Origin: Methanochimaera problematica
GTDB lineage: Archaea > Halobacteriota > Methanomicrobia > Methanomicrobiales > Methanomicrobiaceae
Direction of reading: 5' to 3'
Length of the DNA stretch: 64,000 bases
Assembly (NCBI RefSeq): GCF_032878975.1
Contig: NZ_CP043875.1
Location: forward strand, 734,370 to 798,369
Shown: piece by piece, positions 1 to 64,000 of the stretch
How positions within the stretch are numbered: the first letter of the stretch is position 1
Layout of the letters: each line of letters begins with the position of its first letter
Notes under the pieces: generated by a model
Told to the model about the DNA's origin: nothing
The model's database searches: none
The model's input: only the letters and a program-made list of their open reading frames with translations
Position numbers and translations under genes: made by a program

Positions 1-821
1 TAAGAAAAGCAATTTCTGCCGGTTTAAAGCCTGAGCTTGCATATAAGATGGCAACCCTTTCTGTTGCAGAAAGATTCGGACTTAATGACAGAGGAGCCGT
101 ATCGCCGGGAAGGGTTGCAGATTTTTGCATAATTGACGATTCTGATGAATTCAAAGTCCTGATGACATATAAATCCGGTAAAAAAACAGGTGATATTGCT
201 TATAAAAAACCGGATGAGATTAATTATTCTTTCAATGTTCCTGAAATCTCGCCCGAAGATCTTGATATAAAGGGAAAAGGGATTGTGAGAATTTTAGATA
301 TTGTTCCGGGGCAGATTCTAACCAATGAACTGGAAAGAGAAATATCTTCTTCCGATATTCCTGATCTAAAAAATGATATTTTAAAATGTATTGTTTGTGA
401 TCGTTACAGGGGAGAAAAATCAGGTATCGGGCTTGTACATGGTATCGGTATGAAAAAAGGGGCAATTGCCTGAAGCGTATCACATGACTCCCATAATATT
501 ATTGCAATTGGTGTGAATGACAAAGATATAGTTGCAGCTGTAGAGGCTCTGGCAGAGGAAAGAGGTGGTCTTTGTGTTGTTGTTGACGACAAAAAAGTTG
601 TTCTTCCTCTTGACTGTGGAGGTATTATGTCGTCTCTCCCTTATGAGAGTGTTGTAGAAAAACTTCTGGATATAAAAACCGCAGTTACAGAGAGCGGGTG
701 CATTGAAAATCCATTTATGTATCTTTCATTTTTGTCATTAACTGTTATTCCAAAAATAAGGATTACAGAGAGAGGAGTTTTTGATGTAATCAGGTTTTTG
801 GATGTACCTCTCTTTAAATAA
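1..821 (+). CDS. Adenine deaminase, C-terminal portion. The reading frame is open to the window start. One frame spans ORFs 48-473 and 513-821, interrupted by an in-frame TGA at 471-473.
   Basis: The translation GAIA*SVSHDSHNIIAIGVNDKDIVAAVEALAEERGGLCVV...LPLDCGGIMS...PFMYLSFLSLTVIPKIRITERGVF matches the conserved C-terminal region of bacterial/archaeal adenine deaminase. Both ORF-track pieces are in the same frame (phase 0) and no other stop lies between them. Confidence 0.6.
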
Positions 822-843
822 TTCATGAATTTCTATATTTTTT

Positions 844-1614
844 TTAAATTAGTATTTTTCCGGCAATTAAGGATAATATCATAATTATTACAGGCTGATG
901 AACAAGGTAAATAATAAGTGAATGGCGGCCCGGATATTCGAAAAATTTAGAAAATCTGTGATTTTTAATTATTTCATCAAAAAAAGGTTTTCTGTTTCCA
1001 TGAGGATAGAGATATGCACCTATTGAAATGCCTATTAGAAATATGCCGAACCATGGAAGTAAAGGTTCATAATCAACCGAGTAAAAATCTGCAGGTGCAA
1101 GCCCCAAAAAAATTGTCCAGAACGGGCCGTTATATTTTGAAATAATAATTCCAAGAATAACTATTATTAAGCCTGCAAGAGCATTCCACTCTTTGAGCCT
1201 GAAAAAAAAAGGAGCGAGAATTATTGATAATCCGATTAAATGAAGAATTCCAAAAAGGATAAAGCCTTCTTTTATAAATATCCATGTTACAATTGTTATC
1301 AGGATACCAATTGAGAATAAAAACAGGCCTCTTTTAAAATATTTGTTGAAATAATTAATTTTTATTGACTGTTTTTTGTATCTCTCTTTACTGATCCATA
1401 TTGAAATACCTGCAATCATTATAAATAAAGAAGCAGTTGCATATGCAAAATAACGAAGAACGGAGTTGTATATGTCGATGTTTAAGTAATTAAAATAATA
1501 GAGATCAAATATTATATGGTAAAAAACCATCATAATGATTGCAATCCCCCTGAATGTATCAATCTCCTGGAATCTTGTGCATGATTTCTGTTTTTGGGTT
1601 AATAATTCCGACAT
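844..1614 (-). CDS. DUF1624-like acyltransferase-family integral membrane protein
   Basis: It has many TM segments. The EIDTFRG motif near the N-terminus is typical of the DUF1624/heparan-alpha-glucosaminide N-acetyltransferase-like family. Confidence 0.5.
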   Translation of the reverse strand: MSELLTQKQKSCTRFQEIDTFRGIAIIMMVFYHIIFDLYYFNYLNIDIYNSVLRYFAYATASLFIMIAGISIWISKERYKKQSIKINYFNKYFKRGLFLFSIGILITIVTWIFIKEGFILFGILHLIGLSIILAPFFFRLKEWNALAGLIIVILGIIISKYNGPFWTIFLGLAPADFYSVDYEPLLPWFGIFLIGISIGAYLYPHGNRKPFFDEIIKNHRFSKFFEYPGRHSLIIYLVHQPVIIMILSLIAGKILI

Positions 1615-1662
1615 AAATCAACTGACAATATTATTTGTTTAAACTTGTAATAATTTCTAGCA

Positions 1663-2520
1663 ATGATATTTACTGATGAGCACATTATTGAGGCAGCCGG
1701 CAAAACAAGGGTTGTTGTAAGAGATGGCAGGGTTGTAGAGGTTGGAAGCCCTCTAATTGGCCATTGTCCCCTTGCAAAGAAGTTTAAATCTCCTGTAGTT
1801 TCCATGAGTCAGGACGAAATCCGGAAAAACATTGAAGAGAGAATATCATCTTTTGGTATGTGCACAAGAAAACGCTGCGTAATTTCCGGCGATGATTTTG
1901 TTCTGTTTGGTGCATCAGAATTATTAAGTTCCGCACTTCTGTCAAAAATTATTGACTGTGCGGTAATTGCGTGTGATGGTGCAGGTACTGTTATCGCAAA
2001 AAATCCGGAACTGATTCAGGGGATTGGAGGAAAAATGTCAGGTCTTGTAAAGACCTGTCCTTATGAGGAGGTAATTAAAAATATTGAGTCTAACGAAGGA
2101 TTTGTGCCATTTAAAGAAGATGCCTCAATTGATCCCTTTGGAGGAGTTGAAAAAGCGCTTGAATTGGGATTTTCAAAAATAGCGGTCACAGTAGCATCTT
2201 CGCATGAAGCTGAAAAGATCAGGCAGAAATATCCTGAAACTGTCATTGTCGCTGTTCATACAACAGGTGCAGAAAGAGAAGATGCGGTAAGATTTACTGA
2301 AAACTCTGATATTATATCAGCATGTGCCTCTTCTTTTCTAAGGGAGATTGCCGGACCAAAGGCTCTTGTACAGGGTGGATCTTCTGTTCCTGTGTATGCT
2401 ATGACAGAGAACGGTAAAAAAATTGTACTCTCCAAAATCCAAAAAACAAAGATGCAGGTTTTGCTTAAAGGGGAGATTCTTCCGTTTACTTCCGGAAAAG
2501 ATCCTTCACCTCTGATTTAA
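1663..2520 (+). CDS. Methanogenesis marker protein 8-like (DUF2099) protein
   Basis: A 285 aa soluble protein with a CDGAGTV-type motif. The family name is recalled from memory and not verified. Confidence 0.4.
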   Translation: MIFTDEHIIEAAGKTRVVVRDGRVVEVGSPLIGHCPLAKKFKSPVVSMSQDEIRKNIEERISSFGMCTRKRCVISGDDFVLFGASELLSSALLSKIIDCAVIACDGAGTVIAKNPELIQGIGGKMSGLVKTCPYEEVIKNIESNEGFVPFKEDASIDPFGGVEKALELGFSKIAVTVASSHEAEKIRQKYPETVIVAVHTTGAEREDAVRFTENSDIISACASSFLREIAGPKALVQGGSSVPVYAMTENGKKIVLSKIQKTKMQVLLKGEILPFTSGKDPSPLI

Positions 2521-2664
2521 TAAATGCCTTAAAAAAATCAAATATTTATTAAAGGTTTTGTCAGAATATGATATAAGATATAATTATTTTCATAATTTTC
2601 ATTATCTGTCTTTAAAATAATGTTTGGATATTTCCTGATTCTATATTCCGGGACAGTGTTTACT

Positions 2665-3348
2665 TTAAATATTAAGGATATCTTTTAGATTTGAAAATTC
2701 TTCAAGAATGTAATCCGGTTTTATTCCCGGAGATGGTATTTTCAGCCAGTCTCCATATTTAGCATATACTGTTGTCATTCCAAGTTTATTCCCCGGTTCA
2801 ATTTCGCGATAAGGACTGTCGCCAACTACCATTGCCTCTTTTGCCGGGACAGAAAGTTCTTCGAGTGCTTTTATAAATGTGTCAGGTTCGGGTTTTCTTT
2901 TTCCGGAAATATCGGGTGTTATTATGCATTGAAAATAGTCTTTGATGCCTATTTTTGAAAGCCTCTTTTTTGCCTGTGAACTTTCGGCGTCTGTTACTAT
3001 TGCCATTTTTATTCCTGATTTTTTGATTATCGGCAGAATATCCAAAACTCCCGGATATGGCGTTATTGAAGATAATTTTACATCTTCGTAAATTTCGACT
3101 GCCTCAAAATATTTATCCCCGTCCCAGACATTTTTATCTTTCATGAATTGTTCGATATTTCCATGATCTTCAAATCCAAATTTTCCGAATAAAAAATATC
3201 TCATTAATTCATCAGCATTTCCTGCATTAATTGAATTTGTTACTTCTTCGCATGCTTTGATTTTTGCATCTGAAAAGTTGTATAATGTGTTATCCATGTC
3301 AAAAAGTATGGCGCAGGGCAGATTTTGATCAGGTTTTATCTTTTTCAT
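2665..3348 (-). CDS. HAD-superfamily hydrolase
   Basis: Motif I is FDMDNTLY (DxDxT) and the length (~225 aa) is typical for HAD hydrolases. Confidence 0.6.
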   Translation of the reverse strand: MKKIKPDQNLPCAILFDMDNTLYNFSDAKIKACEEVTNSINAGNADELMRYFLFGKFGFEDHGNIEQFMKDKNVWDGDKYFEAVEIYEDVKLSSITPYPGVLDILPIIKKSGIKMAIVTDAESSQAKKRLSKIGIKDYFQCIITPDISGKRKPEPDTFIKALEELSVPAKEAMVVGDSPYREIEPGNKLGMTTVYAKYGDWLKIPSPGIKPDYILEEFSNLKDILNI

Positions 3349-3424
3349 CTCACAAATTATTTATTTTTTTAGTGAATAAGGTTCATCATTGTTGCACAAA
3401 TAAATAATATATCAACGTAGATAA

Positions 3425-5524
3425 TTGAATAAATATCTATATATTTTTTTAAAGGAAAACTTTCATAAATATAAATGCATGGGGTTGTCTGAAATATCCG
3501 GGGGGATTATGGATTTAAATAAAAAAGATAAATCAGAAGATTCTAAATTAATTTTTAATCGTGAGTATAATTCTTCTAATCCTGTATATGATCTTTCTGT
3601 TGGAGCTAATGTTGTAATTGACGAAAAAGGTAAGATAATTATTGCAAATGAAAATTTTTTTTCCGCAATAAAAAAGCCATATAATTGTCTGGGTGCAGGT
3701 TTACCGGCAAAAGATCTTTTTAGTGAGAATGACAGGGAGAGGTTGTCTTTTTTTTATCATGAAAGAATTAAAGATCCGTATAATTCTCCCAAAACCTCTG
3801 TTTTTGAAATAACTGACTCCTGTGGAGATAAGCATGATACAACTATTACAGCTGTTCGCATTCCCGGAACAAAAAGGATATTTCTATCCGGGATAGACAG
3901 AACTAATTTTAAACAAAATGAATATTCTTATAGTCCTGAATCCGGATTTTTTTCAGATATAATTACTGAATCTTTATTTTATGGTGAAGGTTTTCTCCTT
4001 TCGGATGGCAGTATTCCCGGACAAAGAAAAGAATCCATAATTATTACTATTGGGGGAAGAGTTGCATATGCTAATAAACCGGCATGCCGGTTATTTAATC
4101 TGCAAGAAATTGGTGAACTTATCGGAACGCGTTTTTTTGATCATGTTCATAAGAAGTCTGAAAAAAAATTTGAAGAATTATTAATCAATGGTGAATTAAG
4201 GAAATCGGTTTTTTTTGAAACTGAACTCTATTTAAAAAACGGTAAAAAATTATTCGTGGATTTATCGGTTTATCCTGTTTCAATAAAAGGGTTATCAGGT
4301 ATTCAATATGTCATTTCAGATATTTCAGAAAAAAAATTCAGGGAGATTGAAGCATTATCGGAAAAACGGCAGCTTGAGATAATCAATGCGATACTGTCGA
4401 ATATGATTTCATCATTTTCGCTGGGGGATATGCTTACAAATCTCCTGGACCTGACCCTTAATGAGCTAAATTTTGATCTTGGTATAATATATCTTAAATG
4501 TGAAGACGGTATGAAGGCTGAAATAAGTTCAGTATCCGGAATACCCATGCATTTTGTTGAAAAAAACAAAACAATTGATATCAGAAGCTGGCCGAATAAC
4601 CTGATTTTTTATGCAGGACAACCTAAATTTGTTGAAAATCTTCCTGAGAGCCATATCTCACATCCTGATATAATTTTTCTCGAAGATATTGGGGCAATCT
4701 CTTATGCTGCATTACCCCTGGAGTCAGATGGTACGATTATTGGTGCAATCTATGTTGCAAAAGAGTTTGAAGGCTCATTCACATCTTTTGAGAAGAATAC
4801 TCTTCAGTTAATCAGTAAAGAGGTAGGTAGTCTGATTCTTCACGGACTGCTTCAGGAAAGACTTGAAAAAGAGTGTTCTGAAGAAAAACAGTGCCTTAGA
4901 ATAATCCTTGATGATATTTCAGAACTTAATGAAGAGATTTTTAATTCAATATCAGGTACAGGCATATCCGCTACTTTTGTGAGTGATAATCGTGGAGTTT
5001 TATGCGATAAAATAATTCATACCCGTGAGATTATCCATAATTTACAGGTTATTGATGAAAAAAATTCAGGATATCAAAATGATCTTAAGCCTGTTTGCGT
5101 TGATACTTCAGTCCATTCATCAATTTTCAGGTATCCCAATGTAGAAATCAAATATGAAAACTGTGGATATTTTGTATATGCCGATGACTATCTTCAGGAG
5201 ATTTTTTCAAACATAATTGGATATTCTCTCAGAAAGGGAGGCCGGAATATCCGGATTGCAATATCCTCTGAAGTCTGCGAAGATATGGTAAAAATATATC
5301 TGGATGTTATAGGTTTTAATTTGTTAAACGAAGAAAAAACATTATTTTTTGGAGATTTTGAGGAAGACAACCCTGAACTTAATTCGGATAATATTTCCCA
5401 GTATGTTGTTTTTTTGCTTGTGAATCGTTATGGCGGAGAAATAAATGTTTTGGATAGAATTTCAGCTGATTCATTTGATGGAATTCTTTTTGAAATAAAA
5501 TTGCATTCCTGCCGTATAAATTAA
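3425..5524 (+). CDS. Sensory protein with PAS/GAF domains and a C-terminal histidine-kinase-like ATPase region
   Basis: A GAF-like segment (AISYAALPLESDGTIIGAIYVAKEF) and a C-terminal HATPase-like block (IIGYSLRKGGRNIRIAIS...). The true start may be an internal Met (MGLSEISGG). Confidence 0.5.
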   Translation: MNKYLYIFLKENFHKYKCMGLSEISGGIMDLNKKDKSEDSKLIFNREYNSSNPVYDLSVGANVVIDEKGKIIIANENFFSAIKKPYNCLGAGLPAKDLFSENDRERLSFFYHERIKDPYNSPKTSVFEITDSCGDKHDTTITAVRIPGTKRIFLSGIDRTNFKQNEYSYSPESGFFSDIITESLFYGEGFLLSDGSIPGQRKESIIITIGGRVAYANKPACRLFNLQEIGELIGTRFFDHVHKKSEKKFEELLINGELRKSVFFETELYLKNGKKLFVDLSVYPVSIKGLSGIQYVISDISEKKFREIEALSEKRQLEIINAILSNMISSFSLGDMLTNLLDLTLNELNFDLGIIYLKCEDGMKAEISSVSGIPMHFVEKNKTIDIRSWPNNLIFYAGQPKFVENLPESHISHPDIIFLEDIGAISYAALPLESDGTIIGAIYVAKEFEGSFTSFEKNTLQLISKEVGSLILHGLLQERLEKECSEEKQCLRIILDDISELNEEIFNSISGTGISATFVSDNRGVLCDKIIHTREIIHNLQVIDEKNSGYQNDLKPVCVDTSVHSSIFRYPNVEIKYENCGYFVYADDYLQEIFSNIIGYSLRKGGRNIRIAISSEVCEDMVKIYLDVIGFNLLNEEKTLFFGDFEEDNPELNSDNISQYVVFLLVNRYGGEINVLDRISADSFDGILFEIKLHSCRIN

Positions 5525-5700
5525 ACCCGAAAAAGTGAAAATCTGACGGAAATAAATATCTGGTTAATAAATTAGACCTGATCAATAAACAATGATTTAG
5601 ATATAGTCAATATATTGAAATTCTTAACTTTTCATGAAAAATGACATTTTTGTCAAAAAATGTTCTGAAAAATTATTTTCATAAAAGTTTCCTGGAAAAA

Positions 5701-5785
5701 TGCGAGGGGAGTGATTCGAACACTCGAACTCCTACGAGACCAGGCCCTCAACCTGGCGCCTTTGACCTGGCTTGGCAACCCTCGC
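5701..5785 (-). tRNA. tRNA-Leu (anticodon GAG), type II with long variable arm
   Basis: The reverse complement GCGAGGGTTGCCAAGCCAGGTCAAAGGCGCCAGGTTGAGGGCCTGG...GTTCGAATCACTCCCCTCGCA folds as a cloverleaf with a 7-bp acceptor stem. The anticodon loop is TTGAGGG and the T-loop is GTTCGAATC. No encoded CCA. Confidence 0.85.
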
Positions 5786-6005
5786 CCTTATCTTCTCTAA
5801 TTAAAATGATGTATTAGATAAAAAAATTTCCTATTTTCTTCGAATATCACATAATTATTATATTCTGATAATATTGCGTTTGTAAATATGAATATCTTGT
5901 TTATTGCTTCAATCTGTGTCCAACCTTAAGGCTTGTAATACCGAAATTTGTCATTTTTAATCTGATCCACTGGATATTTATTATCTGAAATGTAATTATT
6001 TTGTA

Positions 6006-6506
6006 ATGTGGTCTGACATACTAAAGGAATTTTCGGATTCACCCTCACAAACTATTGTTGTAAAATATCTTTTGGAAAATGGTTTTGGAGTAAATGAAAA
6101 AGGTCGCGTAATCTGCAATGACATTGAGATACCTGCAACTCATATTGGAAGAGAGACAAATACGGACAGGAGGGTTGTTGATGTCACCGCAAAAAGAATA
6201 TTGAGTCTTCCAAAGATAAGGGATATTTTTTTGAGGCTTAAAGTAACTCCTGATCTGACAGAAGTCTCTGAAACACTTGGTCTGTCAGTCATTGCGATCT
6301 ATCCGAAAGATGCAAAGCAAAAAGGGATCGTTAACGCTGCGCTTGAAGTGTTGACCAGGCATGATCTCTCTATAAGACAGATTTTTGTAACCGACTCGGA
6401 ACTCTCACAGGATCCCCGGCTTGTAATTATTGTTGAAGAGAACCCGCCTGCAGTTGTTTATAATGAACTCCGGAAACTGCCACAGGTAAAGCGTATAGTA
6501 ATATGA
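6006..6506 (+). CDS. ACT-domain-containing putative regulator of amino acid metabolism (COG2150-like)
   Basis: A 166 aa protein with an N-terminal HTH-like segment and a C-terminal ACT-like beta-alpha-beta-beta-alpha-beta region. Confidence 0.4.
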   Translation: MWSDILKEFSDSPSQTIVVKYLLENGFGVNEKGRVICNDIEIPATHIGRETNTDRRVVDVTAKRILSLPKIRDIFLRLKVTPDLTEVSETLGLSVIAIYPKDAKQKGIVNAALEVLTRHDLSIRQIFVTDSELSQDPRLVIIVEENPPAVVYNELRKLPQVKRIVI

Positions 6507-6544
6507 ACCGGATATTTTCTAAAAAATAAATTTGAGACTTTTAT

Positions 6545-7033
6545 TTACCGGTATATCTCAATTTCTTCTGCAAGTTTAACAATTCTTTCTTTAATTTCTC
6601 CCGGAAGATCTTTTGAAAGTTCAAGACGTATCTTAAGTGAGATTTCTTCTGTTCCTTTTATAAGGTTGTCAGAATGAGCAACAATTTTTTCTTCAAGTGA
6701 TTTGGGAATACAGTCGATACTTTTTAAACCCTCTTTTGCACACTCTTCTGCTGTAAGGCCTGCACCAATATGTCTTTCAACAATAAGGCAGACATTTTCC
6801 GGTATACCCAGATCTCTACATATATCTGCTCCAATCTGCCCGTGTGCAAGTGAGTGTGTTTTAGATCTGCCGATATCATGCAGTAGCGCACCTGTTTTTA
6901 CCAGTTTAATATCCACAGGTGCATTTTTTGCAAAAACAAGTGACAGGTTACAAACAGCAATGCAGTGGTTTATTACATTTTGTCTGCAGCCTGCATCTTT
7001 TAAAAGTTTTATTATATTTGGATCTATGTTCAC
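6545..7033 (-). CDS. HD-domain (HDIG) phosphohydrolase
   Basis: An HD metal-binding signature (LLHDIGR ... H ... VERHIGAG). Confidence 0.6.
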   Translation of the reverse strand: MNIDPNIIKLLKDAGCRQNVINHCIAVCNLSLVFAKNAPVDIKLVKTGALLHDIGRSKTHSLAHGQIGADICRDLGIPENVCLIVERHIGAGLTAEECAKEGLKSIDCIPKSLEEKIVAHSDNLIKGTEEISLKIRLELSKDLPGEIKERIVKLAEEIEIYR

Positions 7034-7551
7034 GCCCGACCAAAGTTTTCTTTTATTTGTTCAACACGTCTTTTAAGAGCTTCAGCAATCAGATCGTTGT
7101 CAAGATGTTCCATTTTTTCATCACAATTCTGGCATACAAAATCCCTGTTTAAAGCCTCATCAAATGTATATCTTAGACCGCATGTTCCACAGATGTAGAA
7201 ATCATTCATTGTTTCATATCTTTCTCTTGTCTCAAGAAGCTCTAAAACAACATCCATATCTTCATAAAGGCAATTATCAATATTTGGCAGTTTCAATACC
7301 CACAGGTATGTGAGCCAGCCTGTTTCTGAATTTTTTATCCTTCTGTATTCAGCAAGGCGCTTACCATAGAGCGTATAAAGTGTGTGCCTGACGCTGTTTA
7401 GATTAATTTCGGTAATCTCTGCGAGGTCTTCGTCACTGTATTCACCCTCCGGCGGAAATTTTTCAAGAAGTTCCATGCCTTCTTCGCCGATCATACGCAG
7501 TATATAAGCCCTGATTGCCTCATTTTCCAAAACGTTTTCAGCCGCTACCAT
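7030..7551 (-). CDS. tfe: Transcription factor E (TFE, TFIIE-alpha homologue)
   Basis: An N-terminal winged helix followed by a C4 zinc ribbon (CGTCGLRYTF...CQNCDEKM). The ~170 aa size is typical for archaeal TFE. Confidence 0.75.
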   Translation of the reverse strand: MVAAENVLENEAIRAYILRMIGEEGMELLEKFPPEGEYSDEDLAEITEINLNSVRHTLYTLYGKRLAEYRRIKNSETGWLTYLWVLKLPNIDNCLYEDMDVVLELLETRERYETMNDFYICGTCGLRYTFDEALNRDFVCQNCDEKMEHLDNDLIAEALKRRVEQIKENFGRA

Positions 7552-8630
7552 CTGCTTATATATCTGCGGATTTCTATTATAGCTTTATCCAGTGACATCA
7601 GTGCTTCTTCCCGTGTCTGACCATTACCATACACACTAAGTATTGCACTTCCCTCTTCAATTTCCGTACCAATATGTGGAATATCTGAGATATATTCAAA
7701 GAGATCTTTAAGGTCATCCCTGACTTTGATGTCTTTTTCTGCAAAAAGAACTCTTCTTGCAGCATATTGAACTGGTTCCGGCATTTTTTCCGGCAAAATA
7801 CCATTGAATGAGTTTATGTGCGCTTTAAAAAGATTGATTCCGGTTGACATTTCTACGATATCCATGGTCGCCTGGAAACGCGGATTTATTTCAATTGCCC
7901 AGAATTCTTTATCTCCGGCTATAAAATCAACCCCCACAGAACCAATGCAGCCGCTCATTGATACTATTTTTTCAGCCGTTTTAACGATTTGGTCTTTTAG
8001 AGGATGTTTAAATGGTGTAATGGCCCCTGAAAAACCATAGGCACGTTCTCCATTGCCGCCACGAAGAAGCTGCTCATTAAATGAAATGGCACATGCGCAT
8101 TTACCATTTGATATGCATGAAACACTACAGGGAATTCCTTCAACAACTTTTTGCTTAATATAAAGATCATCCGGCCAGAGTTCTCTCCAGATTAATTCCT
8201 CTTCCATTGAATTTACAATCTGGTTTCTCCATCCTCCCGCGCCTCTTAAAGGCTTTATCATCGCAGGATATTCGTTTTCTAATGCAACAGGAGGGACAGG
8301 AATACTATGTTCTTCAAAAAATTCCTGAATGCATTTTTTGTCAAGAAATTTTGAGGCGATCTCTTTAGGTGTACCGGTAATTTTTATTTCTGTGTTTAAA
8401 TCTTCAGCACCTGATGTGACGCATATCGCCTCAAAATTATGCATTTTTTGTGCTGATTCAACAAGAGATGGCAATTCTGCCAGTTCTTCAAATGTTTGAT
8501 GCGATTCAGTGATCCGGCAGAGATCCTGATCACAAAAATGATCTATTGCATATACTAAATATCCTGCATTTTTTGCTGAACGGACAACATGGCGTGTTGC
8601 AAAACCGGCTATGAGAACTTTCTCATTCAA
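7545..8630 (-). CDS. ATP-grasp superfamily ligase (cofactor-biosynthesis type; exact substrate unknown)
   Basis: ATP-grasp fold motifs ([15 protein letters not shown]). The start and stop overlap the neighbouring genes. Confidence 0.5.
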
Positions 8631-9166
8631 TTTTCAAACCTCTTACCATGCTCACAGGGTACAATTTTCATTTCTGCGTCTGGAAAGTCCAGATTCATGG
8701 TTTTACCTTCAAAAATGTGATCCAGTGTAAGCGCAAGACTTGATATTTCTGAATGTGGCTGTGTTGTAACTGAGACGTTATAGTCGGCAAGATTATAGAT
8801 ATCCCCCGGCACCTTTTCTGCACCAACGACAACTAATATTTTTTTGGTTTTGCCTTCCTCTCGTATTTTTTCTTCTACATCTGTCAGGCGGAGACCATAC
8901 ATAGTAAGATGAACAACTATCCCGCCATCTGATTTCCAGTTATTGATGCATTTGCGCCAGGAAACATTATTTTCAACAAAAAAATCACCACCCCATCGTT
9001 TTGCCACATCTTCGATTGATTTTTTTACTCCTCCATCATTTGAAGCCAGAAACATACCTTTTGCGCCCAGTGCGCGTGCTGTCAGGCCCACATGTGTTGT
9101 TACACGCTGATCACGTTCCGGACGATGACCTATCCTTAAAATACATATATCTTCCATTAATTTCAT
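8627..9166 (-). CDS. tRNA (cytidine56-2'-O)-methyltransferase aTrm56 (SPOUT)
   Basis: A ~180 aa protein with [26 protein letters not shown] and a C-terminal SPOUT knot region, characteristic of archaeal aTrm56. Confidence 0.75.
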
Positions 9167-9480
9167 CTCTTGTAATTTGGATTCTCTTTGATTATTCCGT
9201 TTTCAATGATTACAGGGCTGTCATTTTTGGTTACAGTATTTATTATCTGATTTTTCAACAGCATCTCATTTAATGAAAGAACTCTTACGTTTTCTTCTTT
9301 AATGCTGATAAGACAGCTTTTTTCAAGGCGTTTTATTGAATCAATAACTATATCTTCTTCCATGCCGCATTCGCGGGTAAGGCAGGAAATCTCAGTTTCT
9401 CCTTTTGCTGTAATCATATGGTATATTTTCCAGTCGATATCTTCTGTTTTCACGTCAATAGAGTTACCCTGAATGTACAA
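9163..9480 (-). CDS. Hypothetical small protein
   Basis: The ORF overlaps the aTrm56 start by 4 nt, so it is co-transcribed. Confidence 0.35.
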
Positions 9481-9532
9481 TATAATTTATTACCTGATTT
9501 GATGTATTCAATAAAGGGAGGTTTGTTCTGAG

Positions 9533-9928
9533 TTGAAAGATTACCTTAAACTCGCGGAGATCGCTGATCAGATTCTGGGAGTCGCTGATGAGGATGATGA
9601 TAAGCTTGTGGTTTTATTGGATGAACTGGATGAATCTGTACGGTTTGATTTAATAAATTCTGATTTTTTAAATGCCCATCAGGTTTTTTATTATTATTTC
9701 CGTACAGAACCCGAAGAAATTGTAACAGACAGGCTCATGCTTGAACCTGCAAGTTCTTTAAAAAACGGGGTTTTTATTGATGAATATGGCATTCTTGAGC
9801 TTTATTTCACAACACGCAATAATTACCCTGAGATCTATATTTATGACGGTGATCAGGAATTAAAGTCGTTTGTCGGGAAAGATGCCTACCGGAAGGCCGT
9901 ATTGTTTTCCGAAGAATATGATTACTAA
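9533..9928 (+). CDS. Hypothetical acidic protein
   Basis: ORF of coding-like composition only. Confidence 0.35.
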   Translation: MKDYLKLAEIADQILGVADEDDDKLVVLLDELDESVRFDLINSDFLNAHQVFYYYFRTEPEEIVTDRLMLEPASSLKNGVFIDEYGILELYFTTRNNYPEIYIYDGDQELKSFVGKDAYRKAVLFSEEYDY

Positions 9929-9932
9929 AAAA

Positions 9933-10640
9933 TCAACCTGAGGTGATCAGGTTTTCATCCACATTTGCAGCGGCTATTTTAGGAATCTCTCCCCATCTAA
10001 TCATATCTTTTCCTATTACCGCAAAAACTCCTATTATATCTGAATTTTCAAGAGAGTTAAACAATTCATCATTAAATGGCATTTTGATCTGATTGCAGAT
10101 TGACGTGGCCCAGGCATCAGCAAGTGACACGTTGTTTGAAAAAACTGTTACAGAATCCGCGATGCCAAAAGAAATTGAGGGCCCGACAGTTGCAGAAGAT
10201 GTACATATTCCTGTAATTTCTTTTGCAGGGGGTATTAGAAATGCCATTTTTTTACTCAAAGGTGAGTTGCCCGCATAGAGTCCTATTTTTACTGTTCTAT
10301 CTGATATTAGAGCGATGTCCCCACCGTTATCGATAACAGCAAATTTTGCGCCTTTATTTTTCATGGCACTGACACCCTCCCATGCAATTGTTCCTGCAAC
10401 TGATGCCATTGGTCCCGTCCCGGCGAGATTACCTGCATTAGTCATTTTTCTGATGATTTCAGAATCGGAATCCGTTTCATAGGGTTCAAGAGATGATCCA
10501 AAAATAGGATCTTTTAGAATTGTTCTTTCAATCTCCTGCCTTGCGTTAATCATTGCATTTTTGGCAGTTTCTATATGCTCTTTTTTATCAGCTAAAATAG
10601 TGGTGATTGTGGTTTTGTATTTGAAATATTCTCTGATCAT
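9933..10640 (-). CDS. ApbE-like / UPF0280-family protein
   Basis: Gly-rich motifs (GTGPMASVAGT, VIDNGGDIAL) resemble the ApbE/UPF0280 fold. Confidence 0.4.
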   Translation of the reverse strand: MIREYFKYKTTITTILADKKEHIETAKNAMINARQEIERTILKDPIFGSSLEPYETDSDSEIIRKMTNAGNLAGTGPMASVAGTIAWEGVSAMKNKGAKFAVIDNGGDIALISDRTVKIGLYAGNSPLSKKMAFLIPPAKEITGICTSSATVGPSISFGIADSVTVFSNNVSLADAWATSICNQIKMPFNDELFNSLENSDIIGVFAVIGKDMIRWGEIPKIAAANVDENLITSG

Positions 10641-10641
10641 T

Positions 10642-11037
10642 TTACTGAAGTAGTTTTAAAGCACCATGGGGGCATGCTATTGTGCATTTTCCGCAGAGTA
10701 CGCATTTTTCAGATCTCATCTGCAAAGACCAGTCCTCATTAAAATAAAACACTTCCTGGGGGCAGATACTAATGCACTCCCCACAATCGATACATTCCTT
10801 TTCATCACGGATAACAGAATCTTCAAGAACTTCTATACCTGCTCCGGATTCCTTAAGATTCATGGAGACCTTTTCAGCATCGCTGTCCGGAACGTCTATT
10901 AAGACCTCTCCTGCCATTGATTCGATGTAAGCTCTCTCAACATTAATCAAAACTCCTGTTTCAAGGACAGCCTTTGCAATTAATGGCTCTGAGCCTTTTT
11001 TCCTGGAAAACTTTACCAGCAGTTTCATTTTCTCCAC
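10642..11037 (-). CDS. NIL-domain 2x[4Fe-4S] ferredoxin (MA1822-type, homocysteine biosynthesis partner)
   Basis: An N-terminal NIL domain plus two CxxCxxCxxxCP motifs (CIDCGECISICP, CVLCGKCTIACP). It lies immediately downstream of the DUF39-CBS gene. Confidence 0.7.
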   Translation of the reverse strand: MEKMKLLVKFSRKKGSEPLIAKAVLETGVLINVERAYIESMAGEVLIDVPDSDAEKVSMNLKESGAGIEVLEDSVIRDEKECIDCGECISICPQEVFYFNEDWSLQMRSEKCVLCGKCTIACPHGALKLLQ

Positions 11038-12533
11038 CTCGCACCAAAGAGTTTGCCGAGATCTATTGCTGTTAGGAGTCCGGCAAGTTGTCCTTTTTTG
11101 TCAACAACCGGCAATGCACTTATGTTATTTCTCTCAAGTTTCATAGCTGCTATATCCACGGCCTCGGAAGGTGTAGTTGTAACCACGTTTTTGGACATGA
11201 TATCCGATACATTATAATCTGTTCCGTCTTTGACGACTGCTTTTGATATGTCATAGGTCGTAACGATACCAACGACTTTTCCTTCATTGTTCAGGACAGG
11301 CAGGTGGTTTGTTTCATCCCTGAGAAGTTTCTTTGCCGCAGTTTTAATGTCTTCATCATCTTTTATGAAATTAACATTAGTATTCATTATCTCGCGAACA
11401 GCAGGAGCTTCTCTTGATTCTTTCATCGGCTTTACTGTAATAGATATATCCTGTTTTCTTGTGGGAAGACAAAGTTCCATTTCGCCTTTTTCAATCCAGC
11501 ATTTAAGTTCTGATGCAACCTGACGGGCTTTCTTGAAGCTTGAGAGTGACGATGTTCTGACTTCCTCTCCGTTTAACTCAACCATTCCGCTTTTTAGTTC
11601 GGCATAGGTTATTTCCCGTACTGTAGGACGGTTTCTGCTTGGAACACCATAATCAACAACAGGTGTAATAATGTCCTCATCTCTTACAGATGTATTTCTG
11701 ACAACATCCAGATTTGTAACCGGAATTGGAACTCCTATTCCAAGATACATCGAAACCCCGTAACCGGTAAATGTCGCAGCCCGCAGGAAGTCGGGGGACA
11801 TCTCCTTTAAGTCTCCTGTTGTCATAAGTGTTGCAAAAAGATTTGCCGGTGATGACTGTGTTCCCTGACCTATCACCATTCCTTTTGCACCGCAAAGGAA
11901 TATCGGAACTCCGCTTCCGATCATCTGCATTTTGGGATCATTGATTAAAGGTGACAGGCATCCTGCGCCTGAATAGCTTAAGTTTCCAAATCCGGGCAAT
12001 AGCGTTCCCATGTATGTGTGCAAAACATTTTCAGTTGAATTGGTTGCGGCAGCATATCTCTGATAGGCGTTTCTGGGGTTGCACATTGTTGCCTGATTCA
12101 TATCTTCGAGAAGAAGTTCTGTTGTTATTGTTTTTCTTGGATAGCAGTCTGTTCCTTTTGCTGAAGCCCTGAGTTCAACGGATTTTCCGGAGATCAGATC
12201 TTCTATTACATGTGCGCCCCCGTATTTATTGCCTAATATTTCAGATTCCTGTGTTGCTCCAAGATACGCATCCACTGCTGCAATACCTGAATAGACTTCG
12301 ACATCATTTAACCAGGCCCGTTCCATTCTTATTGGAGGATCTGCATGACCAAAATTAAAAAATGCGCCTGATGAACACATAGCGCCAAAAGTTCCGGTAG
12401 TTACAACATCCACTTCTTTAAGCGCTCCTTCTTCACCAAGCTCTGCAACGATGTCAGGCATATCTTCTGCCGTAACAACTCTTGCATTGCCATTGCGTAT
12501 TTTGAGATTAATCTCTTCAATGGACTTTTCCAT
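11025..12533 (-). CDS. DUF39 (COG1900) protein with tandem CBS domains; sulfide-dependent homocysteine biosynthesis (MA1821-type)
   Basis: The conserved DUF39 N-terminal domain followed by two C-terminal CBS modules. It forms an operon with the NIL-ferredoxin. Confidence 0.7.
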   Translation of the reverse strand: MEKSIEEINLKIRNGNARVVTAEDMPDIVAELGEEGALKEVDVVTTGTFGAMCSSGAFFNFGHADPPIRMERAWLNDVEVYSGIAAVDAYLGATQESEILGNKYGGAHVIEDLISGKSVELRASAKGTDCYPRKTITTELLLEDMNQATMCNPRNAYQRYAAATNSTENVLHTYMGTLLPGFGNLSYSGAGCLSPLINDPKMQMIGSGVPIFLCGAKGMVIGQGTQSSPANLFATLMTTGDLKEMSPDFLRAATFTGYGVSMYLGIGVPIPVTNLDVVRNTSVRDEDIITPVVDYGVPSRNRPTVREITYAELKSGMVELNGEEVRTSSLSSFKKARQVASELKCWIEKGEMELCLPTRKQDISITVKPMKESREAPAVREIMNTNVNFIKDDEDIKTAAKKLLRDETNHLPVLNNEGKVVGIVTTYDISKAVVKDGTDYNVSDIMSKNVVTTTPSEAVDIAAMKLERNNISALPVVDKKGQLAGLLTAIDLGKLFGARWRK

Positions 12534-12629
12534 GTTAATGTTTCTTGTTTTTTGAATATTTATATCTGATGTTTATTACTTTCGGTAATATGTCAAGATA
12601 TATCAAAAATAATGTTGCATTAATTTACT

Positions 12630-13337
12630 ATGCATATTGAAGATTTTGTCCGTCTGATGGAAGATATTGCCCCCCCTGATTTAGCGGAAGATTTTGATGA
12701 GAGCAGAATAGGTCTTGTTGTTGAAGGAAAAAGAGACATAGAAAATGTAGCATGTGCACTGGATGCTACGCTAAACACGGTCTCAGATGCTGTCAGCATT
12801 AATGCAGATATGCTCGTCGTCCATCATACTCCTATATGGAATCCCGTTACCCGGATTTCAGGGATTCAAAAAGAAATTTTACAAAAAGCATTGGCCTCTG
12901 ATCTCAATATCTATGTAATGCATACAAATTACGATCATGCAGACGGGGGAATAAATGATTCACTTTCCGCTCTGTTAAATCTTAGAAACTGCAGGAAAAT
13001 GAGTCTTGGAATCATTGGCGATTGTTCTGTTTCATTGGAAGAAATATCCAAAATAACCGGAAGCGGTCTGCGTGTTTATGGGGAAATAAAAGATCTTAAA
13101 AATCTTGCTATTGTGGGTGGAAGTGGTTTTGACCCTGAACTGATAAATGAAGCAAAAAATCTGGGCGCTGATGCCTTTTTATCTTCAGAATTAAAGCACA
13201 GTGTAATTTTGTCGTCATCTCTGCCCCTGATTGAATCAACTCATTATGCACTTGAATCGCCAGGAATGAAAATGCTGTCCGAAAAAATGGGATGGACATT
13301 TATTGATGATAAACCGGCAGGCCGGCTATATTTATAA
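12630..13337 (+). CDS. NIF3-family dinuclear-metal-centre protein (GTP cyclohydrolase 1 type 2 homologue)
   Basis: The N-terminus (IEDFVRLMEDIAPPDLAEDFD) and the C-terminal HYALESPGM motif are typical of NIF3/YqfO. Confidence 0.65.
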   Translation: MHIEDFVRLMEDIAPPDLAEDFDESRIGLVVEGKRDIENVACALDATLNTVSDAVSINADMLVVHHTPIWNPVTRISGIQKEILQKALASDLNIYVMHTNYDHADGGINDSLSALLNLRNCRKMSLGIIGDCSVSLEEISKITGSGLRVYGEIKDLKNLAIVGGSGFDPELINEAKNLGADAFLSSELKHSVILSSSLPLIESTHYALESPGMKMLSEKMGWTFIDDKPAGRLYL

Positions 13338-13346
13338 TCCCTGCCT

Positions 13347-13679
13347 ATGGACGATCTCTGGAAAAAACTGAATATCTCCGGCAGGCTGACTCCTGCATTA
13401 AGAAGCGAGATTATAGACATATATGGAAAAAAAGGGGAAAAAGCCCTGTATGCTGTTGAAAATAAAAAAATATACAAATATCTTGATTTTTATGTGGTGG
13501 CAGGAAAAACCGGTGAATATGTAGTAGAAAATAATTTTTGCACATGCTATGATTTTTCTTACCGGCAGGTTGAATGCTGGCACATTCTTGCAGTAAAAAT
13601 TGCAAAATTAACTGGTTTTTTTATCAAAATTCCAAAATGGTATCAGGACAGATGGGCTGCCGGAAGTACTGATGAATAA
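13347..13679 (+). CDS. SWIM-type zinc-finger small protein
   Basis: A CTCYDF...CWHILAV CxC...CxH arrangement. Confidence 0.5.
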   Translation: MDDLWKKLNISGRLTPALRSEIIDIYGKKGEKALYAVENKKIYKYLDFYVVAGKTGEYVVENNFCTCYDFSYRQVECWHILAVKIAKLTGFFIKIPKWYQDRWAAGSTDE

Positions 13680-13736
13680 TTGCAAACACTAATACTCTTT
13701 CAGGAGTACATTTGTGAAGGTACAGCGTGGTTTTCT

Positions 13737-16472
13737 ATGCTCGAAGAAGAGTATCAGCTTGAATATTTTAAGTCACAGGGCCTTGTAAGAAAAATCTGCA
13801 GCAAATGCGGATCAGCTTTCTGGACTCGTAATCCCGAACGTGAGGATTGCGGGGATGCACCCTGTGTACCATATAGTTTTATTGGGAATCCGGTTTTTAA
13901 ACCTCATTCCCTTGATGAGATGCGTGAAGCCTACCTTTCATTTTTTGAAAATCAGGGGCACACAAGAATAAAACGATATCCTGTTGCAGCAAGATGGAGA
14001 GACGATATTTATCTGACTATTGCTTCAATTGCAGATTTTCAGCCTTTTGTTACAAGCGGGGTTGTTCCTCCGCCTGCAAATCCGCTAACCATATCTCAAT
14101 CATGCATAAGGCTTAATGATCTTGACTCTGTCGGGCGTTCCGGCAGACACCTTACCACCTTTGAGATGATGGCACACCACGCCTTTAATTCTGATAGTGA
14201 GGAGATTTACTGGAAGGACAGGACAGTAGAACTCTGTGATCAGTTTATTGAATCTATCGGCGGAGATCTTAAGGATGTAACATATAAAGAGCATCCCTGG
14301 ATTGGTGGCGGAAATGCGGGTCCGAGTGTTGAGGTAATGATTGGCGGTCTTGAAATCGCAACACTTGTCTTTATGAGTCTTGGCAAGACCAGGAATGATA
14401 AAGAGCCGGTTATGCTTGAGGGAACTGCATATTATCCGATAGACTTGAGGATTGTCGATACCGGCTATGGTCTTGAGCGTCTTGTATGGGCATCAAAAGG
14501 ATCTCCGACAATTTATGATGCAATATTCCCTGAGATGGTAAATGATTTGATGGTATCAGCAGGAATCGAAGCTCTCCTGGATGATCCTGAGTTTACCCGA
14601 ATTCTGGGTATGAATGCAAGATATGCAGGCCTGATGGATATTACAGGTTCTAATCTCGTTTCTATGAGAAAGAAGGTTGCAGAAAATATTGGTGTTTCAT
14701 ACGAGAAACTCCAGTCAATAATGGAACCTGTTGAGAGAATCTATGCGATAACTGATCATACACGGTGCCTTGCTTATATGCTTGGGGACTGCATTGTCCC
14801 TTCAAATGCCCAGGAAGGATATCTTGCCCGTCTTGTAATCCGCAGAACTCTCAGGATGATGAATGAGATTGGATTAAAAGACGATCTTGCTGATCTCATT
14901 GAAAGACAGATGAGGAGCATAGGCATTGATTCTTTTGAACAGGACATAAGCATTGTTCGCGAAATTGTCGCAAATGAGGTCATAAAATATGAACAGACAA
15001 TGGAGCGTGGTGCAAGAATTGTGCAGAAGATTGCAGCCGGTTATAAAAAGGAGAATAAACCTGTTCCCTTAAAAGAACTGATAACACTCTATGACTCTCA
15101 CGGACTTCCTCCGGAAATCGTAAGGGATGTTGCAGCTAAAGAAGGAGCAGAAGTTGAACTCCCTGATAATTTCTATTCACTTGTTGCAGATTTACATTCA
15201 GAATCTGATGATGAGGTAAAGGAAGATCCCTATGCGGGCATACGCCAGAGAGTCAGTGCATTGCCTCCAACAAGAAGATTATATTATGAACAGGTTGCAG
15301 ATACCGAGTTTGAAGCTATGGTCATTGATCAGTTTGAAGATTATGTTGTTCTTGACCAGACTCTATTTTATCCGGAAGGCGGAGGTCAGCCTGCGGATAT
15401 AGGAAATCTTGTTTCAAATGAGATGATGGTTAAGGTTGAGAATACTTTCAAGATCGGCGATGTAATTCTTCACAAAGTTAAGGGAGAAAAGCTTAAGCGT
15501 GGAACCCCTGTCAAAGGTGTTGTTGATGAAGATTACCGCTGGACAATGATGAGGCATCACACTGCAACTCACATATTACTTCATGCTGCAAAAGAAGTTC
15601 TTGGCGTTCATGTTCATCAGGCAGGTGCACAGAAAGGATATGAGAGTTCAAGAATGGATCTCCGTCATTTCAGGCACATCACAGCTGATGAATTGAAAAG
15701 AATTGAGATTGCTGCCAACCGCCTGATTTATTCAAATGTACATGTTTACACCGAATGGGAAGACCGTACCCGTGCTGAGCAGAAATATGGATTTTGCCTA
15801 TACCAGGGTGGTGTCCCTCCCGGTAAAGAGATACGTATTGTAAAAGTATCAGGAGATGTACAGGCATGTGCAGGAACACATTGCCGCAATACCGGAGAGG
15901 TTGGAAGTATCAAGATAATCCGTGTAGAGCATGTTCAGGATGGCATAGAAAGAATTGAATTTGCTGCAGGTCTTTCTGCTGTTAGATATATGCAGAAAGT
16001 TGAAAACCTTCTTGATGTTTCAGCAGATGCTCTGAGCGTGCAGCGTGAGAATCTGCCTTCTTCTGTGGAACGTTTCTTCATGGAATGGAAGGAGCAGAAA
16101 AAACAGATCGAGAAAATTCAAAATGAGCTTGTTGAACTAAAATTGAATTCGATTGAAGCGGAAAATATCAAAGGTATTCCTGTTGCAGTACATGAGATTG
16201 ACGCATCTCCAAAGGAGCTTGTATCAATCGCAACCCGTTTTGCAAATGAAGGCGGAGTAGGTTTGATTGTCGGTGGAGATGAGAGAATTCATGTTGTTGC
16301 TGCATCGGGAGTCGGTTCGGTAAATGCGGGAGAAATTGTAAAAACCGTATGCAATATTCTGGGCGGCAAAGGCGGCGGCAAACCGGGTCTTGCTCAGGGT
16401 GTTGGAAATGACCGGACACAGATCCAAAATGCATTGTCTGCAGGAAAAGAGCTTATATCAAAACTAATCTAA
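13737..16472 (+). CDS. alaS: Alanine--tRNA ligase (AlaRS), archaeal type
   Basis: About 910 aa. It shows the archaeal N-terminus MLEEEYQLEYF, the class II catalytic core, the HxxxH/CxxxH editing motif (HTATHILLHAAK, CAGTHC), and a C-terminal DHHA1-like domain. The ORF track starts 57 nt further upstream. Confidence 0.9.
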   Translation: MLEEEYQLEYFKSQGLVRKICSKCGSAFWTRNPEREDCGDAPCVPYSFIGNPVFKPHSLDEMREAYLSFFENQGHTRIKRYPVAARWRDDIYLTIASIADFQPFVTSGVVPPPANPLTISQSCIRLNDLDSVGRSGRHLTTFEMMAHHAFNSDSEEIYWKDRTVELCDQFIESIGGDLKDVTYKEHPWIGGGNAGPSVEVMIGGLEIATLVFMSLGKTRNDKEPVMLEGTAYYPIDLRIVDTGYGLERLVWASKGSPTIYDAIFPEMVNDLMVSAGIEALLDDPEFTRILGMNARYAGLMDITGSNLVSMRKKVAENIGVSYEKLQSIMEPVERIYAITDHTRCLAYMLGDCIVPSNAQEGYLARLVIRRTLRMMNEIGLKDDLADLIERQMRSIGIDSFEQDISIVREIVANEVIKYEQTMERGARIVQKIAAGYKKENKPVPLKELITLYDSHGLPPEIVRDVAAKEGAEVELPDNFYSLVADLHSESDDEVKEDPYAGIRQRVSALPPTRRLYYEQVADTEFEAMVIDQFEDYVVLDQTLFYPEGGGQPADIGNLVSNEMMVKVENTFKIGDVILHKVKGEKLKRGTPVKGVVDEDYRWTMMRHHTATHILLHAAKEVLGVHVHQAGAQKGYESSRMDLRHFRHITADELKRIEIAANRLIYSNVHVYTEWEDRTRAEQKYGFCLYQGGVPPGKEIRIVKVSGDVQACAGTHCRNTGEVGSIKIIRVEHVQDGIERIEFAAGLSAVRYMQKVENLLDVSADALSVQRENLPSSVERFFMEWKEQKKQIEKIQNELVELKLNSIEAENIKGIPVAVHEIDASPKELVSIATRFANEGGVGLIVGGDERIHVVAASGVGSVNAGEIVKTVCNILGGKGGGKPGLAQGVGNDRTQIQNALSAGKELISKLI

Positions 16473-16484
16473 TATTGGACTTAA

Positions 16485-17249
16485 ATGACTGATGGTGTAG
16501 TTCTGCTTGAACCCGGAGACGAGAGGGCAAAAAAGATTGGAAAGGCTATGGCAAGCCAGACCGTAAATGAAATCCTTGCCCTTCTAAAAACCGGGGATCT
16601 CACTCTTTCAGAGATTGCAGAACAACTTAATCAGCCGATGACCACTGTGAAGTATCATGTTGAAAATGTGCTTGATGCCGGTCTTATTGAAGTTAAACAT
16701 ATAAAATATAGTGAAAAGGGCAGAGAAGTAAAGATATACGGTTTATGTGATCAGGTGGTGATAGTGTCTCCTGGCACAAAAGATCTTAGATCAATACTTT
16801 TAAAGTATGCTTCTCTGTTCAGTATTTTTGTTCTTGCCACTGTTTTAGTCGGAGCAATGTCGGGTACATTTTTTTCCGGTTTTATACAGACTCAGGATAT
16901 TACAGTTCAGGACTCCGTGTTCGAATATGCATCGCCTGAAATTATTGCATATGGATTAGATAATAATTCTTATGAGACAACGCCGGAAATGCTTAAAAAG
17001 ATCTCTGTGGTGCAGGCTTCATATAATGAGAGCAGAAGTACAGGTGGGCAATATGCAAAAGGTGATGCCTTACTTTTATCTGCAAAAGATAAAACAACAG
17101 AGGCTCCTTATGATGCAATAAATATTATTGTAATTGCTTTCTTCATGGGAGGCTGCCTGGTGCTTTTAATTTTGGGAATGTATGAGGCAGTAATCTGGAG
17201 AAGGGAAAGAAAATACTGGGAGAGTCTGAACCAAAAAAGTGAGAAATAA
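16485..17249 (+). CDS. ArsR-like HTH transcription regulator fused to a membrane segment
   Basis: An N-terminal winged HTH (TVNEILALLKTGDLTLSEIAEQL) and C-terminal TM helices. Confidence 0.5.
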   Translation: MTDGVVLLEPGDERAKKIGKAMASQTVNEILALLKTGDLTLSEIAEQLNQPMTTVKYHVENVLDAGLIEVKHIKYSEKGREVKIYGLCDQVVIVSPGTKDLRSILLKYASLFSIFVLATVLVGAMSGTFFSGFIQTQDITVQDSVFEYASPEIIAYGLDNNSYETTPEMLKKISVVQASYNESRSTGGQYAKGDALLLSAKDKTTEAPYDAINIIVIAFFMGGCLVLLILGMYEAVIWRRERKYWESLNQKSEK

Positions 17250-17399
17250 TATCTGTCTTAATTTTTTATATGACAATTCAAACAATGTCTAAATAAAATC
17301 CCTCTTTAAATATGTCCCCAATTTAAAATGAATTGACAAGCAGAGAGAAATTATTTTTATCAATATTTTTCCGAAAAAATATAATTTTTAGATAGATGT

Positions 17400-18146
17400 T
17401 CATTCACGGTAAAGGGATACCACTTCACCGATTACAATAATTGCCGGAGGTTTAACTCCCACTTGTTTTGCCTTGTCAGAAATATCTGATAATATTCCTG
17501 TCGTAACCCTTTGATCAGGTCTCATACCCCTTTCAATAATTGCAACAGGCTTTTTATCATCCATGCCATTATCAATCAGTGCTTTTGTAATATTCGGGAG
17601 GTTTTTTACACCCATCAGGATTACTATTGTGCCTGGTGAATCTGCAAGCCATTTCCAGTTGACTGCGGACTCTTCTTTTGTTGGATCTTCGTGGCCTGTT
17701 AAAAAAGTAACCTGGGATGCAAACTTTCTGTGTGTTACAGGAATACCGACACACTCGGGTACGGCAATTGCACTAGTGACACCCGGAACCATTTCTACTT
17801 CTATTCCGTGTTCATGAAGTGTTTCCATTTCTTCTCCTCCCCTTCCGAAGAGGAATGGATCTCCTCCTTTTAAACGTACGACAGTTTTGCCATCCTTGGC
17901 ATATTTCACCATCAAAAGTTCAATTTCATCCTGTTCTTTTGTATGCTTCCCGCCAAATTTTCCAACATCCACTTTTTCAACATCGGGAAGAGATGATAAA
18001 ACATCATCACCCGGAAGCTGATCATACAAAATTACATCAGCCATTTCGATAACTTCCCTTGCACGATATGTCATAAGTCCAAGACCGCCCGGTCCTGAAC
18101 CAACCAGATATACTTTACCAGTCATTTTTTCACCAATTTTATTCAA
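17400..18146 (-). CDS. cobA: Uroporphyrinogen-III C-methyltransferase (SUMT)
   Basis: The VYLVGSGPGGLGLMT SAM-binding motif and ~240 aa size. Confidence 0.8.
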   Translation of the reverse strand: MNKIGEKMTGKVYLVGSGPGGLGLMTYRAREVIEMADVILYDQLPGDDVLSSLPDVEKVDVGKFGGKHTKEQDEIELLMVKYAKDGKTVVRLKGGDPFLFGRGGEEMETLHEHGIEVEMVPGVTSAIAVPECVGIPVTHRKFASQVTFLTGHEDPTKEESAVNWKWLADSPGTIVILMGVKNLPNITKALIDNGMDDKKPVAIIERGMRPDQRVTTGILSDISDKAKQVGVKPPAIIVIGEVVSLYRE

Positions 18147-18162
18147 AAATAATTTTTATTTA

Positions 18163-19041
18163 TTAGATACCGAGATTCTGACGGGCTTCTTCTATTAAAT
18201 CAGAAGCCATGCCGCGAAGTTTCTGGCCGATAAGGTGACCTTCCTCAATTGATTCGCCATTATCCTCAATTCTCTCCCAACGCTTACCGTCAAGAGAAAG
18301 AACTTCCGCAATCAAAAATCCGTCTTTGCAGTATACGCCCTGGGGTGTGAAACATCCGCCGCCTATCTCCTCCATTACCGCACGTTCAACCTCCGTATCG
18401 ATTCTTGTCTGAGGGTGATCAAGAACTGAAAGCTGTTTTACAAGTTCAGGGTCATCACGGCAGACTACTGCAATTGTACCCTGATTCGGGGATGGAACAT
18501 ACCACTGACACAAAAGACGTGTTCCCGGAAGATCCATTGAAAGACGCTGCATTCCTGCCTCTGCAAGAACTATTGCATCATATTCTCCTTCTCTTAATTT
18601 ACGAAGGCGTGTGTCAACATTTCCACGGAGTTCTTTAATTTCTGCATTCAGATTTCCTCTCTTCAGCTGTGCAGTCCTTCTTGTGCTTGAAGTTCCAATA
18701 ATTTTGATTTCTTCCAGGGGGCATTCATGTACCAGAAAATCAGCAGGAGAATCCCGCTCAAGTACTGCGCATGTAGTGACTCCTGTTGGCCTTTGTGCCG
18801 GGATATCTTTCATGCTATGAACTGCAAAATCAACTTCTCCTGTTATAATGGCATCATCAAGAGCTCTTACAAATATGCCCTGTCCCCCTACTTTGTGAAG
18901 AGGGACATCTGTTTTGTCATCTCCTACAGTTTTTATAATGACAATTTCTGTATCGATTCCTTTTTCTGCAAGGATCTTACATACACGTTCTGTCTGTGCC
19001 ATTGCAAGGCGTGAGCCTCTGGTTCCCAATTTTAAAGGCAT
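18163..19041 (-). CDS. hemC: Porphobilinogen deaminase (hydroxymethylbilane synthase)
   Basis: The [16 protein letters not shown]-terminus and the dipyrromethane cofactor Cys region. Confidence 0.85.
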
Positions 19042-20273
19042 TTGTTATAGGCTCCACTTATATACTCAATGTCTTCTTCTGTGTGTGCAGCGGATACAAA
19101 ATTTGTCTCAAACTGAGATGGCGGTAGAAAGACTCCTGACTGCAACATTTTTTTCCAGAAATCTGCATACTTTTCAGTGTTACTCTCTTTGGCCTGAACA
19201 TAATTCTTAGGCGGTTTTTCCCTGAAGAACAGCTTAAAGATGGAACCGAGACGTACAAAAGAATCCCTGTATTTTTCTGGTAGTGATTCATGAATTATCT
19301 TAGTATATCCGTCAAGCCTTTCGTAAAGCCGGCTGTTATCGTGAATGTAGTTAAGCATCGCAATACCTGATGCGAGAGTGAGTGGATTCCCGCTGAAAGT
19401 TCCTGCCTGATATACCGGTCCTGCAGGTGCAACCATCTCCATTATCTCACGTCTTCCACCAAAGACCCCGATTGGAAGTCCTCCTCCAACGATCTTTCCC
19501 AGGGTTGTAATGTCCGGTTTAATATCGTATTTTACCTGTGCTCCACCAATTCCAAGACGGTATCCGCAGATTACTTCATCACAGATGAGTAAAACATCAT
19601 TTTCCTCTGTTATTTTTCTGACTTCCTTTAGATAGCCATCTTCCGGAAGAATCGGGCCTATGTTTCCCATTACAGGTTCAATTATGAATGCAGCAACATT
19701 ATTGTTTTTTGCCAACAGGTTTTCGAGTGACTCTATGTCATTGTATGGAACCTGTGCTGTATGAGATACGATTTCTGGTATTACTCCTGCTGAATCAGGA
19801 ACGCCCATTGTTGTTGCACCTGATCCTGCCTGAATTAACACCCCGTCATGTGCACCATGAAAACCGCCTTCAACCTTGATTATATCTTTTTTGCCGGAAT
19901 ACCCTCTTGCAAGGCGTATCGCTGCCATTGTTGCCTCAGAACCGCTCGAAACAAAACGGCACATGTCCATGGAAGGATGGTCGCCTGTTACTATCTTTGC
20001 AAGTTTTATTTCAGCTTCTGCAGGAGTTCCGAAAAGCCATCCGTTATCAAGCTGATCTTTTATTGCCGATTTAACAAAAGGATGTGCATGACCAAGTAAA
20101 AGAGGGCCGTAGCCCATACAGCAGTCTATCAGGGAATCTCCATCTTCTGTGTATATTTTAGACCCTTCTGCCCTTTTTGTATAGAACGGGTATGGCTTTA
20201 TGGCACGTACCGGACTGCTGACACCTCCGGGTATCAGTGTTTTTGCTGTTTCAAATAATTCACTGCTCTTCAT
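19032..20273 (-). CDS. hemL: Glutamate-1-semialdehyde 2,1-aminomutase
   Basis: [24 protein letters not shown] is the typical HemL N-terminus, and the protein has the class-III aminotransferase PLP fold. The start is taken at the internal Met of ORF 19032-20300. Confidence 0.85.
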
Positions 20274-21243
20274 CAATCCACCTCGCTGCATCTTCAGCAA
20301 AATAAGTTATAATTAAATCCGCTCCCGCACGTTTTATTGAGACAAGGCTTTCCATTGCAACTTTTCTCTCATCCAGCCATCCGTTCTGTGATGCGGCTTT
20401 AATCATAGAATATTCGCCGCTGACCTGATATGCCGCAACCGGAAGGCCCAGGGATGACACCGACATTATTACATCGTGGTAAAAGCCGGCAGGTTTGACC
20501 ATCAATATGTCGGCTCCCTCACAGAGATCCATTTCAGATTCAAGATAGGCTTCTCTAGCGTTTTCTGCTCTCATCTGGTATGTGGAACGATCTCCAAATG
20601 ACATCCCGGAATCTGCAGCATCCCTGAAAGGACCGTAAAGTGCACTTGCAAATTTGGTTGAATATGACATAATAGGTAATTCCTCAAATCCCTCACAGTC
20701 AAGTGCTTCTCTGATTGTTACTACCATGCCGTCAAGCATGCATGAGGGTGCAACCATATCTGCACCTGCTCTTGCATGTGATACCGCAATTCTTGCCATT
20801 ACTTCAAGAGAAGTATCATTTAAAAGATCCATTCCGTCTGACGACTCTCCGATTATACCGCAGTGTCCGTGATCTGTGTATTCGCAGGCACAAACATCTG
20901 TTATTACAACCATATCCGGAACTTTTGCTTTAATCGTCCGGACAGCTTTTTGAATAACGCCGTCTTCAATCCACCCTGATGTACCGCAGTAATCTTTTTC
21001 ATTTGGAATTCCAAAAAGGATCATAGCCCTGATGCCTGCTGATTTAATTCTTTGTGCAACAAATGCGGCATCTGAAAGGGGATAGCGGTACTGACCCGGC
21101 ATTGATGATATCGGCTTTTTTTCCGATATTGTTTCATCGAAAAATACCGGTGCAATCAGATCATTTTTTGAAATGACTGTTTCTTTGAAAAGAGGTTGCA
21201 GGTTTCTCTTTCTCAGTCTTCTAAGTCTTCTTTGGGGGAACAT
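20260..21243 (-). CDS. hemB: Porphobilinogen synthase (ALA dehydratase)
   Basis: An RRLRRLR N-terminal signature with the active-site Lys and metal-Cys cluster regions. Confidence 0.85.
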
Positions 21244-22496
21244 GGTCTTTTACCTCTGGTTATTGCTAATACAATTTTTTCTGCTGTATTCATATCTCCA
21301 ATCTCTGCACAGCTGCGGATAGCAAAGGTGGCATCTGTCAGGAGTTTTTTTACCAATACTCTTGAAAAATCATCTACAATTTCATTTGTTTTTATTTCAG
21401 AACCCGAAAGCCGTGATAGTGCACGATCACGTTCACGGATACGTATTGCTTCTGCCCATGTATGGAGATCGGCCAAAGCTTCGTTTGCGGAAGCACGATT
21501 GATTAATGAAACAAATTTTTTCTCTTCTTCGAGTAAAAATTTTTCAGCAAGTTCCGCTTCGTGTCTTCTGCTGATTAAATTCTTTTCACTGACATTTTTG
21601 AGGTCATCGATTGTAAAAACCCTGACGCCTTCGATCGTTCTGACACTGTCTTCAATGTCTCTGGGCTGGGCTATATCAATTAATATCAGTGGTTTTGGTT
21701 TTTTGTCAAGAGGCCATACACGGTTTTTGATCGTTTCGGCAATGGGTTTGGCATGTATTATTGGGTGAGGTGCCGCAGTACATGATATGACAACATCTGA
21801 TAGGGATATGTAACGGTAGAGTTCGTCGAGCATGACTGCTTTGCCGCCAATTTCCTCTGCAAGTGTTTTGGCTGTTTCAAAGGTTCTGTTTGTTACATAT
21901 ATTGCTGTGAGCTTTTTTGCGGCAAGAGCCTGTGCAACAAGTTTTCCAATTTCCCCTCCTCCAACTACAAGGATATGACTTCCATCAAGTGATCCTAACA
22001 GCTCTTCTGCTAGTTCCACTGCTGCAGAGCCAATCGAAACGGCCCCATTATTAATGTTTGTCCGTTTTCTGACCTCAATTCCTGCATGAACCGCCTTGTT
22101 TATGCATAAGTCGAGAACCGGACTGCATACTCCGGAAGCCTGAGACAGGGAAAGCGCTTTTTTTAGCTGCCCTAAAATTTGATCTTCCCCTACTATCATT
22201 GAATCAATTCCTGCTGAAAGGTGGAGAAGATGATTGAGACAGGCACAGCCTTCAAGTGTCCAAAAGTTTTTTTTCCCTTTTTCTTCTAAAAAATGTTGCA
22301 GGGTTTCGGAATCACCCTGAACATAAATCTCAACCCTGTTGCATGTCTGGAGAAGGACAACGCCTTTGAAGTGTTCTCTTGCTTCCTGCAAAAATGCCTC
22401 TTCATCCGCAAATCTGAATTCTTCAAGACCTGTTACATCAGTTTCACGATGGGTAAGACCCGCACATGATACAGGAGTCAGTAATTCGTATTTCAT
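21213..22496 (-). CDS. hemA: Glutamyl-tRNA reductase
   Basis: An N-terminal catalytic domain (GLTHRETDV), an NADPH Rossmann motif (VVGGGEIGKLVA) and a C-terminal dimerisation helix. Confidence 0.85.
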   Translation of the reverse strand: MKYELLTPVSCAGLTHRETDVTGLEEFRFADEEAFLQEAREHFKGVVLLQTCNRVEIYVQGDSETLQHFLEEKGKKNFWTLEGCACLNHLLHLSAGIDSMIVGEDQILGQLKKALSLSQASGVCSPVLDLCINKAVHAGIEVRKRTNINNGAVSIGSAAVELAEELLGSLDGSHILVVGGGEIGKLVAQALAAKKLTAIYVTNRTFETAKTLAEEIGGKAVMLDELYRYISLSDVVISCTAAPHPIIHAKPIAETIKNRVWPLDKKPKPLILIDIAQPRDIEDSVRTIEGVRVFTIDDLKNVSEKNLISRRHEAELAEKFLLEEEKKFVSLINRASANEALADLHTWAEAIRIRERDRALSRLSGSEIKTNEIVDDFSRVLVKKLLTDATFAIRSCAEIGDMNTAEKIVLAITRGKRPCSPKEDLED

Positions 22497-23116
22497 TGAA
22501 GATATTTCCCTTTAATATATTTGATTGCAAAGTCTTTGTTTATTTCGAGTTCAGACCAGACTTTATCATCATAAATTATTTTTCTTAGTATTTCATTTCG
22601 TTTTTTCTGTTCAGGTATTGTAGTTTTAAGATATTCTCTTACTTCGTTTTGAAGTTCTATCATTCTGTCGATATTCGGGCATTTTTCTTCAATTAACAAA
22701 CGGATATATCTTGACATCCCCGGGCTTTTTCCTCCTGTTGAGATTGCGATTATATAGTTTTCTCCTGAGATTTTTGAAGGGATTATGATGTCTCCGGGTT
22801 CTCCGTCTGCATTGTTGAAATGGATTCCAAGTTCCTTTGCAAAAACTCCTATTCTGTTGTTAAGAGTTCTGTCGGATGTTGATGCGACAATGAGGACAGA
22901 ATCACCGATGACCTTTTTGATATCATCTTCAGAGGCGGTGTTCAGATCCATTTCAATGCATAAGACTCCCATGCGCTGAATTTCTTCAAGGTGCCGCCTG
23001 CTTACTACAACTACCTCTGCTTCGGGGTAAAAGTATGCGGCTTTTCTGAAACCTACATCCCCTCCGCCAAAGATGACTATGCGTTTACCTTTCATTTCAT
23101 GGATGAGAGGAATCAT
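22493..23116 (-). CDS. sirC: Precorrin-2 dehydrogenase / sirohydrochlorin ferrochelatase-like protein (siroheme synthase N-terminal domain homologue)
   Basis: A Rossmann motif (IVIFGGGDVGFRKA) with ~200 aa size. It is the first gene of the hem operon. Confidence 0.7.
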   Translation of the reverse strand: MIPLIHEMKGKRIVIFGGGDVGFRKAAYFYPEAEVVVVSRRHLEEIQRMGVLCIEMDLNTASEDDIKKVIGDSVLIVASTSDRTLNNRIGVFAKELGIHFNNADGEPGDIIIPSKISGENYIIAISTGGKSPGMSRYIRLLIEEKCPNIDRMIELQNEVREYLKTTIPEQKKRNEILRKIIYDDKVWSELEINKDFAIKYIKGKYLQ

Positions 23117-23323
23117 AAAAATATGATTTGTATGCTCTAAATTTAAAACTATGTCCCAATATCCTGTTTTATTGGAATAACAAATTTGCTGAAATAAAAA
23201 ACGACTAATATAGTGAGATATATTTTATTAAAGGGCGTCACGGACGATTTCGATACATTTATAAGTTCGGGTGGTGTATATTGTAGAGCACCACGCGTGA
23301 GAGAAACACACGCGATAAGATGT

Positions 23324-23395
23324 GCGCCGATAGTGTAGTGGTTATCACTAGGCGTTGCCAACGCCTAAACTCGAGTTCGAATCTCGGTCGGCGCA
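23324..23395 (+). tRNA. tRNA-Gly (anticodon GCC)
   Basis: GCGCCGATAGTGTAGTGGTTATCACTAGGCGTTGCCAACGCCTAAACTCGAGTTCGAATCTCGGTCGGCGCA folds as a cloverleaf. The anticodon loop is TTGCCAA. Confidence 0.85.
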
Positions 23396-23697
23396 TTAAG
23401 CAGTCTGAAAGCAGAAATTGCTTTCAATTTTTTTTATTTTCATTTACTGTAATTTTTTAATGTGGTTCTAGACGAATATTGGGTATATCCGTTTTGCATT
23501 AAAAATTTGTGTCGTCCCTTTTTTGAGATTCTGATGAATTTTCGTTAAAATCAATAAGCTTTGAATATTTTCTGTTTGAATTCAGATTTCATACTAATCA
23601 CATTTTTTTATTACCAAATATTTCATCAGGTTTCGGGCCTTAATGGTTGTAACAATAATTGGGTGGTGCCTGAAGTTGTGGGGGATGTTTTGATAAT

Positions 23698-24516
23698 ATG
23701 AATGAGAATTTTCAGATTTGTCCGGTTGTTCTGGTTCATGGGTGGAGGAGTCATCCCGGTATATGGGAAAAGCTTGAGGAAAAGCTTTTGGAGAAATCAA
23801 TTCCCTGTTGGAACTTTAGCCATGTGGCAATGGCTGATAAACATCCTGAAATGATTGCTTTTTCCTTAATGAAATATATCTGTGATATGAGGGAGATGCA
23901 TCACTATGATGGTTACATAGATATTGTATCACACTCGATGGGCGCGGGTATTGCAAGGTATATGCTTGAAGTAATCGACGGTGAAGATAAGTCGGAAAAA
24001 ATTCGTCAGATGATTGGAATCGGTCCTCCGAATAATGGTTCTTCCATGGCTGAACTGTTTTGCAGCGGGGAACGTGGCAGGAGAATAATGAAGAGGCTTG
24101 AAGGGGTATTTGTTCCAAAAAATTTTGACCCTCTCAATGACCCTATTGTCCAGGAATTCCGTCCAGGAAGTAAAACTGTTTGCAGGCTCAAATCGGGAAA
24201 TCTTAGGGATGATATAATATACCGGGTAATTTTAACCTCGAATGTATCCGGGAATCCTAAATTATTGCCTGATTTTAATGGGAAAACCTGGGAATTATAT
24301 GGTTTGGGCAAATGGCGGATGACTTATTTTGGTGACGGGATTGTTCCACATTCAGATTCTTATCTGGAAGGTGCAGAAACTGAAATTCTTCCTTTTGATT
24401 CTGAAAGACTGGATATGAATCCCTTTGATTATTCTCATATGATGCTTCCCAAAAATCCTGAGGTAATTGATCAAATAATAAAATACGTTACTGTCCCTGA
24501 ATATTCGTCAAAATAA
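23698..24516 (+). CDS. Alpha/beta-hydrolase (lipase/esterase class 2-like)
   Basis: A nucleophile elbow (SHSMG, GxSxG) and the N-terminal VVLVHGW oxyanion region. Confidence 0.6.
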   Translation: MNENFQICPVVLVHGWRSHPGIWEKLEEKLLEKSIPCWNFSHVAMADKHPEMIAFSLMKYICDMREMHHYDGYIDIVSHSMGAGIARYMLEVIDGEDKSEKIRQMIGIGPPNNGSSMAELFCSGERGRRIMKRLEGVFVPKNFDPLNDPIVQEFRPGSKTVCRLKSGNLRDDIIYRVILTSNVSGNPKLLPDFNGKTWELYGLGKWRMTYFGDGIVPHSDSYLEGAETEILPFDSERLDMNPFDYSHMMLPKNPEVIDQIIKYVTVPEYSSK

Positions 24517-24729
24517 TATTTTTAATGGATTTAGTTATCGGTTATGAGATATTTATCAGATTTTATTTGATAATTCAGACTTTTCGTGAATTAAATCCGG
24601 AAATATAATCTGCACTATTTCCGTGTCCGGAAATAATTAATAATTTCACTTTTTTTTTAAATGAATTAATTTTCATCTATTTGTACAAAAAATTTTAAAT
24701 TATATTATTGTGTCCTATAGGACTGGTGA

Positions 24730-24981
24730 TTGATTATGGAAGTTGGTCCTGGGGAAATGGAAGAAAGAGAAAAAATAGTTCTTTCGATGTGTACATGTAA
24801 ATCCTGTCCGAGTTTTGAAGATTGCGGTGAAAATGGGGGATTTTGTTTTCCGACTATAGGTAAAAGTTCCTGCATAAAAACAGAAAATGGTTGTATTTGT
24901 GGCGGTTGTCCGGTATATGAGAAGATGGGGCTTAAAAATATCTATTTCTGCATCAGGGGATCAGAAAAAGAGCAGTCCTGA
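24730..24981 (+). CDS. Small cysteine-rich protein (DUF2769-like)
   Basis: Twelve Cys in 83 aa (CTCKSCPSFEDCG...CICGGCP). It lies 26 nt upstream of the rubredoxin-GltB gene. Confidence 0.5.
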   Translation: MIMEVGPGEMEEREKIVLSMCTCKSCPSFEDCGENGGFCFPTIGKSSCIKTENGCICGGCPVYEKMGLKNIYFCIRGSEKEQS

Positions 24982-25006
24982 ATTTAAAATTTTTTGGTGG
25001 TTTTAA

Positions 25007-26494
25007 GTGTCACATTATCGGTGTAACGTATGCAGGGTTTTTGAATATGATTCAGAAAGAGGAGACTCTGTAACAAATATTAAACCCGGGACTCTCCCTT
25101 TGGATTTTCCCGATGATTGGAGGTGTCCGATATGTCATTCAAAAAAAACACATCTTGAAAAACTCGAAGAAACTAAACATTTTAAGAGATCTGTTCATAC
25201 AATTACATGTCCTGTTTGTGGTGCAAAAACTGAAATTACAATTGCAAATCCTGAATTGTCTGATGTGGGGGGTTATCTTGGTGACTGGCGGCGTGGTTCT
25301 GATGAAATAGAAAATTCTATGGAAATCATTCATAAAATATCTGCTAATGGTGAATCAGTTATTGAACCAATGCGATCCCGTAAATCTAACATTTTGTGGG
25401 ATGATATTTTAATTTTGGGTGCACAGCTCAAAAAGATTCCTTTAAACCATAATGCCTTCGTATCAACGAAAACCATAATCGGCCCTAAGGCTTTAAAACC
25501 TCTGATTATTGAAACTCCTATAATAATTACTCACATGTCTTTTGGTGCTCTTTCTAAGGAAATGAAACTGGCACTTGCAAAAGGCAGCAGTGGTGCAAAG
25601 ACTGCGATAGGTTCTGGTGAAGGTGGTATTCTAAAAGAAGAATTTGAAAATTCATATAAATATATATTTGAATATGTACCCAATGGCTATAGTGTAACAG
25701 ATGATAATCTGAAAAAAGTTGATGCTGTTGAAATAAAAATTGGTCAGTCTGCAAAACCCGGCATGGGGGGGGAAATTCCTGCCGAGAAGGTAACTGCTGA
25801 GATTGCTAATATAAGGGGATTTCCTCAGGGAACTGATATAATAAGTCCTGCAAATTATGAGGACATAAAAACAGGGGATGATCTGAAAAGAAAGGTTGAC
25901 TGGCTAAGGGAAAAATCCGGCGGGAAGCCTATTGGCATAAAACTCGCAGCTGGAAACATTGAAGGTGATCTGGAGGTTGCTGTATATGCCTGCCCTGATT
26001 TCATAACGGTTGATGGAAGGCCGGGTGCAACCGGTGCTGCAAAAAAAATTATAAAAGATGCAACGTCTGTTCCTACAATATATGCATTATACCGTGCCCG
26101 GAAATATCTTGATTTTGTTGGGGCAGCGGATATATCGCTGATTATTACCGGAGGGTTGAGGATATCCTCTGATTTTGCAAAAGCAATAGCGATTGGTGCC
26201 GATGCTGTGGCAATAGGGACTTCTGCACTTATGTCTGCAGCATGTCAGCAATACAGGCTTTGTGATACGGGAAAATGTCCGGTAGGAGTTACAACACAGA
26301 GTGCAGAGCTCAGAAAAAGGCTTAAGGTTGATATTTCAGCGAAAAAAGTAGAGAATTTTTTACAGGTTTCAACAGAGGAGCTGAAAGAATTTTCCCGTCT
26401 TACTGGTAATAATGATGTTCATGAAATGTCAGTATTGGATCTTTGTACGACAAGCTCGGAAATTTCAGAAAATACCAATATTCCACACGTATAA
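25007..26494 (+). CDS. Rubredoxin domain fused to a glutamate synthase large-subunit FMN-binding domain-2 homologue (archaeal GltB-like)
   Basis: An N-terminal rubredoxin (CNVCRV...WRCPICHS), then a GltS FMN/Fe-S central-domain signature (TPIIITHMSFGALSKE...GSGEGG...ITVDGRPGATGAA...GGLR). Confidence 0.75.
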   Translation: MSHYRCNVCRVFEYDSERGDSVTNIKPGTLPLDFPDDWRCPICHSKKTHLEKLEETKHFKRSVHTITCPVCGAKTEITIANPELSDVGGYLGDWRRGSDEIENSMEIIHKISANGESVIEPMRSRKSNILWDDILILGAQLKKIPLNHNAFVSTKTIIGPKALKPLIIETPIIITHMSFGALSKEMKLALAKGSSGAKTAIGSGEGGILKEEFENSYKYIFEYVPNGYSVTDDNLKKVDAVEIKIGQSAKPGMGGEIPAEKVTAEIANIRGFPQGTDIISPANYEDIKTGDDLKRKVDWLREKSGGKPIGIKLAAGNIEGDLEVAVYACPDFITVDGRPGATGAAKKIIKDATSVPTIYALYRARKYLDFVGAADISLIITGGLRISSDFAKAIAIGADAVAIGTSALMSAACQQYRLCDTGKCPVGVTTQSAELRKRLKVDISAKKVENFLQVSTEELKEFSRLTGNNDVHEMSVLDLCTTSSEISENTNIPHV

Positions 26495-26627
26495 GTGATT
26501 GTAGATTCCGATAAAAATTATATAATTATTCTCATTTCAGCCCTGGTGGTCGGATAATTATGAGTTTTTTTACACTGAGGTGTGGAAAACCATTTTTTGT
26601 TTATGAAACATAATTTATGTACTATAA

Positions 26628-27017
26628 ATGAATTGTATAAATGAAGTCCCGACTCCTGAAAATTTTGATGCTATTATAAAATATCTGCCTGTTCTGGAGG
26701 ATATGTCAATATATGATAATAACAGGGATGAAATAGAAAAAAATGGCAGTTGCGATGAAATACTGGATCTTGTAAAATGCCTTTATTATAATAACTGGCT
26801 AATCAACTCGCGATGGCAGGAATGGACGTCTGAAGCTGAATTATATTTTGGCAAACCTGAATTATTGAATGATGCCGGCATTGAATCTTTAAGAAGAATT
26901 TTGACAGTCCATGTAAGGATTGATCGTTTATTCCCTGGTGAAATTGCAGACCTGATTAAGAGGGGTTATCTACTTTGCATAATTAGAAGAATATCCAGTT
27001 TGAAAGATTCAAATTAA
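26628..27017 (+). CDS. Hypothetical protein
   Basis: ORF with coding-like composition and no recognised motif. Confidence 0.35.
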   Translation: MNCINEVPTPENFDAIIKYLPVLEDMSIYDNNRDEIEKNGSCDEILDLVKCLYYNNWLINSRWQEWTSEAELYFGKPELLNDAGIESLRRILTVHVRIDRLFPGEIADLIKRGYLLCIIRRISSLKDSN

Positions 27018-27243
27018 AATAAAAATTAATATAATATTTTTAAAGCCCATGTAATGAATAAAATCTTATTTTGGTATGTAATTAAAAATCTGAACCTGTT
27101 AAATTTTCTTCACCTTGTTACAATTTAATCCGTTAATTATACTTTATTTTGAACCATACCTTCAATATATGCCTTTAATTTATGCATTGCATATTCGAGT
27201 TGCATTTAGAAATTATTATAGGCAAAAAAAAGCGAAATCTTTT

Positions 27244-27588
27244 ATGAAAAAAATTGCATTAGCTATTGGTGCTTTTATGATGATTGCTGCAACTCTTTTC
27301 GTTGCAGGCTGCATGGGTCCTGATCCTATTGTTGGTCAGTGGAAAGAATACTCAATTCCTCTTGTATCGATTGAATCAAATTTTTATGAGGATGGAACAT
27401 TCATGCTCTCTGTAAATGGTGTCGGAACAGAGGGTAAGTGGATAAATAAGGAAAAAAACCTTTATGATCTTGACTTTGGGGTTGGCAATCCAATCACCGG
27501 CAGAGTCAGTGATGATGGCAAAAAATTGACTTTCGAGTATGAAATTCTTAGTAAAAATATTGGACTTTCACTTGAAAAAATGCCGTGA
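27244..27588 (+). CDS. Small secreted lipoprotein-like protein
   Basis: A signal peptide with a lipobox-like Cys (MKKIALAIGAFMMIAATLFVAGC). The start is an internal Met of ORF 27115-27588. Confidence 0.5.
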   Translation: MKKIALAIGAFMMIAATLFVAGCMGPDPIVGQWKEYSIPLVSIESNFYEDGTFMLSVNGVGTEGKWINKEKNLYDLDFGVGNPITGRVSDDGKKLTFEYEILSKNIGLSLEKMP

Positions 27589-27663
27589 TTATATTATTTA
27601 AATCACATATTTTCTCTAACTATTTTACGATAAATTTATATCTTAAAAAATTGCGCTATATAT

Positions 27664-28017
27664 ATGAAAGTATGGATCATATCTGTTCTTATTCTTATAT
27701 TCTCATTAAGTGTGTTGATTTCCGGATGTACTGCTCAAAATGAGGTTGTTTATGATCAAACAGTCACTATACCTGATGGTCAGGATATCGAATATGATCT
27801 CCTGCAGGGAACTTACAAGATAACGATCACATCTGACACTGATATTGATATACTCTTTGATACTGCATCAAATTATGATGAAAAAGGTACAAAGAGCTTT
27901 AGCAAAGATGTTGTCCTGAATGGCGATACTAAAATGACTGTAAAAAACTGGGCATTAATTGGTCTTGGTTCTGAAGCTATTGTTCAGGTTCTGGTTGTAA
28001 AGAATCCTACTAATTAA
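27664..28017 (+). CDS. Small secreted protein
   Basis: A signal peptide with a Cys (VLISGC) followed by a beta-rich domain. Confidence 0.5.
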   Translation: MKVWIISVLILIFSLSVLISGCTAQNEVVYDQTVTIPDGQDIEYDLLQGTYKITITSDTDIDILFDTASNYDEKGTKSFSKDVVLNGDTKMTVKNWALIGLGSEAIVQVLVVKNPTN

Positions 28018-28090
28018 ATTCAAAAATTTTATATCTTTGTGCTTAAAGTCAACTTCAAAAAGTTTATTTACTAATTAAAAATAAATTTAT

Positions 28091-28861
28091 TTGATGTCAA
28101 ATTTTGCATGCCCAAAGTGTGGTGCGCCAGTGAATGTCGATACAGGCATTCATTTTTTAAAGTGCAAATACTGTGATACTACGGTTTTTGTTGACAGAAG
28201 TGGCATTATGTTTTACTATGCCCTTCCTTTTTTCATTGACGATGAAAAGGCAAAAGGTGTATTCCGCAGATGGACTGCAAATGCTCAGGTTGACAAGGAA
28301 CTTGAAACAAAAGGTAAAATTTTAAGCATAGATAAGCAGTATTTCCCTGTTTATCAGTTTAAGAGGGATGAAAACGGAAAAGAGAAGATATATGTAAAGC
28401 CTGCCAAAGGGACAGTTCTTCCCGGAATGAATAAACTGATTATTCCCGGTGGCGACATAAAAATCTTTGATTCATCGTTTAATCCCGGAAATGCAAAAGT
28501 TCTTGATGTTGATTTTGGCATGGATGCTTACCTTCCGGAAATTTCCGGTGAAGGAAAAGAGCAGGCACTTGTTTACTTTCCTATCTATGAGGTTTCGTAT
28601 GAATTCAATGGTGAAACTTACAAGGCTGTCATCGATGGATCTTCAGGTAAAGTCTACGCTTCAAATTATCCTACGCGGTCATCAGTTCCATATGGACTTG
28701 TAGCATTTGGAGGATTCGGTCTTGCTTTTGTTGGAGGATTTCTTGGAATTACAGTGTCTGTAATATTCTATGTTCTTGTTGCATTTGCTTTCTTCTTAGG
28801 CTATTATTTTGGAAACAAGGTTACCAAAAAGGTTACATCTGAAAAATCAGGGGTGATTTAA
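28091..28861 (+). CDS. Zinc-ribbon membrane protein, paralogue A (YdjG-like?)
   Basis: An N-terminal CPKCG...CKYC zinc ribbon, a repeated Y-x-P-[FIL]-[WY] motif and AVIDGSSGKV, and two C-terminal TM helices. Confidence 0.65.
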   Translation: MMSNFACPKCGAPVNVDTGIHFLKCKYCDTTVFVDRSGIMFYYALPFFIDDEKAKGVFRRWTANAQVDKELETKGKILSIDKQYFPVYQFKRDENGKEKIYVKPAKGTVLPGMNKLIIPGGDIKIFDSSFNPGNAKVLDVDFGMDAYLPEISGEGKEQALVYFPIYEVSYEFNGETYKAVIDGSSGKVYASNYPTRSSVPYGLVAFGGFGLAFVGGFLGITVSVIFYVLVAFAFFLGYYFGNKVTKKVTSEKSGVI

Positions 28862-29875
28862 TTGAGTGAACGAATTGTTTTCGGGATGAATTGTCCTTCC
28901 TGTGGAGGAAGGGTTGAGGTTGAAGAAGGGGAACAGCTTGTGCTTTGCCCTTTCTGCCATAGTGCTCATTCGCTTGAAAGTAAGGATGGAATATCCAAGT
29001 TCATGTACAAAATTGTTATTGACAAAGACGAGGCTCTAAAAACAGTCAAATACTGGTTTACAAACAATTTTAAAGCACGTGATCTGCCTGAAAAAGGAGA
29101 AATCACAGAAGTGTATTCTGTTTATCTCCCGTTCTGGCGTCTTTTTGGAAGAGGTAAAGCCATTGTCTGCGGTTATTCCGAGGACAAGGATGATGAGGGA
29201 CATAAAAGTAAAACCAATTACAACAATATCTGGGATAGTGATTATGTCTATACGCAGATTGCATGTGATGCGGGGGACATAGGTGTTTCATATCTGAGAA
29301 ATCTTAAGGGAGAGATTATTCCCTATGAAGAGGAGGAGATTCCTACTTTTGAGGCTACAGAGTCAAAGACAGATGCAGAAGAGGCAGGAAAGATTAAAAT
29401 TCAGGATCTAACATATCAAAATGGAAAGGGTAACATTGAAAAAGTAACTTTTTCAAAGGTTTTTGTTGATACAAAGGCATTTGAGTTGATTTTTTATCCT
29501 TTATGGGTCGTAAGGTACGACTATTTTGAAAAAGATTATTTTGCAGTGATCGATGGAGTCACGGGAGATGTTTTATCCGGAAGAGCACCCGGAGATCCTT
29601 ATTATCAGAGTCTTTCAATCGGTGCAGGTGGTTCTATTGGCGGTTTAATAACAGGCATAGGTCTTGGATATTCGCTATTGGAAGGAAGTGGTCTTTTTGT
29701 AGCAACGTCAATTGTTGGCCTTTCTGTTTTATATCTCTGCTATAATCAGTTCAGATATAAATCTGAGATTATATCCGGTGATCTTCAGCAGCCATCCTTT
29801 AATCTGTTTAAAAAAGCTGCAAATGCATCTCCTTACGGACAACAGAATAATGTTGAAATTGTATTGAGGAAATAA
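28862..29875 (+). CDS. Zinc-ribbon membrane protein, paralogue B
   Basis: A CPSCGG...CPFCHS ribbon, YLPFW / FYPLW motifs, AVIDGVTGDV, and C-terminal TM helices. The start may be the ATG at 28886. Confidence 0.65.
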   Translation: MSERIVFGMNCPSCGGRVEVEEGEQLVLCPFCHSAHSLESKDGISKFMYKIVIDKDEALKTVKYWFTNNFKARDLPEKGEITEVYSVYLPFWRLFGRGKAIVCGYSEDKDDEGHKSKTNYNNIWDSDYVYTQIACDAGDIGVSYLRNLKGEIIPYEEEEIPTFEATESKTDAEEAGKIKIQDLTYQNGKGNIEKVTFSKVFVDTKAFELIFYPLWVVRYDYFEKDYFAVIDGVTGDVLSGRAPGDPYYQSLSIGAGGSIGGLITGIGLGYSLLEGSGLFVATSIVGLSVLYLCYNQFRYKSEIISGDLQQPSFNLFKKAANASPYGQQNNVEIVLRK

Positions 29876-29877
29876 TT

Positions 29878-30465
29878 ATGGTGTCCTTAAAGACTCTTAA
29901 ATGCACAAACTGTGGAAATCCTCTGACTTCAAAAGAAAAGGATAAAATCTTTGTTTGCAGTAAATGTCAGAATATCATGGAATTTCTGGATGGGGACGTC
30001 AAAAAGGTTGAAAGTACCATTGCACGTTTTAATAAGTCCGGAAACTCAGAGAAGGTTTACATGCCGTTCTGGGTGGTAAATACTGACATAAAGGTAAACT
30101 CAGAGAAGATTGTCGGCGGAAGGGTGATGAGATTTTTGAAAAGTGAGAAAAAAATGTCTGGGAACCAGGATCTTTATGTATGTGCCGCAGACATATCTCC
30201 TGATATTGTAAAGGGATGGAATGTTGAATTCACACTTCGGCCTCCTGCAATAGAGGAGGAGGACAATTTTCAGGGAATCCCCCGTGTGCCTGCATTTATC
30301 GACAATCATGGTGCAAAACAGCATTCCGAGTTTATGTTTCTGAGACATGAAGCTGAAATATCGGGTACACTGCAGAAGATAGACTACGATTTTAACATAA
30401 ATTCTTATAGAATTGTTTATGTACCGTTTTATAAAAATAAAAATAAATATCAGGTAGGAATTTAA
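29878..30465 (+). CDS. Zinc-ribbon protein, paralogue C (soluble)
   Basis: A CTNCGN...CSKCQN ribbon with YMPFW / YVPFY motifs and no TM segment. Confidence 0.6.
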   Translation: MVSLKTLKCTNCGNPLTSKEKDKIFVCSKCQNIMEFLDGDVKKVESTIARFNKSGNSEKVYMPFWVVNTDIKVNSEKIVGGRVMRFLKSEKKMSGNQDLYVCAADISPDIVKGWNVEFTLRPPAIEEEDNFQGIPRVPAFIDNHGAKQHSEFMFLRHEAEISGTLQKIDYDFNINSYRIVYVPFYKNKNKYQVGI

Positions 30466-30479
30466 AGAGGTTTATTATT

Positions 30480-30815
30480 ATGAATGAAGATGACAAGCGT
30501 TTTCAAATGGGCTGGGGTGCAGTTGCCCTCATGTTCGGTGTATCGTTATTAGTCGGATGGTTTTCCAACTGGGATATGAATTATACTGTTGCTGTATTCT
30601 TCCTTGGTCTTGCAATGATCCTTGGGGTAATGGCATTTGGTATAGGTGAGAAAAACATTTATCTTATGGGTTTTTCCGGATTATTGGGATTTATTGGGGT
30701 TGTTTCAATACTGACACGTCCGGCAGGGCCTGATGTTCCTATTGCCCCCCTGTTTGGAGGGATTGTTGTAGGAGCAGCTCTTGCATTTATGGTGTATACC
30801 TATTCCAGAAAATAA
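30480..30815 (+). CDS. Small integral membrane protein (3 TM)
   Basis: Hydrophobic helices. It is tightly linked within the zinc-ribbon/SPFH cluster. Confidence 0.55.
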   Translation: MNEDDKRFQMGWGAVALMFGVSLLVGWFSNWDMNYTVAVFFLGLAMILGVMAFGIGEKNIYLMGFSGLLGFIGVVSILTRPAGPDVPIAPLFGGIVVGAALAFMVYTYSRK

Positions 30816-30854
30816 TCTGGTTTCTTTTTTAATTTTTTAGGAGGACTTAATCAT

Positions 30855-31391
30855 ATGGCTGATATGAGAGATCGCGTTAAAAAGGACCGTGGTCTGATAA
30901 AAAATATTGAACTTGCAATTCCTGGTTTTCGTGGTTACAGAAAACGGGAGGATTTACGCATTGCTGACAGCATGCTCCGCCTTCAACTTGCAGACAAACT
31001 AAAAGAAGAAGTAAAACTTCCTTTGGAGGGTGCAAAGGAGGCAGTTGCAAAGGCGCTCAATCTTGATATGATGAATGATATTAGCGATCTTGTTTCAAAG
31101 GTTGATACTCTTGAAGCAAAAATCAGGCATGCAGAACAGGGTTATTCCGGAATATCCCCAAATTACAGAATAGGAGAGGACCAGCTTAATGTTCTATATG
31201 AATATGACTGGAGTATGATCAATATTGTTCACGATTTGGCAGATGATTCTCAGAATATTCTTTCAAGTGCTGAGTTTGAGGATTTTTCAGGTATGAAATC
31301 CGAATGTATTAAAGTGAAGAAAAAAGTTCTTGAATTTGGAAAAACCTTCAGGGACAGACACAATACAATGGCAGACCTGGGAGCTTTTTAG
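30855..31391 (+). CDS. Coiled-coil protein of unknown function (possible PspA/ESCRT-III-like partner, unverified)
   Basis: Predicted helical and charged. It is preceded by a GGAGG SD and ends 1 nt before the SPFH gene. Confidence 0.5.
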   Translation: MADMRDRVKKDRGLIKNIELAIPGFRGYRKREDLRIADSMLRLQLADKLKEEVKLPLEGAKEAVAKALNLDMMNDISDLVSKVDTLEAKIRHAEQGYSGISPNYRIGEDQLNVLYEYDWSMINIVHDLADDSQNILSSAEFEDFSGMKSECIKVKKKVLEFGKTFRDRHNTMADLGAF

Positions 31392-32609
31392 ATGGGATTT
31401 TTTAAGAAAAGACCGGATTATCATGGCGGTGATGACATTGCTGGTGCTGATTCAAGAAAAGGATTTTACTGGGTCGAAGAGAACAAAGGAGATAACCTGA
31501 TCTGGAGACTTCCTAGAAATGTCCGGTGGAATGACAATGTAATGGTCAGGGAAGATGAATATGGTATTTTTTTCCGTGACGGAAAAGCAATGCAGGTATT
31601 TGATCGTCCTGACAGGTATGCACTTACATCTCAGAACATCACAGGTCTTCAGACCCTTAGCAAATCCGTTGTTGGTGTTGCACAGATTGGTGAGTTTTAC
31701 TGGGCTCAGAAGCGTGAATTCCGTTCAAATTTTGGAACATCAGAGCCACTGAGTTTTCGTGATACTGATTTTGGTGTTGTAAGACTTCGTGTGTTTGGTC
31801 AGTATGCCTACAAAGTTGAAGACCCGATGCTTTTAATCACACAATTTGTGGGAACAAAAGGTATCACAAAGTCTGATGAGATAATTGACTGGCTTAAAGA
31901 CCAGATTGTAATGATCTTAAATGACACTCTTGGGGAGCTTAAATCAAAGCAGAGCATGGGTGTTCTGGATATGCCCGCATATCTTCAGGAGATTGAACAG
32001 ATCTGCATCACAAAGCTTACTGGTGAAACTGAAAGATATGGCCTTAAAGTAACCAAATTTTCAGGTCTTAACATAAATCTGCCGGAAGAGGTTCAGCAGG
32101 CAGTTGACAAGAGAGGCGCAATGTCAGCACTTGGTGTCAATTATATGCAGTATCAGACTGGAAAAGCAATTGAAAATATTGGAGAAGGTGCTGCACAGGG
32201 TCCTGGAGAAGGTGCCGGTTTTGCAACAATGGGTGCAGGAATGGGCGCCGGTTTCTCAATGGCAAATGTAATGGGTCAGTCTATGGGTGGCGGTATGGGA
32301 GGCGTGCCATCTGCATTTGGAGCACAAAATAATCAGCAGCCACAGCAGCCGGTTCAATCTCAGGGCACTCCTTGTATAAAATGCGGACACCAGCTTACCC
32401 CCGGAGCAAAGTTTTGCCCTAATTGTGGTGCATCACAGGCTCCTGCAACAGTGAAATGTCCAAAATGCAACGGTGATGTTTTAGAAGGTGCTAAATTCTG
32501 TTCTAATTGTGGAAACCCGATGGTTGCAAATAAATGCAGCAATTGTGGTGAAGATTTAGATCCCGGAACCAAATTCTGCTCAGGCTGTGGAAATCCGGTT
32601 GAAAAATAA
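31392..32609 (+). CDS. SPFH/Band-7 family protein with C-terminal triple zinc ribbon (COG4260, B. subtilis YdjI-like)
   Basis: The N-terminal ~270 aa is SPFH-like. It is followed by a Gly/Ala/Met-rich low-complexity linker and then three CxxC-x10-CxxC ribbons (CIKCGH...CPNCG; CPKCNG...CSNCG; CSNCGE...CSGCG). Confidence 0.7.
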   Translation: MGFFKKRPDYHGGDDIAGADSRKGFYWVEENKGDNLIWRLPRNVRWNDNVMVREDEYGIFFRDGKAMQVFDRPDRYALTSQNITGLQTLSKSVVGVAQIGEFYWAQKREFRSNFGTSEPLSFRDTDFGVVRLRVFGQYAYKVEDPMLLITQFVGTKGITKSDEIIDWLKDQIVMILNDTLGELKSKQSMGVLDMPAYLQEIEQICITKLTGETERYGLKVTKFSGLNINLPEEVQQAVDKRGAMSALGVNYMQYQTGKAIENIGEGAAQGPGEGAGFATMGAGMGAGFSMANVMGQSMGGGMGGVPSAFGAQNNQQPQQPVQSQGTPCIKCGHQLTPGAKFCPNCGASQAPATVKCPKCNGDVLEGAKFCSNCGNPMVANKCSNCGEDLDPGTKFCSGCGNPVEK

Positions 32610-32665
32610 TAAATTACATTTTAATTTTTTTAAGAAAAATAAAATAAAAATTTAAGGCCTTTTAA

Positions 32666-32857
32666 TTAGTCATCATCAGAGTCTGAATCTCCGTAATCAT
32701 CAGACTCTGTTATTTCATGATAGCTTTCTTCTACTGAATCATCATAATCATTCAAAATTTCAGGATTTTCATTTTCATAGCGGTTTTCATTATAATTTCT
32801 TGAACTACCCTGTCCAACAGAAATTTTAATACTCTTGAGAATATCCATAAGTCCCAT
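32666..32857 (-). CDS. Hypothetical small acidic protein
   Basis: A 63 aa ORF with an extreme D/E/S/Y-rich tail. It could be non-coding. Confidence 0.25.
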   Translation of the reverse strand: MGLMDILKSIKISVGQGSSRNYNENRYENENPEILNDYDDSVEESYHEITESDDYGDSDSDDD

Positions 32858-32987
32858 AATATATTGGTTATATATGAATAATATTTAATATTTGTGAAAA
32901 ATATTTGTCAAATGTTTTTATTACTTTGAAAGATTAACCAATATCTAAGAATATTTATGAATACTGATTTTACCGGAGTTATATGAA

Positions 32988-33569
32988 ATGAATGATGATG
33001 ATTCTAAAACAGTAAAGTGGACTCGGAAAATTCCACTGACGACAAACACATATGTCCTGAAACAGCTTTTTATTGTGCTTATCATTGCAATGGTTCCTTT
33101 GTTTTTGCTTTTGGTAATTCTGGATCCTGATATGTTATTTGAAATAATTCAGATTGTAGGACTTGTATTTGGAATAATGGTTGTTTTAGCAGTCATTTCT
33201 TTGATTTTGTTGCAGGTTACAACCCGTGGGGGAATTGAAGCAACTTTTACTCTGAATGGAAAAAGTATGCTATATGAGGCAGGGAAAAATTCAAAGTCTC
33301 TCAACAGGTTTACAGCAGCGGGTGCTATCCTTGCCGGTTCTCCTTCTGCACTTGGAGGGAGTCTGATCAATATTTCAAGAGAAACGGAGTCTATGAAATG
33401 GAGAGAGGTACATAAGGTTACTGCTTATGATTCCCAAAAGACAATTGTGGCGGGCCGTAAAAATATGATTAGTCCGATGGGACTTTTCTGTACTGATGAA
33501 AATTATGAAGAAGTGATTAATTTCGTAGAAACTCATATTCCATCAAATGTAATTCTAATTAGGAAATAA
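32988..33569 (+). CDS. Hypothetical membrane protein
   Basis: Two N-terminal TM helices plus a soluble C-terminal domain. Confidence 0.45.
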   Translation: MNDDDSKTVKWTRKIPLTTNTYVLKQLFIVLIIAMVPLFLLLVILDPDMLFEIIQIVGLVFGIMVVLAVISLILLQVTTRGGIEATFTLNGKSMLYEAGKNSKSLNRFTAAGAILAGSPSALGGSLINISRETESMKWREVHKVTAYDSQKTIVAGRKNMISPMGLFCTDENYEEVINFVETHIPSNVILIRK

Positions 33570-33666
33570 TTTTTATATTAAAATTATTTTCCTGCTTTTA
33601 ATCCCGGATTTTAAAGGGAAAGTAATTAAAAAACAGATATTTTTATCAGATTATTCTATTTTGAAT

Positions 33667-34269
33667 CTAAAGCATGCCAATGAAATTTTCAAGAATTTTT
33701 AGGCCGGTCTCCCCACTTTTTTCCGGATGAAACTGTGTACCGTATGCATTTTTGTTCCGGACAGATGAGGAAAAGCTACAGATGTAATCTGTTGATGTCA
33801 GGGTGTATTCAGGAAATGTGTCTGCATAGAATGAATGAACGAAATATACATAGCTCCCGTCTTTAATACCTTCAAATAGAGGATCATCTTGTGTAATTGT
33901 AATATTGTTCCACCCCATATGTGGAATCTTATATCCTTCTTTTACGGGAAACTGCCTGACTTTACCGGGAACAAGTCCCAGACCTTCATGAATGCCGTAT
34001 TCCTCACTCACTTCAAGAAGCATCTGCATCCCAAGGCATATTCCCAATACGGGAGAGGATTGGACATAATCAAAGAGAGCTGATTTCATCTCTTTTAATT
34101 TATCCATACCTTCGGAAAAGGCACCAACTCCCGGAAGTACAACACCGTCTGCCGATTGCATTAATTCAATATCGGATGTAATAAAAGAACTTGCACCTGC
34201 TTTTTCAAGTCCTTTTTTGACACTCCTTAAATTTCCCAGACCATAATCAAGTATAGCTACTTGTGTCAT
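33667..34269 (-). CDS. hisH: Imidazole glycerol phosphate synthase, glutamine amidotransferase subunit
   Basis: Class-I GATase triad motifs (GICLGMQ, HSF, QFHPEKSG) and ~200 aa size. Confidence 0.85.
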   Translation of the reverse strand: MTQVAILDYGLGNLRSVKKGLEKAGASSFITSDIELMQSADGVVLPGVGAFSEGMDKLKEMKSALFDYVQSSPVLGICLGMQMLLEVSEEYGIHEGLGLVPGKVRQFPVKEGYKIPHMGWNNITITQDDPLFEGIKDGSYVYFVHSFYADTFPEYTLTSTDYICSFSSSVRNKNAYGTQFHPEKSGETGLKILENFIGML

Positions 34270-35653
34270 CTTCTCCGCCCCTTTTTCTCCATTCTGCGTT
34301 TGTCCACCAGTCTTCCGGCAGGTTGTTTTTATCCATCCATGTATGCAGTTTTTCTTCCCACATTTCCCATAGTTTTGGGTACTGCTCTTTTATGATTTCA
34401 AATGTTGCAAGATCACTTGAAGGACACATGAAACATCCTATTCTGTCTATTCTCTGTTCATAAAGAATATTATATGGTGCTTTCTCTCTGAAAAGATATA
34501 AAAATACATGAAGTGCTGTCCAGTGTTGAATTGGTGCAGCTGAAAGCTGAACCTGAACCTTATAATTCCTCCACACTCTTGGGCTTTTCATTCTCGCGAG
34601 TGATTCGTATTTTCTCTGACCGATAAATGAAAGGCATTCTCCCCATTTTTCTTCGATTATTCTTTTGACCGGCATTAGTTTACATACGCTGCAGCACCAT
34701 CTGACATCAACTGCCGGAGGACCCTGAATTTCAAGATTGTCCCAGAATTCCTGTCCTGCACCGGTATGAATAATTTCAAGATCATATTCGCGTACAACAT
34801 CCTCAACATTTTTATAGGTTTCAGGAAATTCAAGTTCAGTGTCTGAAAAAAGAATTGGGGTTTTTCCAATTGCTTTTAATACAACTAAAAGAGTCGCAAG
34901 ACTGTCTTTTCCACCTGAATATGAAACATTGCGTGGAAGATCGGGATTTTTATCAACGACCGATCTAACAAATCTGACTGCCTCGTTTTCAACATTTTCA
35001 AGGATATTGTTGTTAGACAAAACAGCATTGTCCCAGGTGGACTCGCCCTTTATGCAGATTCCTTTTTTTGGTTTTCTTGTCCTGACAATTGAACCCCTTT
35101 CCATTTTTTCAGCATCGGCAGCATCTTCACGTGCACGGCCGACACCAATGCAGTTTCCTTCCCTGTCAAGAATGAATACCTCATCCCCTGCTCTGACATC
35201 TGACTGGATTTCAACAAGGCCTGGTGCAAGAAGACTCGAACCGTTCATTATAGATTCAATTGCACCGTCGTCTGCCACAACATATCTTTTAAGGGGTTTT
35301 GAGTATTTTGCTGCATGAATTCTTGGAAGTATTTCCCATTTTTTTTCTTCAGGGAGATATCTGTAAGCACAGACAACGGAGCCTCCCATTATAACTTCTT
35401 CCATACGGTCTTTGTCCGGTATTTTGTTTAATACCGCTACGTGACCTTCAGGTATGAGGATTGTTCCAAAATGTTCTTCATAGAGTTTATTTATGTGATC
35501 AATGTCTGCTTTGAATGCAGGCCTGATATCCCCCGGGGGAGTTATGGGAACTTCTCTTGTCTGTGCCCCGCATGAGCACTTTTTGCCAAGTACGGGTGTA
35601 TGGCACTCATCGCACCAGTTTAGGACTAGTTTTCCAAGAAATGCTTTAGACAT
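34247..35653 (-). CDS. Zn-ribbon-PUA-PAPS reductase-like (PP-loop ATP pyrophosphatase) protein
   Basis: An N-terminal CDECH...CSCG ribbon, a PUA-like middle region, and a PP-loop (SYSGGKDS) PAPS-reductase family domain. Confidence 0.65.
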   Translation of the reverse strand: MSKAFLGKLVLNWCDECHTPVLGKKCSCGAQTREVPITPPGDIRPAFKADIDHINKLYEEHFGTILIPEGHVAVLNKIPDKDRMEEVIMGGSVVCAYRYLPEEKKWEILPRIHAAKYSKPLKRYVVADDGAIESIMNGSSLLAPGLVEIQSDVRAGDEVFILDREGNCIGVGRAREDAADAEKMERGSIVRTRKPKKGICIKGESTWDNAVLSNNNILENVENEAVRFVRSVVDKNPDLPRNVSYSGGKDSLATLLVVLKAIGKTPILFSDTELEFPETYKNVEDVVREYDLEIIHTGAGQEFWDNLEIQGPPAVDVRWCCSVCKLMPVKRIIEEKWGECLSFIGQRKYESLARMKSPRVWRNYKVQVQLSAAPIQHWTALHVFLYLFREKAPYNILYEQRIDRIGCFMCPSSDLATFEIIKEQYPKLWEMWEEKLHTWMDKNNLPEDWWTNAEWRKRGGEDDTSSYT

Positions 35654-35806
35654 TTGTTCTGATAAATTTGAATATAATCTGATAAATAGATACGTGATTT
35701 CATAAAAATTAAAAATTGATTGATTTGTAATTCTGTCTCATTTTTTCAGGTTGTAGTGTTTAAGTATAAATATATTACATCAGATCCAAGATTTATATTG
35801 ATATAA

Positions 35807-36835
35807 ATGTCAGGTGGAAAAGAGATAAAAAAAGCACTTGAGGATATTGTAGACCGGGATTATACTTTTATGCATATCTGCGGGACGCATGAGGCGGCTA
35901 TTGCAAAATCCGGCCTGCGCAGTATTCTTCCAAAAGGACTGAAAATTGTAATGGGTCCGGGCTGTCCTGTCTGTATAACTCCGCAGGGTGAAATAGATGC
36001 TGCACTGGAACTTGCAGAAAAGGATTGTATAATCGCAACATATGGTGATTTGATGCGTGTTCCGGGAACAAAGGGTTCCCTTGATTCAAGCGGTAAAGAC
36101 GTTCGTGTTGTGCAGGGTATTCATAAAGCAGTTGAAATTGCGAAAGAAACGGACCGTGAGGTTGTTTTCATATCTGTTGGTTTTGAAACAACAGCGCCTA
36201 CGGTTGCTGCGACCCTTCTTACAAATCCTCCTGACAACTTTAGCATCCTTTGTTCACACAGATTCGTTCCGCCTGCAATGAAATTTTTACTAGAACAGGG
36301 TGAAGCCCAGCTTGACGGATTCATGCTTCCTGGTCATGTTTGTGTAGTTACCGGTTATGAGATGTATGAACAGTTCAAAGTCCCACAGGTCGTTGCAGGT
36401 TTTGAACCTGAAGACATCCTTCTTGGTCTTTACATGCTTGTAAAGCAGTCAAAAGAAGGGAGAGGGGAGGTAGAAAATGCATATCCGCGTGCAGTATGCC
36501 GTGAAGGGAACAAAAAAGCTATGGAAATGCTTTATCAGGTTTTTGAACCCTGTGATGTGGAGTGGAGGGGTTTTCCTGTAATTCCTGATTCCGGGCTTAA
36601 ATTAAAACCTGAGTTTGAAAAATATGATGCATTGAAGAAATTTGGCGTTGAAATAAAGCATGTCGAAAAGCATTCTGCATGTATCTGTGATAAGGTTTTA
36701 AGGGGTATTGCAGAGCCTGCAGACTGCAAATTATTTGGAAAAGCATGTACTCCAAGAAAACCGGTTGGCCCGTGCATGGTCAGCCATGAAGGTGCATGCA
36801 AGATCTGGGCATTGTATAACCAGAAAAAATTATGA
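35807..36835 (+). CDS. hypD: [NiFe]-hydrogenase maturation factor HypD
   Basis: The conserved CGxH, GPGCPVC and FETT motifs and the C-terminal Cys cluster (CxxC...CxxC). Confidence 0.85.
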   Translation: MSGGKEIKKALEDIVDRDYTFMHICGTHEAAIAKSGLRSILPKGLKIVMGPGCPVCITPQGEIDAALELAEKDCIIATYGDLMRVPGTKGSLDSSGKDVRVVQGIHKAVEIAKETDREVVFISVGFETTAPTVAATLLTNPPDNFSILCSHRFVPPAMKFLLEQGEAQLDGFMLPGHVCVVTGYEMYEQFKVPQVVAGFEPEDILLGLYMLVKQSKEGRGEVENAYPRAVCREGNKKAMEMLYQVFEPCDVEWRGFPVIPDSGLKLKPEFEKYDALKKFGVEIKHVEKHSACICDKVLRGIAEPADCKLFGKACTPRKPVGPCMVSHEGACKIWALYNQKKL

Positions 36836-36977
36836 TAAAATATAATTTTTAAATATTATTTGGATACAATTACAAATAATTAATAAATAGTGCCTGACTT
36901 CAAATATTTTTTTTAAATTCGGATTTGATTGAGATTCTATATATAATGAATCAGACAAATTAGTAATGTAATATTTT

Positions 36978-37049
36978 GCCCCGATAGGGTAGTGGATATC
37001 CTAGAAGCCTCCGGAGCTTTTGACCCGGGTTCAAGTCCCGGTCGGGGCG
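36978..37049 (+). tRNA. tRNA-Arg (anticodon CCG)
   Basis: GCCCCGATAGGGTAGTGGATATCCTAGAAGCCTCCGGAGCTTTTGACCCGGGTTCAAGTCCCGGTCGGGGCG. The anticodon loop is CTCCGGA and the T-arm is CCGGGTTCAAGTCCCGG. Confidence 0.8.
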
Positions 37050-37449
37050 TGTTTATCCTAATTACGTAATCCCTTTTTTGATTCTAATGATTTTAAGGAG
37101 ATATTTGTTTACTATAAGAATATATTATTTATGATATTACGATTGTAAATTGTTGTATTTTTAACTGACACCTATATCTAATTTTATTGAGCCCACCAAT
37201 AGCTCCAATACGCCATTTTAATAGTCTTTTTTTGATTTTAAGAAAGGTTCAGATTTTTTGAGATATTCTGCTGAAAACTGAAAACAAATTAAAAACAAAT
37301 ACCAATATTATAGATGTATATGGACTATCTCCTCAAAGTGTTTTTGAATTGATAAAAGAAAATTGGTTATGTTCTTTAATATCTTCCATAATATCAATTG
37401 TAGCTGTAATTTTTATAAGTGATGTATTAACAAAATTTATAGGACCATT

Positions 37450-38406
37450 TTAACTGGCTTTTGTATATGCTTTACAGTAGTTCTTCATTGGACATTCGTC
37501 ATATAATTTTGTACAAATCCCAGGTTGGTCATTTTTAATGTCATTAATTGTAATTAATTTTGTTCCTATTTGATATGTAATAGAATTTTGAAAACAAATA
37601 TCTACATTTTGCAAATCAAAATTTATTAATTTTAATCCGATTTTTCCAAATTCGAATAAAAATTTATTGAACTCAGAAAAAATTATATCAATATGATTAT
37701 CAATATTATCAATTTCTATTTTTACACGACCACTGACAGTATCCTTTTCAAATTTTATGTGATCTTTAATATTATCTACATTTTTATTGGATGGAACTCC
37801 TTTCCGTTTGTTATATATTTGATTTAGATAACCTGGTTTCCCATCTTTTGAAAAAAATAAAAAACCAAATAATGAATGTGTCGCTTCTGTTCTTATCCAA
37901 TGAACTTCATCGTACCAATCTGTTATTTTCATGAGATGACAAAAGTCATCATCTATCATAATTTTTTCAGATAAGATTTCTGATCTCAATTTAGAAAATT
38001 TGGAAGTTAAATTCATTTTAGGATAAATTAATTTAATTATCATTGCGAGACTTTCACAAAAACTGTAGATACAATTCATGAAGGTTTCATATTTCAAAGT
38101 AAGTGCAATTAGATATTGAGTGGAACGAATTTTAATATCATCGCAATACTCCTTCCAGTAAATATCGATTAAATTTTTTAATTCTTCAAATGCAATTCTA
38201 ATCGCATTATATTTATCTTGAATTGTTTGTGACCAGTTAGTAGCATCTTTGATATGTGAGAATTGAATGGGGAAGTATCTTAAAAACAGCTCTAAATCTG
38301 TGTATTTTTCAGTTCTAATTGGAAAATTATTTACAATAAATTTTCCCTTGCAAAAAAAACCATTTCGTTCTTTATCATAAATCATATTTATTCCTTTAAG
38401 AATCAT
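37450..38406 (-). CDS. Hypothetical protein in an AT-rich islet, with a single Rx4H (RTEATH) HEPN-like motif
   Basis: A 318 aa ORF with very low GC. An RTEATH motif sits at about residues 172-177. No other recognisable domain. Confidence 0.45.
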   Translation of the reverse strand: MILKGINMIYDKERNGFFCKGKFIVNNFPIRTEKYTDLELFLRYFPIQFSHIKDATNWSQTIQDKYNAIRIAFEELKNLIDIYWKEYCDDIKIRSTQYLIALTLKYETFMNCIYSFCESLAMIIKLIYPKMNLTSKFSKLRSEILSEKIMIDDDFCHLMKITDWYDEVHWIRTEATHSLFGFLFFSKDGKPGYLNQIYNKRKGVPSNKNVDNIKDHIKFEKDTVSGRVKIEIDNIDNHIDIIFSEFNKFLFEFGKIGLKLINFDLQNVDICFQNSITYQIGTKLITINDIKNDQPGICTKLYDECPMKNYCKAYTKAS

Positions 38407-38424
38407 AATATATGGATTTTTATA

Positions 38425-38601
38425 TTCAGATTAGCAATTTAATATCCTATCAACCTCTTTCAACAAATTTCGATGTATTATTTGCTTTAAAAGGTTCTCA
38501 TTTGCGGATTTAAAGACATTTGTTGAACTTTCCTCAAATTCATCTTTAATCATTTCAACACTCAGACAATTCTCATAATTTTCATTTTTGTCCTGTTTCA
38601 T
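38425..38601 (-). CDS. Hypothetical ~58 aa acidic protein (not in the ORF track, short)
   Basis: The ATG overlaps the upstream TGA (ATGA). The frame reads MKQDKNENYENCLSVEMIKDEFEESSTNVFKSANENLLKQIIHRNLLKEVDRILNC. Confidence 0.3.
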
Positions 38602-38972
38602 AATTTTTTTAAGACCTCTTGATGAATTCCACAGACGATAGGCACCGCGACCCAGTGAAAAAGTCCCCTATGGGTTCCGTCAGGCATCTTCTTAACTCCC
38701 CTTCTTCCTTTTACAGTTTTGAATTTTTTAAATACCTGAGAGTGAAAGACAAGATAGGCAGGACTTAACATAACGTCAGTATAATTTTTATTATCAAAGG
38801 AATTTTCAAAGATTATGGATTTTCCCATATATTTGAAAATATATTGTGTTAAGTAGTCAAGTTTTTTAGATTCCACTTCTGAATTATGAGAGCCTAACTT
38901 TAAACCATGTTCCTTAGATGGAGCCCCATATTTCTTCGCCCATAAATTTTGTAATCTCTCTTCATACGGCAT
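38598..38972 (-). CDS. Hypothetical 124 aa basic protein in the AT-rich islet
   Basis: An ORF that is the first of three co-directional overlapping ORFs. Confidence 0.4.
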   Translation of the reverse strand: MPYEERLQNLWAKKYGAPSKEHGLKLGSHNSEVESKKLDYLTQYIFKYMGKSIIFENSFDNKNYTDVMLSPAYLVFHSQVFKKFKTVKGRRGVKKMPDGTHRGLFHWVAVPIVCGIHQEVLKKL

Positions 38973-39402
38973 GAAATCTTTCTTTGAAATATCATCATAT
39001 GCAGACGAGTATAAACAGATTGTATTTGAGGTTCTACAATTCAGAAATATGATACATTCCTTCTTATCTTATTCCTGATAAGAAGAGAAGACTTCCAAAA
39101 TCCATTTTTAGGATAATATTTAGTATAATCCAAGAATATCTTCTATAGAGAGACCCTTCCCAACTTTACTTCGGGCATCATTTGAATCATGACAGTTTGT
39201 AAGGGTAAACAGTGACAATGGCTAGGATTTTTTTTGACATTCATCAAGAAGATGCAATTTAGCCTGTCCTGCCTTCATGCATTCCGGTTTCAATCGGTGT
39301 ATGCAGGTCATGTTTAAAGGATAGGAGAATGTCAATTATTGTAAAATTAGATACCTAATCAATTTAAAAGGTTTTTTATATAGTTGAATACTTTTTTAAA
39401 GT

Positions 39403-41229
39403 ATGGTTAAAGTTAAACTACGTTCGGATTTATCCTATGTGGAATATATGACCGCATTTTTTATGGTGCTTTTAATCTGCATTCCTACGGCTGTTTCCGG
39501 GTGTACGATATTTGCTGTGACGCCAGACGCTTCATCAGACGGATCAGTCTACGTTGGACATACAAATGACGGTGTCGGGAAAGACTGGAGAAATGTTGAT
39601 GATGTTGTTGTAACCTACGTCCCTCCGGCAGATTATAGTCCCGGAGAAAAAAGAGCGGTATATTTTGATCCTAACAGTGGTTCAGACGCTGCAGGGAATA
39701 AGGCAGGAGATTCATCCCTTTTAGTTCTTGGATATATTGATCAGGTGCCTCATACCTATGGATACTATACAAGCTCCTATGGCATGATAAATGATCAGAA
39801 TCTGATGAGCGGTGAATGCACAGATTATGCAAAGTATGAACCAGGAGCAGAACCTGAAAAGAGAATTTTTTATTCATCCGAATTATCAAACATTGCCCTT
39901 GAGCGATGCACAAAAGCAAAAGAAGCGGTTTTGCTTGTTGGAAACCTGATTGATACATACGGATACTACGGAACCGGTGAGACACTAATCTTTGCAGACA
40001 AAGAGGAAGTATGGGTCATTGAGATGTGTGGAAATCCGGACGGCGACAACGGCGGCCTCTGGGTTGCTAAAAAAGTTCGCGACGGAGAGGTTTTCGTAGC
40101 CGGAAATGAGTTCAGAATCCGTGAAATTGTTCCTAGCAATCAGGACATGTTACATTCAGAAAACCTATTTGAGGCTGTTGAAAATGCAGGGTGGTGGTCG
40201 CCGTCTGAGGGTACCCTGGACTGGCTTAAAGCGGTAAGCTTCGGTGAGTATTCACATCCTTATTATTCACTTATGAGAGTATGGAGGCTTCAGGACAAAC
40301 TTGCCCCGTCGCTTGGGTTAAGCCCTTATGTTGAGGATTCATATACAAAGGAATATCCTTTTTCAATAAAACCTGACGCAAAGGTGGATTTTAAAACCGC
40401 AATCAATATGTTCAGGGATCACTATGAAGGAACAGAATTTGATTTAACAAAAGGCTCTGCGGCAGGTCCTTTTGGGAATCCATATCGCTATCTCGGCCCG
40501 ATGGATGCACATACTAACTTTCAAAATGAATCGTACATGGAAGTTCGTGCAGGTGCGAACGTAAGGCCAATATCGGCAATATTTTGCAGTTACAGTTATG
40601 TAGGCCAGATAAGACCAAATCTTCCAGATGAAATAAGTGGTGTTTTATGGTTCGGACCCGCCGTTGCATACGAAACTGTCTATACACCTGTATATGCGAA
40701 TTCAGAGAATATTTCCAATTCATATTCCTCTGGAAATCGACTAAAATATGATTATGATAAAGCATACTGGACTTTTGACCTTCTCACAAACTGGGCGATG
40801 CTTAAGTACAATGTAATGATAGATGATATTCAAAGCGAACAGGTGAGGCTTGAGACAGAATCATATAATATGCTAAAAGATACAGACGAAAAAGCAGTTG
40901 AATATCTAAATAGCGGGGAGACTTCGAAAGCGAAGTCATTAATCACAAATTTCACTGTAAACAGGGGAGATGAGATAGTTTCTGACTGGAAGAAACTTAC
41001 GGCAACTTTGATTGTCAAATATTCAAACGGGCTTGTTACAGACCCTGTCACAGAAGAAGTTACAGAGGATGGATGTCCTGAATGGTGGTATAATGAGACT
41101 GACTATCAGTATGGGCCGAGAGTTTATCAACTCGATGAACTTCGTGAAACTGAGGATCTGAATTATACAGGTAAAAGTGTCTGGATACTTAAGAATTCCT
41201 CCTTTGAAGAGATTTTAGATCAGATTTAG
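39403..41229 (+). CDS. Secreted C69-family cysteine dipeptidase
   Basis: A signal peptide followed by the N-terminal nucleophile GCTIFAV, typical of peptidase C69. The start may be the internal Met at 39448. Confidence 0.7.
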   Translation: MVKVKLRSDLSYVEYMTAFFMVLLICIPTAVSGCTIFAVTPDASSDGSVYVGHTNDGVGKDWRNVDDVVVTYVPPADYSPGEKRAVYFDPNSGSDAAGNKAGDSSLLVLGYIDQVPHTYGYYTSSYGMINDQNLMSGECTDYAKYEPGAEPEKRIFYSSELSNIALERCTKAKEAVLLVGNLIDTYGYYGTGETLIFADKEEVWVIEMCGNPDGDNGGLWVAKKVRDGEVFVAGNEFRIREIVPSNQDMLHSENLFEAVENAGWWSPSEGTLDWLKAVSFGEYSHPYYSLMRVWRLQDKLAPSLGLSPYVEDSYTKEYPFSIKPDAKVDFKTAINMFRDHYEGTEFDLTKGSAAGPFGNPYRYLGPMDAHTNFQNESYMEVRAGANVRPISAIFCSYSYVGQIRPNLPDEISGVLWFGPAVAYETVYTPVYANSENISNSYSSGNRLKYDYDKAYWTFDLLTNWAMLKYNVMIDDIQSEQVRLETESYNMLKDTDEKAVEYLNSGETSKAKSLITNFTVNRGDEIVSDWKKLTATLIVKYSNGLVTDPVTEEVTEDGCPEWWYNETDYQYGPRVYQLDELRETEDLNYTGKSVWILKNSSFEEILDQI

Positions 41230-41436
41230 CTTATAACCACACAGTTTATTTGCAGATTCCAAAATTAAACTCTATTTTTTCATATTCATAAACTGGTTGA
41301 AAATTATTTTCCATAATATCAATAAATCCAAAATTTTTTGGAGTAACAATTATTTTATCTGAATAAGTTATATTTCAGTTCTGTGATATCCTGATTAAAT
41401 ATATTGTGGAAGTCATGATTTTGAGGTATTCTGGTA

Positions 41437-42285
41437 ATGAACGATTATATCCAAAAGGGAATTTCCCTTTTAGAACAATTAATTGATTATGCATTAATAT
41501 TGCCGCAAAAAGCATTATCCGGAGATCTTTTTGCGATAATGATCTGTCTTATTTCAGTCTATATTCTTGCGGTTTCTATAAAAAAATTTACAAAATACAT
41601 AATTTTGGGTTTGAAAAAATTAATTGTTTTAATAATTATCACAATAGCACTTTTCATTTTTGTTCAGGATTTTCTCTTTAGGATTTTAACTGACGGTTTT
41701 ACAGTTGATACACTTATTTTTGGATTTGCAGGATTTGTCTGTGGAATTGTTGGACTGATTATTGCAATTTCAACTGTTGTCAGAGCAGTAAAAAAATACA
41801 GGGAACATAAAGACAAGATCGAAAAACATCCGGTTTTATCTGATGAAAAAATATTACAGGTAAAAGAATATTCTGAAACAGAGCAGTATGTCCAAATTCC
41901 TTATATGCCTGATAAATTATCGCGATTTGCAAAGGATAATTCAATAGGAATGGTTCTAATATATCTTATAATTGCAGAATTTGGAATATTTTCATCGAAA
42001 ACCATCCCTGCAGTAAATGCACTGACCGGTCTTTCATTTTTTTTAATATTTATCATATTTGCAGTAATTTTCATAAAATTAACATATGTAAACTATTTTA
42101 CCGGGCTCAAGCATCTTTTGTTTGCATTAATATTGGGATTTATCCTTTCAATTCTTTTGGGATATTTCTGGGGAGGAATACCTCTAAAAATATTGTTGTC
42201 AATACAATACTTTGCAACAGATGCCCTCGTGGCACTTATAACAGGGCTATCATTAAGCCTTTTTATGTCAAGCAAAGGAAAATAA
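41437..42285 (+). CDS. Hypothetical polytopic membrane protein
   Basis: Multiple TM helices. Confidence 0.45.
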   Translation: MNDYIQKGISLLEQLIDYALILPQKALSGDLFAIMICLISVYILAVSIKKFTKYIILGLKKLIVLIIITIALFIFVQDFLFRILTDGFTVDTLIFGFAGFVCGIVGLIIAISTVVRAVKKYREHKDKIEKHPVLSDEKILQVKEYSETEQYVQIPYMPDKLSRFAKDNSIGMVLIYLIIAEFGIFSSKTIPAVNALTGLSFFLIFIIFAVIFIKLTYVNYFTGLKHLLFALILGFILSILLGYFWGGIPLKILLSIQYFATDALVALITGLSLSLFMSSKGK

Positions 42286-42288
42286 AAA

Positions 42289-43596
42289 TTAGTATGGGTA
42301 GAAAATAAAAAACAGAGTACAAAGGGCAAATAAAAACCAGGATGCCGGATGAACTTCTTTCCATTCTCCTTTAATAACTTTAAACAAAGGATATAATACA
42401 AAACCACTGCAAAGCCCGACGCCGATATTGTAGGTAAAGCTCATCAAAATTATAACAACAAATGCAGGGATTATTTCAGTCTGGTCTTTAAAATTCATCA
42501 ATTTTATTGGCTGCATCATAAAGATTCCAACCATTATCATTGCAGGTCCTGTTGCAGATGCAGGTATTGCTGCAAAAAGTGGTGAAAAGAAAAGAGCCAG
42601 AGAAAAGAGTATTGAAACAACCACTGCTGTCAGGCCGGTCCTTCCTCCTGCCAGAATTCCTGTTGCGGATTCCATAAATGCTCCGCTTGTAGTGGTTCCG
42701 ATAAGTGGTGCAAAAATATTGGTGATCCCGTCAACTAAAAAAGGTTTTTCTATTTCCGGCAGGTTTCCTTTTTCATCTAAAAATCCTGCCTGGGCTGATA
42801 CTCCGATTAAACCGGCCATTGTATCCAGAAATGACATGGTGAAAATTGTGAGTACTACTGCAACAAATCCCCAGGTGAATACTCCTGCAATATCCAGTTG
42901 TAAAAGAATAGGAGTTATATCGGGCGGCATACTGATAATTGCTTCAGGAGGGGTTATTATTCCTGTTAAAAATCCCGCCAGGGATGTAAAAATAATTCCA
43001 AATAATATTGCACCGTTTATTTTTTTAATTATCAGTCCTGAAATGAAAATAAAACCTGCAATTGCGAGAAGAATTTCCGGACTATTTAATTCTCCCACAT
43101 GAACGGGGGCGGTTTCTGTCCCGAGTATTACAATTTTTGAGTTAACAAGGCCCACAAATGTAATAAATAACCCGATTCCTACAGCAAAACTGTACTTTAG
43201 ATTTTGTGGAATTGCTTCGCACATTAATTTTCTGCCGCCTGCTAGAGTCAGGATTGTTAGCAGTATTCCGCTAATAAAAACTGCTCCCAGGGCCGTCTGC
43301 CATGAATAACCCAGAACTCCGCAGACAGTATATGCGATAAATGCATTTTCACCCATATAAGGTGCAACAGCAAAGGGGCGGTTTGCATAAAAACCCATTA
43401 TAAGTGTTCCAAATACTGCTGTAATTATCGTAGCAACTACTGAAGCACCAAAGGGAATTCCTGCTGCAACAAGTATGGCAGGGTTGACAACTATGATATA
43501 GGCCATTGTCATGAAAGTGACAATCCCGGCATTTACTTCCTTTTTTATGTTCGTGTCATTTTCTTTAAGTTTGAAAATTTTCTCAATGTATGTCAA
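42289..43596 (-). CDS. NCS2/AzgA-family purine (adenine/guanine/hypoxanthine) permease
   Basis: It has the AzgA-like N-terminus (IEKIFKLKE...NAGIVTFMTMAYII), 12+ TM helices, and a likely TTG start preceded by AGGAG. The ORF track extends to 43671. Confidence 0.7.
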   Translation of the reverse strand: MTYIEKIFKLKENDTNIKKEVNAGIVTFMTMAYIIVVNPAILVAAGIPFGASVVATIITAVFGTLIMGFYANRPFAVAPYMGENAFIAYTVCGVLGYSWQTALGAVFISGILLTILTLAGGRKLMCEAIPQNLKYSFAVGIGLFITFVGLVNSKIVILGTETAPVHVGELNSPEILLAIAGFIFISGLIIKKINGAILFGIIFTSLAGFLTGIITPPEAIISMPPDITPILLQLDIAGVFTWGFVAVVLTIFTMSFLDTMAGLIGVSAQAGFLDEKGNLPEIEKPFLVDGITNIFAPLIGTTTSGAFMESATGILAGGRTGLTAVVVSILFSLALFFSPLFAAIPASATGPAMIMVGIFMMQPIKLMNFKDQTEIIPAFVVIILMSFTYNIGVGLCSGFVLYPLFKVIKGEWKEVHPASWFLFALCTLFFIFYPY

Positions 43597-43786
43597 TGCA
43601 AAGCTCCTGCTAAATAAATTCTGATTTAAAAAAATAAAAGTTGTGTTCTGTTTCGGATAATGAAAAATCAATTGTTATCTGCAAAAAATTAATTGTTGTT
43701 TGTAAAAATCCAGATTTTGCCTTTACAAACAAAATTAAAACTCAAATTCTGAATTCTTTCAAATTTTTTAAAAGTTATTTAGAATA

Positions 43787-44416
43787 TTATATTCCGCTAC
43801 TTATTTCAAACAATATTTTTGGGCAGGTGCAGTTGTTTCCAAGATGACATACCGCAATTTTATTGCATGTAAATCTGAAAGGCAGGCCCGGACAGGGATT
43901 CAGTTTAGAAACATCTCCGTTCCCGAGAGTTATGTGAGGAGAATAATTTTCACCTGTTGATTTTTGTAAATAATCTGAAGAGTATTCCAGAGTGAATTGA
44001 GATACCGGATTATTGTTATTATAAACCATTTCTTCTGTAATATTTCCTGTGTGATATTTGAGAAGAGCTGATGCAATATCGTTTTGTATTTCAATAATCC
44101 TGTTATCTTTATTAAGATCAATTCCTGAAACTTTTTCATTTGCAGAAGTCATTACAACTGCAAATTTTTCTATTGATGCAAAATATGGCAGATACCTATC
44201 AGATATTTTTTTTAAATCATCTTTCAGACTGACCAGATCCGACTCTTTTATAGAACCCATTGCAACTGAAATATGTGGGAGGCATCCTTTTTTGTCAAGT
44301 ATAAGTTCACTTTCTTTTGTTAATGAGTTCAGAGTTTTGTTAATTGATATTGAGAGATCCATGATATTTTCAGGAGGGAGAAATACAATATCGATTGCAT
44401 ATATTTTTTCTGACAT
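43787..44416 (-). CDS. 2H phosphoesterase superfamily protein (LigT/2'-5' RNA ligase-like)
   Basis: Two H-x-[ST]-x motifs (PHISV, PHITL). Confidence 0.6.
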   Translation of the reverse strand: MSEKIYAIDIVFLPPENIMDLSISINKTLNSLTKESELILDKKGCLPHISVAMGSIKESDLVSLKDDLKKISDRYLPYFASIEKFAVVMTSANEKVSGIDLNKDNRIIEIQNDIASALLKYHTGNITEEMVYNNNNPVSQFTLEYSSDYLQKSTGENYSPHITLGNGDVSKLNPCPGLPFRFTCNKIAVCHLGNNCTCPKILFEISSGI

Positions 44417-44443
44417 TGTGAAAGTTTTAGAGTTTATAATTAT

Positions 44444-44944
44444 TTAGATGTATTTTTCAAAATTTTCTGATGAGGCACCACAGATTGGACATTTCTCCGG
44501 CGGATTTTTTCTTGAGCATAAATAGCCGCACACCCTGCAGCGAAATACGGGATATGGAAGATTACCTGTTTTTATCAGACCAGTATCTGTATTTTCTTCT
44601 TTTTTTGCATAGCGTCTGTCGGGTATTTGGATCAGGTCTTTTTCGCCTGAAAGAACACTTTTTGAAACATAAAGGGCACAATAACAGCATCCGAACTCAC
44701 TAATATCATCATCCCTGTAATCACAAGGGCATATTATATCTTTGTTGTCAGCTTTGTCTCCGATAAAAAGTCTGCAGGGACATGAATTGCACCCGTATCT
44801 GTTTTTATTAATTAGTAATCCTTTTACCAGTTCTTTCACATAATTTATATCCGGATTCAGAAAATATCCGCTCTTTTTGGTTTCTTGATTCAGATTCAGA
44901 TATCCTGTATTTATTGTGTCTTCATCTGGTACATAATCAGTCAT
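44444..44944 (-). CDS. Ferredoxin:thioredoxin reductase catalytic-subunit-like domain fused to rubredoxin (ferredoxin:disulfide reductase, FDR-type)
   Basis: The FTR-B-like Cys pattern (CNSCPCR...CPCDY...CCYC) plus a C-terminal rubredoxin (CRVCGY...CPICG). Confidence 0.65.
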   Translation of the reverse strand: MTDYVPDEDTINTGYLNLNQETKKSGYFLNPDINYVKELVKGLLINKNRYGCNSCPCRLFIGDKADNKDIICPCDYRDDDISEFGCCYCALYVSKSVLSGEKDLIQIPDRRYAKKEENTDTGLIKTGNLPYPVFRCRVCGYLCSRKNPPEKCPICGASSENFEKYI

Positions 44945-45227
44945 TTAAATCCAGCACCTTTCTTATTTCATCAAGTTTTGAGCCTACAATTACTCGTGTA
45001 CCATTTATTACTATAGTTGGAAAAGAACCCCTGGGATTATATTTTTTAACTTCAGAATATATCTCATCAAGTTCATCGGGTTCTAAAAGATCAACATAGA
45101 TATAATAGTACGAAACATTGTTTTTTTCAAGAAATTCTTTTGTTTTTCTGCAATGAACACATGTACTTAAGGCGTACAGTTTTATCTCTCCGCAATTTTT
45201 TCCATCTACAAAGTTCCATTTTTCCAT
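44937..45227 (-). CDS. Glutaredoxin/thioredoxin-like small protein
   Basis: A CVHC active-site motif in a Trx fold (~95 aa). The start is taken at the internal Met of ORF 44937-45266. Confidence 0.6.
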   Translation of the reverse strand: MEKWNFVDGKNCGEIKLYALSTCVHCRKTKEFLEKNNVSYYYIYVDLLEPDELDEIYSEVKKYNPRGSFPTIVINGTRVIVGSKLDEIRKVLDLND

Positions 45228-45380
45228 ACTGGCCTCGGTGTTATATGCCAGATTATTCGCAATCAAATAAATAATTCACTGTCATGGTGTGGAATGTATA
45301 TTTTATGGATCATATCAGGATTCATTTAAATAACTGCAAGGCATTATCAGATTTGTTTAGATTACATATTTGGGGGTTTT

Positions 45381-46730
45381 GTGATGGAATATTTTAATGC
45401 CGATATTGAATTAATGTCACGTTCGGAACTTGACATTTTTGTTGATGAAAGAGTACGGAATACTATAAGATATTCAGCTGAAAATTCTCCATTTTATAAA
45501 AGATGGTTTAAAAAAAATAAAATTGATCCTTTTAATATAAAAGAACATGAGGATTTAAGGGAACTTCCAATTATTTCTGGTAAAACAATCAGGGAGAATC
45601 AGCCACCTCAAAGAAATGAGTTTTTATTTAAAAGTGTTGAATGCAGTGAAGTATTTACAATTCATGAAACCAGCGGAACAAGTGGTATTCCTAAAACCTT
45701 TTTTTCAACATGGGATGACTGGAAAAGATATGCGGAAAAATATGCACGAATATTTGTATCCCAGGGGTTGGGGGAAGGGGACAGAATGGCAGTCTGTGCT
45801 TCCTATGGAATGAATGTTGGTGCAAATACAATGACCGTTGCTGCCAAAAGAATAGGATTTACAATAATTCCTGAGGGTAAATGCACTTTTCCTGTCAGGG
45901 TAATGACAACATATAAACCAACGGCAATTGTAGGCAGTGTTTTTAAACTAATTCACCTTGCACAAAGACTTGAGGATTCAGGCATTGACCCTAAAGAATC
46001 AGGTGTGGAAAAACTTATAGTCGGGGGAGAAGGATTTGCACCTGAATCAAGGGCTTATCTGGATAAAATATGGGGTCTGGATGTTTGCAATACATATGGA
46101 AGTACTGAAGGGGCGATGTGTGGAGAATGTAAAATCCGTGAAGGGCTCCATGTCCCTGAAGATCTTGTTCATATGGATCTTTATAATGAAAAGATGAAGG
46201 ATTTTGTTAGTGAAGGAAATGAAGGAAAAATAGTATTAACAACATTAATTCCAAATGGCGAAAAAGCAGGAACTGTTTTAATAAATTATGAAACTGATGA
46301 TCAGACTGAAGTTTTGTCAAAGGAGAAATGCAGATGTGGAAGAACCCATATGAGGATAAAAAATCCAAAACGGGTTTCTGAAAATGTATATCTTGAAGAA
46401 ACATCATTTAACAGAATTGATATTGAGAGTGGTGTTTTTCATCCTCAAAACATGAAATACCTTACAGGAGAATATGAGGCATTTTTGTATTATGATCCTG
46501 TTAATAATCAGACGACAATGCAGGTCGGTCTTGAGTGCAGGGATATTCACAGCTGTGATATCAAATTAATAAAAGATAATTTTCTTTCATCGTTTTTTAA
46601 AAATAATAAAATACTCGAAGATTATTTTACAGAAGGTATTTTTGATATAATTTTTAGAACCGTAAAAACAGGTGATCTTGGACTTTACAAGTTAAAAGGA
46701 AGGCCCAAAAGGATTGTTGACAGACGGTGA
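45381..46730 (+). CDS. Phenylacetate-CoA ligase-family adenylating enzyme (coenzyme F390 synthetase-like)
   Basis: PaaK/F390 synthetase family architecture with the AMP-binding motif TSGTSGIPK. Confidence 0.7.
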   Translation: MMEYFNADIELMSRSELDIFVDERVRNTIRYSAENSPFYKRWFKKNKIDPFNIKEHEDLRELPIISGKTIRENQPPQRNEFLFKSVECSEVFTIHETSGTSGIPKTFFSTWDDWKRYAEKYARIFVSQGLGEGDRMAVCASYGMNVGANTMTVAAKRIGFTIIPEGKCTFPVRVMTTYKPTAIVGSVFKLIHLAQRLEDSGIDPKESGVEKLIVGGEGFAPESRAYLDKIWGLDVCNTYGSTEGAMCGECKIREGLHVPEDLVHMDLYNEKMKDFVSEGNEGKIVLTTLIPNGEKAGTVLINYETDDQTEVLSKEKCRCGRTHMRIKNPKRVSENVYLEETSFNRIDIESGVFHPQNMKYLTGEYEAFLYYDPVNNQTTMQVGLECRDIHSCDIKLIKDNFLSSFFKNNKILEDYFTEGIFDIIFRTVKTGDLGLYKLKGRPKRIVDRR

Positions 46731-46809
46731 ATAATAGCCAAATCCAAAATATATTGTCGGACATTATTGCTGTGCATACCTTTATATAATGACATATACA
46801 CTCTAAAGC

Positions 46810-49800
46810 GTGATGCATTCCGAAGAGGAAACTTTGGAAAAAATACTGAATATTGTTCGTTTTAAAAGTAAAGGGATGACGATAACCGAGTTATCCCGTC
46901 ATACGAACATTCACAGGAACTCTATTGCAAAATATCTTCAGATTTTGTTAGCATCAGGCAAAGTTGATGTGCAGCTTGTGGGGAATGCAAAAGTCTACAC
47001 TATATCCAAAAGAGTTCCTATGAGCTCAATGCTGAGTTTTACTTCAGATTTTGTTGTTTTAATAAATAAAGAGGGCAATATTCTGGATGTCAATGACAGA
47101 TATCTGGATTATTTCAATCTTAAAAAGGAAGATTTGCTTAATCAGTTGTGGTCGGATTTAGATCTTCCAATAATAAAGCATCCGGAAGTAAAACCTCTTG
47201 TGATAGCGGGTTTGGAAGACGGAGAAAAATCCGGATATGAAATTATTTTTGATAAATCCGGTAGGGAACTCAATTTTTACATAAATATTATTCCTATTGT
47301 GCTTGACGGAGGAGGTAAAGGCCTTTTCCTGTTTATGCAGGATTTCACGGCTCAAAAAATTGCTGAAGAAGCAATGGTTGAGAGTGAGGAGAAATTTCAT
47401 AATCTTTTCAATAATGCACTTGATGCAATTTTACTATATGAAATAAATGATGATGGATTAATAGGAAATCTTCTTGAAGTAAATGAAATTGCTTCAAAAA
47501 AACTGATGTACGGTTATGATGAACTTTTAAATATGCCTGCCAGGTCAATAATAGTTCCTGACAGCTGGGATATTTCTTCACAGATTGATCAGGAACTTGC
47601 AGAACAATATAATTCAATATTTACCGGATTTTTGATAAAAAAAGATTCAAAAAATATACCTGTTGAGATAAGCAGCCAGATTTTTGAATTGAATGGGAGG
47701 CTTGTTGTATTATTTATTGTAAGGGATGTAACGAAGTGGAAAGAAACCCAGAAAAAATTGGAAATCAGTCAAAACAGATATCGAGGGATAATTGAGACTC
47801 AGAAAGAAATAATCTGCAGGTATTATCCTGATGGAACATACAGTTTTGTTAATGATGCTTTTTGCAGGTATTTCAATAAAAAAAGGGAAGATATTCTTGA
47901 AAAATCTGAGTTGTTCAAAATCCCGTTTGCCGACAGGGAAATCATTCAGTCAGGTCTGGGTCAGATTTCAATTGATAATCCCGCTGTTAATTATGAGCAC
48001 AGAGTTATAATGGAGGACAACAGTGTTCGGTGGATTCAATGGAATAATACCGGTACATTTAACGATTCCGGAGAAATTGCGGAATATCAGCTTGTTGGAA
48101 GGGATATCTCTGATCAAAAAAAGGCAGAGCAGGCACTTAAGCAAAGTGAAGAGGTTTCCAGAATACTCCTGGATGAATCAAAAAATTCTGCAATAATGAT
48201 TGACAAAAATGGGAATATTCTTGGGTATAATAAAAAAATTTTTTCATGCTATGATTTAAGGGTTGATTTAGATGATCCCGGTCAGGAATCAATAAGGGGA
48301 AAAAACTACTCTGAGATTTTCAGCAGTGAAGATTCTGATTATTTTTCATTGGCTGTTGAAAACTGTATAAATAATAAAAATGGAGGATTTTTTAATAAAA
48401 AAAAGAATTCCCGAACATATCATATGAGTTATTATCCCATATTCGATGAAAATGAGGATATTGCGAGAATTGCTTTTTTCAAGCATGATATTACAAAAAT
48501 CAAACAGATGGAGGACAGCCTCACCGGGACAATAAAGAAGTTAAGTGAAATTATTGAATTTTTACCCGAGGCAACATTTGCAGTTGATCTTAATAAGAAA
48601 GTAATTGCCTGGAATAAAGCCATGGAGAAGCTTACAAATATTCGAAAAGAGGATATTCTTGAGATGAGTGGGATATATTTCACTCCTTTTTATAAAGAAT
48701 CCGGGAATATGCTCATTGACCAGCTGATTAAGGAAAAAGATTATATAAATTTAGATCAGTCTGAAAAAAATGCATTAACAAAAATTGGATATTTTAAGGA
48801 CGTTTTTGATGGTAAAGGTGCATATCTCTGGAGTAAAACTTCATATTTATATGATGACAGTGGTTTGGTTGTCGGGGCAATACAGACATTAAGGGATATT
48901 ACGCAGCTTAAAATGACACGCAATGCTCTTGAAAAAAGTGAGATGAGATATCGGGCTGTTGTTGAAGAACATACAGATATGATCTGTCGTTTTTCAATGC
49001 CTGACAAAAAAATTTCCTTTGTCAATAAAGAACTTTGCAGAAATTTCAATTTTACACCTGAAGAGTTAACCGGCCAGGATATATCCATTATTTTTCCTGA
49101 GAATGTTTGCAGGGAAATTAGGGCAATAAAACTAAATTTCTTTGTTGAGGGACAGGCATCTTACTATGAAACCAGAATTGTGGATTATAAGGGTAATTCA
49201 TTCTGGCAGGAATGGAAAATAAACCCGATTATTGATAAAAATAACTATTTGGTTGAATTTCAGTGTGTAGGGCGGGATATAACAGACAAAAAAGAAACTG
49301 AGATCAGTTTAAGGGGAAGTGAAAAGAAATACAGGGACTTAATTGAAACATCAAAGTCTATAATTATTAAGCTTAACAATAAAGGCAAAATCACATTTAT
49401 AAATGAGTTTGGCGAGAGTGTGTACGGTTATTCCCGTGATGAAGTAATTGGTAAGGATTTTTCAGGCACCCTTGCTCCTGAAATAGAATCTAACGGCAGA
49501 GATACCCGTGAGTTTATTCGTGAGGTTTGTGAGAATCCGGAGTTATATAACATCAGTGAAAATGAGGGTATTACAAAAAATAATAAATTATTATGGATCT
49601 CATGGTCCTTTAGTCTAATAAAGGATAAAAAAATAAAAGATGACGGGATACTGTGTATTGGTTCTGATATTACTGAAAAAAAGAAATTTGAAGAACTGCA
49701 AAAATTATCAGAGAATAATCTTGATACATTGCACAAGTCTGCTGTAAAACTGTCTGAAATGTCAGGCTTAAATTCTATTTTAGAATATATTTCTGTGGAA

Positions 49801-50673
49801 TTAAAAAATATTGTACCTTATGCAGTTGCAAATATATCTATTCTTAATAAAAACTCCGGTATGTTTGAAATATATTCATTTAAAGGTTCAATTGATGGAT
49901 ATGAAGGTATATGCTGTGATATGATGGAGCTAAATCTTCATGAGCATAAATACAGACTTCCTGAAGGCTATGCCGGTAAACTGTTGAATGAAAAGATTCT
50001 TGTCTCCGAAAATGGAGTTTATGGACTATTCCAGGAAAGTCTCCCGCTATACAAGTGTAATACAATAAATAACATACTCAATATTGGTAAATGCTATACA
50101 AAAGGGTTATATTGTAATAACAAACTTTATGGATTAATCTCATTTGCCATTCACGGGGGTGAAAATATGTATGAAACGCAGACTTTTGAGATATTTACAA
50201 ACCTGGTTTCAATGGCAATACAAAAAGAATATTCAATACAAAATATTTCTTCCGGAAAAAATGGGAATGCAATACCTCTGTCTGAAAAGAATCACACTGT
50301 AAATAATTTAATTCGCTTTGAACGTCAGATTACAAAAAAATGTATTGACTGTATTCCAAAGCCCACTTTGACGGTTGACATTAATGGTAAGATCACCACT
50401 ATTAATATCCATGGATGCGATTATCTGAAATGTTCTGAAAGTGTAGCATTAGGAGAATATTTCTATAATCTTCTGCCTGAGGATTTGCAGAATGATGCAA
50501 GAATCATTCATCATAAACTTACTAATGGGAGCATGGAAAGTAACCTGACACTGTTTGCTAAAAACAATGATGATAGAAATAATGATTACAGTTATTCCTG
50601 GAAAGCCCAAAAAATTACTGATGATCTGGGAAACATGAAATCATTGCTTTGGATAGGGGATTTTGGAGAGTGA
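46810..50673 (+). CDS. HTH-multi-PAS-GAF sensory regulator (1287 aa, no kinase output)
   Basis: An N-terminal wHTH (MTITELSRHTNIHRNSIAKYL), at least six PAS/PAC modules, and a C-terminal GAF domain. Confidence 0.75.
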   Translation: MMHSEEETLEKILNIVRFKSKGMTITELSRHTNIHRNSIAKYLQILLASGKVDVQLVGNAKVYTISKRVPMSSMLSFTSDFVVLINKEGNILDVNDRYLDYFNLKKEDLLNQLWSDLDLPIIKHPEVKPLVIAGLEDGEKSGYEIIFDKSGRELNFYINIIPIVLDGGGKGLFLFMQDFTAQKIAEEAMVESEEKFHNLFNNALDAILLYEINDDGLIGNLLEVNEIASKKLMYGYDELLNMPARSIIVPDSWDISSQIDQELAEQYNSIFTGFLIKKDSKNIPVEISSQIFELNGRLVVLFIVRDVTKWKETQKKLEISQNRYRGIIETQKEIICRYYPDGTYSFVNDAFCRYFNKKREDILEKSELFKIPFADREIIQSGLGQISIDNPAVNYEHRVIMEDNSVRWIQWNNTGTFNDSGEIAEYQLVGRDISDQKKAEQALKQSEEVSRILLDESKNSAIMIDKNGNILGYNKKIFSCYDLRVDLDDPGQESIRGKNYSEIFSSEDSDYFSLAVENCINNKNGGFFNKKKNSRTYHMSYYPIFDENEDIARIAFFKHDITKIKQMEDSLTGTIKKLSEIIEFLPEATFAVDLNKKVIAWNKAMEKLTNIRKEDILEMSGIYFTPFYKESGNMLIDQLIKEKDYINLDQSEKNALTKIGYFKDVFDGKGAYLWSKTSYLYDDSGLVVGAIQTLRDITQLKMTRNALEKSEMRYRAVVEEHTDMICRFSMPDKKISFVNKELCRNFNFTPEELTGQDISIIFPENVCREIRAIKLNFFVEGQASYYETRIVDYKGNSFWQEWKINPIIDKNNYLVEFQCVGRDITDKKETEISLRGSEKKYRDLIETSKSIIIKLNNKGKITFINEFGESVYGYSRDEVIGKDFSGTLAPEIESNGRDTREFIREVCENPELYNISENEGITKNNKLLWISWSFSLIKDKKIKDDGILCIGSDITEKKKFEELQKLSENNLDTLHKSAVKLSEMSGLNSILEYISVELKNIVPYAVANISILNKNSGMFEIYSFKGSIDGYEGICCDMMELNLHEHKYRLPEGYAGKLLNEKILVSENGVYGLFQESLPLYKCNTINNILNIGKCYTKGLYCNNKLYGLISFAIHGGENMYETQTFEIFTNLVSMAIQKEYSIQNISSGKNGNAIPLSEKNHTVNNLIRFERQITKKCIDCIPKPTLTVDINGKITTINIHGCDYLKCSESVALGEYFYNLLPEDLQNDARIIHHKLTNGSMESNLTLFAKNNDDRNNDYSYSWKAQKITDDLGNMKSLLWIGDFGE

Positions 50674-50810
50674 AATTAAGTATTGAGATACTTATTTGCA
50701 ATTTCAGGATATTCAGGATATGCAGTCAGTATTTGTCCGGCAAAATTTTTTAAGACATATTCATGATATTCTGTTGAATTAACTATTACTAAGGCTGGGG
50801 GTGCTTAAAT

Positions 50811-52559
50811 TTGTCATTCATTAATATCGAAAGAAACCAAAAAGTAAAACACAAAAATTGTTCCGGTCGGTTCAAATTATTGGGATTATGTGAAGTTAGA
50901 TCTGATTATGTATTCAATAAGATTAATTTTCACAATATTCTTTTAATTTTGCTGGTTACCGGATTTTTGTTTTTCGCCGCATTTGCACCGGCAAGTGCTT
51001 CTGAGGAGTTAACTACTGGTGAAAATTTGACTGAGAAAAAAAATTCAACTTTAGAAAAAATTGAAAAACCAAATAATATTCTTGATAAACTGGGGCTCAT
51101 TTCGGAACCTGATCAGAATTCAGCTTTTGATACCAGTGTTAAAAAAGTAACGGCATCAGGGGATTTTGAACTTGATGAAATCTCGGGTGTTCTGTTAAAT
51201 GAAGCTTCCAAAAATTTTAGAGGCCCTGGTCTGAACAGTGTTAGTACTAATATTGAAGTTTATGATCTTATTCAGGATATTGAGATATCAGATCCGGATT
51301 ATATGTTAAGGAAAAACGGGCTTGTAATAGACATAAATTACAAAAGCGGGGGACTCAACAATCTCCAAAAGACCTTGTGGGGATATGAAGTTGATGCAAC
51401 CTCAATTGTGAAGACATTTTATTTAAGTAAACAAAAGAATCTGATTGGCTTCATAATAATAAATTTCAATGATGAGAATAATAAAATACCTCCTGTTAAA
51501 TTCAAGCTTACTGCGGCTGATATGCAAAAATTTAAAGATTCTGTCAAAGATGGGATTTACATAAAAAAAACAGAATGGTCTTTTGTAAAATTAGATGAAA
51601 ATTCAGGAATAATTCCTTATGAAGATCCTGATTCCAGAATATATGCTGACAATATTTTATTGGGTACTAATGATGTCATGGAATATACTTTTCTGACATC
51701 TGATGAATTTAAAAATTACATTAAAGAAAAGACATATAGTCTGAATGATCTTGCACAGGATATTAATGAACAATATCATCGGAAAGAATGGGTTGGATCA
51801 GTAGAGAAGTCAACTGAGTTAATATCTTTATCAGAACAGTACAGGGAAGAAATAAGGGGCATAATTGTACCAATAGGTTTGGAAAATGCAAAAAGCGACT
51901 ATGAGAGAGCTCTGGATGTTTATTCTGATTCAGGAATGTACTTATGGTACGGAATTACGTTTAACGACCTGGAAAAAATAAGTAAAGGCAGAAAATCTCT
52001 TGTTGACGGGCTTGACAAATTAAATGATGTTTTGCAGACTTTGCAGCTTGATTCAATTGATAAATATAAGGTAATTCCTCCGTCGACAAATGCACTCTTG
52101 GTTTCTGATGGTATGAAATTAAAGGATATTTATAAATATCAGGATCCGTATGGTTTTAATGATATTTCACTCCAGGTTGATACTTTTGGCTATAAAAATA
52201 CTTATTATAGCGAAGAATCCAAAGAATATACAACTGCTTCAATCGGAAAAAAATATTTTTATGTTGTAGTTGATGTTACACACCTTGGATACCGTGGCGG
52301 TAAATATGAACAAATAAACACACCGGACAACAGTGATTTCACATTGTATTATATGGGAGAGGAATTTAAGGATTCAACGCCCGAAGGATACGTCTTAGGC
52401 CTTGGGCACACCTATAAAATGAAAGTCCTTGACAGAAAAGAACACATGGAAGCCGTTTTGATATTTGAAGTTCCTGAAGATTTTTCAGAGAAAAATGCTT
52501 ATCTTAAGGTTGATCTTGGAAGTGAGGGCATACCAGTCTGGAGTTTTTCATACCGTTAA
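50811..52559 (+). CDS. Membrane-anchored/secreted protein with a C-terminal DUF4352-like beta-sandwich
   Basis: A hydrophobic N-terminal anchor (LLILLVTGFLFFAAFAPASA) and a C-terminus (FTLYYMGEEF...AVLIFEVPEDF) that resembles DUF4352. Confidence 0.5.
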   Translation: MSFINIERNQKVKHKNCSGRFKLLGLCEVRSDYVFNKINFHNILLILLVTGFLFFAAFAPASASEELTTGENLTEKKNSTLEKIEKPNNILDKLGLISEPDQNSAFDTSVKKVTASGDFELDEISGVLLNEASKNFRGPGLNSVSTNIEVYDLIQDIEISDPDYMLRKNGLVIDINYKSGGLNNLQKTLWGYEVDATSIVKTFYLSKQKNLIGFIIINFNDENNKIPPVKFKLTAADMQKFKDSVKDGIYIKKTEWSFVKLDENSGIIPYEDPDSRIYADNILLGTNDVMEYTFLTSDEFKNYIKEKTYSLNDLAQDINEQYHRKEWVGSVEKSTELISLSEQYREEIRGIIVPIGLENAKSDYERALDVYSDSGMYLWYGITFNDLEKISKGRKSLVDGLDKLNDVLQTLQLDSIDKYKVIPPSTNALLVSDGMKLKDIYKYQDPYGFNDISLQVDTFGYKNTYYSEESKEYTTASIGKKYFYVVVDVTHLGYRGGKYEQINTPDNSDFTLYYMGEEFKDSTPEGYVLGLGHTYKMKVLDRKEHMEAVLIFEVPEDFSEKNAYLKVDLGSEGIPVWSFSYR

Positions 52560-52596
52560 TAATTTTTTTAAATTGAGTTAATATTTTTTTCAAAAC

Positions 52597-52628
52597 TGAA
52601 GGGAAGAATGATGCAAAAACTCCCTTCA
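52597..52628. terminator. Inverted repeat (8-bp stem TGAAGGGA/TCCCTTCA, 16-nt loop) between convergent genes, preceded by T7 tracts at 52564-52570 and 52584-52590
   Basis: The stem arms are exact reverse complements. Oligo-T runs directly follow the stop of 50811-52559, as expected for archaeal termination. Confidence 0.3.
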
Positions 52629-52983
52629 TGTATTATGGGTTTGTGGTCAATAAATGAATGGATATAATTGACCACATATTTTCTCAACCTGGAATATTAT
52701 ATATTTTTCTAAATCATTTTCAATCTATTTCAATAATATCTGCATATGAAAAAATATGTGGAAATTTCTTCTATGCCATAAGAATACCATTAACTTTTAG
52801 AAAAGGCTGGTGATTAGGCATCAAATGTAGTTTTTTTAAATTGATTAATATTTGGGGGCACGTATTATTTTTATATTAACAATCTTGCCCGTGGAGACCT
52901 GAAAAAATACATTTTTGTATTGTATTTATATATTATATGTGTAAGAAAAAAAAGTTATTTTATTAATATTATTTGATTATTTG

Positions 52984-53814
52984 TTATGAGTATTCGTCCA
53001 TTTTGATATGCTTTTTTATGAATTCACGTATTTTTTCTGCTTCACGTAATCCGATATTTATTTCTCTTAAACTTTCATCTATTTTTTTGGCCTGATCATA
53101 AATTAAATTTGAATTTTCACCTCCTTCAAGATCAGTAATTCCGACAATTGTCTGGAGGGGATTTCTTATATCTGCATTTATCTGTTCATAATTTTCGACA
53201 GATTTCAGGAATAAGTCAAGCTCCCTGATAAGCGTTCTAAGTTTTTTTTCGCTTTTTCTAAGTTCCTCAAGTGATAATTTATAGTCAGTGATGTCTGAAA
53301 AAATAATTATGAGGCCTGGTGAACCTTCCAAATAAACGGTAGGGATGATTTTAGTATTATACCATCTGATGGAATCCGGTTTTTTAATTGAAACCTCTTC
53401 GTTTATTTCATTCCCTTTCATGGCCTCTTCAATATTTTCATCAATATTTATTCCAAATTTTTTTATAACAGAATTGAAATCCTTGTTTTTGATTTTCTCT
53501 TCATTTAAATTAAGAAGATTTAAAAAATTTGTATTTGCCCTGATTATCTTTTTATTTTCATCCAATAGTATTACAGATTCTGCTGATAGATCCATTAATT
53601 CGTTTATCGGAACCCTTTTTGATAAAAAAAATACTTTTGCCTGACCATATGACTCCATATCAACCTGACCCTGAAGATTCATTATTTCAAGATAATGACC
53701 TACCGAAATTCTGTTAACTCCTATGGCTTCAGAAATCTGTTTGACGGACATTCCACGTGGATTATCTTTCAGGATTTCAATAATTTTTATAAATTCCTTT
53801 TGGTCTTTCGGCAT
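52984..53814 (-). CDS. HTH-PAS protein with a degenerate HisKA-like C-terminus (H-box His replaced: NADIRNPL)
   Basis: The N-terminal wHTH is paralogous to that of the 1287 aa protein. It has a PAS domain. The C-terminal helix ADIRNPLQTIVGI resembles an H-box but lacks the phospho-His. Confidence 0.65.
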   Translation of the reverse strand: MPKDQKEFIKIIEILKDNPRGMSVKQISEAIGVNRISVGHYLEIMNLQGQVDMESYGQAKVFFLSKRVPINELMDLSAESVILLDENKKIIRANTNFLNLLNLNEEKIKNKDFNSVIKKFGINIDENIEEAMKGNEINEEVSIKKPDSIRWYNTKIIPTVYLEGSPGLIIIFSDITDYKLSLEELRKSEKKLRTLIRELDLFLKSVENYEQINADIRNPLQTIVGITDLEGGENSNLIYDQAKKIDESLREINIGLREAEKIREFIKKHIKMDEYS

Positions 53815-54071
53815 AATTTAGTAATTGGTTTTTGTAAAAATGAAACTTTCCATATATTTTTATCATGATATCTGTTAAAAAACATAAAAACTACTCTGAA
53901 ATTATGATTAGAAGATATATTTATTAATTCAGACTATCATATTGTTTCAATATTTAATGGCATCCAATAAATATGTGTGATAAATAAATTCAAAATATTC
54001 TTTTTGTATATTCCTGTCTCAAAAATATATATTATCACGATATCTTAAAAGAAAGAACAGAGGATAAATTA

Positions 54072-54572
54072 TTAAATTAAATACCCTAATTTAAAAACGC
54101 CTTTTTCTTTCTTTGAGTATGGGGATCTCAGGTGAAGAAAATATATTTTCAGGGGCATTTTAAAGACCAGTATGATTTTTCTCATACAAATCCGGTCTTT
54201 GAATTCAGGTAATTTAATTATTTCTAATTTCATGGCTGGTTTAGTTAAAACAACTGCCAGATCAAATTGTCTGGATATTATTGGAATTTTTGAAAATAAA
54301 CTGGTGAGCGCACCTAATATCTCCTCAATGTCTGATTGGTGCAGATAACTTCTATTATCCTCTTTAGCTTCTTTCTTGTAGTCAGCATTCCAGATCTGGC
54401 CATTGAACCATGAAGTCATCCCTGCCAAAGATAATTTGAGAATAGCATAAAGATACGTCACCACCAAACAATAATAATTCTGGTTATATATTGATGTGCA
54501 GGGCATTTTTAAATTGTTTTTTTGCATGGCACTCAGGATTTTAAAATATGATGGGATAAAAAATAGTATCAA
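54072..54572 (-). CDS. Hypothetical protein
   Basis: ORF only. Confidence 0.3.
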   Translation of the reverse strand: MILFFIPSYFKILSAMQKNNLKMPCTSIYNQNYYCLVVTYLYAILKLSLAGMTSWFNGQIWNADYKKEAKEDNRSYLHQSDIEEILGALTSLFSKIPIISRQFDLAVVLTKPAMKLEIIKLPEFKDRICMRKIILVFKMPLKIYFLHLRSPYSKKEKGVFKLGYLI

Positions 54573-54584
54573 TATATTTGTTAC

Positions 54585-55253
54585 TTAAATCCATCCTTCC
54601 AAATCACGATTTGATTCTTTAATTCGATAATATGTCTCATTGTTGTGCACTTCCATTCCGGTAATGAATATTTCCACATTGCTACATGCATTCGTTGTGC
54701 CCACATACCTGCTGCTCCCGGGTGCTTCCCACAGATTAAGTCTGTTCCATTTTATCCAGAAGTCTGCATTATCAGGATCACTTAATGGCAGATTTACCTT
54801 ATATAGTATCTCTCTATTAAAGGCTTCAAAATCAGAATTTGAATAATTCATATCAGGATTAATTATATATGATATTCCCTTCTCTTTTATTCCCATACGT
54901 ATGAGGCATAATTCTTTTGTAAGATATGCTTCACTGTTTCTATCATTAAGAAGAATAGCCCTGTCTGCTGAAATAACACTCTCTTCATAATTATATAATT
55001 TATAAAGAATAACCGATTTTAATGATGAAGAAAATGGATTTGAATTGTTAATTTTTGTTGCAAAATCAATATTTTCAAGTGCTTTAGAATAATTTCCGCT
55101 ATGATAATGGAATAAGGCTTTATCAATCTCTTCTTCTTCATTAATAAAAAAGGCGTTTCCCTGTATAATATTAGGAATCTGAAATAATACAAATAAAATT
55201 GCTGGAATTACTAAAAGCAGAATCAAATTTTTTTTTTTAATAGTACATGGCAA
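54585..55253 (-). CDS. Membrane-anchored TPR-like repeat protein
   Basis: An N-terminal TM (LILLLVIPAILFVLF) followed by helical repeat segments. Confidence 0.45.
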   Translation of the reverse strand: MPCTIKKKNLILLLVIPAILFVLFQIPNIIQGNAFFINEEEEIDKALFHYHSGNYSKALENIDFATKINNSNPFSSSLKSVILYKLYNYEESVISADRAILLNDRNSEAYLTKELCLIRMGIKEKGISYIINPDMNYSNSDFEAFNREILYKVNLPLSDPDNADFWIKWNRLNLWEAPGSSRYVGTTNACSNVEIFITGMEVHNNETYYRIKESNRDLEGWI

Positions 55254-55377
55254 TACACTTCATCCCCCATAAAAAATTTTTAAACCCGGATTTCTCTTTT
55301 TCAGATGTTTAATCGTCTGATCAAATTAGTAGTTTTTGTAATATATAAAAATATTATATTGATGTAGCTTTTTTAAG

Positions 55378-57891
55378 CTACCTCTTAATCAAATAAATGA
55401 TAAGTACAACTACAATAAACAATATTGTGAAGATTAGCAGAAGATTTATATAAGCAAATGTGAAATCTTCCTCAGTCTGGACCGGTTGATTGTTTGAAGA
55501 TTTTGGTAATTCCGGTTGTGAGGACTCTGGTTCCTGACTTTCTACAATACTGTCATAAGAAATTTCAGTTTGATCTGTACTTGTTTTTTCCTCAACAGTT
55601 GACTGAATATAACTTAAATTGCTTCTTCTGCCGCCTCCGCCTGATGATTTAATTGGAGATATAGTATTTTCTGCTGGTTTTGTCCTTGCGGTATCATTAA
55701 TAATTGTTTCATTTATTAATCCATACTTATCTGTTGTGCATGTTCCAATAGTATATTCGGTGTCCGGCAACAGGCCCGTAGCAGTATAGTTGCAAATGCC
55801 CTTTGCAACAGAGCCTCTGCTCTCTCCGTTGATATATATCAATATCTGAGTGAATTCAGGATCATTTGGATCAGTCCAGTTCCAACATATTGAGTTGTCT
55901 GTACAGGATATATTTCTTAGATTTTCCACACCTGTAAGAACTGTTTTATCAGAATATGTTATTCCCTTTCCATATTGCGGCGTCTGATTTTGATTTCCTG
56001 ATGTATCAACCGTTACAAAGGATATTACATACTCTGTGTCAGGAATTAGTCCGTCTGTTTTTAATCTGTTTACATCCCCGCTTACAGTATAATTTTTGCC
56101 TCCGATCCGAATATTAATCTCTTTTAAATCTGGATCTGTTGGATTTATCCAGGTCCATTCAATATAGTCCTGCCCTGCTGACTCATTTAATATTTCAGAT
56201 ACGCCCATCGGAGGAATATTATCTGCTTTTGTTATTCCTGTGGAATTTATGAAACTTTTATTTTCAACACCAAAAATGTCTATTGTACTAGTCGATATCT
56301 CGTATGATACATTTGGTAAAAGACCTGATTTTTGGAAAAATTCGATTCCTTTTCCAACCCTTGCAATCTCCTGATTATTATGAGTAATTATTACTTCAAC
56401 AAATTCATCATCAACAGGATCTTCCCATGTCCAGTTAATATGGTAGTACCCTGTATCCTGAACTGATAAATTTGAGACTGTGCCTAATAGTGTCAGGTCA
56501 GTTAAGGTTTTTGCATTGGCATTAGTCCAGGTTTCATTGAGAATTCCGTTTTTGTCTACTGTCTGTGTCTTTATTGAATATTCAGTTGAGGGCATTAATC
56601 CTGTCATGTTGTACGTTTTATTTCCCTTCAATATGATGTCCAGAAGAGAATCCTCTGAAAAAATCATTACGTGAGAATAATCAGGATCAACCGGCTCTTC
56701 CCATGTCCAGTTTATCCACGTGTATCCTGACGAGACAGAAGTGAGATTAATAAGGCCCGTTAACAAATAGTCAGGTGATGTTTTTGAGGTATTGAATACT
56801 TCAGTTTCGCTGAAATCTCCATTTTTGTTGACTGTGAAAATTCCTATTGTGTATTCTGTATCGGGGTTCAGGTTATCAGCTTTATAATATTGTATTCCTG
56901 TGGGAATATTTTCTTTTGAATCACTGCCTGAGAAGTTAATAAGGATATAATCCAGATAGGGGTCGTTTGGTTCTTCCCACGTCCATTCTATGGATTTTGA
57001 TTCATATGTTATATTTTTTAGATTTTCAACAGGTAAAGGCGGTTTTGGTTCATAACTGTGCAGAGGCATATAATCTATATTCAGAGATTCGTGATCAAGT
57101 GTTAACTTACTATCACAAATGCCGTCATTGTTTACATCATGCATCGATTCCGAGGTTTGTCCTCCTACACCTTTTCCATAGTAATTTCCTGCAGTAATAG
57201 GCCCCCCAATAATATTTTCTTTAATTAGTGGGGTTATGTTCCATTTATTTTCATAACTACCGGTGAAGGATACATCATGATATTTATTATTAAAAATGTT
57301 GTCATAGATTAAATTTGAAGAACCTTTAAAAATTATAATTCCATAAAAATTATCGGAAATATTATTACGTGTTATCTGATTGCTACTGCTGCGATCAATT
57401 TTTATGCCACTTTGTGCATTATCATAAATGTTTGAATTAATCAGGATATTGTTTTTTGTTCCTGGGCCCAGGCATATTCCAAAATAATTATCCCTCACTT
57501 CAATTTCCCTGAATGTACAATCATCTGCAGATGAAAGAAGGCCATAACAATTTGAACTGGATGAATTTATCAGGACCAATTTTTCGATTATTGCCTCATT
57601 TTCTTTTACGTGTATACAGCTTTTATTATTAAATCCGTCAATAACAGGATAACCGGAACCTGAATCATATCCGATTAAGGATATTTTTTTGTCAACTACG
57701 ATATTTTCCTGATAAATTCCTGAATGAACCAGTATAGTATCTCCTTCTGTTGCATTGTTTATATTGTCCTGTATAGACATTCCTGGTGTCACGTCGATCT
57801 CTTCTGCACAGACCGGCAGAAATACAGTTGAAAGCAATAGCATCAATACTAAAAATCCATATTTTATCAGTGCATCATTTTTATATTTCAT
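55378..57891 (-). CDS. Cell-surface protein: a NosD-like right-handed beta-helix (PbH1 repeats) plus five FN3-like repeats and a C-terminal TM anchor
   Basis: A signal peptide. The PbH1 repeats include NILINSNIYDN, NQITRNNISDN and NLIYDNIF. There are five WTWE[ED]P-containing ~80 aa repeats, many N-x-S/T sequons, a Ser/Pro/Glu-rich stalk, and a C-terminal TM with a basic tail. Confidence 0.7.
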   Translation of the reverse strand: MKYKNDALIKYGFLVLMLLLSTVFLPVCAEEIDVTPGMSIQDNINNATEGDTILVHSGIYQENIVVDKKISLIGYDSGSGYPVIDGFNNKSCIHVKENEAIIEKLVLINSSSSNCYGLLSSADDCTFREIEVRDNYFGICLGPGTKNNILINSNIYDNAQSGIKIDRSSSNQITRNNISDNFYGIIIFKGSSNLIYDNIFNNKYHDVSFTGSYENKWNITPLIKENIIGGPITAGNYYGKGVGGQTSESMHDVNNDGICDSKLTLDHESLNIDYMPLHSYEPKPPLPVENLKNITYESKSIEWTWEEPNDPYLDYILINFSGSDSKENIPTGIQYYKADNLNPDTEYTIGIFTVNKNGDFSETEVFNTSKTSPDYLLTGLINLTSVSSGYTWINWTWEEPVDPDYSHVMIFSEDSLLDIILKGNKTYNMTGLMPSTEYSIKTQTVDKNGILNETWTNANAKTLTDLTLLGTVSNLSVQDTGYYHINWTWEDPVDDEFVEVIITHNNQEIARVGKGIEFFQKSGLLPNVSYEISTSTIDIFGVENKSFINSTGITKADNIPPMGVSEILNESAGQDYIEWTWINPTDPDLKEINIRIGGKNYTVSGDVNRLKTDGLIPDTEYVISFVTVDTSGNQNQTPQYGKGITYSDKTVLTGVENLRNISCTDNSICWNWTDPNDPEFTQILIYINGESRGSVAKGICNYTATGLLPDTEYTIGTCTTDKYGLINETIINDTARTKPAENTISPIKSSGGGGRRSNLSYIQSTVEEKTSTDQTEISYDSIVESQEPESSQPELPKSSNNQPVQTEEDFTFAYINLLLIFTILFIVVVLIIYLIKR

Positions 57892-58253
57892 AAATCCTTT
57901 CTCCCATTTTTATTATCGGAAAAGGAAAAAAGGCTGAAAAATAACCCTGATTAAAAAATTAAATTTTTATCATCAGAGAATTGAATTATGAAGATTCAAT
58001 TTTTGTAACAATTTGCCGGATTCATCCTTTGCCGAATTAATCCAAACATTAAAAAATATATATTATATTTATATGCTAAACAATAATAATATGCGAGTTT
58101 CCTATATGCCCGGTAAAGAGAAAGTAATGCTGGGCATACCTTTTTATTTGAATTTTTTGATAACTGAATCACATGGCCGAAAGATATTGGCAATAACATT
58201 GCTGATGTTTTGGCTGCCGGTTATTCCGGTATAAATTAACAGGGGGATTTCAG

Positions 58254-58931
58254 ATGAGAAGAATATTTTTTTGTATATTACTTATTGCAGTATTTACGGC
58301 TGTACAACCTGCCCTTGCTTTGGAAGAAGTTGTAATTAATGGAGATTTTAAATACGGAAATTTTTCAGGATGGGAGTTATCAAAAAGGCCGCCTTCAATA
58401 GAAACGGATTCTTATGGAAATCATGCAGTTGGATATTTCTTCACAGGAAAGCACATTTTACAGCAGATTGACTTCACCGGTGTCGATATGATAAATTATG
58501 ATATTTACATTATGGCTCTTGGTCCTTTTGAACAGACTTTTGATGTTTATATCGGCAAAAATCTTGTGAAATCATATGAAAACGAAATATTTTCCTGGCG
58601 AACAGAAACAATTGACACTTCATATATTGAAGGTGTTCATCCGTTAATTTTTTCTTCGGAGGGTAAACCTGCTACTACAATGAATATTTACATTGATAAT
58701 ATCTCCGGGATAAGAGAACCAGGAAGTTTCAAAGGAATTCAGAACTCGCCTTTAGGATGGATAGCCTTCCCGGTTGCTATACTTTTGTCCCTTTTTATAA
58801 TGAGAATCAATATATATACAAAAAATACCCGGAAAGGATTAAAAAAATCTGATAGTGATGATATTATTAGTAAGGAGTCTTGCTTAGCACATTTAGATGA
58901 AAAACTTAATAGTGATTCATATATGAAATAA
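58254..58931 (+). CDS. Secreted protein with a C-terminal TM anchor
   Basis: A signal peptide, a beta-rich domain, and a C-terminal TM (LGWIAFPVAILLSLFIM). Confidence 0.5.
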   Translation: MRRIFFCILLIAVFTAVQPALALEEVVINGDFKYGNFSGWELSKRPPSIETDSYGNHAVGYFFTGKHILQQIDFTGVDMINYDIYIMALGPFEQTFDVYIGKNLVKSYENEIFSWRTETIDTSYIEGVHPLIFSSEGKPATTMNIYIDNISGIREPGSFKGIQNSPLGWIAFPVAILLSLFIMRINIYTKNTRKGLKKSDSDDIISKESCLAHLDEKLNSDSYMK

Positions 58932-58962
58932 ATAATTCTTTAATTTATTGGGGGAAATTTGA

Positions 58963-60426
58963 ATGGAAAAAAAATTATTTTTAATTTTAGCGATATTTTT
59001 AATTTTATTAATTTTAATTCCGTTTTCATACGCCTATTTTTTGGCTCCAATTAAAGATGATCCGGATATTATCTTCTCGACATATTTTGGCGGAAGTGGT
59101 GAGGATTTTGCATCATGTATGGCAGAAGGATACAGTAATGAAATATACATTGCAGGTCAGACGCAATCCACAGATCTGCCTGTGAACAGAAATCTATCCG
59201 GATTTTTTCCTGGTTCACAGGATATATTTATTGCCTGTTTTAATCCTGATGTGGGTAATTTTACTGAGATTACGTACTTTGGAGGTTCCGGGGATGAAAA
59301 TGTAAAAGCGATACATTTTGGGGAAGATGGAAAAATATACATTTCCGGGAGTACATCATCAACTGATTTTCCTGTTACGCCGGATGCATTTCAAAAAAGC
59401 AATTCCGGTAAATGGGATGGATATATTTCGGTTTTTGACCCTAAATTAGAAAAACTGGAATTTTCATCATATATTGGCGGTGAGGAACAGGATAGTATTC
59501 AGGATATGGTTATTGATGAAAATAATTATGCGTACATCACCGGAGTTACTGATTCATCCAGTTATCCTGTTTTAAAAGATTCTTTCCAGGGGAAAAAAAG
59601 TGGTAAGAGAGACGGTTTTGTTTCAATAATTGATCTGAATAAAGGAGAAATAATTCATTCAACTTTTTTAGGTGGGGCTAGTGATGATTACGGTGAATCC
59701 CTTGGAATAGATGAAGACAAAAATGTTTACATCACAGGTTATAGTTATTCGTCAAAGACCAGATCTTTCCCTTTGAAAAATGAACTGTTTGGGCCATCAC
59801 CTTTTTCATACGATGCATTTATTACATCATTTTACTCGGATTTGTCAGATATAAAATATTCTACATATTTTGGCGGAGACAGTGGAGACAGGGGTACAGA
59901 TATATGTGTTCTGGAAGACGGTGATGTATATTTAACAGGTTATACATATTCAGATAATTTTCCGGTAGTAAATGCATTTCAGAACAATTTTTCAGGAGAT
60001 AAAAATTCAGATGCATTTATTGTGAGAATAAATAGTGACTGTTCTGAAATTATTTTTTCAACTTATCTGGGTGGAACAGGCAACGATTTTTCTAATTCAA
60101 TCTCTATTGGTGAAGATGGTTTAATTTATATTTCAGGGAGCACATCATCAGATGATTTTCCGGGGGTTTTGAATAATCCTCTCATAAAAGACGAAAACTC
60201 TGAAGTTGATGCATTTCTGACAATATTTTTGCCGGATGCAAAAAATATTGTTTCATCTAAAAAATTTGGTGGAGAGAAATTTGATTCTGCTTTGGCTCTT
60301 GTTGATATGGATTCAGGAGTATGTATTGCGGGCAGAACAAGTTCCAATAATTTTTATCTGGAAAACCCGAATTTTAATAATAATGAAGATTCATACGATG
60401 CATTCCTGACAATATTTCCTAAATAA
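58963..60426 (+). CDS. SBBP beta-propeller repeat surface protein
   Basis: Repeated [ST]TYFGG.G.D......DG.IYI.G.T.S.DFPV units (SBBP/PF06739-like) and an N-terminal TM/signal. Confidence 0.65.
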   Translation: MEKKLFLILAIFLILLILIPFSYAYFLAPIKDDPDIIFSTYFGGSGEDFASCMAEGYSNEIYIAGQTQSTDLPVNRNLSGFFPGSQDIFIACFNPDVGNFTEITYFGGSGDENVKAIHFGEDGKIYISGSTSSTDFPVTPDAFQKSNSGKWDGYISVFDPKLEKLEFSSYIGGEEQDSIQDMVIDENNYAYITGVTDSSSYPVLKDSFQGKKSGKRDGFVSIIDLNKGEIIHSTFLGGASDDYGESLGIDEDKNVYITGYSYSSKTRSFPLKNELFGPSPFSYDAFITSFYSDLSDIKYSTYFGGDSGDRGTDICVLEDGDVYLTGYTYSDNFPVVNAFQNNFSGDKNSDAFIVRINSDCSEIIFSTYLGGTGNDFSNSISIGEDGLIYISGSTSSDDFPGVLNNPLIKDENSEVDAFLTIFLPDAKNIVSSKKFGGEKFDSALALVDMDSGVCIAGRTSSNNFYLENPNFNNNEDSYDAFLTIFPK

Positions 60427-60752
60427 GTAAATTTCAAAAAAAGATTCATTTTTAATAAGCATGGTTTTTATATGCAATCTTAAATAAACCCAAAAATCCT
60501 ATATTTTTCCAAAATAAATTATTATGGTCTGTTTTTTATTTGTTTGCCAGAACTGTTGGGCAAATGTATATATGTATCAATAATTTATGATGGAATTGGT
60601 TACATTAATCCATGGAACAAAAGTTTCAGTTTTGATTGTATGTAATCCTCGAAATCAGGATTAATGATAAAGGGAATCCTGTTTCATTTAAATTTATGGT
60701 TTGAGATGTCTAAAAAAGATGAAATGAGACATCTTTATAGCCTAAAGGATGT

Positions 60753-61901
60753 GTGAAAAAAATGATGCAAAGAACAACAAAAATTGGAGTTGTATTTTTC
60801 CTTGTAGTTGCATTTGCCCTGGCAGTTCCTGCTATGGCAGATACAATGTCTACAGGGGTTTCAATTGCAGCAGGGGGCGGAGATCCACCGGTCATCATGT
60901 GCAAATGGGAACAGGATGAGAGTGGATATCTGGAAGAAGGAGATATCAGCCATATTTGGCCTGGTTCACAATTCCTTCCAAACACAGTATTTGAAGGAAC
61001 GACAACCATAAAGTATTATGCAGTTCTTTTTGATGAGCAGGATGGAGGAAATGTAAAAATTGTTTCTGCATATGTTTATCACCCTGACCTTTATGGCATG
61101 GAAGAGGGAGACTGGGAGCCGTTCAAATACCAGGTAAGACTTAGCAAAGTGGGTCACGGACCTGATGAAATCGCTATGGTAGAAGATGCTGTAATGGCAG
61201 GTCTTGTTGAATTTGGATATACCAATGATGGAAGCGAGGTTGTATGGAATGGTGACGACAAGACTTCGGTCAAACTACTTCTTGAAAAAGGTACTGCAGA
61301 TCTCTGGGAAGGAGAAGCGATAATACATTATTGTCAGCCTGCCGGAGAGTACGAAGTAGTAATGAAAGCGATGGACCAGAATGATGTTGCTGCAAATGAC
61401 CTCGTGAATGTATTTGATTATCTGCCTGTAGATATGGCTGAGTTTGACTTTGCCTCTGTAGACTATGGCAGCACAACAGTTTGCACCAACAAGTGGGCAA
61501 CCGGAAACACGATCTTTTTAGATGAGGACGGTTACCCTACTGTAAGAAATGTCGGAAATATTCCCTTAAATGTTGTTATTGTAAGACAGGACGACATGGG
61601 ATTCGGATATGATAATGAGGGCAACTGGGATGTCACGTTTGATGCCCGCCTTGGAAATGACGGGGTAGGCCAGGTAATTACATATGATCCTGTAAAGATT
61701 ACAGATCCTGGTCAGAATGCGGTTCTTCCTAATATCCTCTGGATGTGCCACAGTGAAGAACTTGACTTCTCCATTCATATACTGAAAGGATGGTATACGG
61801 ATGATCCGCACATTGGAACAATGACTCTTGGAACAACTCCTTCAGAAATTGCACCGTCATGGTCTAATGGAGGATGGATCTACTATTCCAATAGTGGTTA
61901 A
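60753..61901 (+). CDS. Secreted acidic protein of unknown function (compositionally atypical, higher GC)
   Basis: A signal peptide (KIGVVFFLVVAFALAVPAMA). Its codon usage is visibly more GC-rich than that of its neighbours. Confidence 0.6.
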   Translation: MKKMMQRTTKIGVVFFLVVAFALAVPAMADTMSTGVSIAAGGGDPPVIMCKWEQDESGYLEEGDISHIWPGSQFLPNTVFEGTTTIKYYAVLFDEQDGGNVKIVSAYVYHPDLYGMEEGDWEPFKYQVRLSKVGHGPDEIAMVEDAVMAGLVEFGYTNDGSEVVWNGDDKTSVKLLLEKGTADLWEGEAIIHYCQPAGEYEVVMKAMDQNDVAANDLVNVFDYLPVDMAEFDFASVDYGSTTVCTNKWATGNTIFLDEDGYPTVRNVGNIPLNVVIVRQDDMGFGYDNEGNWDVTFDARLGNDGVGQVITYDPVKITDPGQNAVLPNILWMCHSEELDFSIHILKGWYTDDPHIGTMTLGTTPSEIAPSWSNGGWIYYSNSG

Positions 61902-62069
61902 TTACCCTGAAAAAAATTCAATCAATTTTGCCTAAAAAAAGGCAAATAAAACAAATTTTTATTTTTCAAAAATGTATCCTGAGTGATATTTTACCAAATA
62001 TTTATAAGAACTGCTTATCTGATCAATGTGGAAAAACTATTTATATCTCCACATAAAGAAGATACTCCT

Positions 62070-63290
62070 ATGAGGGGGATATATTCAGGTATTAAATTAA
62101 TTACATTTCTGATATTATTATCAGTATTTATATGTGCATTTGCCAGCGCTGCGGGAATTGCAGTGACGCCGTCAAAAATGACAATTGACAACGCTGTAAG
62201 GGGTGGTGAATATGAGAATACGATTATTGTATTCAATCCCAATGACTATCCGATTCTTGCTGAAGTCAGTGTTTCAGGAGATGTCGCGAACTGGGTGAAA
62301 GTTTATAATGAAAATGACAGAGAAGAGCCGGTCTCTGAAATTTCCATAAAAGAATCAAATCTTAGATTGGTTGTTGTAGTTAATGTTCCTGATGATGCAG
62401 TGAATGGTATACACAATGCCAAGGTAAACATTGAAACAAAATCATCAAAAGACAGTTCCGGAAATGTCGGGGCAACACTGAAAGTGAGAGCCACATCTTC
62501 AATTAATGTTGATGTTTCAGGAATAGAAATAAAAGATGGGGTTTGTGATTATATTAAAATCAGTGATTCTGAGGTTGATTATCCGGTGCCAATTAATTTT
62601 GTGTTTAAAAATACCGGCAATGTAGTTATTAGTCCTGAGATTTCAGTGACAGTTAAAAAAGACGGTAGTATCATTGATACATTCTCAAAAATTACTGTTC
62701 CTGTAAAACCCGGAGTAAAAGAAGAAATATTGGAAGAATGGGAAAACAAAGGACTTGAAAGCGGCGATTATGTTGCAGTTGTTGCCGTTTCTGTTGATGG
62801 TAAAGTAATTAAAAAAGAAGAATCTGATTTTAAACTAATTCCCAAAGGTACATTTTCACGCCAGGGAGAATTTAAAAAACTGACTTATGAAGGAACAGCT
62901 ACTGCCGGTAAAATCACCAAAATAATTGGTACTTTTGTGAATACCGGTGAAATTTCTACAAAAGCAAAATTGGCGGGTGAAATTTACAAAGATGGATCTT
63001 TAGATTCCACCTTTGAAACGGATGATCTAATGGTTTCAGTACTTGATACAGAAGATCTGGTTTATTACTTCAAGCCTGAAGAAAGCGGAGAGTATACAGT
63101 CAAGGCAGTAGTCAATTATGAAGGCAAAAAAACCGATGAAAAAGAGGTATCATTAACTATAACGGGCCAGAATTCGTTAACATCTTCTGATACAAAGAAG
63201 AGTGAATCACAGGCTCCTGTAGGAGTCATTACGATTGTTGGATCAATAATATTTGCTATCTGCCTGATATATGGCAGAAAACAAAACTAA
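62070..63290 (+). CDS. CARDB-like repeat cell-surface protein with a PGF-CTERM-like C-terminal anchor
   Basis: A signal peptide, repeated beta-sandwich segments (NVPDDAVNG, KNTGNVVISPEISV, VNTGEISTKAKL), and a C-terminal PVGVITIVGSIIFAICLIYGRKQN anchor. Confidence 0.6.
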   Translation: MRGIYSGIKLITFLILLSVFICAFASAAGIAVTPSKMTIDNAVRGGEYENTIIVFNPNDYPILAEVSVSGDVANWVKVYNENDREEPVSEISIKESNLRLVVVVNVPDDAVNGIHNAKVNIETKSSKDSSGNVGATLKVRATSSINVDVSGIEIKDGVCDYIKISDSEVDYPVPINFVFKNTGNVVISPEISVTVKKDGSIIDTFSKITVPVKPGVKEEILEEWENKGLESGDYVAVVAVSVDGKVIKKEESDFKLIPKGTFSRQGEFKKLTYEGTATAGKITKIIGTFVNTGEISTKAKLAGEIYKDGSLDSTFETDDLMVSVLDTEDLVYYFKPEESGEYTVKAVVNYEGKKTDEKEVSLTITGQNSLTSSDTKKSESQAPVGVITIVGSIIFAICLIYGRKQN

Positions 63291-63570
63291 TTTTTATTTT
63301 TAAGCTGCTATTTGTTATGATAGCATCTCTTTGATTTGTGTCACAAAAATTTCATGAAATTTATAGGATTTTTATCTTTTACTTCAACATAAATATGTAA
63401 ATTATTTATCAAATTTATTGTAATTATTAGAAAATCTGCATATCAGATTTGCTGTCTGAATCATACAACATACTCTTATTAAGAAACAAAAGGAATATCC
63501 CGCTTACCGGATGAAAACATGCTTTGAATTTTGGAATTTAAAAATTGTTTTTATTCAAGGGGGTTAATCG

Positions 63571-64000
63571 ATGGTGCATAATGGTATGGAATATGGCAAT
63601 ATTTTAAACTTCAGGCTGTTTTTGTTATTTATTTTTGTCACTCTTTTTATTGCAAATCCGGCTTATGCAGAACCCTTGCTGGATCTGCAGAATTCAGTTG
63701 AACCGCCAATCATCAATATAAATAATTGTACGGAACTTCAGAATAAAACGACTGTTAGTGTTGATGTATCGGGGTTTGGTGAAGAGAATTTAAATAAGGA
63801 ATTTGATGTTGTATTTGGTTTGGATTTCAGAGACGGGGTTGACTGGAGTGAGCCCTCTGATCCTGTAAAAGAAGCATTAATATCATTTGTTGATTCTCTT
63901 GACTATGATAATAATCAGGCAGGATTCGTTTTCTGGAATGATACTGTTGGTTTTAAGCTGGATTTTACAAGTGATTTTGATACTGCAAAGGATTTGTTTG
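63571..64000 (+). CDS. Secreted vWA-domain protein (5' fragment, continues beyond the window)
   Basis: A GGGG SD precedes it. It has a signal peptide, then DVVFGLDFRDG...SEP vWA MIDAS-like motifs. Confidence 0.5.
   Translation, partial: MVHNGMEYGNILNFRLFLLFIFVTLFIANPAYAEPLLDLQNSVEPPIININNCTELQNKTTVSVDVSGFGEENLNKEFDVVFGLDFRDGVDWSEPSDPVKEALISFVDSLDYDNNQAGFVFWNDTVGFKLDFTSDFDTAKDLF

What the first reader, a model, noticed from the sequence alone, without database searches (positions are those of the whole stretch)
28091..32609. Six-gene zinc-ribbon / SPFH membrane module, possibly an archaeal analogue of pspA-ydjGHI
Six plus-strand genes are packed with 0-40 nt gaps or overlaps. They are three paralogous proteins with an N-terminal zinc ribbon (two with C-terminal TM pairs), a 3-TM mini-protein, a coiled-coil protein, and an SPFH/Band-7 protein ending in three tandem zinc ribbons. 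The SPFH protein resembles COG4260 (B. subtilis YdjI), which sits with PspA, the zinc-ribbon protein YdjG and the membrane protein YdjH. The archaeal version here is expanded (three ZnR paralogues) and has no recognisable PspA, unless the 178 aa coiled-coil protein is a divergent one. This is a strong candidate for an undescribed membrane-remodelling or envelope-stress system.
Basis: partly seen in the sequence, partly recalled or inferred. Interest (0 to 1): 0.8.

Follow-up and report, generated by a model that had tools for sequence, protein, structure and literature searches.

The report
Archaeal YdjG/YdjI-type SPFH membrane module
Six co-oriented genes in a methanogen form a widely conserved membrane-associated module that shares two of its protein types with the Bacillus subtilis PspA-YdjGHI envelope-stress system, but has no PspA and instead carries an uncharacterised helical protein that almost always sits directly upstream of the SPFH gene.

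Summary
Six plus-strand ORFs (28091-32609; gaps 0, 2, 14, 39, 0 nt) lie in Methanoplanus sp. FWC-SCC4.

- **g1-g3:** true paralogues. All three are homologues of B. subtilis YdjG/SamG (hhalign 95-98.6 % probability, near full length).
- **g6:** a YdjI/SamI-type soluble SPFH protein. It has a Band_7_1 domain, a Gly/Ala/Met-rich linker and three zinc ribbons. It is 26 % identical to YdjI end to end.
- **g4:** a small membrane protein with four, not three, hydrophobic segments. It matches no known family.
- **g5:** not a PspA. It has no sequence or profile similarity to PspA, and it is predicted as a compact five-helix bundle with no specific structural neighbour.

g5 belongs to a large unnamed family (1340 representative clusters). 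Its gene directly precedes a Band_7_1/zinc-ribbon gene in nearly all archaeal loci examined and in four of five divergent loci sampled, at least two of them bacterial. Stop and start overlap or abut in 51 of 74 loci.

The YdjG-like trio and the 4-TM gene are frequent but movable accessories. No PspA or TPM-domain YdjH occurs in about 80 archaeal loci. One metagenomic operon reads g5-DUF4178 fusion, PspA, SPFH.

Verdict: a new variant of a known kind of system. A membrane-stress role is inferred, not shown.

The parts
28091..28861 (+). g1: YdjG/SamG-like protein (256 aa). N-terminal CxxC...CxxC zinc ribbon, alpha/beta domain, C-terminal TM hairpin. The first codon is TTG and the second is ATG (28094).
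   Evidence: ORF. The family profile matches B. subtilis YdjG with probability 98.6 %, E=1.3e-15, residues 1-209 against 50-327. AF2 model pLDDT 80.6 with TM helices 198-219 and 224-244. Orthologues begin at the same zinc ribbon.
28862..29875 (+). g2: YdjG/SamG-like paralogue (337 aa) with a larger insert and C-terminal hydrophobic segments.
   Evidence: BLASTP against YdjG is collinear, 10-278 against 55-341, E=1e-8. Profile against YdjG: probability 98.5 %, E=2e-15. g1 family against g2 family: probability 100 %.
29878..30465 (+). g3: truncated soluble YdjG-like paralogue (195 aa) with no TM segment.
   Evidence: g3 family against g2 family: probability 97.8 %, E=8e-13 over residues 3-192. 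Against YdjG: probability 95.1 %, E=3e-8. No hydrophobic segment. Weak PADLOC hit to PDC-M46A, E=6.6e-6.
30480..30815 (+). g4: small membrane protein (111 aa) with four hydrophobic segments, of an unnamed family.
   Evidence: Hydropathy. Family alignment A4. No Pfam family in any of 26 members. A similar ~4-TM ORF lies directly upstream of g5 in 72 of 86 loci.
30816..30854 (+). g4-g5 spacer with two T6 runs (30825-30830, 30833-30838) followed by GGAGG (30840-30844). Possibly a boundary between two transcription units.
   Evidence: Sequence and a terminator-like hairpin with a T-tract at 30805-30820. Its function is inferred only.
30855..31391 (+). g5: 178-aa all-helical protein of an unnamed family, the near-constant upstream partner of the SPFH gene. 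It has two highly conserved loops, PGFRGYRxRED (23-33) and HAEQGYSGIS (92-101).
   Evidence: Alignment A1. AF2 model pLDDT 86, pTM 0.80. No Pfam family; NCBIfam LIMLP_15305_fam at E=1e-13, below the cut-off. 1340 representative clusters. Adjacency to g6 homologues.
31392..32609 (+). g6: YdjI/SamI-type soluble SPFH protein (405 aa). Band_7_1 domain 38-245, Gly/Ala/Met-rich linker, three C-terminal zinc ribbons (328-404).
   Evidence: Pfam. BLASTP against B. subtilis YdjI: 26 % identity, 29-346 against 15-319, E=2e-16. No hydrophobic segment. 5560 homologues.
28018..28090 (+). AT-rich upstream region with TATA-like elements (TTTATATC at 28027-28034, TTTATTTA at 28064-28071) and no Shine-Dalgarno sequence before g1. 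Putative promoter, possibly giving a leaderless transcript.
   Evidence: Sequence only. Inferred.
32610..32665 (+). AT-rich spacer with a T7 run (32625-32631) after the g6 stop codon, followed by a convergent gene. This is the likely end of the unit.
   Evidence: Sequence and ORF map. Inferred.

Best explanation
The locus encodes a membrane-associated SPFH module that shares two of its component types with the B. subtilis PspA-YdjGHI (SamGHI) envelope-stress system.

Shown here:
- g1, g2 and g3 are YdjG/SamG homologues. Each has a zinc ribbon and an alpha/beta domain. g1 and g2 are anchored by a C-terminal TM hairpin, which would place their soluble part in the cytoplasm. g3 is soluble.
- g6 is a YdjI/SamI-type SPFH protein with no membrane anchor of its own.
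- g5 is a compact helical protein whose gene almost always sits immediately upstream of the SPFH gene, usually with overlapping or abutting stop and start codons.
- g4 is a small 4-TM protein that usually precedes g5.

Inferred, by analogy with B. subtilis, where YdjG and YdjH are needed to bring soluble YdjI to the membrane:
- The TM-anchored YdjG paralogues, probably together with g4, recruit an oligomer of g6 to the cytoplasmic face of the membrane.
- g5 binds g6 in a fixed ratio as an adaptor or regulator.
- The assembly organises or stabilises stressed membrane, or signals from it, without a PspA encoded at the locus.
- The g5-g6 pair (plus g4) is the ancient core, and the YdjG trio is a movable receptor set.
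For: - **Homology to YdjG and YdjI:**, using a B. subtilis-type locus obtained. The domains of the reference proteins were confirmed.
- **Paralogy of g1-g3:**
- **Conservation:** 254 species genomes encode a g5 relative. In the best 80 loci (Methanomicrobiales, Thermoplasmatota including DHVE2 and Methanomassiliicoccales, Methanoperedens), g5 is followed by the SPFH gene wherever the contig allows. The order GGG-4-5-I is the commonest, and the trio lies upstream, downstream or divergent in different lineages.
- **g5-g6 spacing:** -4, -1 or 0 nt in 51 of 74 loci.
- **The same g5-SPFH pair outside these archaea:** Eremiobacterota and Chloroflexota, and with YdjG-like genes on an unnamed metagenomic contig.
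- **Fusions:** zinc ribbon + g5, and g5 + DUF4178. The latter sits in an operon g5-DUF4178, PspA, SPFH.
- **Published function in B. subtilis:** YdjG and YdjH are required for membrane localisation of YdjI and PspA, and YdjI/SamI restrains SamGH signalling (PMC8581546; bioRxiv 10.64898/2026.02.06.704340).
Against: - No experiment or expression data bears on this archaeal locus.
- Two of the four B. subtilis components, PspA and the TPM-domain YdjH, are missing. In B. subtilis YdjH, not YdjG, is the main interaction hub.
- The roles assigned to g4 and g5 rest only on gene order.
- The g5 fold gives no functional clue.
- One bacterial g5 homologue (Thermoflexus) has no SPFH neighbour.
- The T-rich g4-g5 spacer may split the six genes into two transcripts.
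Confidence: 0.6

Rival explanations
1. g5 is a highly divergent PspA/Vipp1/ESCRT-III protein, so the locus is a complete PspA-YdjG-YdjI system with a cryptic PspA.
Against: There is no PspA_IM30 or Snf7 Pfam hit at E<=1 for g5 or for 10 diverse family members. hhalign of the g5 family against B. subtilis PspA gives probability 0.2 %. Foldseek against the PDB returns nothing at E<=1e-3 and no PspA, Vipp1 or ESCRT-III in the top 50. CHMP3 ranks 23rd, behind unrelated helical bundles. The predicted helices are 18-36 residues long and form a compact bundle (pTM 0.80), not a long hairpin. In L095 a g5-family domain and a genuine PspA_IM30 protein are encoded side by side, so they are distinct components.
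Confidence: 0.05
2. The module is an antiviral defence or abortive-infection system, with the zinc-ribbon proteins as sensors and the helical-bundle and SPFH proteins as membrane-disrupting effectors.
Confidence: 0.08
3. It is an SPFH-protease quality-control unit of the HflK/C-FtsH or stomatin-NfeD type.
For: g6 carries an SPFH domain, and sources name it 'membrane protease subunit (stomatin/prohibitin family)'.
Against: No protease, NfeD or FtsH domain is present in the six genes or conserved next to them. g6 belongs to Band_7_1 and lacks the N-terminal TM segment typical of HflK/C and stomatins.
Confidence: 0.05
4. The six genes are merely adjacent and have no functional link.
For: No direct evidence. 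There is a T-rich spacer between g4 and g5.
Against: Gene order is conserved across at least three archaeal lineages with unrelated flanks, and stops and starts overlap.
Confidence: 0.02

Closest known systems
B. subtilis pspA-ydjGHI (pspA-samGHI) sigma-W envelope-stress operon
   Same: It has a YdjI/SamI-type soluble SPFH protein (Band_7_1 + low-complexity linker + C-terminal zinc ribbon) encoded with YdjG/SamG-type zinc-ribbon proteins that carry a C-terminal membrane anchor. Homology is shown for both.
   Different: Here there is no PspA and no TPM-domain YdjH. YdjG is triplicated, with one soluble copy, and each copy has one zinc ribbon instead of two. The SPFH protein has three zinc ribbons. 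Two extra conserved components are present: the g5 helical protein and the g4 4-TM protein. The host is archaeal.
PspA-CesT/Tir operons containing DUF4178 and YjfL/DUF350 4-TM proteins (Ravi et al. 2024, PMC11237479)
   Same: Both are submembrane helical-protein plus small multi-TM-protein modules. One g5 homologue is fused to DUF4178 and sits next to PspA and a Band_7_1 gene.
   Different: g4 shows no DUF350 match. The window has no CesT/Tir, polyamine-metabolism or PspA genes.
Flotillin/NfeD-like (YqiK-YqiJ, FloT-YuaF) and HflK/C-FtsH SPFH assemblies
   Same: An SPFH protein is paired with a small membrane partner encoded alongside it.
   Different: Those SPFH proteins are anchored in the membrane by themselves and belong to Band_7, not Band_7_1. 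Their partners are NfeD or protease proteins, which are absent here.
Meth_adaptin archaeal ESCRT loci with an SPFH + coiled-coil + zinc-ribbon protein (Makarova et al. 2024, PMC10936438)
   Same: Archaeal SPFH proteins with zinc ribbons sit in membrane-remodelling gene neighbourhoods, and the authors note the YdjI-PspA link.
   Different: Those loci contain Vps4, ESCRT-III, adaptin-appendage and GOLD proteins. None of these is present here. Whether their SPFH protein is of the Band_7_1 type was not tested.
NCBIfam NF047596, LIMLP_15305 family (Leptospira)
   Same: g5 aligns over the full length of the model (6-170 against 9-171 of 175, E=1.2e-13).
   Different: The score of 51 bits is far below the equivalog cut-off of 210. 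That family is itself uncharacterised.

Membership tests
YdjI/SamI-type SPFH (Pfam Band_7_1, PF13421; COG4260) - g6 | Band_7_1 domain scoring above the gathering threshold | tested here: met
   124.1 bits against a cut-off of 24, E=7.9e-36, residues 38-245. B. subtilis YdjI scores 146.9 bits on the same model.
YdjI/SamI-type SPFH - g6 | No intrinsic membrane anchor; low-complexity linker followed by C-terminal zinc ribbon(s) | tested here: met
   No hydrophobic segment. Gly/Ala/Met-rich stretch at about 246-325 and three Zn_Ribbon_1 stretches. Collinear BLASTP alignment with YdjI, including linker and zinc ribbon.
YdjI/SamI-type SPFH - g6 | Membrane localisation dependent on YdjG/YdjH; recruits PspA | not testable with these tools
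   Known for B. subtilis only (PMC8581546).
YdjG/SamG - g1, g2, g3 | Zinc ribbon followed by the conserved alpha/beta domain (helix with conserved Trp, Y-x-P-F-W hairpin, second hairpin ending in D-G-x-T/S-G) | tested here: met
   hhalign of the family profiles against B. subtilis YdjG: g1 98.6 % (E=1.3e-15), g2 98.5 % (E=2e-15), g3 95.1 % (E=3e-8), each covering nearly the whole protein.
YdjG/SamG - g1, g2, g3 | C-terminal transmembrane anchor | tested here: met
   Met for g1 (model helices 198-219 and 224-244) and g2 (hydropathy). Not met for g3, which has no hydrophobic segment.
YdjG/SamG - g1, g2, g3 | Two N-terminal zinc ribbons, the first of TFIIB type as in B. subtilis YdjG | tested here: not met
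   Each archaeal paralogue has one CxxC...CxxC ribbon, and it aligns with the second ribbon of YdjG (residues 53-80). The first ribbon of YdjG matches Zn_Ribbon_TF, and the archaeal proteins do not.
YdjG/SamG - g1 | YpeB/PepSY-related (NTF2-like) fold of the central domain (Ravi et al. 2024) | tested here: inconclusive
PspA/IM30/ESCRT-III - g5 | PspA_IM30 or Snf7 sequence signature | tested here: not met
   No Pfam family at E<=1. None in 10 diverse family members. hhalign against B. subtilis PspA gives probability 0.2 %.
PspA/IM30/ESCRT-III - g5 | Long alpha1-alpha2/3 hairpin fold | tested here: not met
YdjH/SamH (TPM domain) - g4 or any other gene | TPM_phosphatase domain plus TM segment | tested here: not met
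   B. subtilis YdjH matches the TPM domain at E=3e-23. No window ORF or archaeal locus ORF matches the YdjH HMM. The g4 family has no Pfam hit.
pspA-ydjGHI operon as a system | PspA gene in the operon | tested here: not met
   No PspA hit in the 64-kb window or within 8 kb in 80 archaeal loci. The same HMM finds the PspA of L095 at E=7e-23.
Known or candidate defence systems (PADLOC-DB 2.0) | Significant matches of the component proteins to a defence-system model set | tested here: not met
   Only g3 matches a candidate model below E=0.001 (PDC-M46A, E=6.6e-6); the matches of g4, g5 and g6 all have E>=0.01.
NCBIfam LIMLP_15305 family - g5 | Score above the equivalog cut-off (210 bits) | tested here: not met
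   51.4 bits, full-length alignment, E=1.2e-13. g5 is homologous to this family but outside the curated equivalog.

The most novel reading that the evidence does not exclude
The g5 family, together with the small 4-TM protein, defines a previously unrecognised and ancient partner set of YdjI-type SPFH proteins that is shared by archaea and several bacterial phyla. This g5-SPFH core would be a PspA-independent submembrane machine, with YdjG-like zinc-ribbon anchors as receptors. In lineages that lack ESCRT, such as the DHVE2/Aciduliprofundum group (where vesicles are reported without ESCRT genes, PMC10936438), it could provide membrane repair or vesicle-related remodelling.
Probability: 0.3. 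Interest if true: 0.75.

Novelty: new variant of a known kind. Interest (0 to 1): 0.6.

Why it matters
SPFH proteins and PspA/ESCRT-III are the main known organisers of membrane integrity in prokaryotes. The only studied YdjI-type system is the one in B. subtilis.

This locus shows that the YdjG-YdjI partnership predates or crosses the bacterial-archaeal divide. It also shows that the partnership exists in a PspA-free form, built around an uncharacterised helical protein family with more than a thousand sequence clusters and no Pfam entry, whose gene is almost always fused in position to the SPFH gene.

That yields a concrete, testable candidate for how many methanogens and Thermoplasmatota maintain or remodel their membranes. 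It also flags a missing component (g5) that may matter for understanding YdjI/SamI-type proteins in bacteria.

Tried and rejected
- **g5 as PhoU/DUF47:** JGI names some Thermoflexus members this way. No Pfam support was found in diverse members.
- **g5 as the PspAA domain:** rejected on fold class. PspAA is described as three helices plus a four-stranded sheet, whereas g5 is all-helical.
- **g4 as YdjH or DUF350/YjfL:** no match.
- **Defence system:** PADLOC and PHROGs were essentially negative. The viral contig scan gave two partial weak hits.
- **afdb50 Foldseek library:** unavailable.
- **Bacterial sigma-70 promoter scan:** uninformative for an archaeon and no enrichment over shuffles.
- **Literature searches:** queries for COG4260, Band_7_1, PF13421, LIMLP_15305 and SPFH + zinc ribbon + archaea found no description of this module.
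- **Solved structures:** no solved structure is a sequence relative of g6.
- **Leptospira:** the context of LIMLP_15305 could not be retrieved.

Full report
**1. Observation**

ORF listing confirms six plus-strand ORFs:

| Gene | Coordinates | Length |
|---|---|---|
| g1 | 28091-28861 | 256 aa |
| g2 | 28862-29875 | 337 aa |
| g3 | 29878-30465 | 195 aa |
| g4 | 30480-30815 | 111 aa |
| g5 | 30855-31391 | 178 aa |
| g6 | 31392-32609 | 405 aa |

The gaps are 0, 2, 14, 39 and 0 nt. GGAGG-like sequences precede g2-g6 but not g1.

An exact protein match identifies the organism as Methanoplanus sp. FWC-SCC4, also named Methanochimaera problematica by one source.

Pfam places g6 in Band_7_1 (PF13421, E=8e-36), with three zinc-ribbon stretches at the C terminus. 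g1-g3 give only sub-threshold zinc-ribbon hits. g4 and g5 have no family. NCBIfam gives g5 a full-length but sub-threshold match to the uncharacterised Leptospira LIMLP_15305 family.

Hydropathy shows four, not three, hydrophobic segments in g4. It shows C-terminal hydrophobic segments in g1 and g2, and none in g3, g5 or g6.

**2. Paralogy of the zinc-ribbon proteins**

I built subfamily profiles from about 45 orthologues each.

- g1 against g2: hhalign probability 100 %, E=6e-55, full length.
- g3 against g2: probability 97.8 %, E=8e-13, over residues 3-192 of g3.

So g3 is a truncated soluble paralogue that stops at the second conserved hairpin and lacks the TM region.

The AlphaFold model of g1 (pLDDT 80.6) shows a zinc ribbon, a helix (50-61), two long beta hairpins (75-103 and 153-181) and a TM hairpin (198-219 and 224-244).

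**3. Direct test against YdjGHI**

A primer sequence for ydjG published in PMC8581546 retrieved two metagenomic contigs carrying a B. subtilis-type pspA-ydjGHI locus. Pfam confirmed its parts:

- YdjG has a TFIIB-type zinc ribbon.
- YdjH has a TPM domain.
- YdjI has Band_7_1 plus a zinc ribbon.

Comparisons with the window proteins:

- g6 aligns with YdjI from the start of the SPFH domain through the low-complexity linker to the zinc ribbon (26 % identity, E=2e-16).
- g2 aligns collinearly with YdjG by BLASTP (10-278 against 55-341, E=1e-8).
- The family profiles match YdjG at probability 98.6 % (g1), 98.5 % (g2) and 95.1 % (g3), each covering nearly the whole archaeal protein and starting at the second zinc ribbon of YdjG.
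- The motifs Y-x-P-F-W and Y-P-x-W-x-V-x-Y-...-D-G-x-T/S-G-x-V are shared.

**4. g5 is not PspA**

- Neither g5 nor ten diverse family members hit PspA_IM30 or Snf7.
- The family profile against B. subtilis PspA gives probability 0.2 %.
- PDB sequence and profile searches return nothing meaningful.
- The AlphaFold model is confident (pLDDT 86, pTM 0.80). It shows helices at 4-21, 31-66, 70-91, 108-140 and 144-173.
- Foldseek against the PDB finds nothing at E<=1e-3.

The most conserved residues of g5 lie in the two inter-helix loops, PGFRGYRxREDxRxxD and HAEQGYSGIS. In the model these loops lie at the same end of the bundle, which suggests a binding surface. This is inference.

**5. Comparative genomics**

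*SPFH protein.* The SPFH-zinc-ribbon protein has thousands of homologues.

*g5 family.* It has 423 close clusters. An exhaustive profile search finds 1340 representative clusters, 744 of them at E<=1e-10. Nearly all members are 170-180 aa long.

*Species genomes.* A scan of species-representative genomes found g5 relatives in 254 genomes. The best 80 loci are all archaeal:

- Methanomicrobiales (Methanocorpusculum, Methanocalculus, Methanomicrobium).
- Thermoplasmatota (Methanomassiliicoccales, DHVE2/Aciduliprofundum, Proteinoplasmatales).
- Methanoperedens.

*Neighbourhoods.* I searched six-frame ORFs from these loci with HMMs and found the following.

- The SPFH gene follows g5 wherever the contig allows.
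- The commonest architecture is G-G-G-4-5-I, the order found in the window.
- The YdjG trio (about 250 aa with two TM segments, about 340 aa with TM, about 196 aa without TM) is upstream in Methanomicrobiales and DHVE2, downstream in Methanoperedens and divergent in a few loci.
- Many Thermoplasmata have only 4-5-I, or 5-I-G.
- A small ~4-TM ORF lies just upstream of g5 in 72 of 86 loci: 51 by HMM and 21 by position and hydropathy.
- The spacing between the g5 stop and the g6 start is -4, -1 or 0 nt in 51 of 74 loci.
- No archaeal locus has a PspA or a TPM protein within 8 kb, and neither does the 64-kb window. The same PspA HMM finds a real PspA elsewhere at E=7e-23.

**6. Beyond these archaea**

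I looked up g5 homologues outside the 80 archaeal loci.

| Locus | Source | Arrangement |
|---|---|---|
| L089 | Eremiobacterota | g5, then Band_7_1/ZnR |
| L092 | Chloroflexota | g5, then Band_7_1/ZnR |
| L093 | unnamed metagenomic contig | two TM-anchored YdjG-like genes, g5, SPFH |
| L094 | probably archaeal (it carries an Hjc gene) | 4-TM, zinc-ribbon-g5 fusion, SPFH, YdjG-like |
| L095 | unnamed metagenomic contig | g5-DUF4178 fusion, PspA_IM30, Band_7_1/ZnR |
| L088 | Thermoflexus | g5 alone, no SPFH neighbour |

L095 shows that g5 and PspA are separate components that can work in the same operon. DUF4178 is a known member of PspA-CesT/Tir operons.

**7. Mechanism**

*Shown:* the homologies, the predicted topologies and the gene linkage.

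*Known from B. subtilis:* soluble YdjI needs YdjG and YdjH to reach the membrane and is required for PspA foci (PMC8581546). SamI restrains SamGH signalling (bioRxiv 2026).

*Inferred here:*

- g1 and g2, probably with g4, are membrane receptors for an oligomeric g6.
- g3 is a soluble adaptor or competitor.
- g5 is a stoichiometric partner of g6.
- The complex stabilises the membrane or signals from it.

The T-rich g4-g5 spacer and the mobility of the trio suggest two sub-modules, g1-g4 and g5-g6.

**8. Novelty**

The papers retrieved describe the Firmicute operon and note band-7 links to PspA. No search of the held library found this archaeal or PspA-free architecture, or the g5 family.

I rate it a new variant of a known kind of system. 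Homology is firm, but function is inferred.

Noticed in passing
window 28091-28133: NCBI annotates g1 as a 243-aa 'MntP/YtaF family protein' (P0273, 100 % identical over 95 % of the query). That start lies 13 codons downstream and removes the first CxxC of the zinc ribbon. Orthologues in Methanocalculus and Methanocorpusculum begin at the ribbon, so the longer ORF (TTG 28091 or ATG 28094) is the better model and the product name looks wrong.
   Followed up: partly
L005 10655-11134 (the same contig as L043): In a Thermoplasmatota MAG, a 159-aa protein with an arrestin-like fold signature (Arrestin_N, E=3e-8) directly follows the YdjG-like gene of the module (order 4TM, g5, SPFH, YdjG-like, arrestin-like). 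It did not recur among the other loci.
   Followed up: partly
L095 702-4039: A metagenomic operon encodes a g5-DUF4178 fusion, a PspA_IM30 protein and a Band_7_1/zinc-ribbon protein in a row. It is the only locus seen where the g5 family and PspA co-occur. It is a single contig of unknown organism.
   Followed up: partly
L015, L019, L022, L026, L029, L032 (downstream of the SPFH gene, minus strand): Several Methanocorpusculum loci carry an extra ORF of about 211 aa on the opposite strand just after the SPFH gene. It hits the YdjG-family HMMs. Whether this is a fourth paralogue or only a zinc-ribbon match was not examined.
   Followed up: no
L014 (minus strand, next to a divergent YdjG trio); L052: L014 has a second, 754-aa SPFH-like protein with two hydrophobic segments beside the YdjG-like trio. 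L052 has a second SPFH gene of 304 aa after a YdjG-like gene. These may be additional SPFH partners in some lineages.
   Followed up: no
window 30805-30854: A small hairpin followed by two T6 runs lies between g4 and g5, ahead of a strong GGAGG. It may be an archaeal oligo-T terminator or attenuator that separates g1-g4 from g5-g6.
   Followed up: partly
window 25007-26494 and 24730-24981: A 495-aa ORF has several N-terminal CxxC pairs ahead of a long C-terminal region I did not characterise, and an 83-aa Cys-rich ORF lies just upstream of it. They sit upstream of the module, are unrelated to it by position in other genomes, and were not analysed.
   Followed up: no
window 32666-32857 (minus strand): A 63-aa, extremely acidic ORF (its C terminus reads DDYGDSDSDDD) lies convergent to g6. 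It is not conserved next to the module in other genera.
   Followed up: no

Follow-up and report, generated by a model that had tools for sequence, protein, structure and literature searches.

Three archaeal zinc-ribbon paralogues encoded beside a Band_7_1 SPFH protein are related to bacterial YdjG/SamG

Three consecutive archaeal genes, here called A, B, and C, encode true, anciently diverged paralogues with an N-terminal zinc ribbon and an alpha+beta domain. Judged from profile comparisons, A and B are full-length remote homologues of bacterial YdjG/SamG-like proteins. The genes lie in a window of 64,000 nucleotides (the whole stretch analysed) close to the gene of a soluble SPFH protein, F, and we regard the trio as an archaeal, triplicated version of an already known module type, from which we infer its function.

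The open reading frames of A, B, and C (Methanoplanus sp. FWC-SCC4) sit precisely where the first-pass annotation placed them, and all features given here are on the + strand. Gene A (28091..28861) encodes 256 aa if read from TTG, although the start codon context makes the ATG at 28094, one codon further on, the more likely start (255 aa). Its zinc ribbon, C7xxC10-x14-C25xxC28 (28109..28174), has cysteines that are invariant in 40 orthologues. A motif scan located a first aromatic motif, FPVYQF (residues 85-90, 28343..28360), and a second, FPIYEV (163-168), which continues through AVIDGSSGKV (179-188) as a possible PepSY-like hairpin (28577..28654). The protein ends with a hydrophobic, Gly-rich region at about residues 199-241 (28685..28813), a putative membrane hairpin, and a Lys-rich tail.

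Gene B (F1737_03915, 28862..29875, 337 aa) has the ribbon C11xxC14-x14-C29xxC32 (28892..28957), found by motif scan and orthologue alignment. Its first motif, LPFWRL (89-94, 29126..29143), falls within the long strand E80-109 of the AF2 model, and the second, YPLWVV (212-217), runs through AVIDGVTGDV (228-237; 29495..29572) according to scan, alignment, and model. An invariant SGRAPGD precedes a transmembrane helical hairpin predicted from the AF2 model, conservation, and hydrophobicity (residues 246-299, 29597..29758). This is followed by a conserved tail, assigned to the cytoplasm, which reads FRYKSE..GD in this genome and has the family consensus FFRHGSEIVEGD. Gene C (F1737_03920, 29878..30465, 195 aa) carries the ribbon C9xxC12-x14-C27xxC30 (29902..29967; scan and orthologue alignment) and a compact alpha+beta domain. 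Its motifs, MPFWVV (62-67, 30061..30078) and VPFYKN (182-187, 30421..30438), are seen in the scan, the alignment, and the structure model. C terminates ahead of the AVIDG-type strand that comes after the second motif in A and B.

These features largely bear out the first-pass annotation, which had described two aromatic motif copies per protein (FPVY/FPIY in A, LPFW/YPLW in B, MPFW/VPFY in C) and, after the second copy in A and B, the pattern [AV]-V-I-D-G-x-[ST]-G-x-V, now placed at A179 and B228. It had also given the N-terminal ribbon as CxxC-x9-14-CxxC; a ribbon is indeed present in all three proteins, but the spacer is 14 residues in each. In the 18,132 aa encoded by 54 long ORFs of the window, the pattern [FYLMV]P[FILV][WY] occurs nine times; A, B, and C contribute six of the nine, two apiece, an enrichment of about 45-fold over the other window ORFs. 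Within the families, the motif residues invariant or nearly so are F84, P85, F162, and P163 in A (F84 and P85 strictly invariant), P90, W92, Y212, P213, and W215 in B, and Y61, P63, F64, Y181, and P183 in C.

The paralogy proposed earlier is confirmed by significant profile alignments. With hhalign, A and B align over their full length (99.7% probability, E 3.6e-25) and B aligns with C over B6-221 and C4-191 (97.2%, E 3.7e-11). The two P-[FILV]-[WY] motifs are in register there, so that the motifs align consistently. The direct profile alignment of A with C is restricted to the zinc ribbon, and a single-sequence search with C retrieved only four relatives, a profile being needed to find more. 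One could argue from BLASTP, which gives no significance beyond the ribbon when C is compared with A or B, that the resemblance is one of chance or composition alone. The significant in-register alignments, the family-invariant motifs, and the motif enrichment speak against this, and we consider that explanation refuted, with a negligible residual probability.

The further proposal of an ancient internal duplication in each protein was not demonstrated by the sequences. Profiles of the N- and C-terminal halves match each other weakly (39% in A, 28% in B, 59% in C), over 6 to 26 columns around the motif. The AF2 model displays two successive units of a helix plus a long beta-hairpin, so that a structural repeat is possible. 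The alpha+beta domain may also be weakly YpeB/PepSY-like in sequence: a sub-threshold match to PepSY (PF03413) was obtained for 9 of 40 A orthologues (best E 0.0014). Compared with PepSY and YpeB-YpmB (PDB 5boi, 2gu3), all scores are below the family thresholds and the strands of A, B, and C are much longer. Known PepSY domains are mostly extracytoplasmic, whereas the domain is assigned to the cytoplasm in A, B, and C.

A hydrophobic segment at the C terminus is seen in A and in B but is missing from C, and the AF2 model of B places helices at 246-274 and 278-299. Segments and models together uphold the predicted membrane anchoring of A and B and the solubility of C. The C-type domain, known from 820 representative clusters, is a compact fold that is predicted with confidence (pLDDT 90.5) and lacks a solved analogue. 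A Foldseek search of the PDB with the B model returned nothing significant (best E 0.07, TM about 0.07); pore-forming toxins were listed because of the long hairpins only. Searching PDB sequences with B and with the E profile brought up nothing beyond zinc-ribbon or coiled-coil noise, and neither Pfam nor NCBIfam assigns A, B, C, or D to a family.

Three more genes, operon partners of the trio, extend the cluster. The first-pass annotation did not include D, E, and F or the homology to bacterial YdjG/SamG. Gene D (30480..30815, 111 aa) encodes a small protein with four hydrophobic segments; in the A-B-C-D-E-F arrangement it separates C from E. Gene E (30855..31391, 178 aa) encodes a helical protein with no Pfam family and is always immediately upstream of F. 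It scores 51 bits against NCBIfam NF047596 (the LIMLP_15305 family; cut-off 210 bits), and all 34 of 34 E orthologues match this model end to end (best E 6.5e-18). Such matches, complete yet below the cut-off, make E a distant relative of the LIMLP_15305 family rather than a member. The LIMLP_15305 literature offered nothing informative on function, and a tblastn search of plasmids with E gave no match. Gene F (31392..32609, 405 aa) encodes a soluble SPFH protein consisting of a Band_7_1 domain (PF13421, matched over the full domain at 124 bits, where the cut-off is 24; E 7.9e-36), a Gly/Met/Gln-rich linker, and three C-terminal zinc ribbons, with no membrane segment. It thus has the architecture of YdjI/SamI, in which an SPFH domain, a low-complexity linker, and C-terminal zinc ribbons likewise occur without a membrane anchor. 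F differs from the Bacillus system in always being preceded by E, which is not described there, and in having no PspA nearby.

The order A-B-C is fixed in 83 archaeal loci, and the three genes are kept together in this order in essentially every locus of Methanomicrobiales, Methanocellales, and Thermoplasmatota. Overlaps of 4 nt occur where A meets B in 32 of 81 cases and where B meets C in 38 of 76. E and F accompany A-B-C in about 70 of the 83 loci, and two arrangements recur, E-F-A-B-C (34 loci) and A-B-C-D-E-F (23 loci). A-B-C also occurs without E-F (L002) and D-E-F without A-B-C (L116, L120, L166), and other loci combine E and F with a single YdjG-like gene. Since loci missing either half exist, the partnership of A-B-C with E-F is frequent but not obligatory. 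No further conserved neighbour of the cluster was found, only lineage-specific synteny, and neither PspA/Snf7 nor a TPM domain occurs in the cluster or its flanks.

Fusions connect the genes further. A B-C fusion (P0205) occurs in an archaeal-type E-F-A-B-C locus with the A gene ahead of it, and two others (P0225 and a second copy) are on an Anaerolineae contig, each again with an A gene ahead. In Syntrophorhabdaceae a Band_7_1 gene immediately precedes the gene of a tandem C-C protein, and in another lineage the two lie near each other. The B-C fusions and tandem C-C proteins beside SPFH genes support a physical assembly of A, B, and C. The heteromeric assembly suggested in the first-pass annotation gains indirect support from fixed order, overlaps, and fusions. 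A tandem C-C protein was also seen in Desulfonatronovibrio.

The link to bacteria came from a tblastn search with B, which found an Enterococcus locus with an SPFH gene, a gene for a 374-aa transmembrane protein with two zinc ribbons, and a TPM-domain gene, a trio matching the ydjI/ydjG/ydjH set. The same zinc-ribbon protein is encoded directly downstream of an SPFH gene in four more bacterial phyla or classes. Against a profile built from five such YdjG-like proteins, B aligned over residues 8-272, from the second bacterial ribbon through the transmembrane segment (99.3%, E 5e-20), and A gave 99.0% (E 2.3e-18); plain HMMER comparisons scored 50-65 bits. The direct alignment of C with this profile is restricted to the zinc ribbon, and C is joined to the family via B. 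The Enterococcus protein, on which the link depends, was identified by its architecture and gene context; the termini of B. subtilis YdjG given by primers, MIISYKCPNC... and ...MGGGF, are consistent with it (PMC8581546).

The bacterial relatives, annotated as 'TFIIB-type zinc ribbon-containing protein', and YdjG/SamG of the B. subtilis pspA-ydjGHI (pspA-samGHI) operon have in common with A and B a ribbon, a helix, a Y-x-P-[FY]-W strand, a second helix, the pattern [LV]-P-[VI]-W...N/D-G-x-[ST]-G-x-V, and a C-terminal anchor. Like the trio, they are encoded beside a Band_7_1 SPFH protein with C-terminal zinc ribbons (five bacterial loci). Several differences are nevertheless evident. A, B, and C have one ribbon, which aligns with the second of the two in the bacterial proteins, and the anchor is a two-helix hairpin in A and B, a single tail anchor in YdjG/SamG, and missing in C. 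Where bacteria have one gene, archaea have three diverged paralogues, one of them soluble. The archaeal cluster lacks TPM (YdjH/SamH) and PspA, which both belong to the B. subtilis system, and has the extra partners D and E; no E-like gene is found in the five bacterial YdjG loci.

In B. subtilis, genetic and two-hybrid data indicate that membrane localisation of YdjI and PspA needs YdjG together with YdjH (PMC8581546), YdjH being reported as the main anchor for YdjI, and SamGH is restrained by SamI (bioRxiv 10.64898/2026.02.06.704340). We favour, with reasonable but far from complete confidence, a model in which A, B, and C, possibly with D, constitute a membrane platform of YdjG/SamG-type paralogues that docks F together with E and has a role in envelope stress. 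A and B would be tail-anchored by their C-terminal helical hairpins with the entire soluble part on the cytoplasmic side, with C as the soluble paralogue. Co-translated from one operon, the three proteins would most likely form a hetero-oligomeric platform on the inner face of the membrane, with D as an additional small membrane subunit. This platform would dock, and possibly regulate, soluble F and its constant partner E, and the module would organise or monitor the membrane under envelope stress, as proposed by analogy with SamG/SamH-SamI. Several points speak against this model: the archaeal cluster has neither YdjH nor PspA, some loci carry just one half of the partnership, and C resembles the bacterial YdjG profile in its ribbon only. 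A bolder extension, which we find tempting but doubtful, is that the long beta-hairpins of an A-B-C(-D) platform nucleate a cage or ring of F and E, a PspA- and ESCRT-independent machine with which methanogens and Thermoplasmatota would maintain their membranes. The 'zinc ribbon + P-[FILV]-[WY]' superfamily, with the YdjG type, A, B, C, and tandem C-C proteins as members, would then be a universal, previously unrecognised adaptor that links cytosolic Band_7_1 SPFH proteins to membranes or clients in bacteria and archaea alike.

The most serious competitor of the hetero-oligomeric platform is that A, B, and C act separately, for instance as homo-oligomers or in different conditions, so that each would be one of several possible anchors or sensors. 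Indeed, a single YdjG-like gene beside the SPFH gene suffices in bacteria, some metagenomic loci consist of D-E-F and one YdjG-like gene, and for SamG a cited AlphaFold 3 prediction points to a monomer (bioRxiv 10.64898/2026.02.06.704340). Against separate action stand the nearly universal A-B-C order, the frequent overlaps, and the B-C fusions, and the invariant residues peculiar to each family point to non-redundant roles; we judge it unlikely, at perhaps one chance in several. The zinc ribbons invite another reading, that these are nucleic-acid-binding or transcription-related proteins, as implied by automatic annotations (RPC12/RpoP, TFIIB-type zinc ribbon, S27E) and sub-threshold zinc-ribbon Pfam matches. 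Such matches are limited to a ribbon of roughly 25 residues, whereas A and B have membrane anchors, an HTH or other DNA-binding domain is lacking, and the conserved partner is an SPFH protein, which leaves this explanation highly improbable.

We give hardly more credit to a role of the cluster in conflict or anti-phage defence instead of housekeeping under membrane stress; such a role is very unlikely in our view. The case for it draws on weak PADLOC matches of C, to PDC-M46A (E 6.6e-6) and to HEC-08 (19 of 62 orthologues, best E 1.2e-5). PDC-M46A is nevertheless matched by only one of 62 C orthologues, over a stretch starting with the zinc ribbon; PADLOC has no match for A, B, E, or F, and the bacterial YdjG-like proteins miss these models. 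The neighbours are housekeeping genes that vary with lineage, not recurring ones as in defence islands. Membership of C in PDC-M46A or HEC-08 was rejected, the matches being judged zinc-ribbon-driven with no consistent full-length match.

Another archaeal setting was compared as well. Meth_adaptin ESCRT neighbourhoods encode an SPFH-coiled-coil-zinc-ribbon protein with a proposed function at the membrane (Makarova et al. 2024, PMC11188069) and, like the trio locus, combine an archaeal SPFH protein bearing a zinc ribbon with zinc-ribbon-bearing partners. A link to them was rejected because Vps4, ESCRT-III, and adaptin are absent at the trio locus.

SPFH proteins, such as flotillins, stomatins, and HflK/C, are membrane organisers in all domains of life. 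To our knowledge, membrane recruitment of the anchor-less YdjI/SamI subgroup is known from one Bacillus operon only. Judging from our comparison, the YdjG/SamG-type partner is probably part of a large, old superfamily whose members are found repeatedly beside this SPFH subgroup, both in archaea and in several phyla of bacteria. The archaeal novelty is that this partner is triplicated, with two anchored proteins and one soluble one, that natural B-C fusions occur, and that the module has gained the helical protein E in place of PspA and TPM. Three sets of archaeal 'hypothetical proteins' thereby receive a testable role, the C-type domain becomes a reasonable target for structure determination, and the cluster offers a simpler, PspA-free system for asking what the YdjG-type domain does.

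The three adjacent zinc-ribbon genes A (28091-28861), B (28862-29875), and C (29878-30465) are followed by D (30480-30815), E (30855-31391), and F (31392-32609), all six being co-directional on the forward strand with spacers of 0 to 39 nt between them. B is identical to F1737_03915 of Methanoplanus sp. FWC-SCC4. The start codon of A is probably the ATG at 28094, and the AT-rich spacer of 73 nt upstream of A contains a TATA-box-like element, TTTATATC (28028-28035), about 60 nt before the start of A, a candidate archaeal promoter for all six genes. The first ORF downstream of F lies on the opposite strand, and the cluster is flanked within the window by housekeeping genes. Convergent with F, a 63-aa ORF (32666-32857, reverse strand) has an extremely acidic C-terminal half (…DDYDDSVEESYHEITESDDYGDSDSDDD) and may not be a real gene; a 193-aa membrane protein with only a sub-threshold SecG-like match is encoded just 3' of the operon (32988-33569, forward strand). 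Directly upstream of A, two small forward-strand ORFs (27115-27588 and 27664-28017), neither of which was assigned to a family in a Pfam search, have a hydrophobic N-terminus followed by ...AGC or ...SGC and look like lipoproteins or secreted proteins. The same strand also encodes a DUF6508 protein (26628-27017, E 1.1e-15) and a 495-aa protein unrelated to the cluster (25007-26494), whose N-terminal rubredoxin domain (E 4.7e-15), with a further CxxC pair, is joined to an FMN domain of the glutamate-synthase type (E 1.2e-94).

As the first-pass annotation had read, A, B, and C all start with a zinc ribbon, CxxC-x14-CxxC, the spacer being 14 in all three rather than the 9-14 given there. Exactly two matches to the short aromatic motif [FYLMV]-P-[FILV]-[WY] are found in each protein, in agreement with the two copies described there, and AVIDG-x-[ST]-G-x-V indeed follows copy 2 in A and in B. 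Only three further occurrences of the motif were found in the window's remaining 51 long ORFs, so that two copies in three adjacent proteins are far beyond chance. Within each orthologue family, the motif residues are invariant or almost so. Hydrophobic segments are present at the C-termini of A and B and absent from C, which bears out the proposal that only A and B are anchored. Other invariant residues are specific to one family, for instance SGRAPGD before the membrane hairpin of B and FFRHGSE..EGD after it.

BLASTP aligned A with B over their full length (E 3e-12) and gave no significant match of C to A or B past the zinc ribbon. Comparison of hhalign profiles, built from 62 to 78 orthologues per family, related A to B (99.7%, E 3.6e-25) and B to C (97.2%, E 3.7e-11, spanning B6-221 and C4-191). 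The B-C alignment is in register at the ribbon, at YLPFW/YMPFW, and at YYPxW/VYLPF, and that of A with C is confined to the ribbon. An inconsistent alignment of the motifs, named earlier as evidence against their relatedness, was not seen in the A-B and B-C comparisons. Three elements of B are missing from C, namely the helical insert behind the ribbon, the last D-G-x-T-G-x-V hairpin, and the membrane segment.

The ancient internal duplication that had been claimed for all three proteins is not demonstrated: when profiles of the N- and C-terminal halves are compared, the match is weak and limited to 6 to 26 columns surrounding the motif (39% for A, 28% for B, and 59% for C). Nevertheless, the AF2 model of B (pLDDT 80) makes a structural repeat within this protein plausible, since both motif copies sit within the first long strand of their unit. 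In this model, the zinc ribbon is followed first by a helix (55-67) and then by the two strands of a very long hairpin (80-109 and 115-133), the second unit has a helix (169-189) and strands 194-221, 224-231, and 237-242, and the C-terminal part consists of two membrane helices (246-274 and 278-299). The confident model of C (pLDDT 90.5) has these elements in the same order but lacks the anchor. Apart from ribbon families, PepSY is the only Pfam family that recurs among 40 A orthologues, covering motif copy 2 at sub-threshold level in nine.

Relatives of B were sought by a pattern scan covering one genome per species; of the 200 returned, 80 loci were retained, from Methanomicrobiales, Methanocellales, Thermoplasmata/Methanomassiliicoccales, and DHVE2. 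A was found in 82 of 83 loci and C in 76 of 83, in every case with the order A-B-C on a single strand, and with 4-nt overlaps at 32 of 81 A/B junctions and 38 of 76 B/C junctions. E and F are adjacent to A-B-C in about 70 of the 83 loci, the two arrangements being E-F-A-B-C (34) and A-B-C-D-E-F (23); as exceptions, certain loci have A-B-C without E-F and others E-F without A-B-C. Besides D, E, and F, no neighbours conserved across lineages were found in these 83 loci. The conserved D protein is about 110 aa long and contains four hydrophobic segments, and F is a Band_7_1 SPFH protein (E 7.9e-36) with a Gly/Met/Gln-rich linker, three zinc ribbons at the C-terminus, and no hydrophobic segment. 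E, which is always encoded immediately 5' of F with frequent overlap, has neither a Pfam family nor a sequence relative in the PDB, and it matches NCBIfam LIMLP_15305 end to end in 34 of 34 orthologues, far under the family cut-off. One E-F-A-B-C locus (L172, 2934-6962) has its E, F, and B genes in pieces, probably due to frameshift errors of long-read assembly rather than to pseudogenes.

A tblastn search of plasmid records with B gave one weak match, in an Enterococcus gallinarum replicon, where the gene is flanked by an SPFH gene (Band_7_1 plus zinc ribbons) and a TPM-domain gene. These three genes match the Bacillus subtilis set of ydjI, ydjG, and ydjH (SamI, SamG, and SamH). The product of this Enterococcus gene carries two zinc ribbons (PF08271), YFPYWRI, LLPVWLVTY...FYYAMNGQTGKVSG, and a membrane segment at the C-terminus, and its relatives in Comamonas, Vibrio, Tsukamurella, and Paracoccus are each encoded directly 3' of an SPFH gene. 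Against a profile of these five YdjG-like proteins, all from bacteria other than B. subtilis, B matched at 99.3% (E 5e-20; B8-272, second ribbon to membrane segment) and A at 99.0% (E 2.3e-18); plain HMMER gave 50-65 bits. F and the SPFH protein of Enterococcus are homologues (E 4e-14) that share one architecture. In a published description, YdjG comprises two zinc ribbons, a YpeB-related domain, and a TM segment, and YdjI a band-7 domain and a zinc ribbon (PMC11237479). Membrane recruitment of YdjI and PspA needs YdjG and YdjH (PMC8581546), and SamI was proposed to restrain SamGH signalling (bioRxiv 10.64898/2026.02.06.704340).

The C-family profile, searched against 1.84 billion representative proteins, matched 820 clusters at E up to 1e-3, 295 of which have E values no higher than 1e-10. 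The best 150 matches include 88 stand-alone C proteins, 46 tandem C-C proteins (about 400-430 aa), 9 B-C fusions, and 5 C proteins with a membrane segment. In P0204 (401 aa) and P0208 (413 aa), C-type domains precede a membrane segment and an extra C-terminal region, indicating that the 'soluble' paralogue is itself anchored in some lineages. The tandem C-C proteins are bacterial, occurring in Syntrophorhabdaceae and Desulfonatronovibrio. In a Syntrophorhabdaceae locus (L170, 5875-8209), a Band_7_1 SPFH-zinc-ribbon gene is followed, after 2 nt, by a tandem C-C gene whose 402-aa product has no evident membrane segment; an SPFH gene lies 600 nt upstream in a second lineage, and none was found nearby in a third. 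In the B-C fusions, the C part is attached to the cytoplasmic tail of B directly or via two further hydrophobic segments, which would place C on the same membrane side as the rest. Such a fusion is present as an extra copy in an archaeal-type E-F-A-B-C locus. In Anaerolineae bacterium JAFGOG010000625.1 (L169, 797-8847), an A-like gene and a B-C fusion gene occur together in two tandem sets, with fusion products of 604 and 606 aa. Behind the first set come three genes with uncharacterised products (320, 116, and 89 aa), and behind the second a gene whose 389-aa product carries several zinc ribbons and matches DUF3592 weakly. The 10 kb of this contig that were covered contain no SPFH gene.

Scanning metagenomes with E yielded D-E-F followed by a single YdjG-like gene, as well as D-E-F on its own. 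A mixed archaeal/bacterial-type arrangement is found in one metagenomic locus (L155, 1536-4343, GC 0.685), where archaeal-type E (HMM score 223 bits) and F (569 bits) precede a two-ribbon bacterial-type YdjG-like gene, the product of which is 38% identical to its counterpart in the alphaproteobacterium Pseudorhodobacter. Another locus (L105, 5151-8412, reverse strand) has, beside D-E-F, three genes in divergent orientation; their products (268, 407, and 401 aa) give weak matches to the bacterial YdjG profile (E 1e-5 to 1e-7) and may form another superfamily branch.

The recurrent theme is a gene for a soluble Band_7_1 SPFH protein beside a member of a 'zinc ribbon + P-[FILV]-[WY]' superfamily. 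In the archaeal lineages covered, triplication of this SPFH partner has given A, B, and C. The fixed gene order, overlapping genes, family-specific invariant residues, and B-C fusions point towards a hetero-oligomeric complex at the cytoplasmic membrane face, in which two subunits are anchored and one is soluble. By analogy with SamG/SamH-SamI, the complex would serve to dock F and E or to regulate them; its assembly, topology, and putative stress function are all inferred. Caution is warranted because the TPM and PspA of the B. subtilis system are absent from the archaeal cluster, the main contact of YdjI is reported to be YdjH, not YdjG, some loci are incomplete, and the PepSY/YpeB resemblance is below all thresholds. 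There is also a small possibility that the cluster has a role in a conflict system, as weak PADLOC matches of C might indicate.

The archaeal A-B-C cluster was not described in the literature searched, where Psp surveys focus on PspA and PspC neighbourhoods. The SPFH-containing system of an archaeal ESCRT survey (PMC11188069) is a different one. The cluster is best regarded as a new archaeal version, in triplicate, of the YdjG/SamG-YdjI/SamI type, and the analysis also gives evidence for a much larger superfamily of partner proteins.

Follow-up and report, generated by a model that had tools for sequence, protein, structure and literature searches.

The question raised by this locus is whether the AT-rich DNA that directly follows the tRNA-Arg(CCG) gene in the window (the whole stretch of DNA analysed, 64,000 nucleotides) is of foreign origin and which of its reading frames are genes. 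Base composition analysis showed that GC was 0.24-0.32 across 37000-39400 as compared with 0.41-0.43 in the hypD, C69 peptidase and PAPS-reductase-like genes, and the lowest of all 2-kb intervals of the 64 kb started at 37101 (0.275; mean 0.365, sd 0.037). The GC3 of the large (318-aa) ORF was 0.20 while that of the flanking genes was 0.33-0.36, and the two neighbours were assigned by family to HypD (2.9e-137) and Peptidase_C69 (6.5e-49). The original prediction had described an AT-rich islet at the 3' end of this tRNA gene, flanked by hypD and a C69 peptidase gene, and composition, GC3 and family assignments all agreed with it. GC also dropped to 0.24-0.30 elsewhere in the window, for example at 32600-33000 and 41200-42000.

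Taken together, the analyses indicated that the segment 37051-39055 is very probably what is left, no longer mobile, of a small integrative plasmid with rolling-circle replication, which measured about 5 kb in its complete form, and that it retains an intact gene for a HEPN-like cargo protein. That the islet is foreign and decayed, as had been proposed at the outset, is indicated by the presence of a rep pseudogene, by a 190-bp arm homologous to that of a complete element (L008) and by the lack of an integrase and of a distal att site. The features of the region are as follows.

36977..37050, plus strand: tRNA-Arg(CCG) gene (ARAGORN; Rfam tRNA, 58.9 bits, the sole Rfam match), targeted for integration at its 3' end (attL side)
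37051..37240, unstranded: tRNA-proximal conserved arm of the element (window 37238-37000 and L008 6234-6471 are 79% identical)
About 10 nt past the tRNA end, within the arm 37051..37240: motif TTACGTAA followed by a T-run
37241..37449, unstranded: AT-rich spacer separating the arm from the cargo stop codon (GC 0.24)
37450..38385, minus strand: intact cargo gene, HEPN-like protein of 311 aa
37876..37893, minus strand: RTEATH, the family-conserved Rx4H motif (R172, H177)
38431..39055, minus strand: rolling-circle Rep pseudogene (tblastn of the L008 Rep)
38665..38666, minus strand: 2-nt insertion (CAT-AGGGG-AC; CAT-CGG-AC in all other copies)
38820..38843, minus strand: Rep motif 3, still readable as YIFKYMGK (YxxKYxxK with two catalytic tyrosines)
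38982..38986, minus strand: 1-nt deletion directly after the HUH region, with MMIF and KDFMPYEE in different frames
38999..39007, minus strand: degraded HUH motif, RLH (HLH in intact copies)
39041..39043, minus strand: TGA stop at the rep Trp132 codon (TGG in L005 and L008)
39056..39402, unstranded: segment unlike any copy of the element (no blastn or tblastn match past 39055)

Three minus-strand ORFs had been reported here as orphan genes, and all three exist mechanically at 37450-38406 (318 aa), 38431-38601 (56 aa) and 38598-38972 (124 aa), but the gene content is two, an intact cargo gene and a rep pseudogene. A single rep gene read in two frames accounts for the 124-aa and 56-aa ORFs: Rep proteins matched both at 70-81% identity, and homologues of the 124-aa ORF continued into what is the 56-aa ORF. 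Only the 318-aa ORF kept its lack of a family assignment, and even this one has distant relatives, as described below.

The pseudogene corresponds to codons ~128-325 of a 343-aa protein distributed over three reading frames. Following tblastn with the L008 Rep, residues 128-152 were placed at 39055-38978, residues 150-256 at 38987-38667 and residues 257-325 at 38664-38458, and the DNA identity between the two rep sequences was 79.7%. The split into the 124-aa and 56-aa ORFs is caused by the 2-nt insertion, which was established from an alignment of eight DNA copies together with the frame change in tblastn and which was also found in an independent Logan assembly; the ATGA overlap of the two ORFs is a by-product of this frameshift. 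The Logan assembly departs from the window at two A-runs, at 38706 and 38729. At the site of the 1-nt deletion the intact copies read MMIFTKEDFMPYEE. Motif 1 is absent from the window, and YIFKYMGK is the only Rep motif to survive. Since the frame is broken, motif 1 is lost and the HUH motif reads RLH, the sequence is a pseudogene of the Rep family and not a working member.

The longer Rep copies carry motif 1 (FVTMMTLTV), the HUH motif (YPHLHMMIF) and YxxKYxxK. A full-length relative from L006 matched PF23343, REP_ORF2-G2P, an HUH Rep family of superfamily I, with 41.1 bits (cut-off 27.8; E 2.3e-10) and a relative from L010 matched it at 9.6e-10; the window fragments gave no Pfam match on their own and were 77% identical to full-length relatives that match this family. 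The best named relatives were encoded by small archaeal plasmids, namely pML of Methanohalophilus mahii, whose orf1 was matched by the full-length Reps at 31% identity (8e-22), and haloarchaeal 2.5-kb plasmids. With pML and the pGRB1/pHGN1-like plasmids (REP_ORF2-G2P, DUF1424) the family shares motif 1, HUH and the two-tyrosine YxxKYxxK. Those plasmids, however, are free replicons of 2-2.5 kb without an integrase, while the present elements combine Rep, a tyrosine integrase and a cargo slot and are integrated at tRNA genes; the copy in the window differs further in that its rep is a pseudogene. Scanning genomes and metagenomes for Rep recovered three loci only.

The organisation of the family was deduced from L008, a complete element of about 5.2 kb which contains a tyrosine integrase (Phage_integrase, 1.3e-24), an intact Rep of 343 aa, a variable cargo gene and the conserved arm. 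It is bounded by a 14-nt repeat, TACGCCCCGGCCGG, at 1207 and 6420, and the copy at 6420 overlaps the 3' end of a tRNA-Arg(GCG) that is 92% identical to the tRNA-Arg(CCG) of the window. The counterpart of the arm, L008 6234-6471, lies inside these att repeats; tRNA plus arm are 79% identical between window and L008 and the cargo in between is unrelated. L008 is a single short contig assigned by binning to a cyanobacterial MAG, probably wrongly, since its tRNA is of archaeal type. In the window, element DNA directly abuts the tRNA 3' end and matches other copies over 37051-37240, and TTAC(G/T)TA(A/G) followed by a T-run was common to all four arms, two of which lie at tRNA-Thr. The spacer 37241..37449 had no homology to other elements.

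The same layout, with rep, cargo and a tRNA on the opposite strand, was found at tRNA-Thr in L004 and L006. The cargo of L004 is a known defence pair, PD-T4-2_A/NsnA (4e-60) and a HEPN protein, and those of L005, L006, L007 and L008 were without recognisable function. L010 encodes a more distant Rep (38% identity) with an integrase (2.4e-36) about 4 kb away.

The mode of arrival was deduced from L008 and not read in the window. A tyrosine integrase would join the circular element, at a core of 12-14 nt, to the 3' end of tRNA-Arg by recombination; the tRNA would thereby be rebuilt from element DNA, and a core copy would remain at the other end of the insert. Away from the tRNA there would then follow the conserved arm, the variable cargo slot, rep, the integrase and the distal repeat. 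A later deletion probably took rep codons 1-127 together with the integrase and the distal repeat, and the remaining rep then gained the stop codon, the 1-nt deletion, the 2-nt insertion and the damaged HUH motif; as its sequence shows, the element can therefore no longer excise or replicate. The cargo may have served the plasmid that carried it, and the host may have retained it once the plasmid had decayed. What is retained in the window is the arm, the cargo gene and the 3' part of rep. Tblastn revealed no integrase-like sequence in the window, and, as had been noted by eye, the tRNA 3' end was not repeated in it, either at up to three mismatches or by repeat search. The junction of the deletion that took rep codons 1-127, integrase and attR is placed at about 39055/39056; the segment 39056..39402 is probably native intergenic DNA with the predicted promoter of the C69 peptidase gene. 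Insertion at tRNAs by Rep without an integrase had been considered and was given up because L008 has an integrase and att repeats.

Integrative plasmids whose tyrosine recombinases target tRNA genes, such as the pT26-2 family (PMC6972569), resemble the present elements in the insertion at a tRNA 3' end, the low GC, the decay to remnants without integrase and, for complete copies, a directly repeated tRNA end. The present element is, however, much smaller (about 5 kb), encodes a rolling-circle Rep and has its integrase at the tRNA-distal end, and the window keeps neither att repeat nor integrase.

The cargo ORF is open back to 38406 (318 aa), while translation likely starts at Met8, giving 311 aa. 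Word-indexed searches with the 318-aa protein and with the family alignment yielded almost nothing, and only an exhaustive search of representatives revealed the family, 45 distant relatives among representatives of clusters at 50% identity. The Rx4H motif RTEATH, which had been pointed out in the original prediction, was found at 37876-37893. Among 31 family sequences R172 was invariant, H177 was conserved to at least 90%, with R[ST]E[AS]TH as consensus and a polar residue after the Arg; no other polar positions in the family are as well conserved as this Arg and His, which have exactly the HEPN spacing. HEPN proteins are defined by an Rx4-6H motif with a polar residue following the Arg (PMC3710099). 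The AF2 model (pLDDT 85.8) predicts an N-terminal helical bundle with the Rx4H motif and a C-terminal alpha/beta domain with four conserved cysteines; the top structural match was a HEPN toxin, with no Foldseek match against PDB and BFVD reaching significance.

Profile searches gave little. None of the three ORFs matched Pfam, PADLOC, PHROGs or NCBIfam, and the cargo protein had no match in the PDB sequence profile search or in the plasmid and phage collections. Among the 31 family members Pfam and PADLOC gave sub-threshold matches only, HEPN_Cthe2314 (0.0041) and HEPN_LA2681 (0.011), each in one relative. The comparison with PADLOC and HEPN profiles that had been proposed was negative for the cargo protein of the window. 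An hhalign comparison of the family profile with two individual HEPN proteins of these loci was uninformative, the probability staying under 1%.

On five contigs the homologue P0009, from Methanoregula, shares 1 nt with the end of a restriction-modification gene of type IIG that is MmeI-like, and P0069 lies 8 nt after HsdM-HsdS on an island that also has ParE and HepT/MNT. Coupling to restriction-modification (R-M) was thus seen in only two of six distinct genomic contexts of the family. HEPN genes within R-M operons are an established pattern (PMC3710099). The cargo gene of the window has no R-M neighbour, being adjoined by the rep pseudogene and the tRNA; an MNT antitoxin gene was also absent, as the adjoining ORFs are Rep fragments and neither NTP_transf_2 nor Polbeta was matched. 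Neither Pfam nor the AF2 model showed an ATPase domain in the protein. Its defence role is suggested by the context of the homologues, and we infer that it is most likely a stand-alone HEPN-type RNase that would be used against viruses or other mobile elements.

R-M-embedded HEPN RNases (PrrC/RloC logic, ApeA-like; Anantharaman et al. 2013, PMC3710099) share with the cargo protein the Rx4H motif with its polar residue and, in homologues, the position directly behind R-M genes; the predicted helical bundle may be a further likeness, its best structural match being a HEPN toxin below significance. Unlike PrrC and RloC the cargo protein has no ABC-ATPase domain, and it differs from described HEPN families in having no significant Pfam match and in its C-terminal alpha/beta domain with four conserved Cys. 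The HEPN-MNT (HepT-MntA) type II/VII toxin-antitoxin systems differ in their adjoining MNT gene, which is missing here; sequence similarity was nil, and the cargo protein is 2.4 times longer with an extra domain. The variable slot amid conserved modules recalls defence-cargo hotspots (PD-T4-2-like, in prophages and satellites), while the carrier here is an archaeal mini-plasmid and most slot cargos are without recognisable function.

The original prediction had favoured a compact, translationally coupled toxin-antitoxin or defence operon of three genes (124, 56 and 318 aa). The co-directional ORFs, ATGA overlap and short gaps would fit such an operon, as would the Rx4H motif in the large protein; this reading is nevertheless very improbable, since two of its genes are fragments of a dead rep divided by the 2-nt insertion, where intact copies encode a single 343-aa Rep, and neither an MNT nor any other antitoxin family was detected and PADLOC returned nothing. 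Still less credible, to the point of being negligible, is the view that the low GC marks native DNA, intergenic or accessory and fast-evolving, with incidental similarity to mobile elements: the other low-GC dips of the window speak for it, but about 600 bp show 77-80% DNA identity to rep genes and a further 190 bp match the element arm, both in unrelated contigs at other tRNAs.

A provirus remnant in place of a plasmid, for example of a small pleolipovirus-like ssDNA/dsDNA virus with a rolling-circle Rep and an integrase, is improbable as well. Some archaeal viruses encode rolling-circle Reps, and in L010 the distant Rep lies ~4 kb upstream of the integrase with co-directional ORFs of unknown function between them which could be a virion module. 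The Rep, however, had no match in IMG/VR or in the phage and archaeal-virus GenBank collection, its named relatives are 2-2.5-kb plasmids, and the 5.2 kb of L008 leave space for no more than one or two cargo genes beside int and rep, with no capsid-like gene according to Pfam. Rather unlikely, yet the weightiest of these alternatives, is that the cargo is not a defensive RNase but a helical-bundle protein with convergent resemblance to Rx4H, acting in plasmid maintenance, in regulation or as a non-catalytic nucleic-acid-binding partner of methyltransferases. Against this stand the Arg and His conserved at exact HEPN spacing with the polar residue after the Arg (PMC3710099), the HEPN toxin as top structural match, the operonic linkage of homologues to two different R-M types and the recognised defence pair in the same slot of L004.

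With the islet read as a plasmid remnant, the annotation of the region is corrected: fragments of a defunct replication gene account for two "hypothetical proteins", and a single intact gene remains as a candidate for a HEPN-type nuclease. The comparison also reveals a family of small elements with integrase and Rep in methanogenic archaea, whose slot between rep and the tRNA-proximal arm holds different genes in each copy, in one case a recognised defence pair. To our knowledge few mobile elements and few defence genes have been described in the Methanomicrobiales, so that these elements and the HEPN-like family, which lacks annotation, are useful leads. The principle itself, a decayed tRNA-borne islet with defence-like cargo, is already well known, and the islet is in this sense a fairly ordinary genomic fossil. 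More tentatively, and with considerable doubt, the integrase-Rep mini-plasmids could be undescribed tRNA-targeting "defence-gene shuttles" of methanogens with one-sided decay, and the cargo a new R-M-coupled HEPN clade. If so, decay of a shuttle would always cost the integrase and the 5' end of rep and so ground the cargo in the host chromosome, and the 311-aa protein would be a second-line RNase of PrrC-like logic without ATPase, here working alone.

The Rep-Arvir family (PMC13107129) was set aside as a different, non-HUH family of Reps. A Rep nick site inside rep near codon 255, which would account both for the insertion in the window and for the second L006 remnant beginning at that place, was also considered and was dropped as unsupported, the alignment showing no extra nucleotide conservation there.

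Analysis of windowed GC content indicated that values fall to 0.24-0.32 from the end of tRNA-Arg(CCG) to about 39400, versus 0.41-0.43 in the flanking genes, which Pfam assigned to HypD and a C69 peptidase as originally called. The 2-kb GC minimum of the 64-kb window starts at 37101 (0.275; mean 0.365, sd 0.037), and the large ORF has a GC3 of 0.20 versus 0.33-0.36 in its neighbours. Since the GC drop, the GC minimum, GC3, the flank identities and the ORFs all check out, the AT-rich islet predicted 3' of the tRNA is a real compositional anomaly that stands out in the window. Further low-GC stretches (0.24-0.30) occur at 32600-33000 and 41200-42300, the second of which contains an ORF of 282 aa (41437-42285) that resembles a multi-pass membrane protein and is without a Pfam match. 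The features of the islet are as follows.

36977-37050, plus strand, tRNA-Arg(CCG), by tRNA search and Rfam
37061-37085, motif of the arm beside the tRNA
37450-38406, minus strand, ORF of 318 aa (cargo gene)
38431-38601, minus strand, ORF of 56 aa
38598-38972, minus strand, ORF of 124 aa
38458-39055, Rep residues 128-325 spread over three frames (tblastn)

Judged from sequence comparisons, the islet is best read as a fossil, left by a small integrative rolling-circle plasmid, in which one HEPN-like cargo gene is still intact. Known kinds cover both the type of element and the superfamily of the protein, and the significance of the islet is modest; this specific element family and the cargo protein family appear undescribed, since no paper in the literature library searched describes either.

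The original prediction had proposed a cassette of three defence or toxin-antitoxin genes. All three ORFs exist mechanically on the minus strand, but tblastn and an alignment of eight DNA copies indicated that the 124-aa and 56-aa ORFs are frames of one broken rep gene, and the three-gene reading is rejected. None of the three proteins had a match in Pfam, PADLOC, PHROGs or NCBIfam. Homologues of the 124-aa ORF (70-81% identity) are longer and continue into the sequence of the 56-aa ORF; residues 5-111 of one of them, P0004, align to 38987-38667 and residues 112-175 to 38664-38470 in a different frame. The cause is a 2-nt insertion at 38665-38666 (CAT-AGGGG-AC in the window, CAT-CGG-AC in all other copies), which shifts the frame and so creates the apparent ATGA overlap of the two ORFs. 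The same insertion is present in a Logan assembly made independently from this organism (SRR21777788), whose sole differences from the window are one A fewer at the A-runs at 38706 and 38729, either a homopolymer sequencing error in one assembly or real variation. The window rep is a pseudogene: codons 1-127 are missing, RLH stands in place of the HUH motif, codon Trp132 has become TGA (39041-39043, minus strand), 1 nt is missing directly after MMIF and the remainder is spread over three frames.

Longer rep copies on other contigs carry, upstream of the shared part, FVTMMTLTV (motif 1) and YPHLHMMIF (HUH), followed by YIFKYMGK (YxxKYxxK). A full-length relative matched Pfam REP_ORF2-G2P above threshold (2.3e-10) and, more weakly, DUF1424, Phage_GPA and a PHROG for rolling-circle initiation. 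The closest named relatives are tiny archaeal plasmids, namely pML of Methanohalophilus mahii (31% identity, 8e-22) and two haloarchaeal 2.5-kb plasmids, and no match was found in IMG/VR or in a collection of phages and archaeal viruses. A distant Rep (38% identity) lies about 4 kb from a tyrosine integrase in a 1.09-Mb metagenome contig (L010).

A complete relative, L008, was found on a 6.5-kb contig that had been assigned to a cyanobacterial MAG, probably in error, because its tRNA-Arg shares 92% identity with the archaeal copy in the window. Its layout, about 5.2 kb with att repeats at both bounds, is classical for an integrated element.

1207, first copy of the att repeat, the 14-mer TACGCCCCGGCCGG
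after the first repeat, tyrosine integrase of 400 aa (Phage_integrase, 1.3e-24)
after the integrase, intact Rep of 343 aa
after Rep, opposite strand, unassigned gene of 370 aa
between the 370-aa gene and the tRNA, AT-rich arm
end of the element, tRNA-Arg(GCG), its 3' end holding the second copy of the 14-mer

Between integrase and rep, at 2608-2805, there is a further, weak resemblance to residues 258-326 in the C-terminal segment of Rep (29% identity, E 0.002).

Two blocks of the window match L008, the rep block (39045-38457, 79.7% identity) and the tRNA with 190 bp past it (37238-37000, 79% identity). Because the latter matches the L008 arm, 37051-37240 is element DNA, the arm adjoining attL. 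The two blocks enclose DNA unrelated to L008, and the 318-aa gene occupies a slot that is filled in L008 by a different gene. Integrase-like sequence is absent throughout the window (tblastn), repeat and mismatch-tolerant searches of it did not recover the tRNA 3' end a second time, in agreement with the earlier inspection by eye, and no homology to any element copy extends beyond 39055 (blastn, tblastn). The rep 5' end, the integrase and attR would all have been lost in a single deletion whose junction falls at about 39055/39056, followed by 347 bp of probably native DNA before the C69 gene. The decayed island suspected at this tRNA is thereby borne out by the rep pseudogene, the L008-like arm and the loss of integrase and attR.

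Comparison of the remnants pointed to one-sided decay from the integrase end, because all five (L002, L004, L006, L007 and the window) retain the rep 3' end and cargo while the 5' end is lost at different codons (128, 159, 167, 201 and about 255). The layout is also found elsewhere: L004, from a Methanobacteriota MAG, carries a 5'-truncated rep followed by a GmrSD-like gene, a HEPN gene and, on the opposite strand, tRNA-Thr(CGT); its cargo (10455-12163) is a recognised defence pair, PD-T4-2_A/NsnA at 4e-60 in PADLOC for the GmrSD-like gene plus a HEPN_MAE_28990/RiboL-PSP protein. In L006 a nearly full rep with TAG at codon 132 is followed by a second rep 3' fragment, two unassigned genes and tRNA-Thr(CGT). 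The palindrome-like TTAC(G/T)TA(A/G) with a T-run, about 10 nt past the tRNA 3' end, is common to the four arms (window; L008, 6395-6415; L004 and L006, beside tRNA-Thr) and may be an integrase-binding site or an element-supplied tRNA terminator.

Two independent reps, located at different tRNAs, have a stop at the Trp132 codon (TGA in the window, TAG at 716-718 of L006), where L005 and L008 keep TGG; given some five Trp codons per gene, the repetition may be chance. The window (+2 nt, codon 256/257) and L007 (-1 nt past an A7 run, about 1620-1640) shift to the same alternative frame no more than about eight codons apart, which explains the out-of-frame tail shared by the 124-aa ORF and its homologue P0006. 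The second L006 fragment (1555-1757) starts nearby, at codon ~255; no extra nucleotide conservation was seen there in the eight-copy alignment, and the clustering may reflect a decay hot spot or coincidence.

The 318-aa ORF spans 326 stop-free codons versus at most 143 in 500 shuffles, a length well above chance for the islet composition. The start is likely Met8 (38385), giving 311 aa, since this is the NCBI call, the closest homologue starts correspondingly and an AGGA precedes the codon by 8 nt. A word-indexed protein search returned only the protein itself, and an exhaustive search of cluster representatives gave 45 relatives, 29 of them below 1e-10. Alignment of 31 members revealed that R172 is invariant and H177 at least 90% conserved (consensus R[ST]E[AS]TH), with N111, Y114, W164 and Y165 nearly invariant. 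In the C-terminal domain C271 is nearly invariant and three more Cys are in the majority consensus (C-x26-C-x6-C-x5-C, residues 271-311, in the window protein); the four could form a Zn or Fe-S site. The AlphaFold2 model built on this alignment (pLDDT 85.8) has residues 37-178 in a helical domain whose last helix carries Rx4H, and an alpha/beta domain behind it. The HEPN survey names a conserved Rx4-6H whose Arg precedes a polar residue as the hallmark of catalytic HEPN RNases, and it links at least 16 HEPN clades to R-M operons (PMC3710099). The HEPN likeness first proposed from the motif has support from conservation and, suggestively, from the fold, and none from profiles: nothing significant came from the 31 members against Pfam and PADLOC, a PDB profile search or hhalign against two HEPN proteins. 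Foldseek likewise gave nothing significant in PDB or BFVD, and the structure searches with the model are suggestive rather than conclusive. The cargo protein is likely a HEPN-type RNase with a role in conflict.

The start of the Methanoregula homologue P0009 overlaps by 1 nt the end of an MmeI-like type IIG R-M gene (1019-1025 aa) on five contigs, and its island also carries Polbeta-NTase/HEPN and Fic genes. P0069 lies 8 nt behind HsdM and HsdS, adjoined by ParE and HepT/MNT pairs. This type I-like pair with the family member directly behind it (L024, 785-4516) is unaccompanied by HsdR on its 9-kb contig, as though the restriction subunit had been replaced by the HEPN-like protein. Three other contexts (L011, L018, L021) were uninformative save for a HicB-like gene close by and one neighbour that weakly matches Csx1/Csm6.
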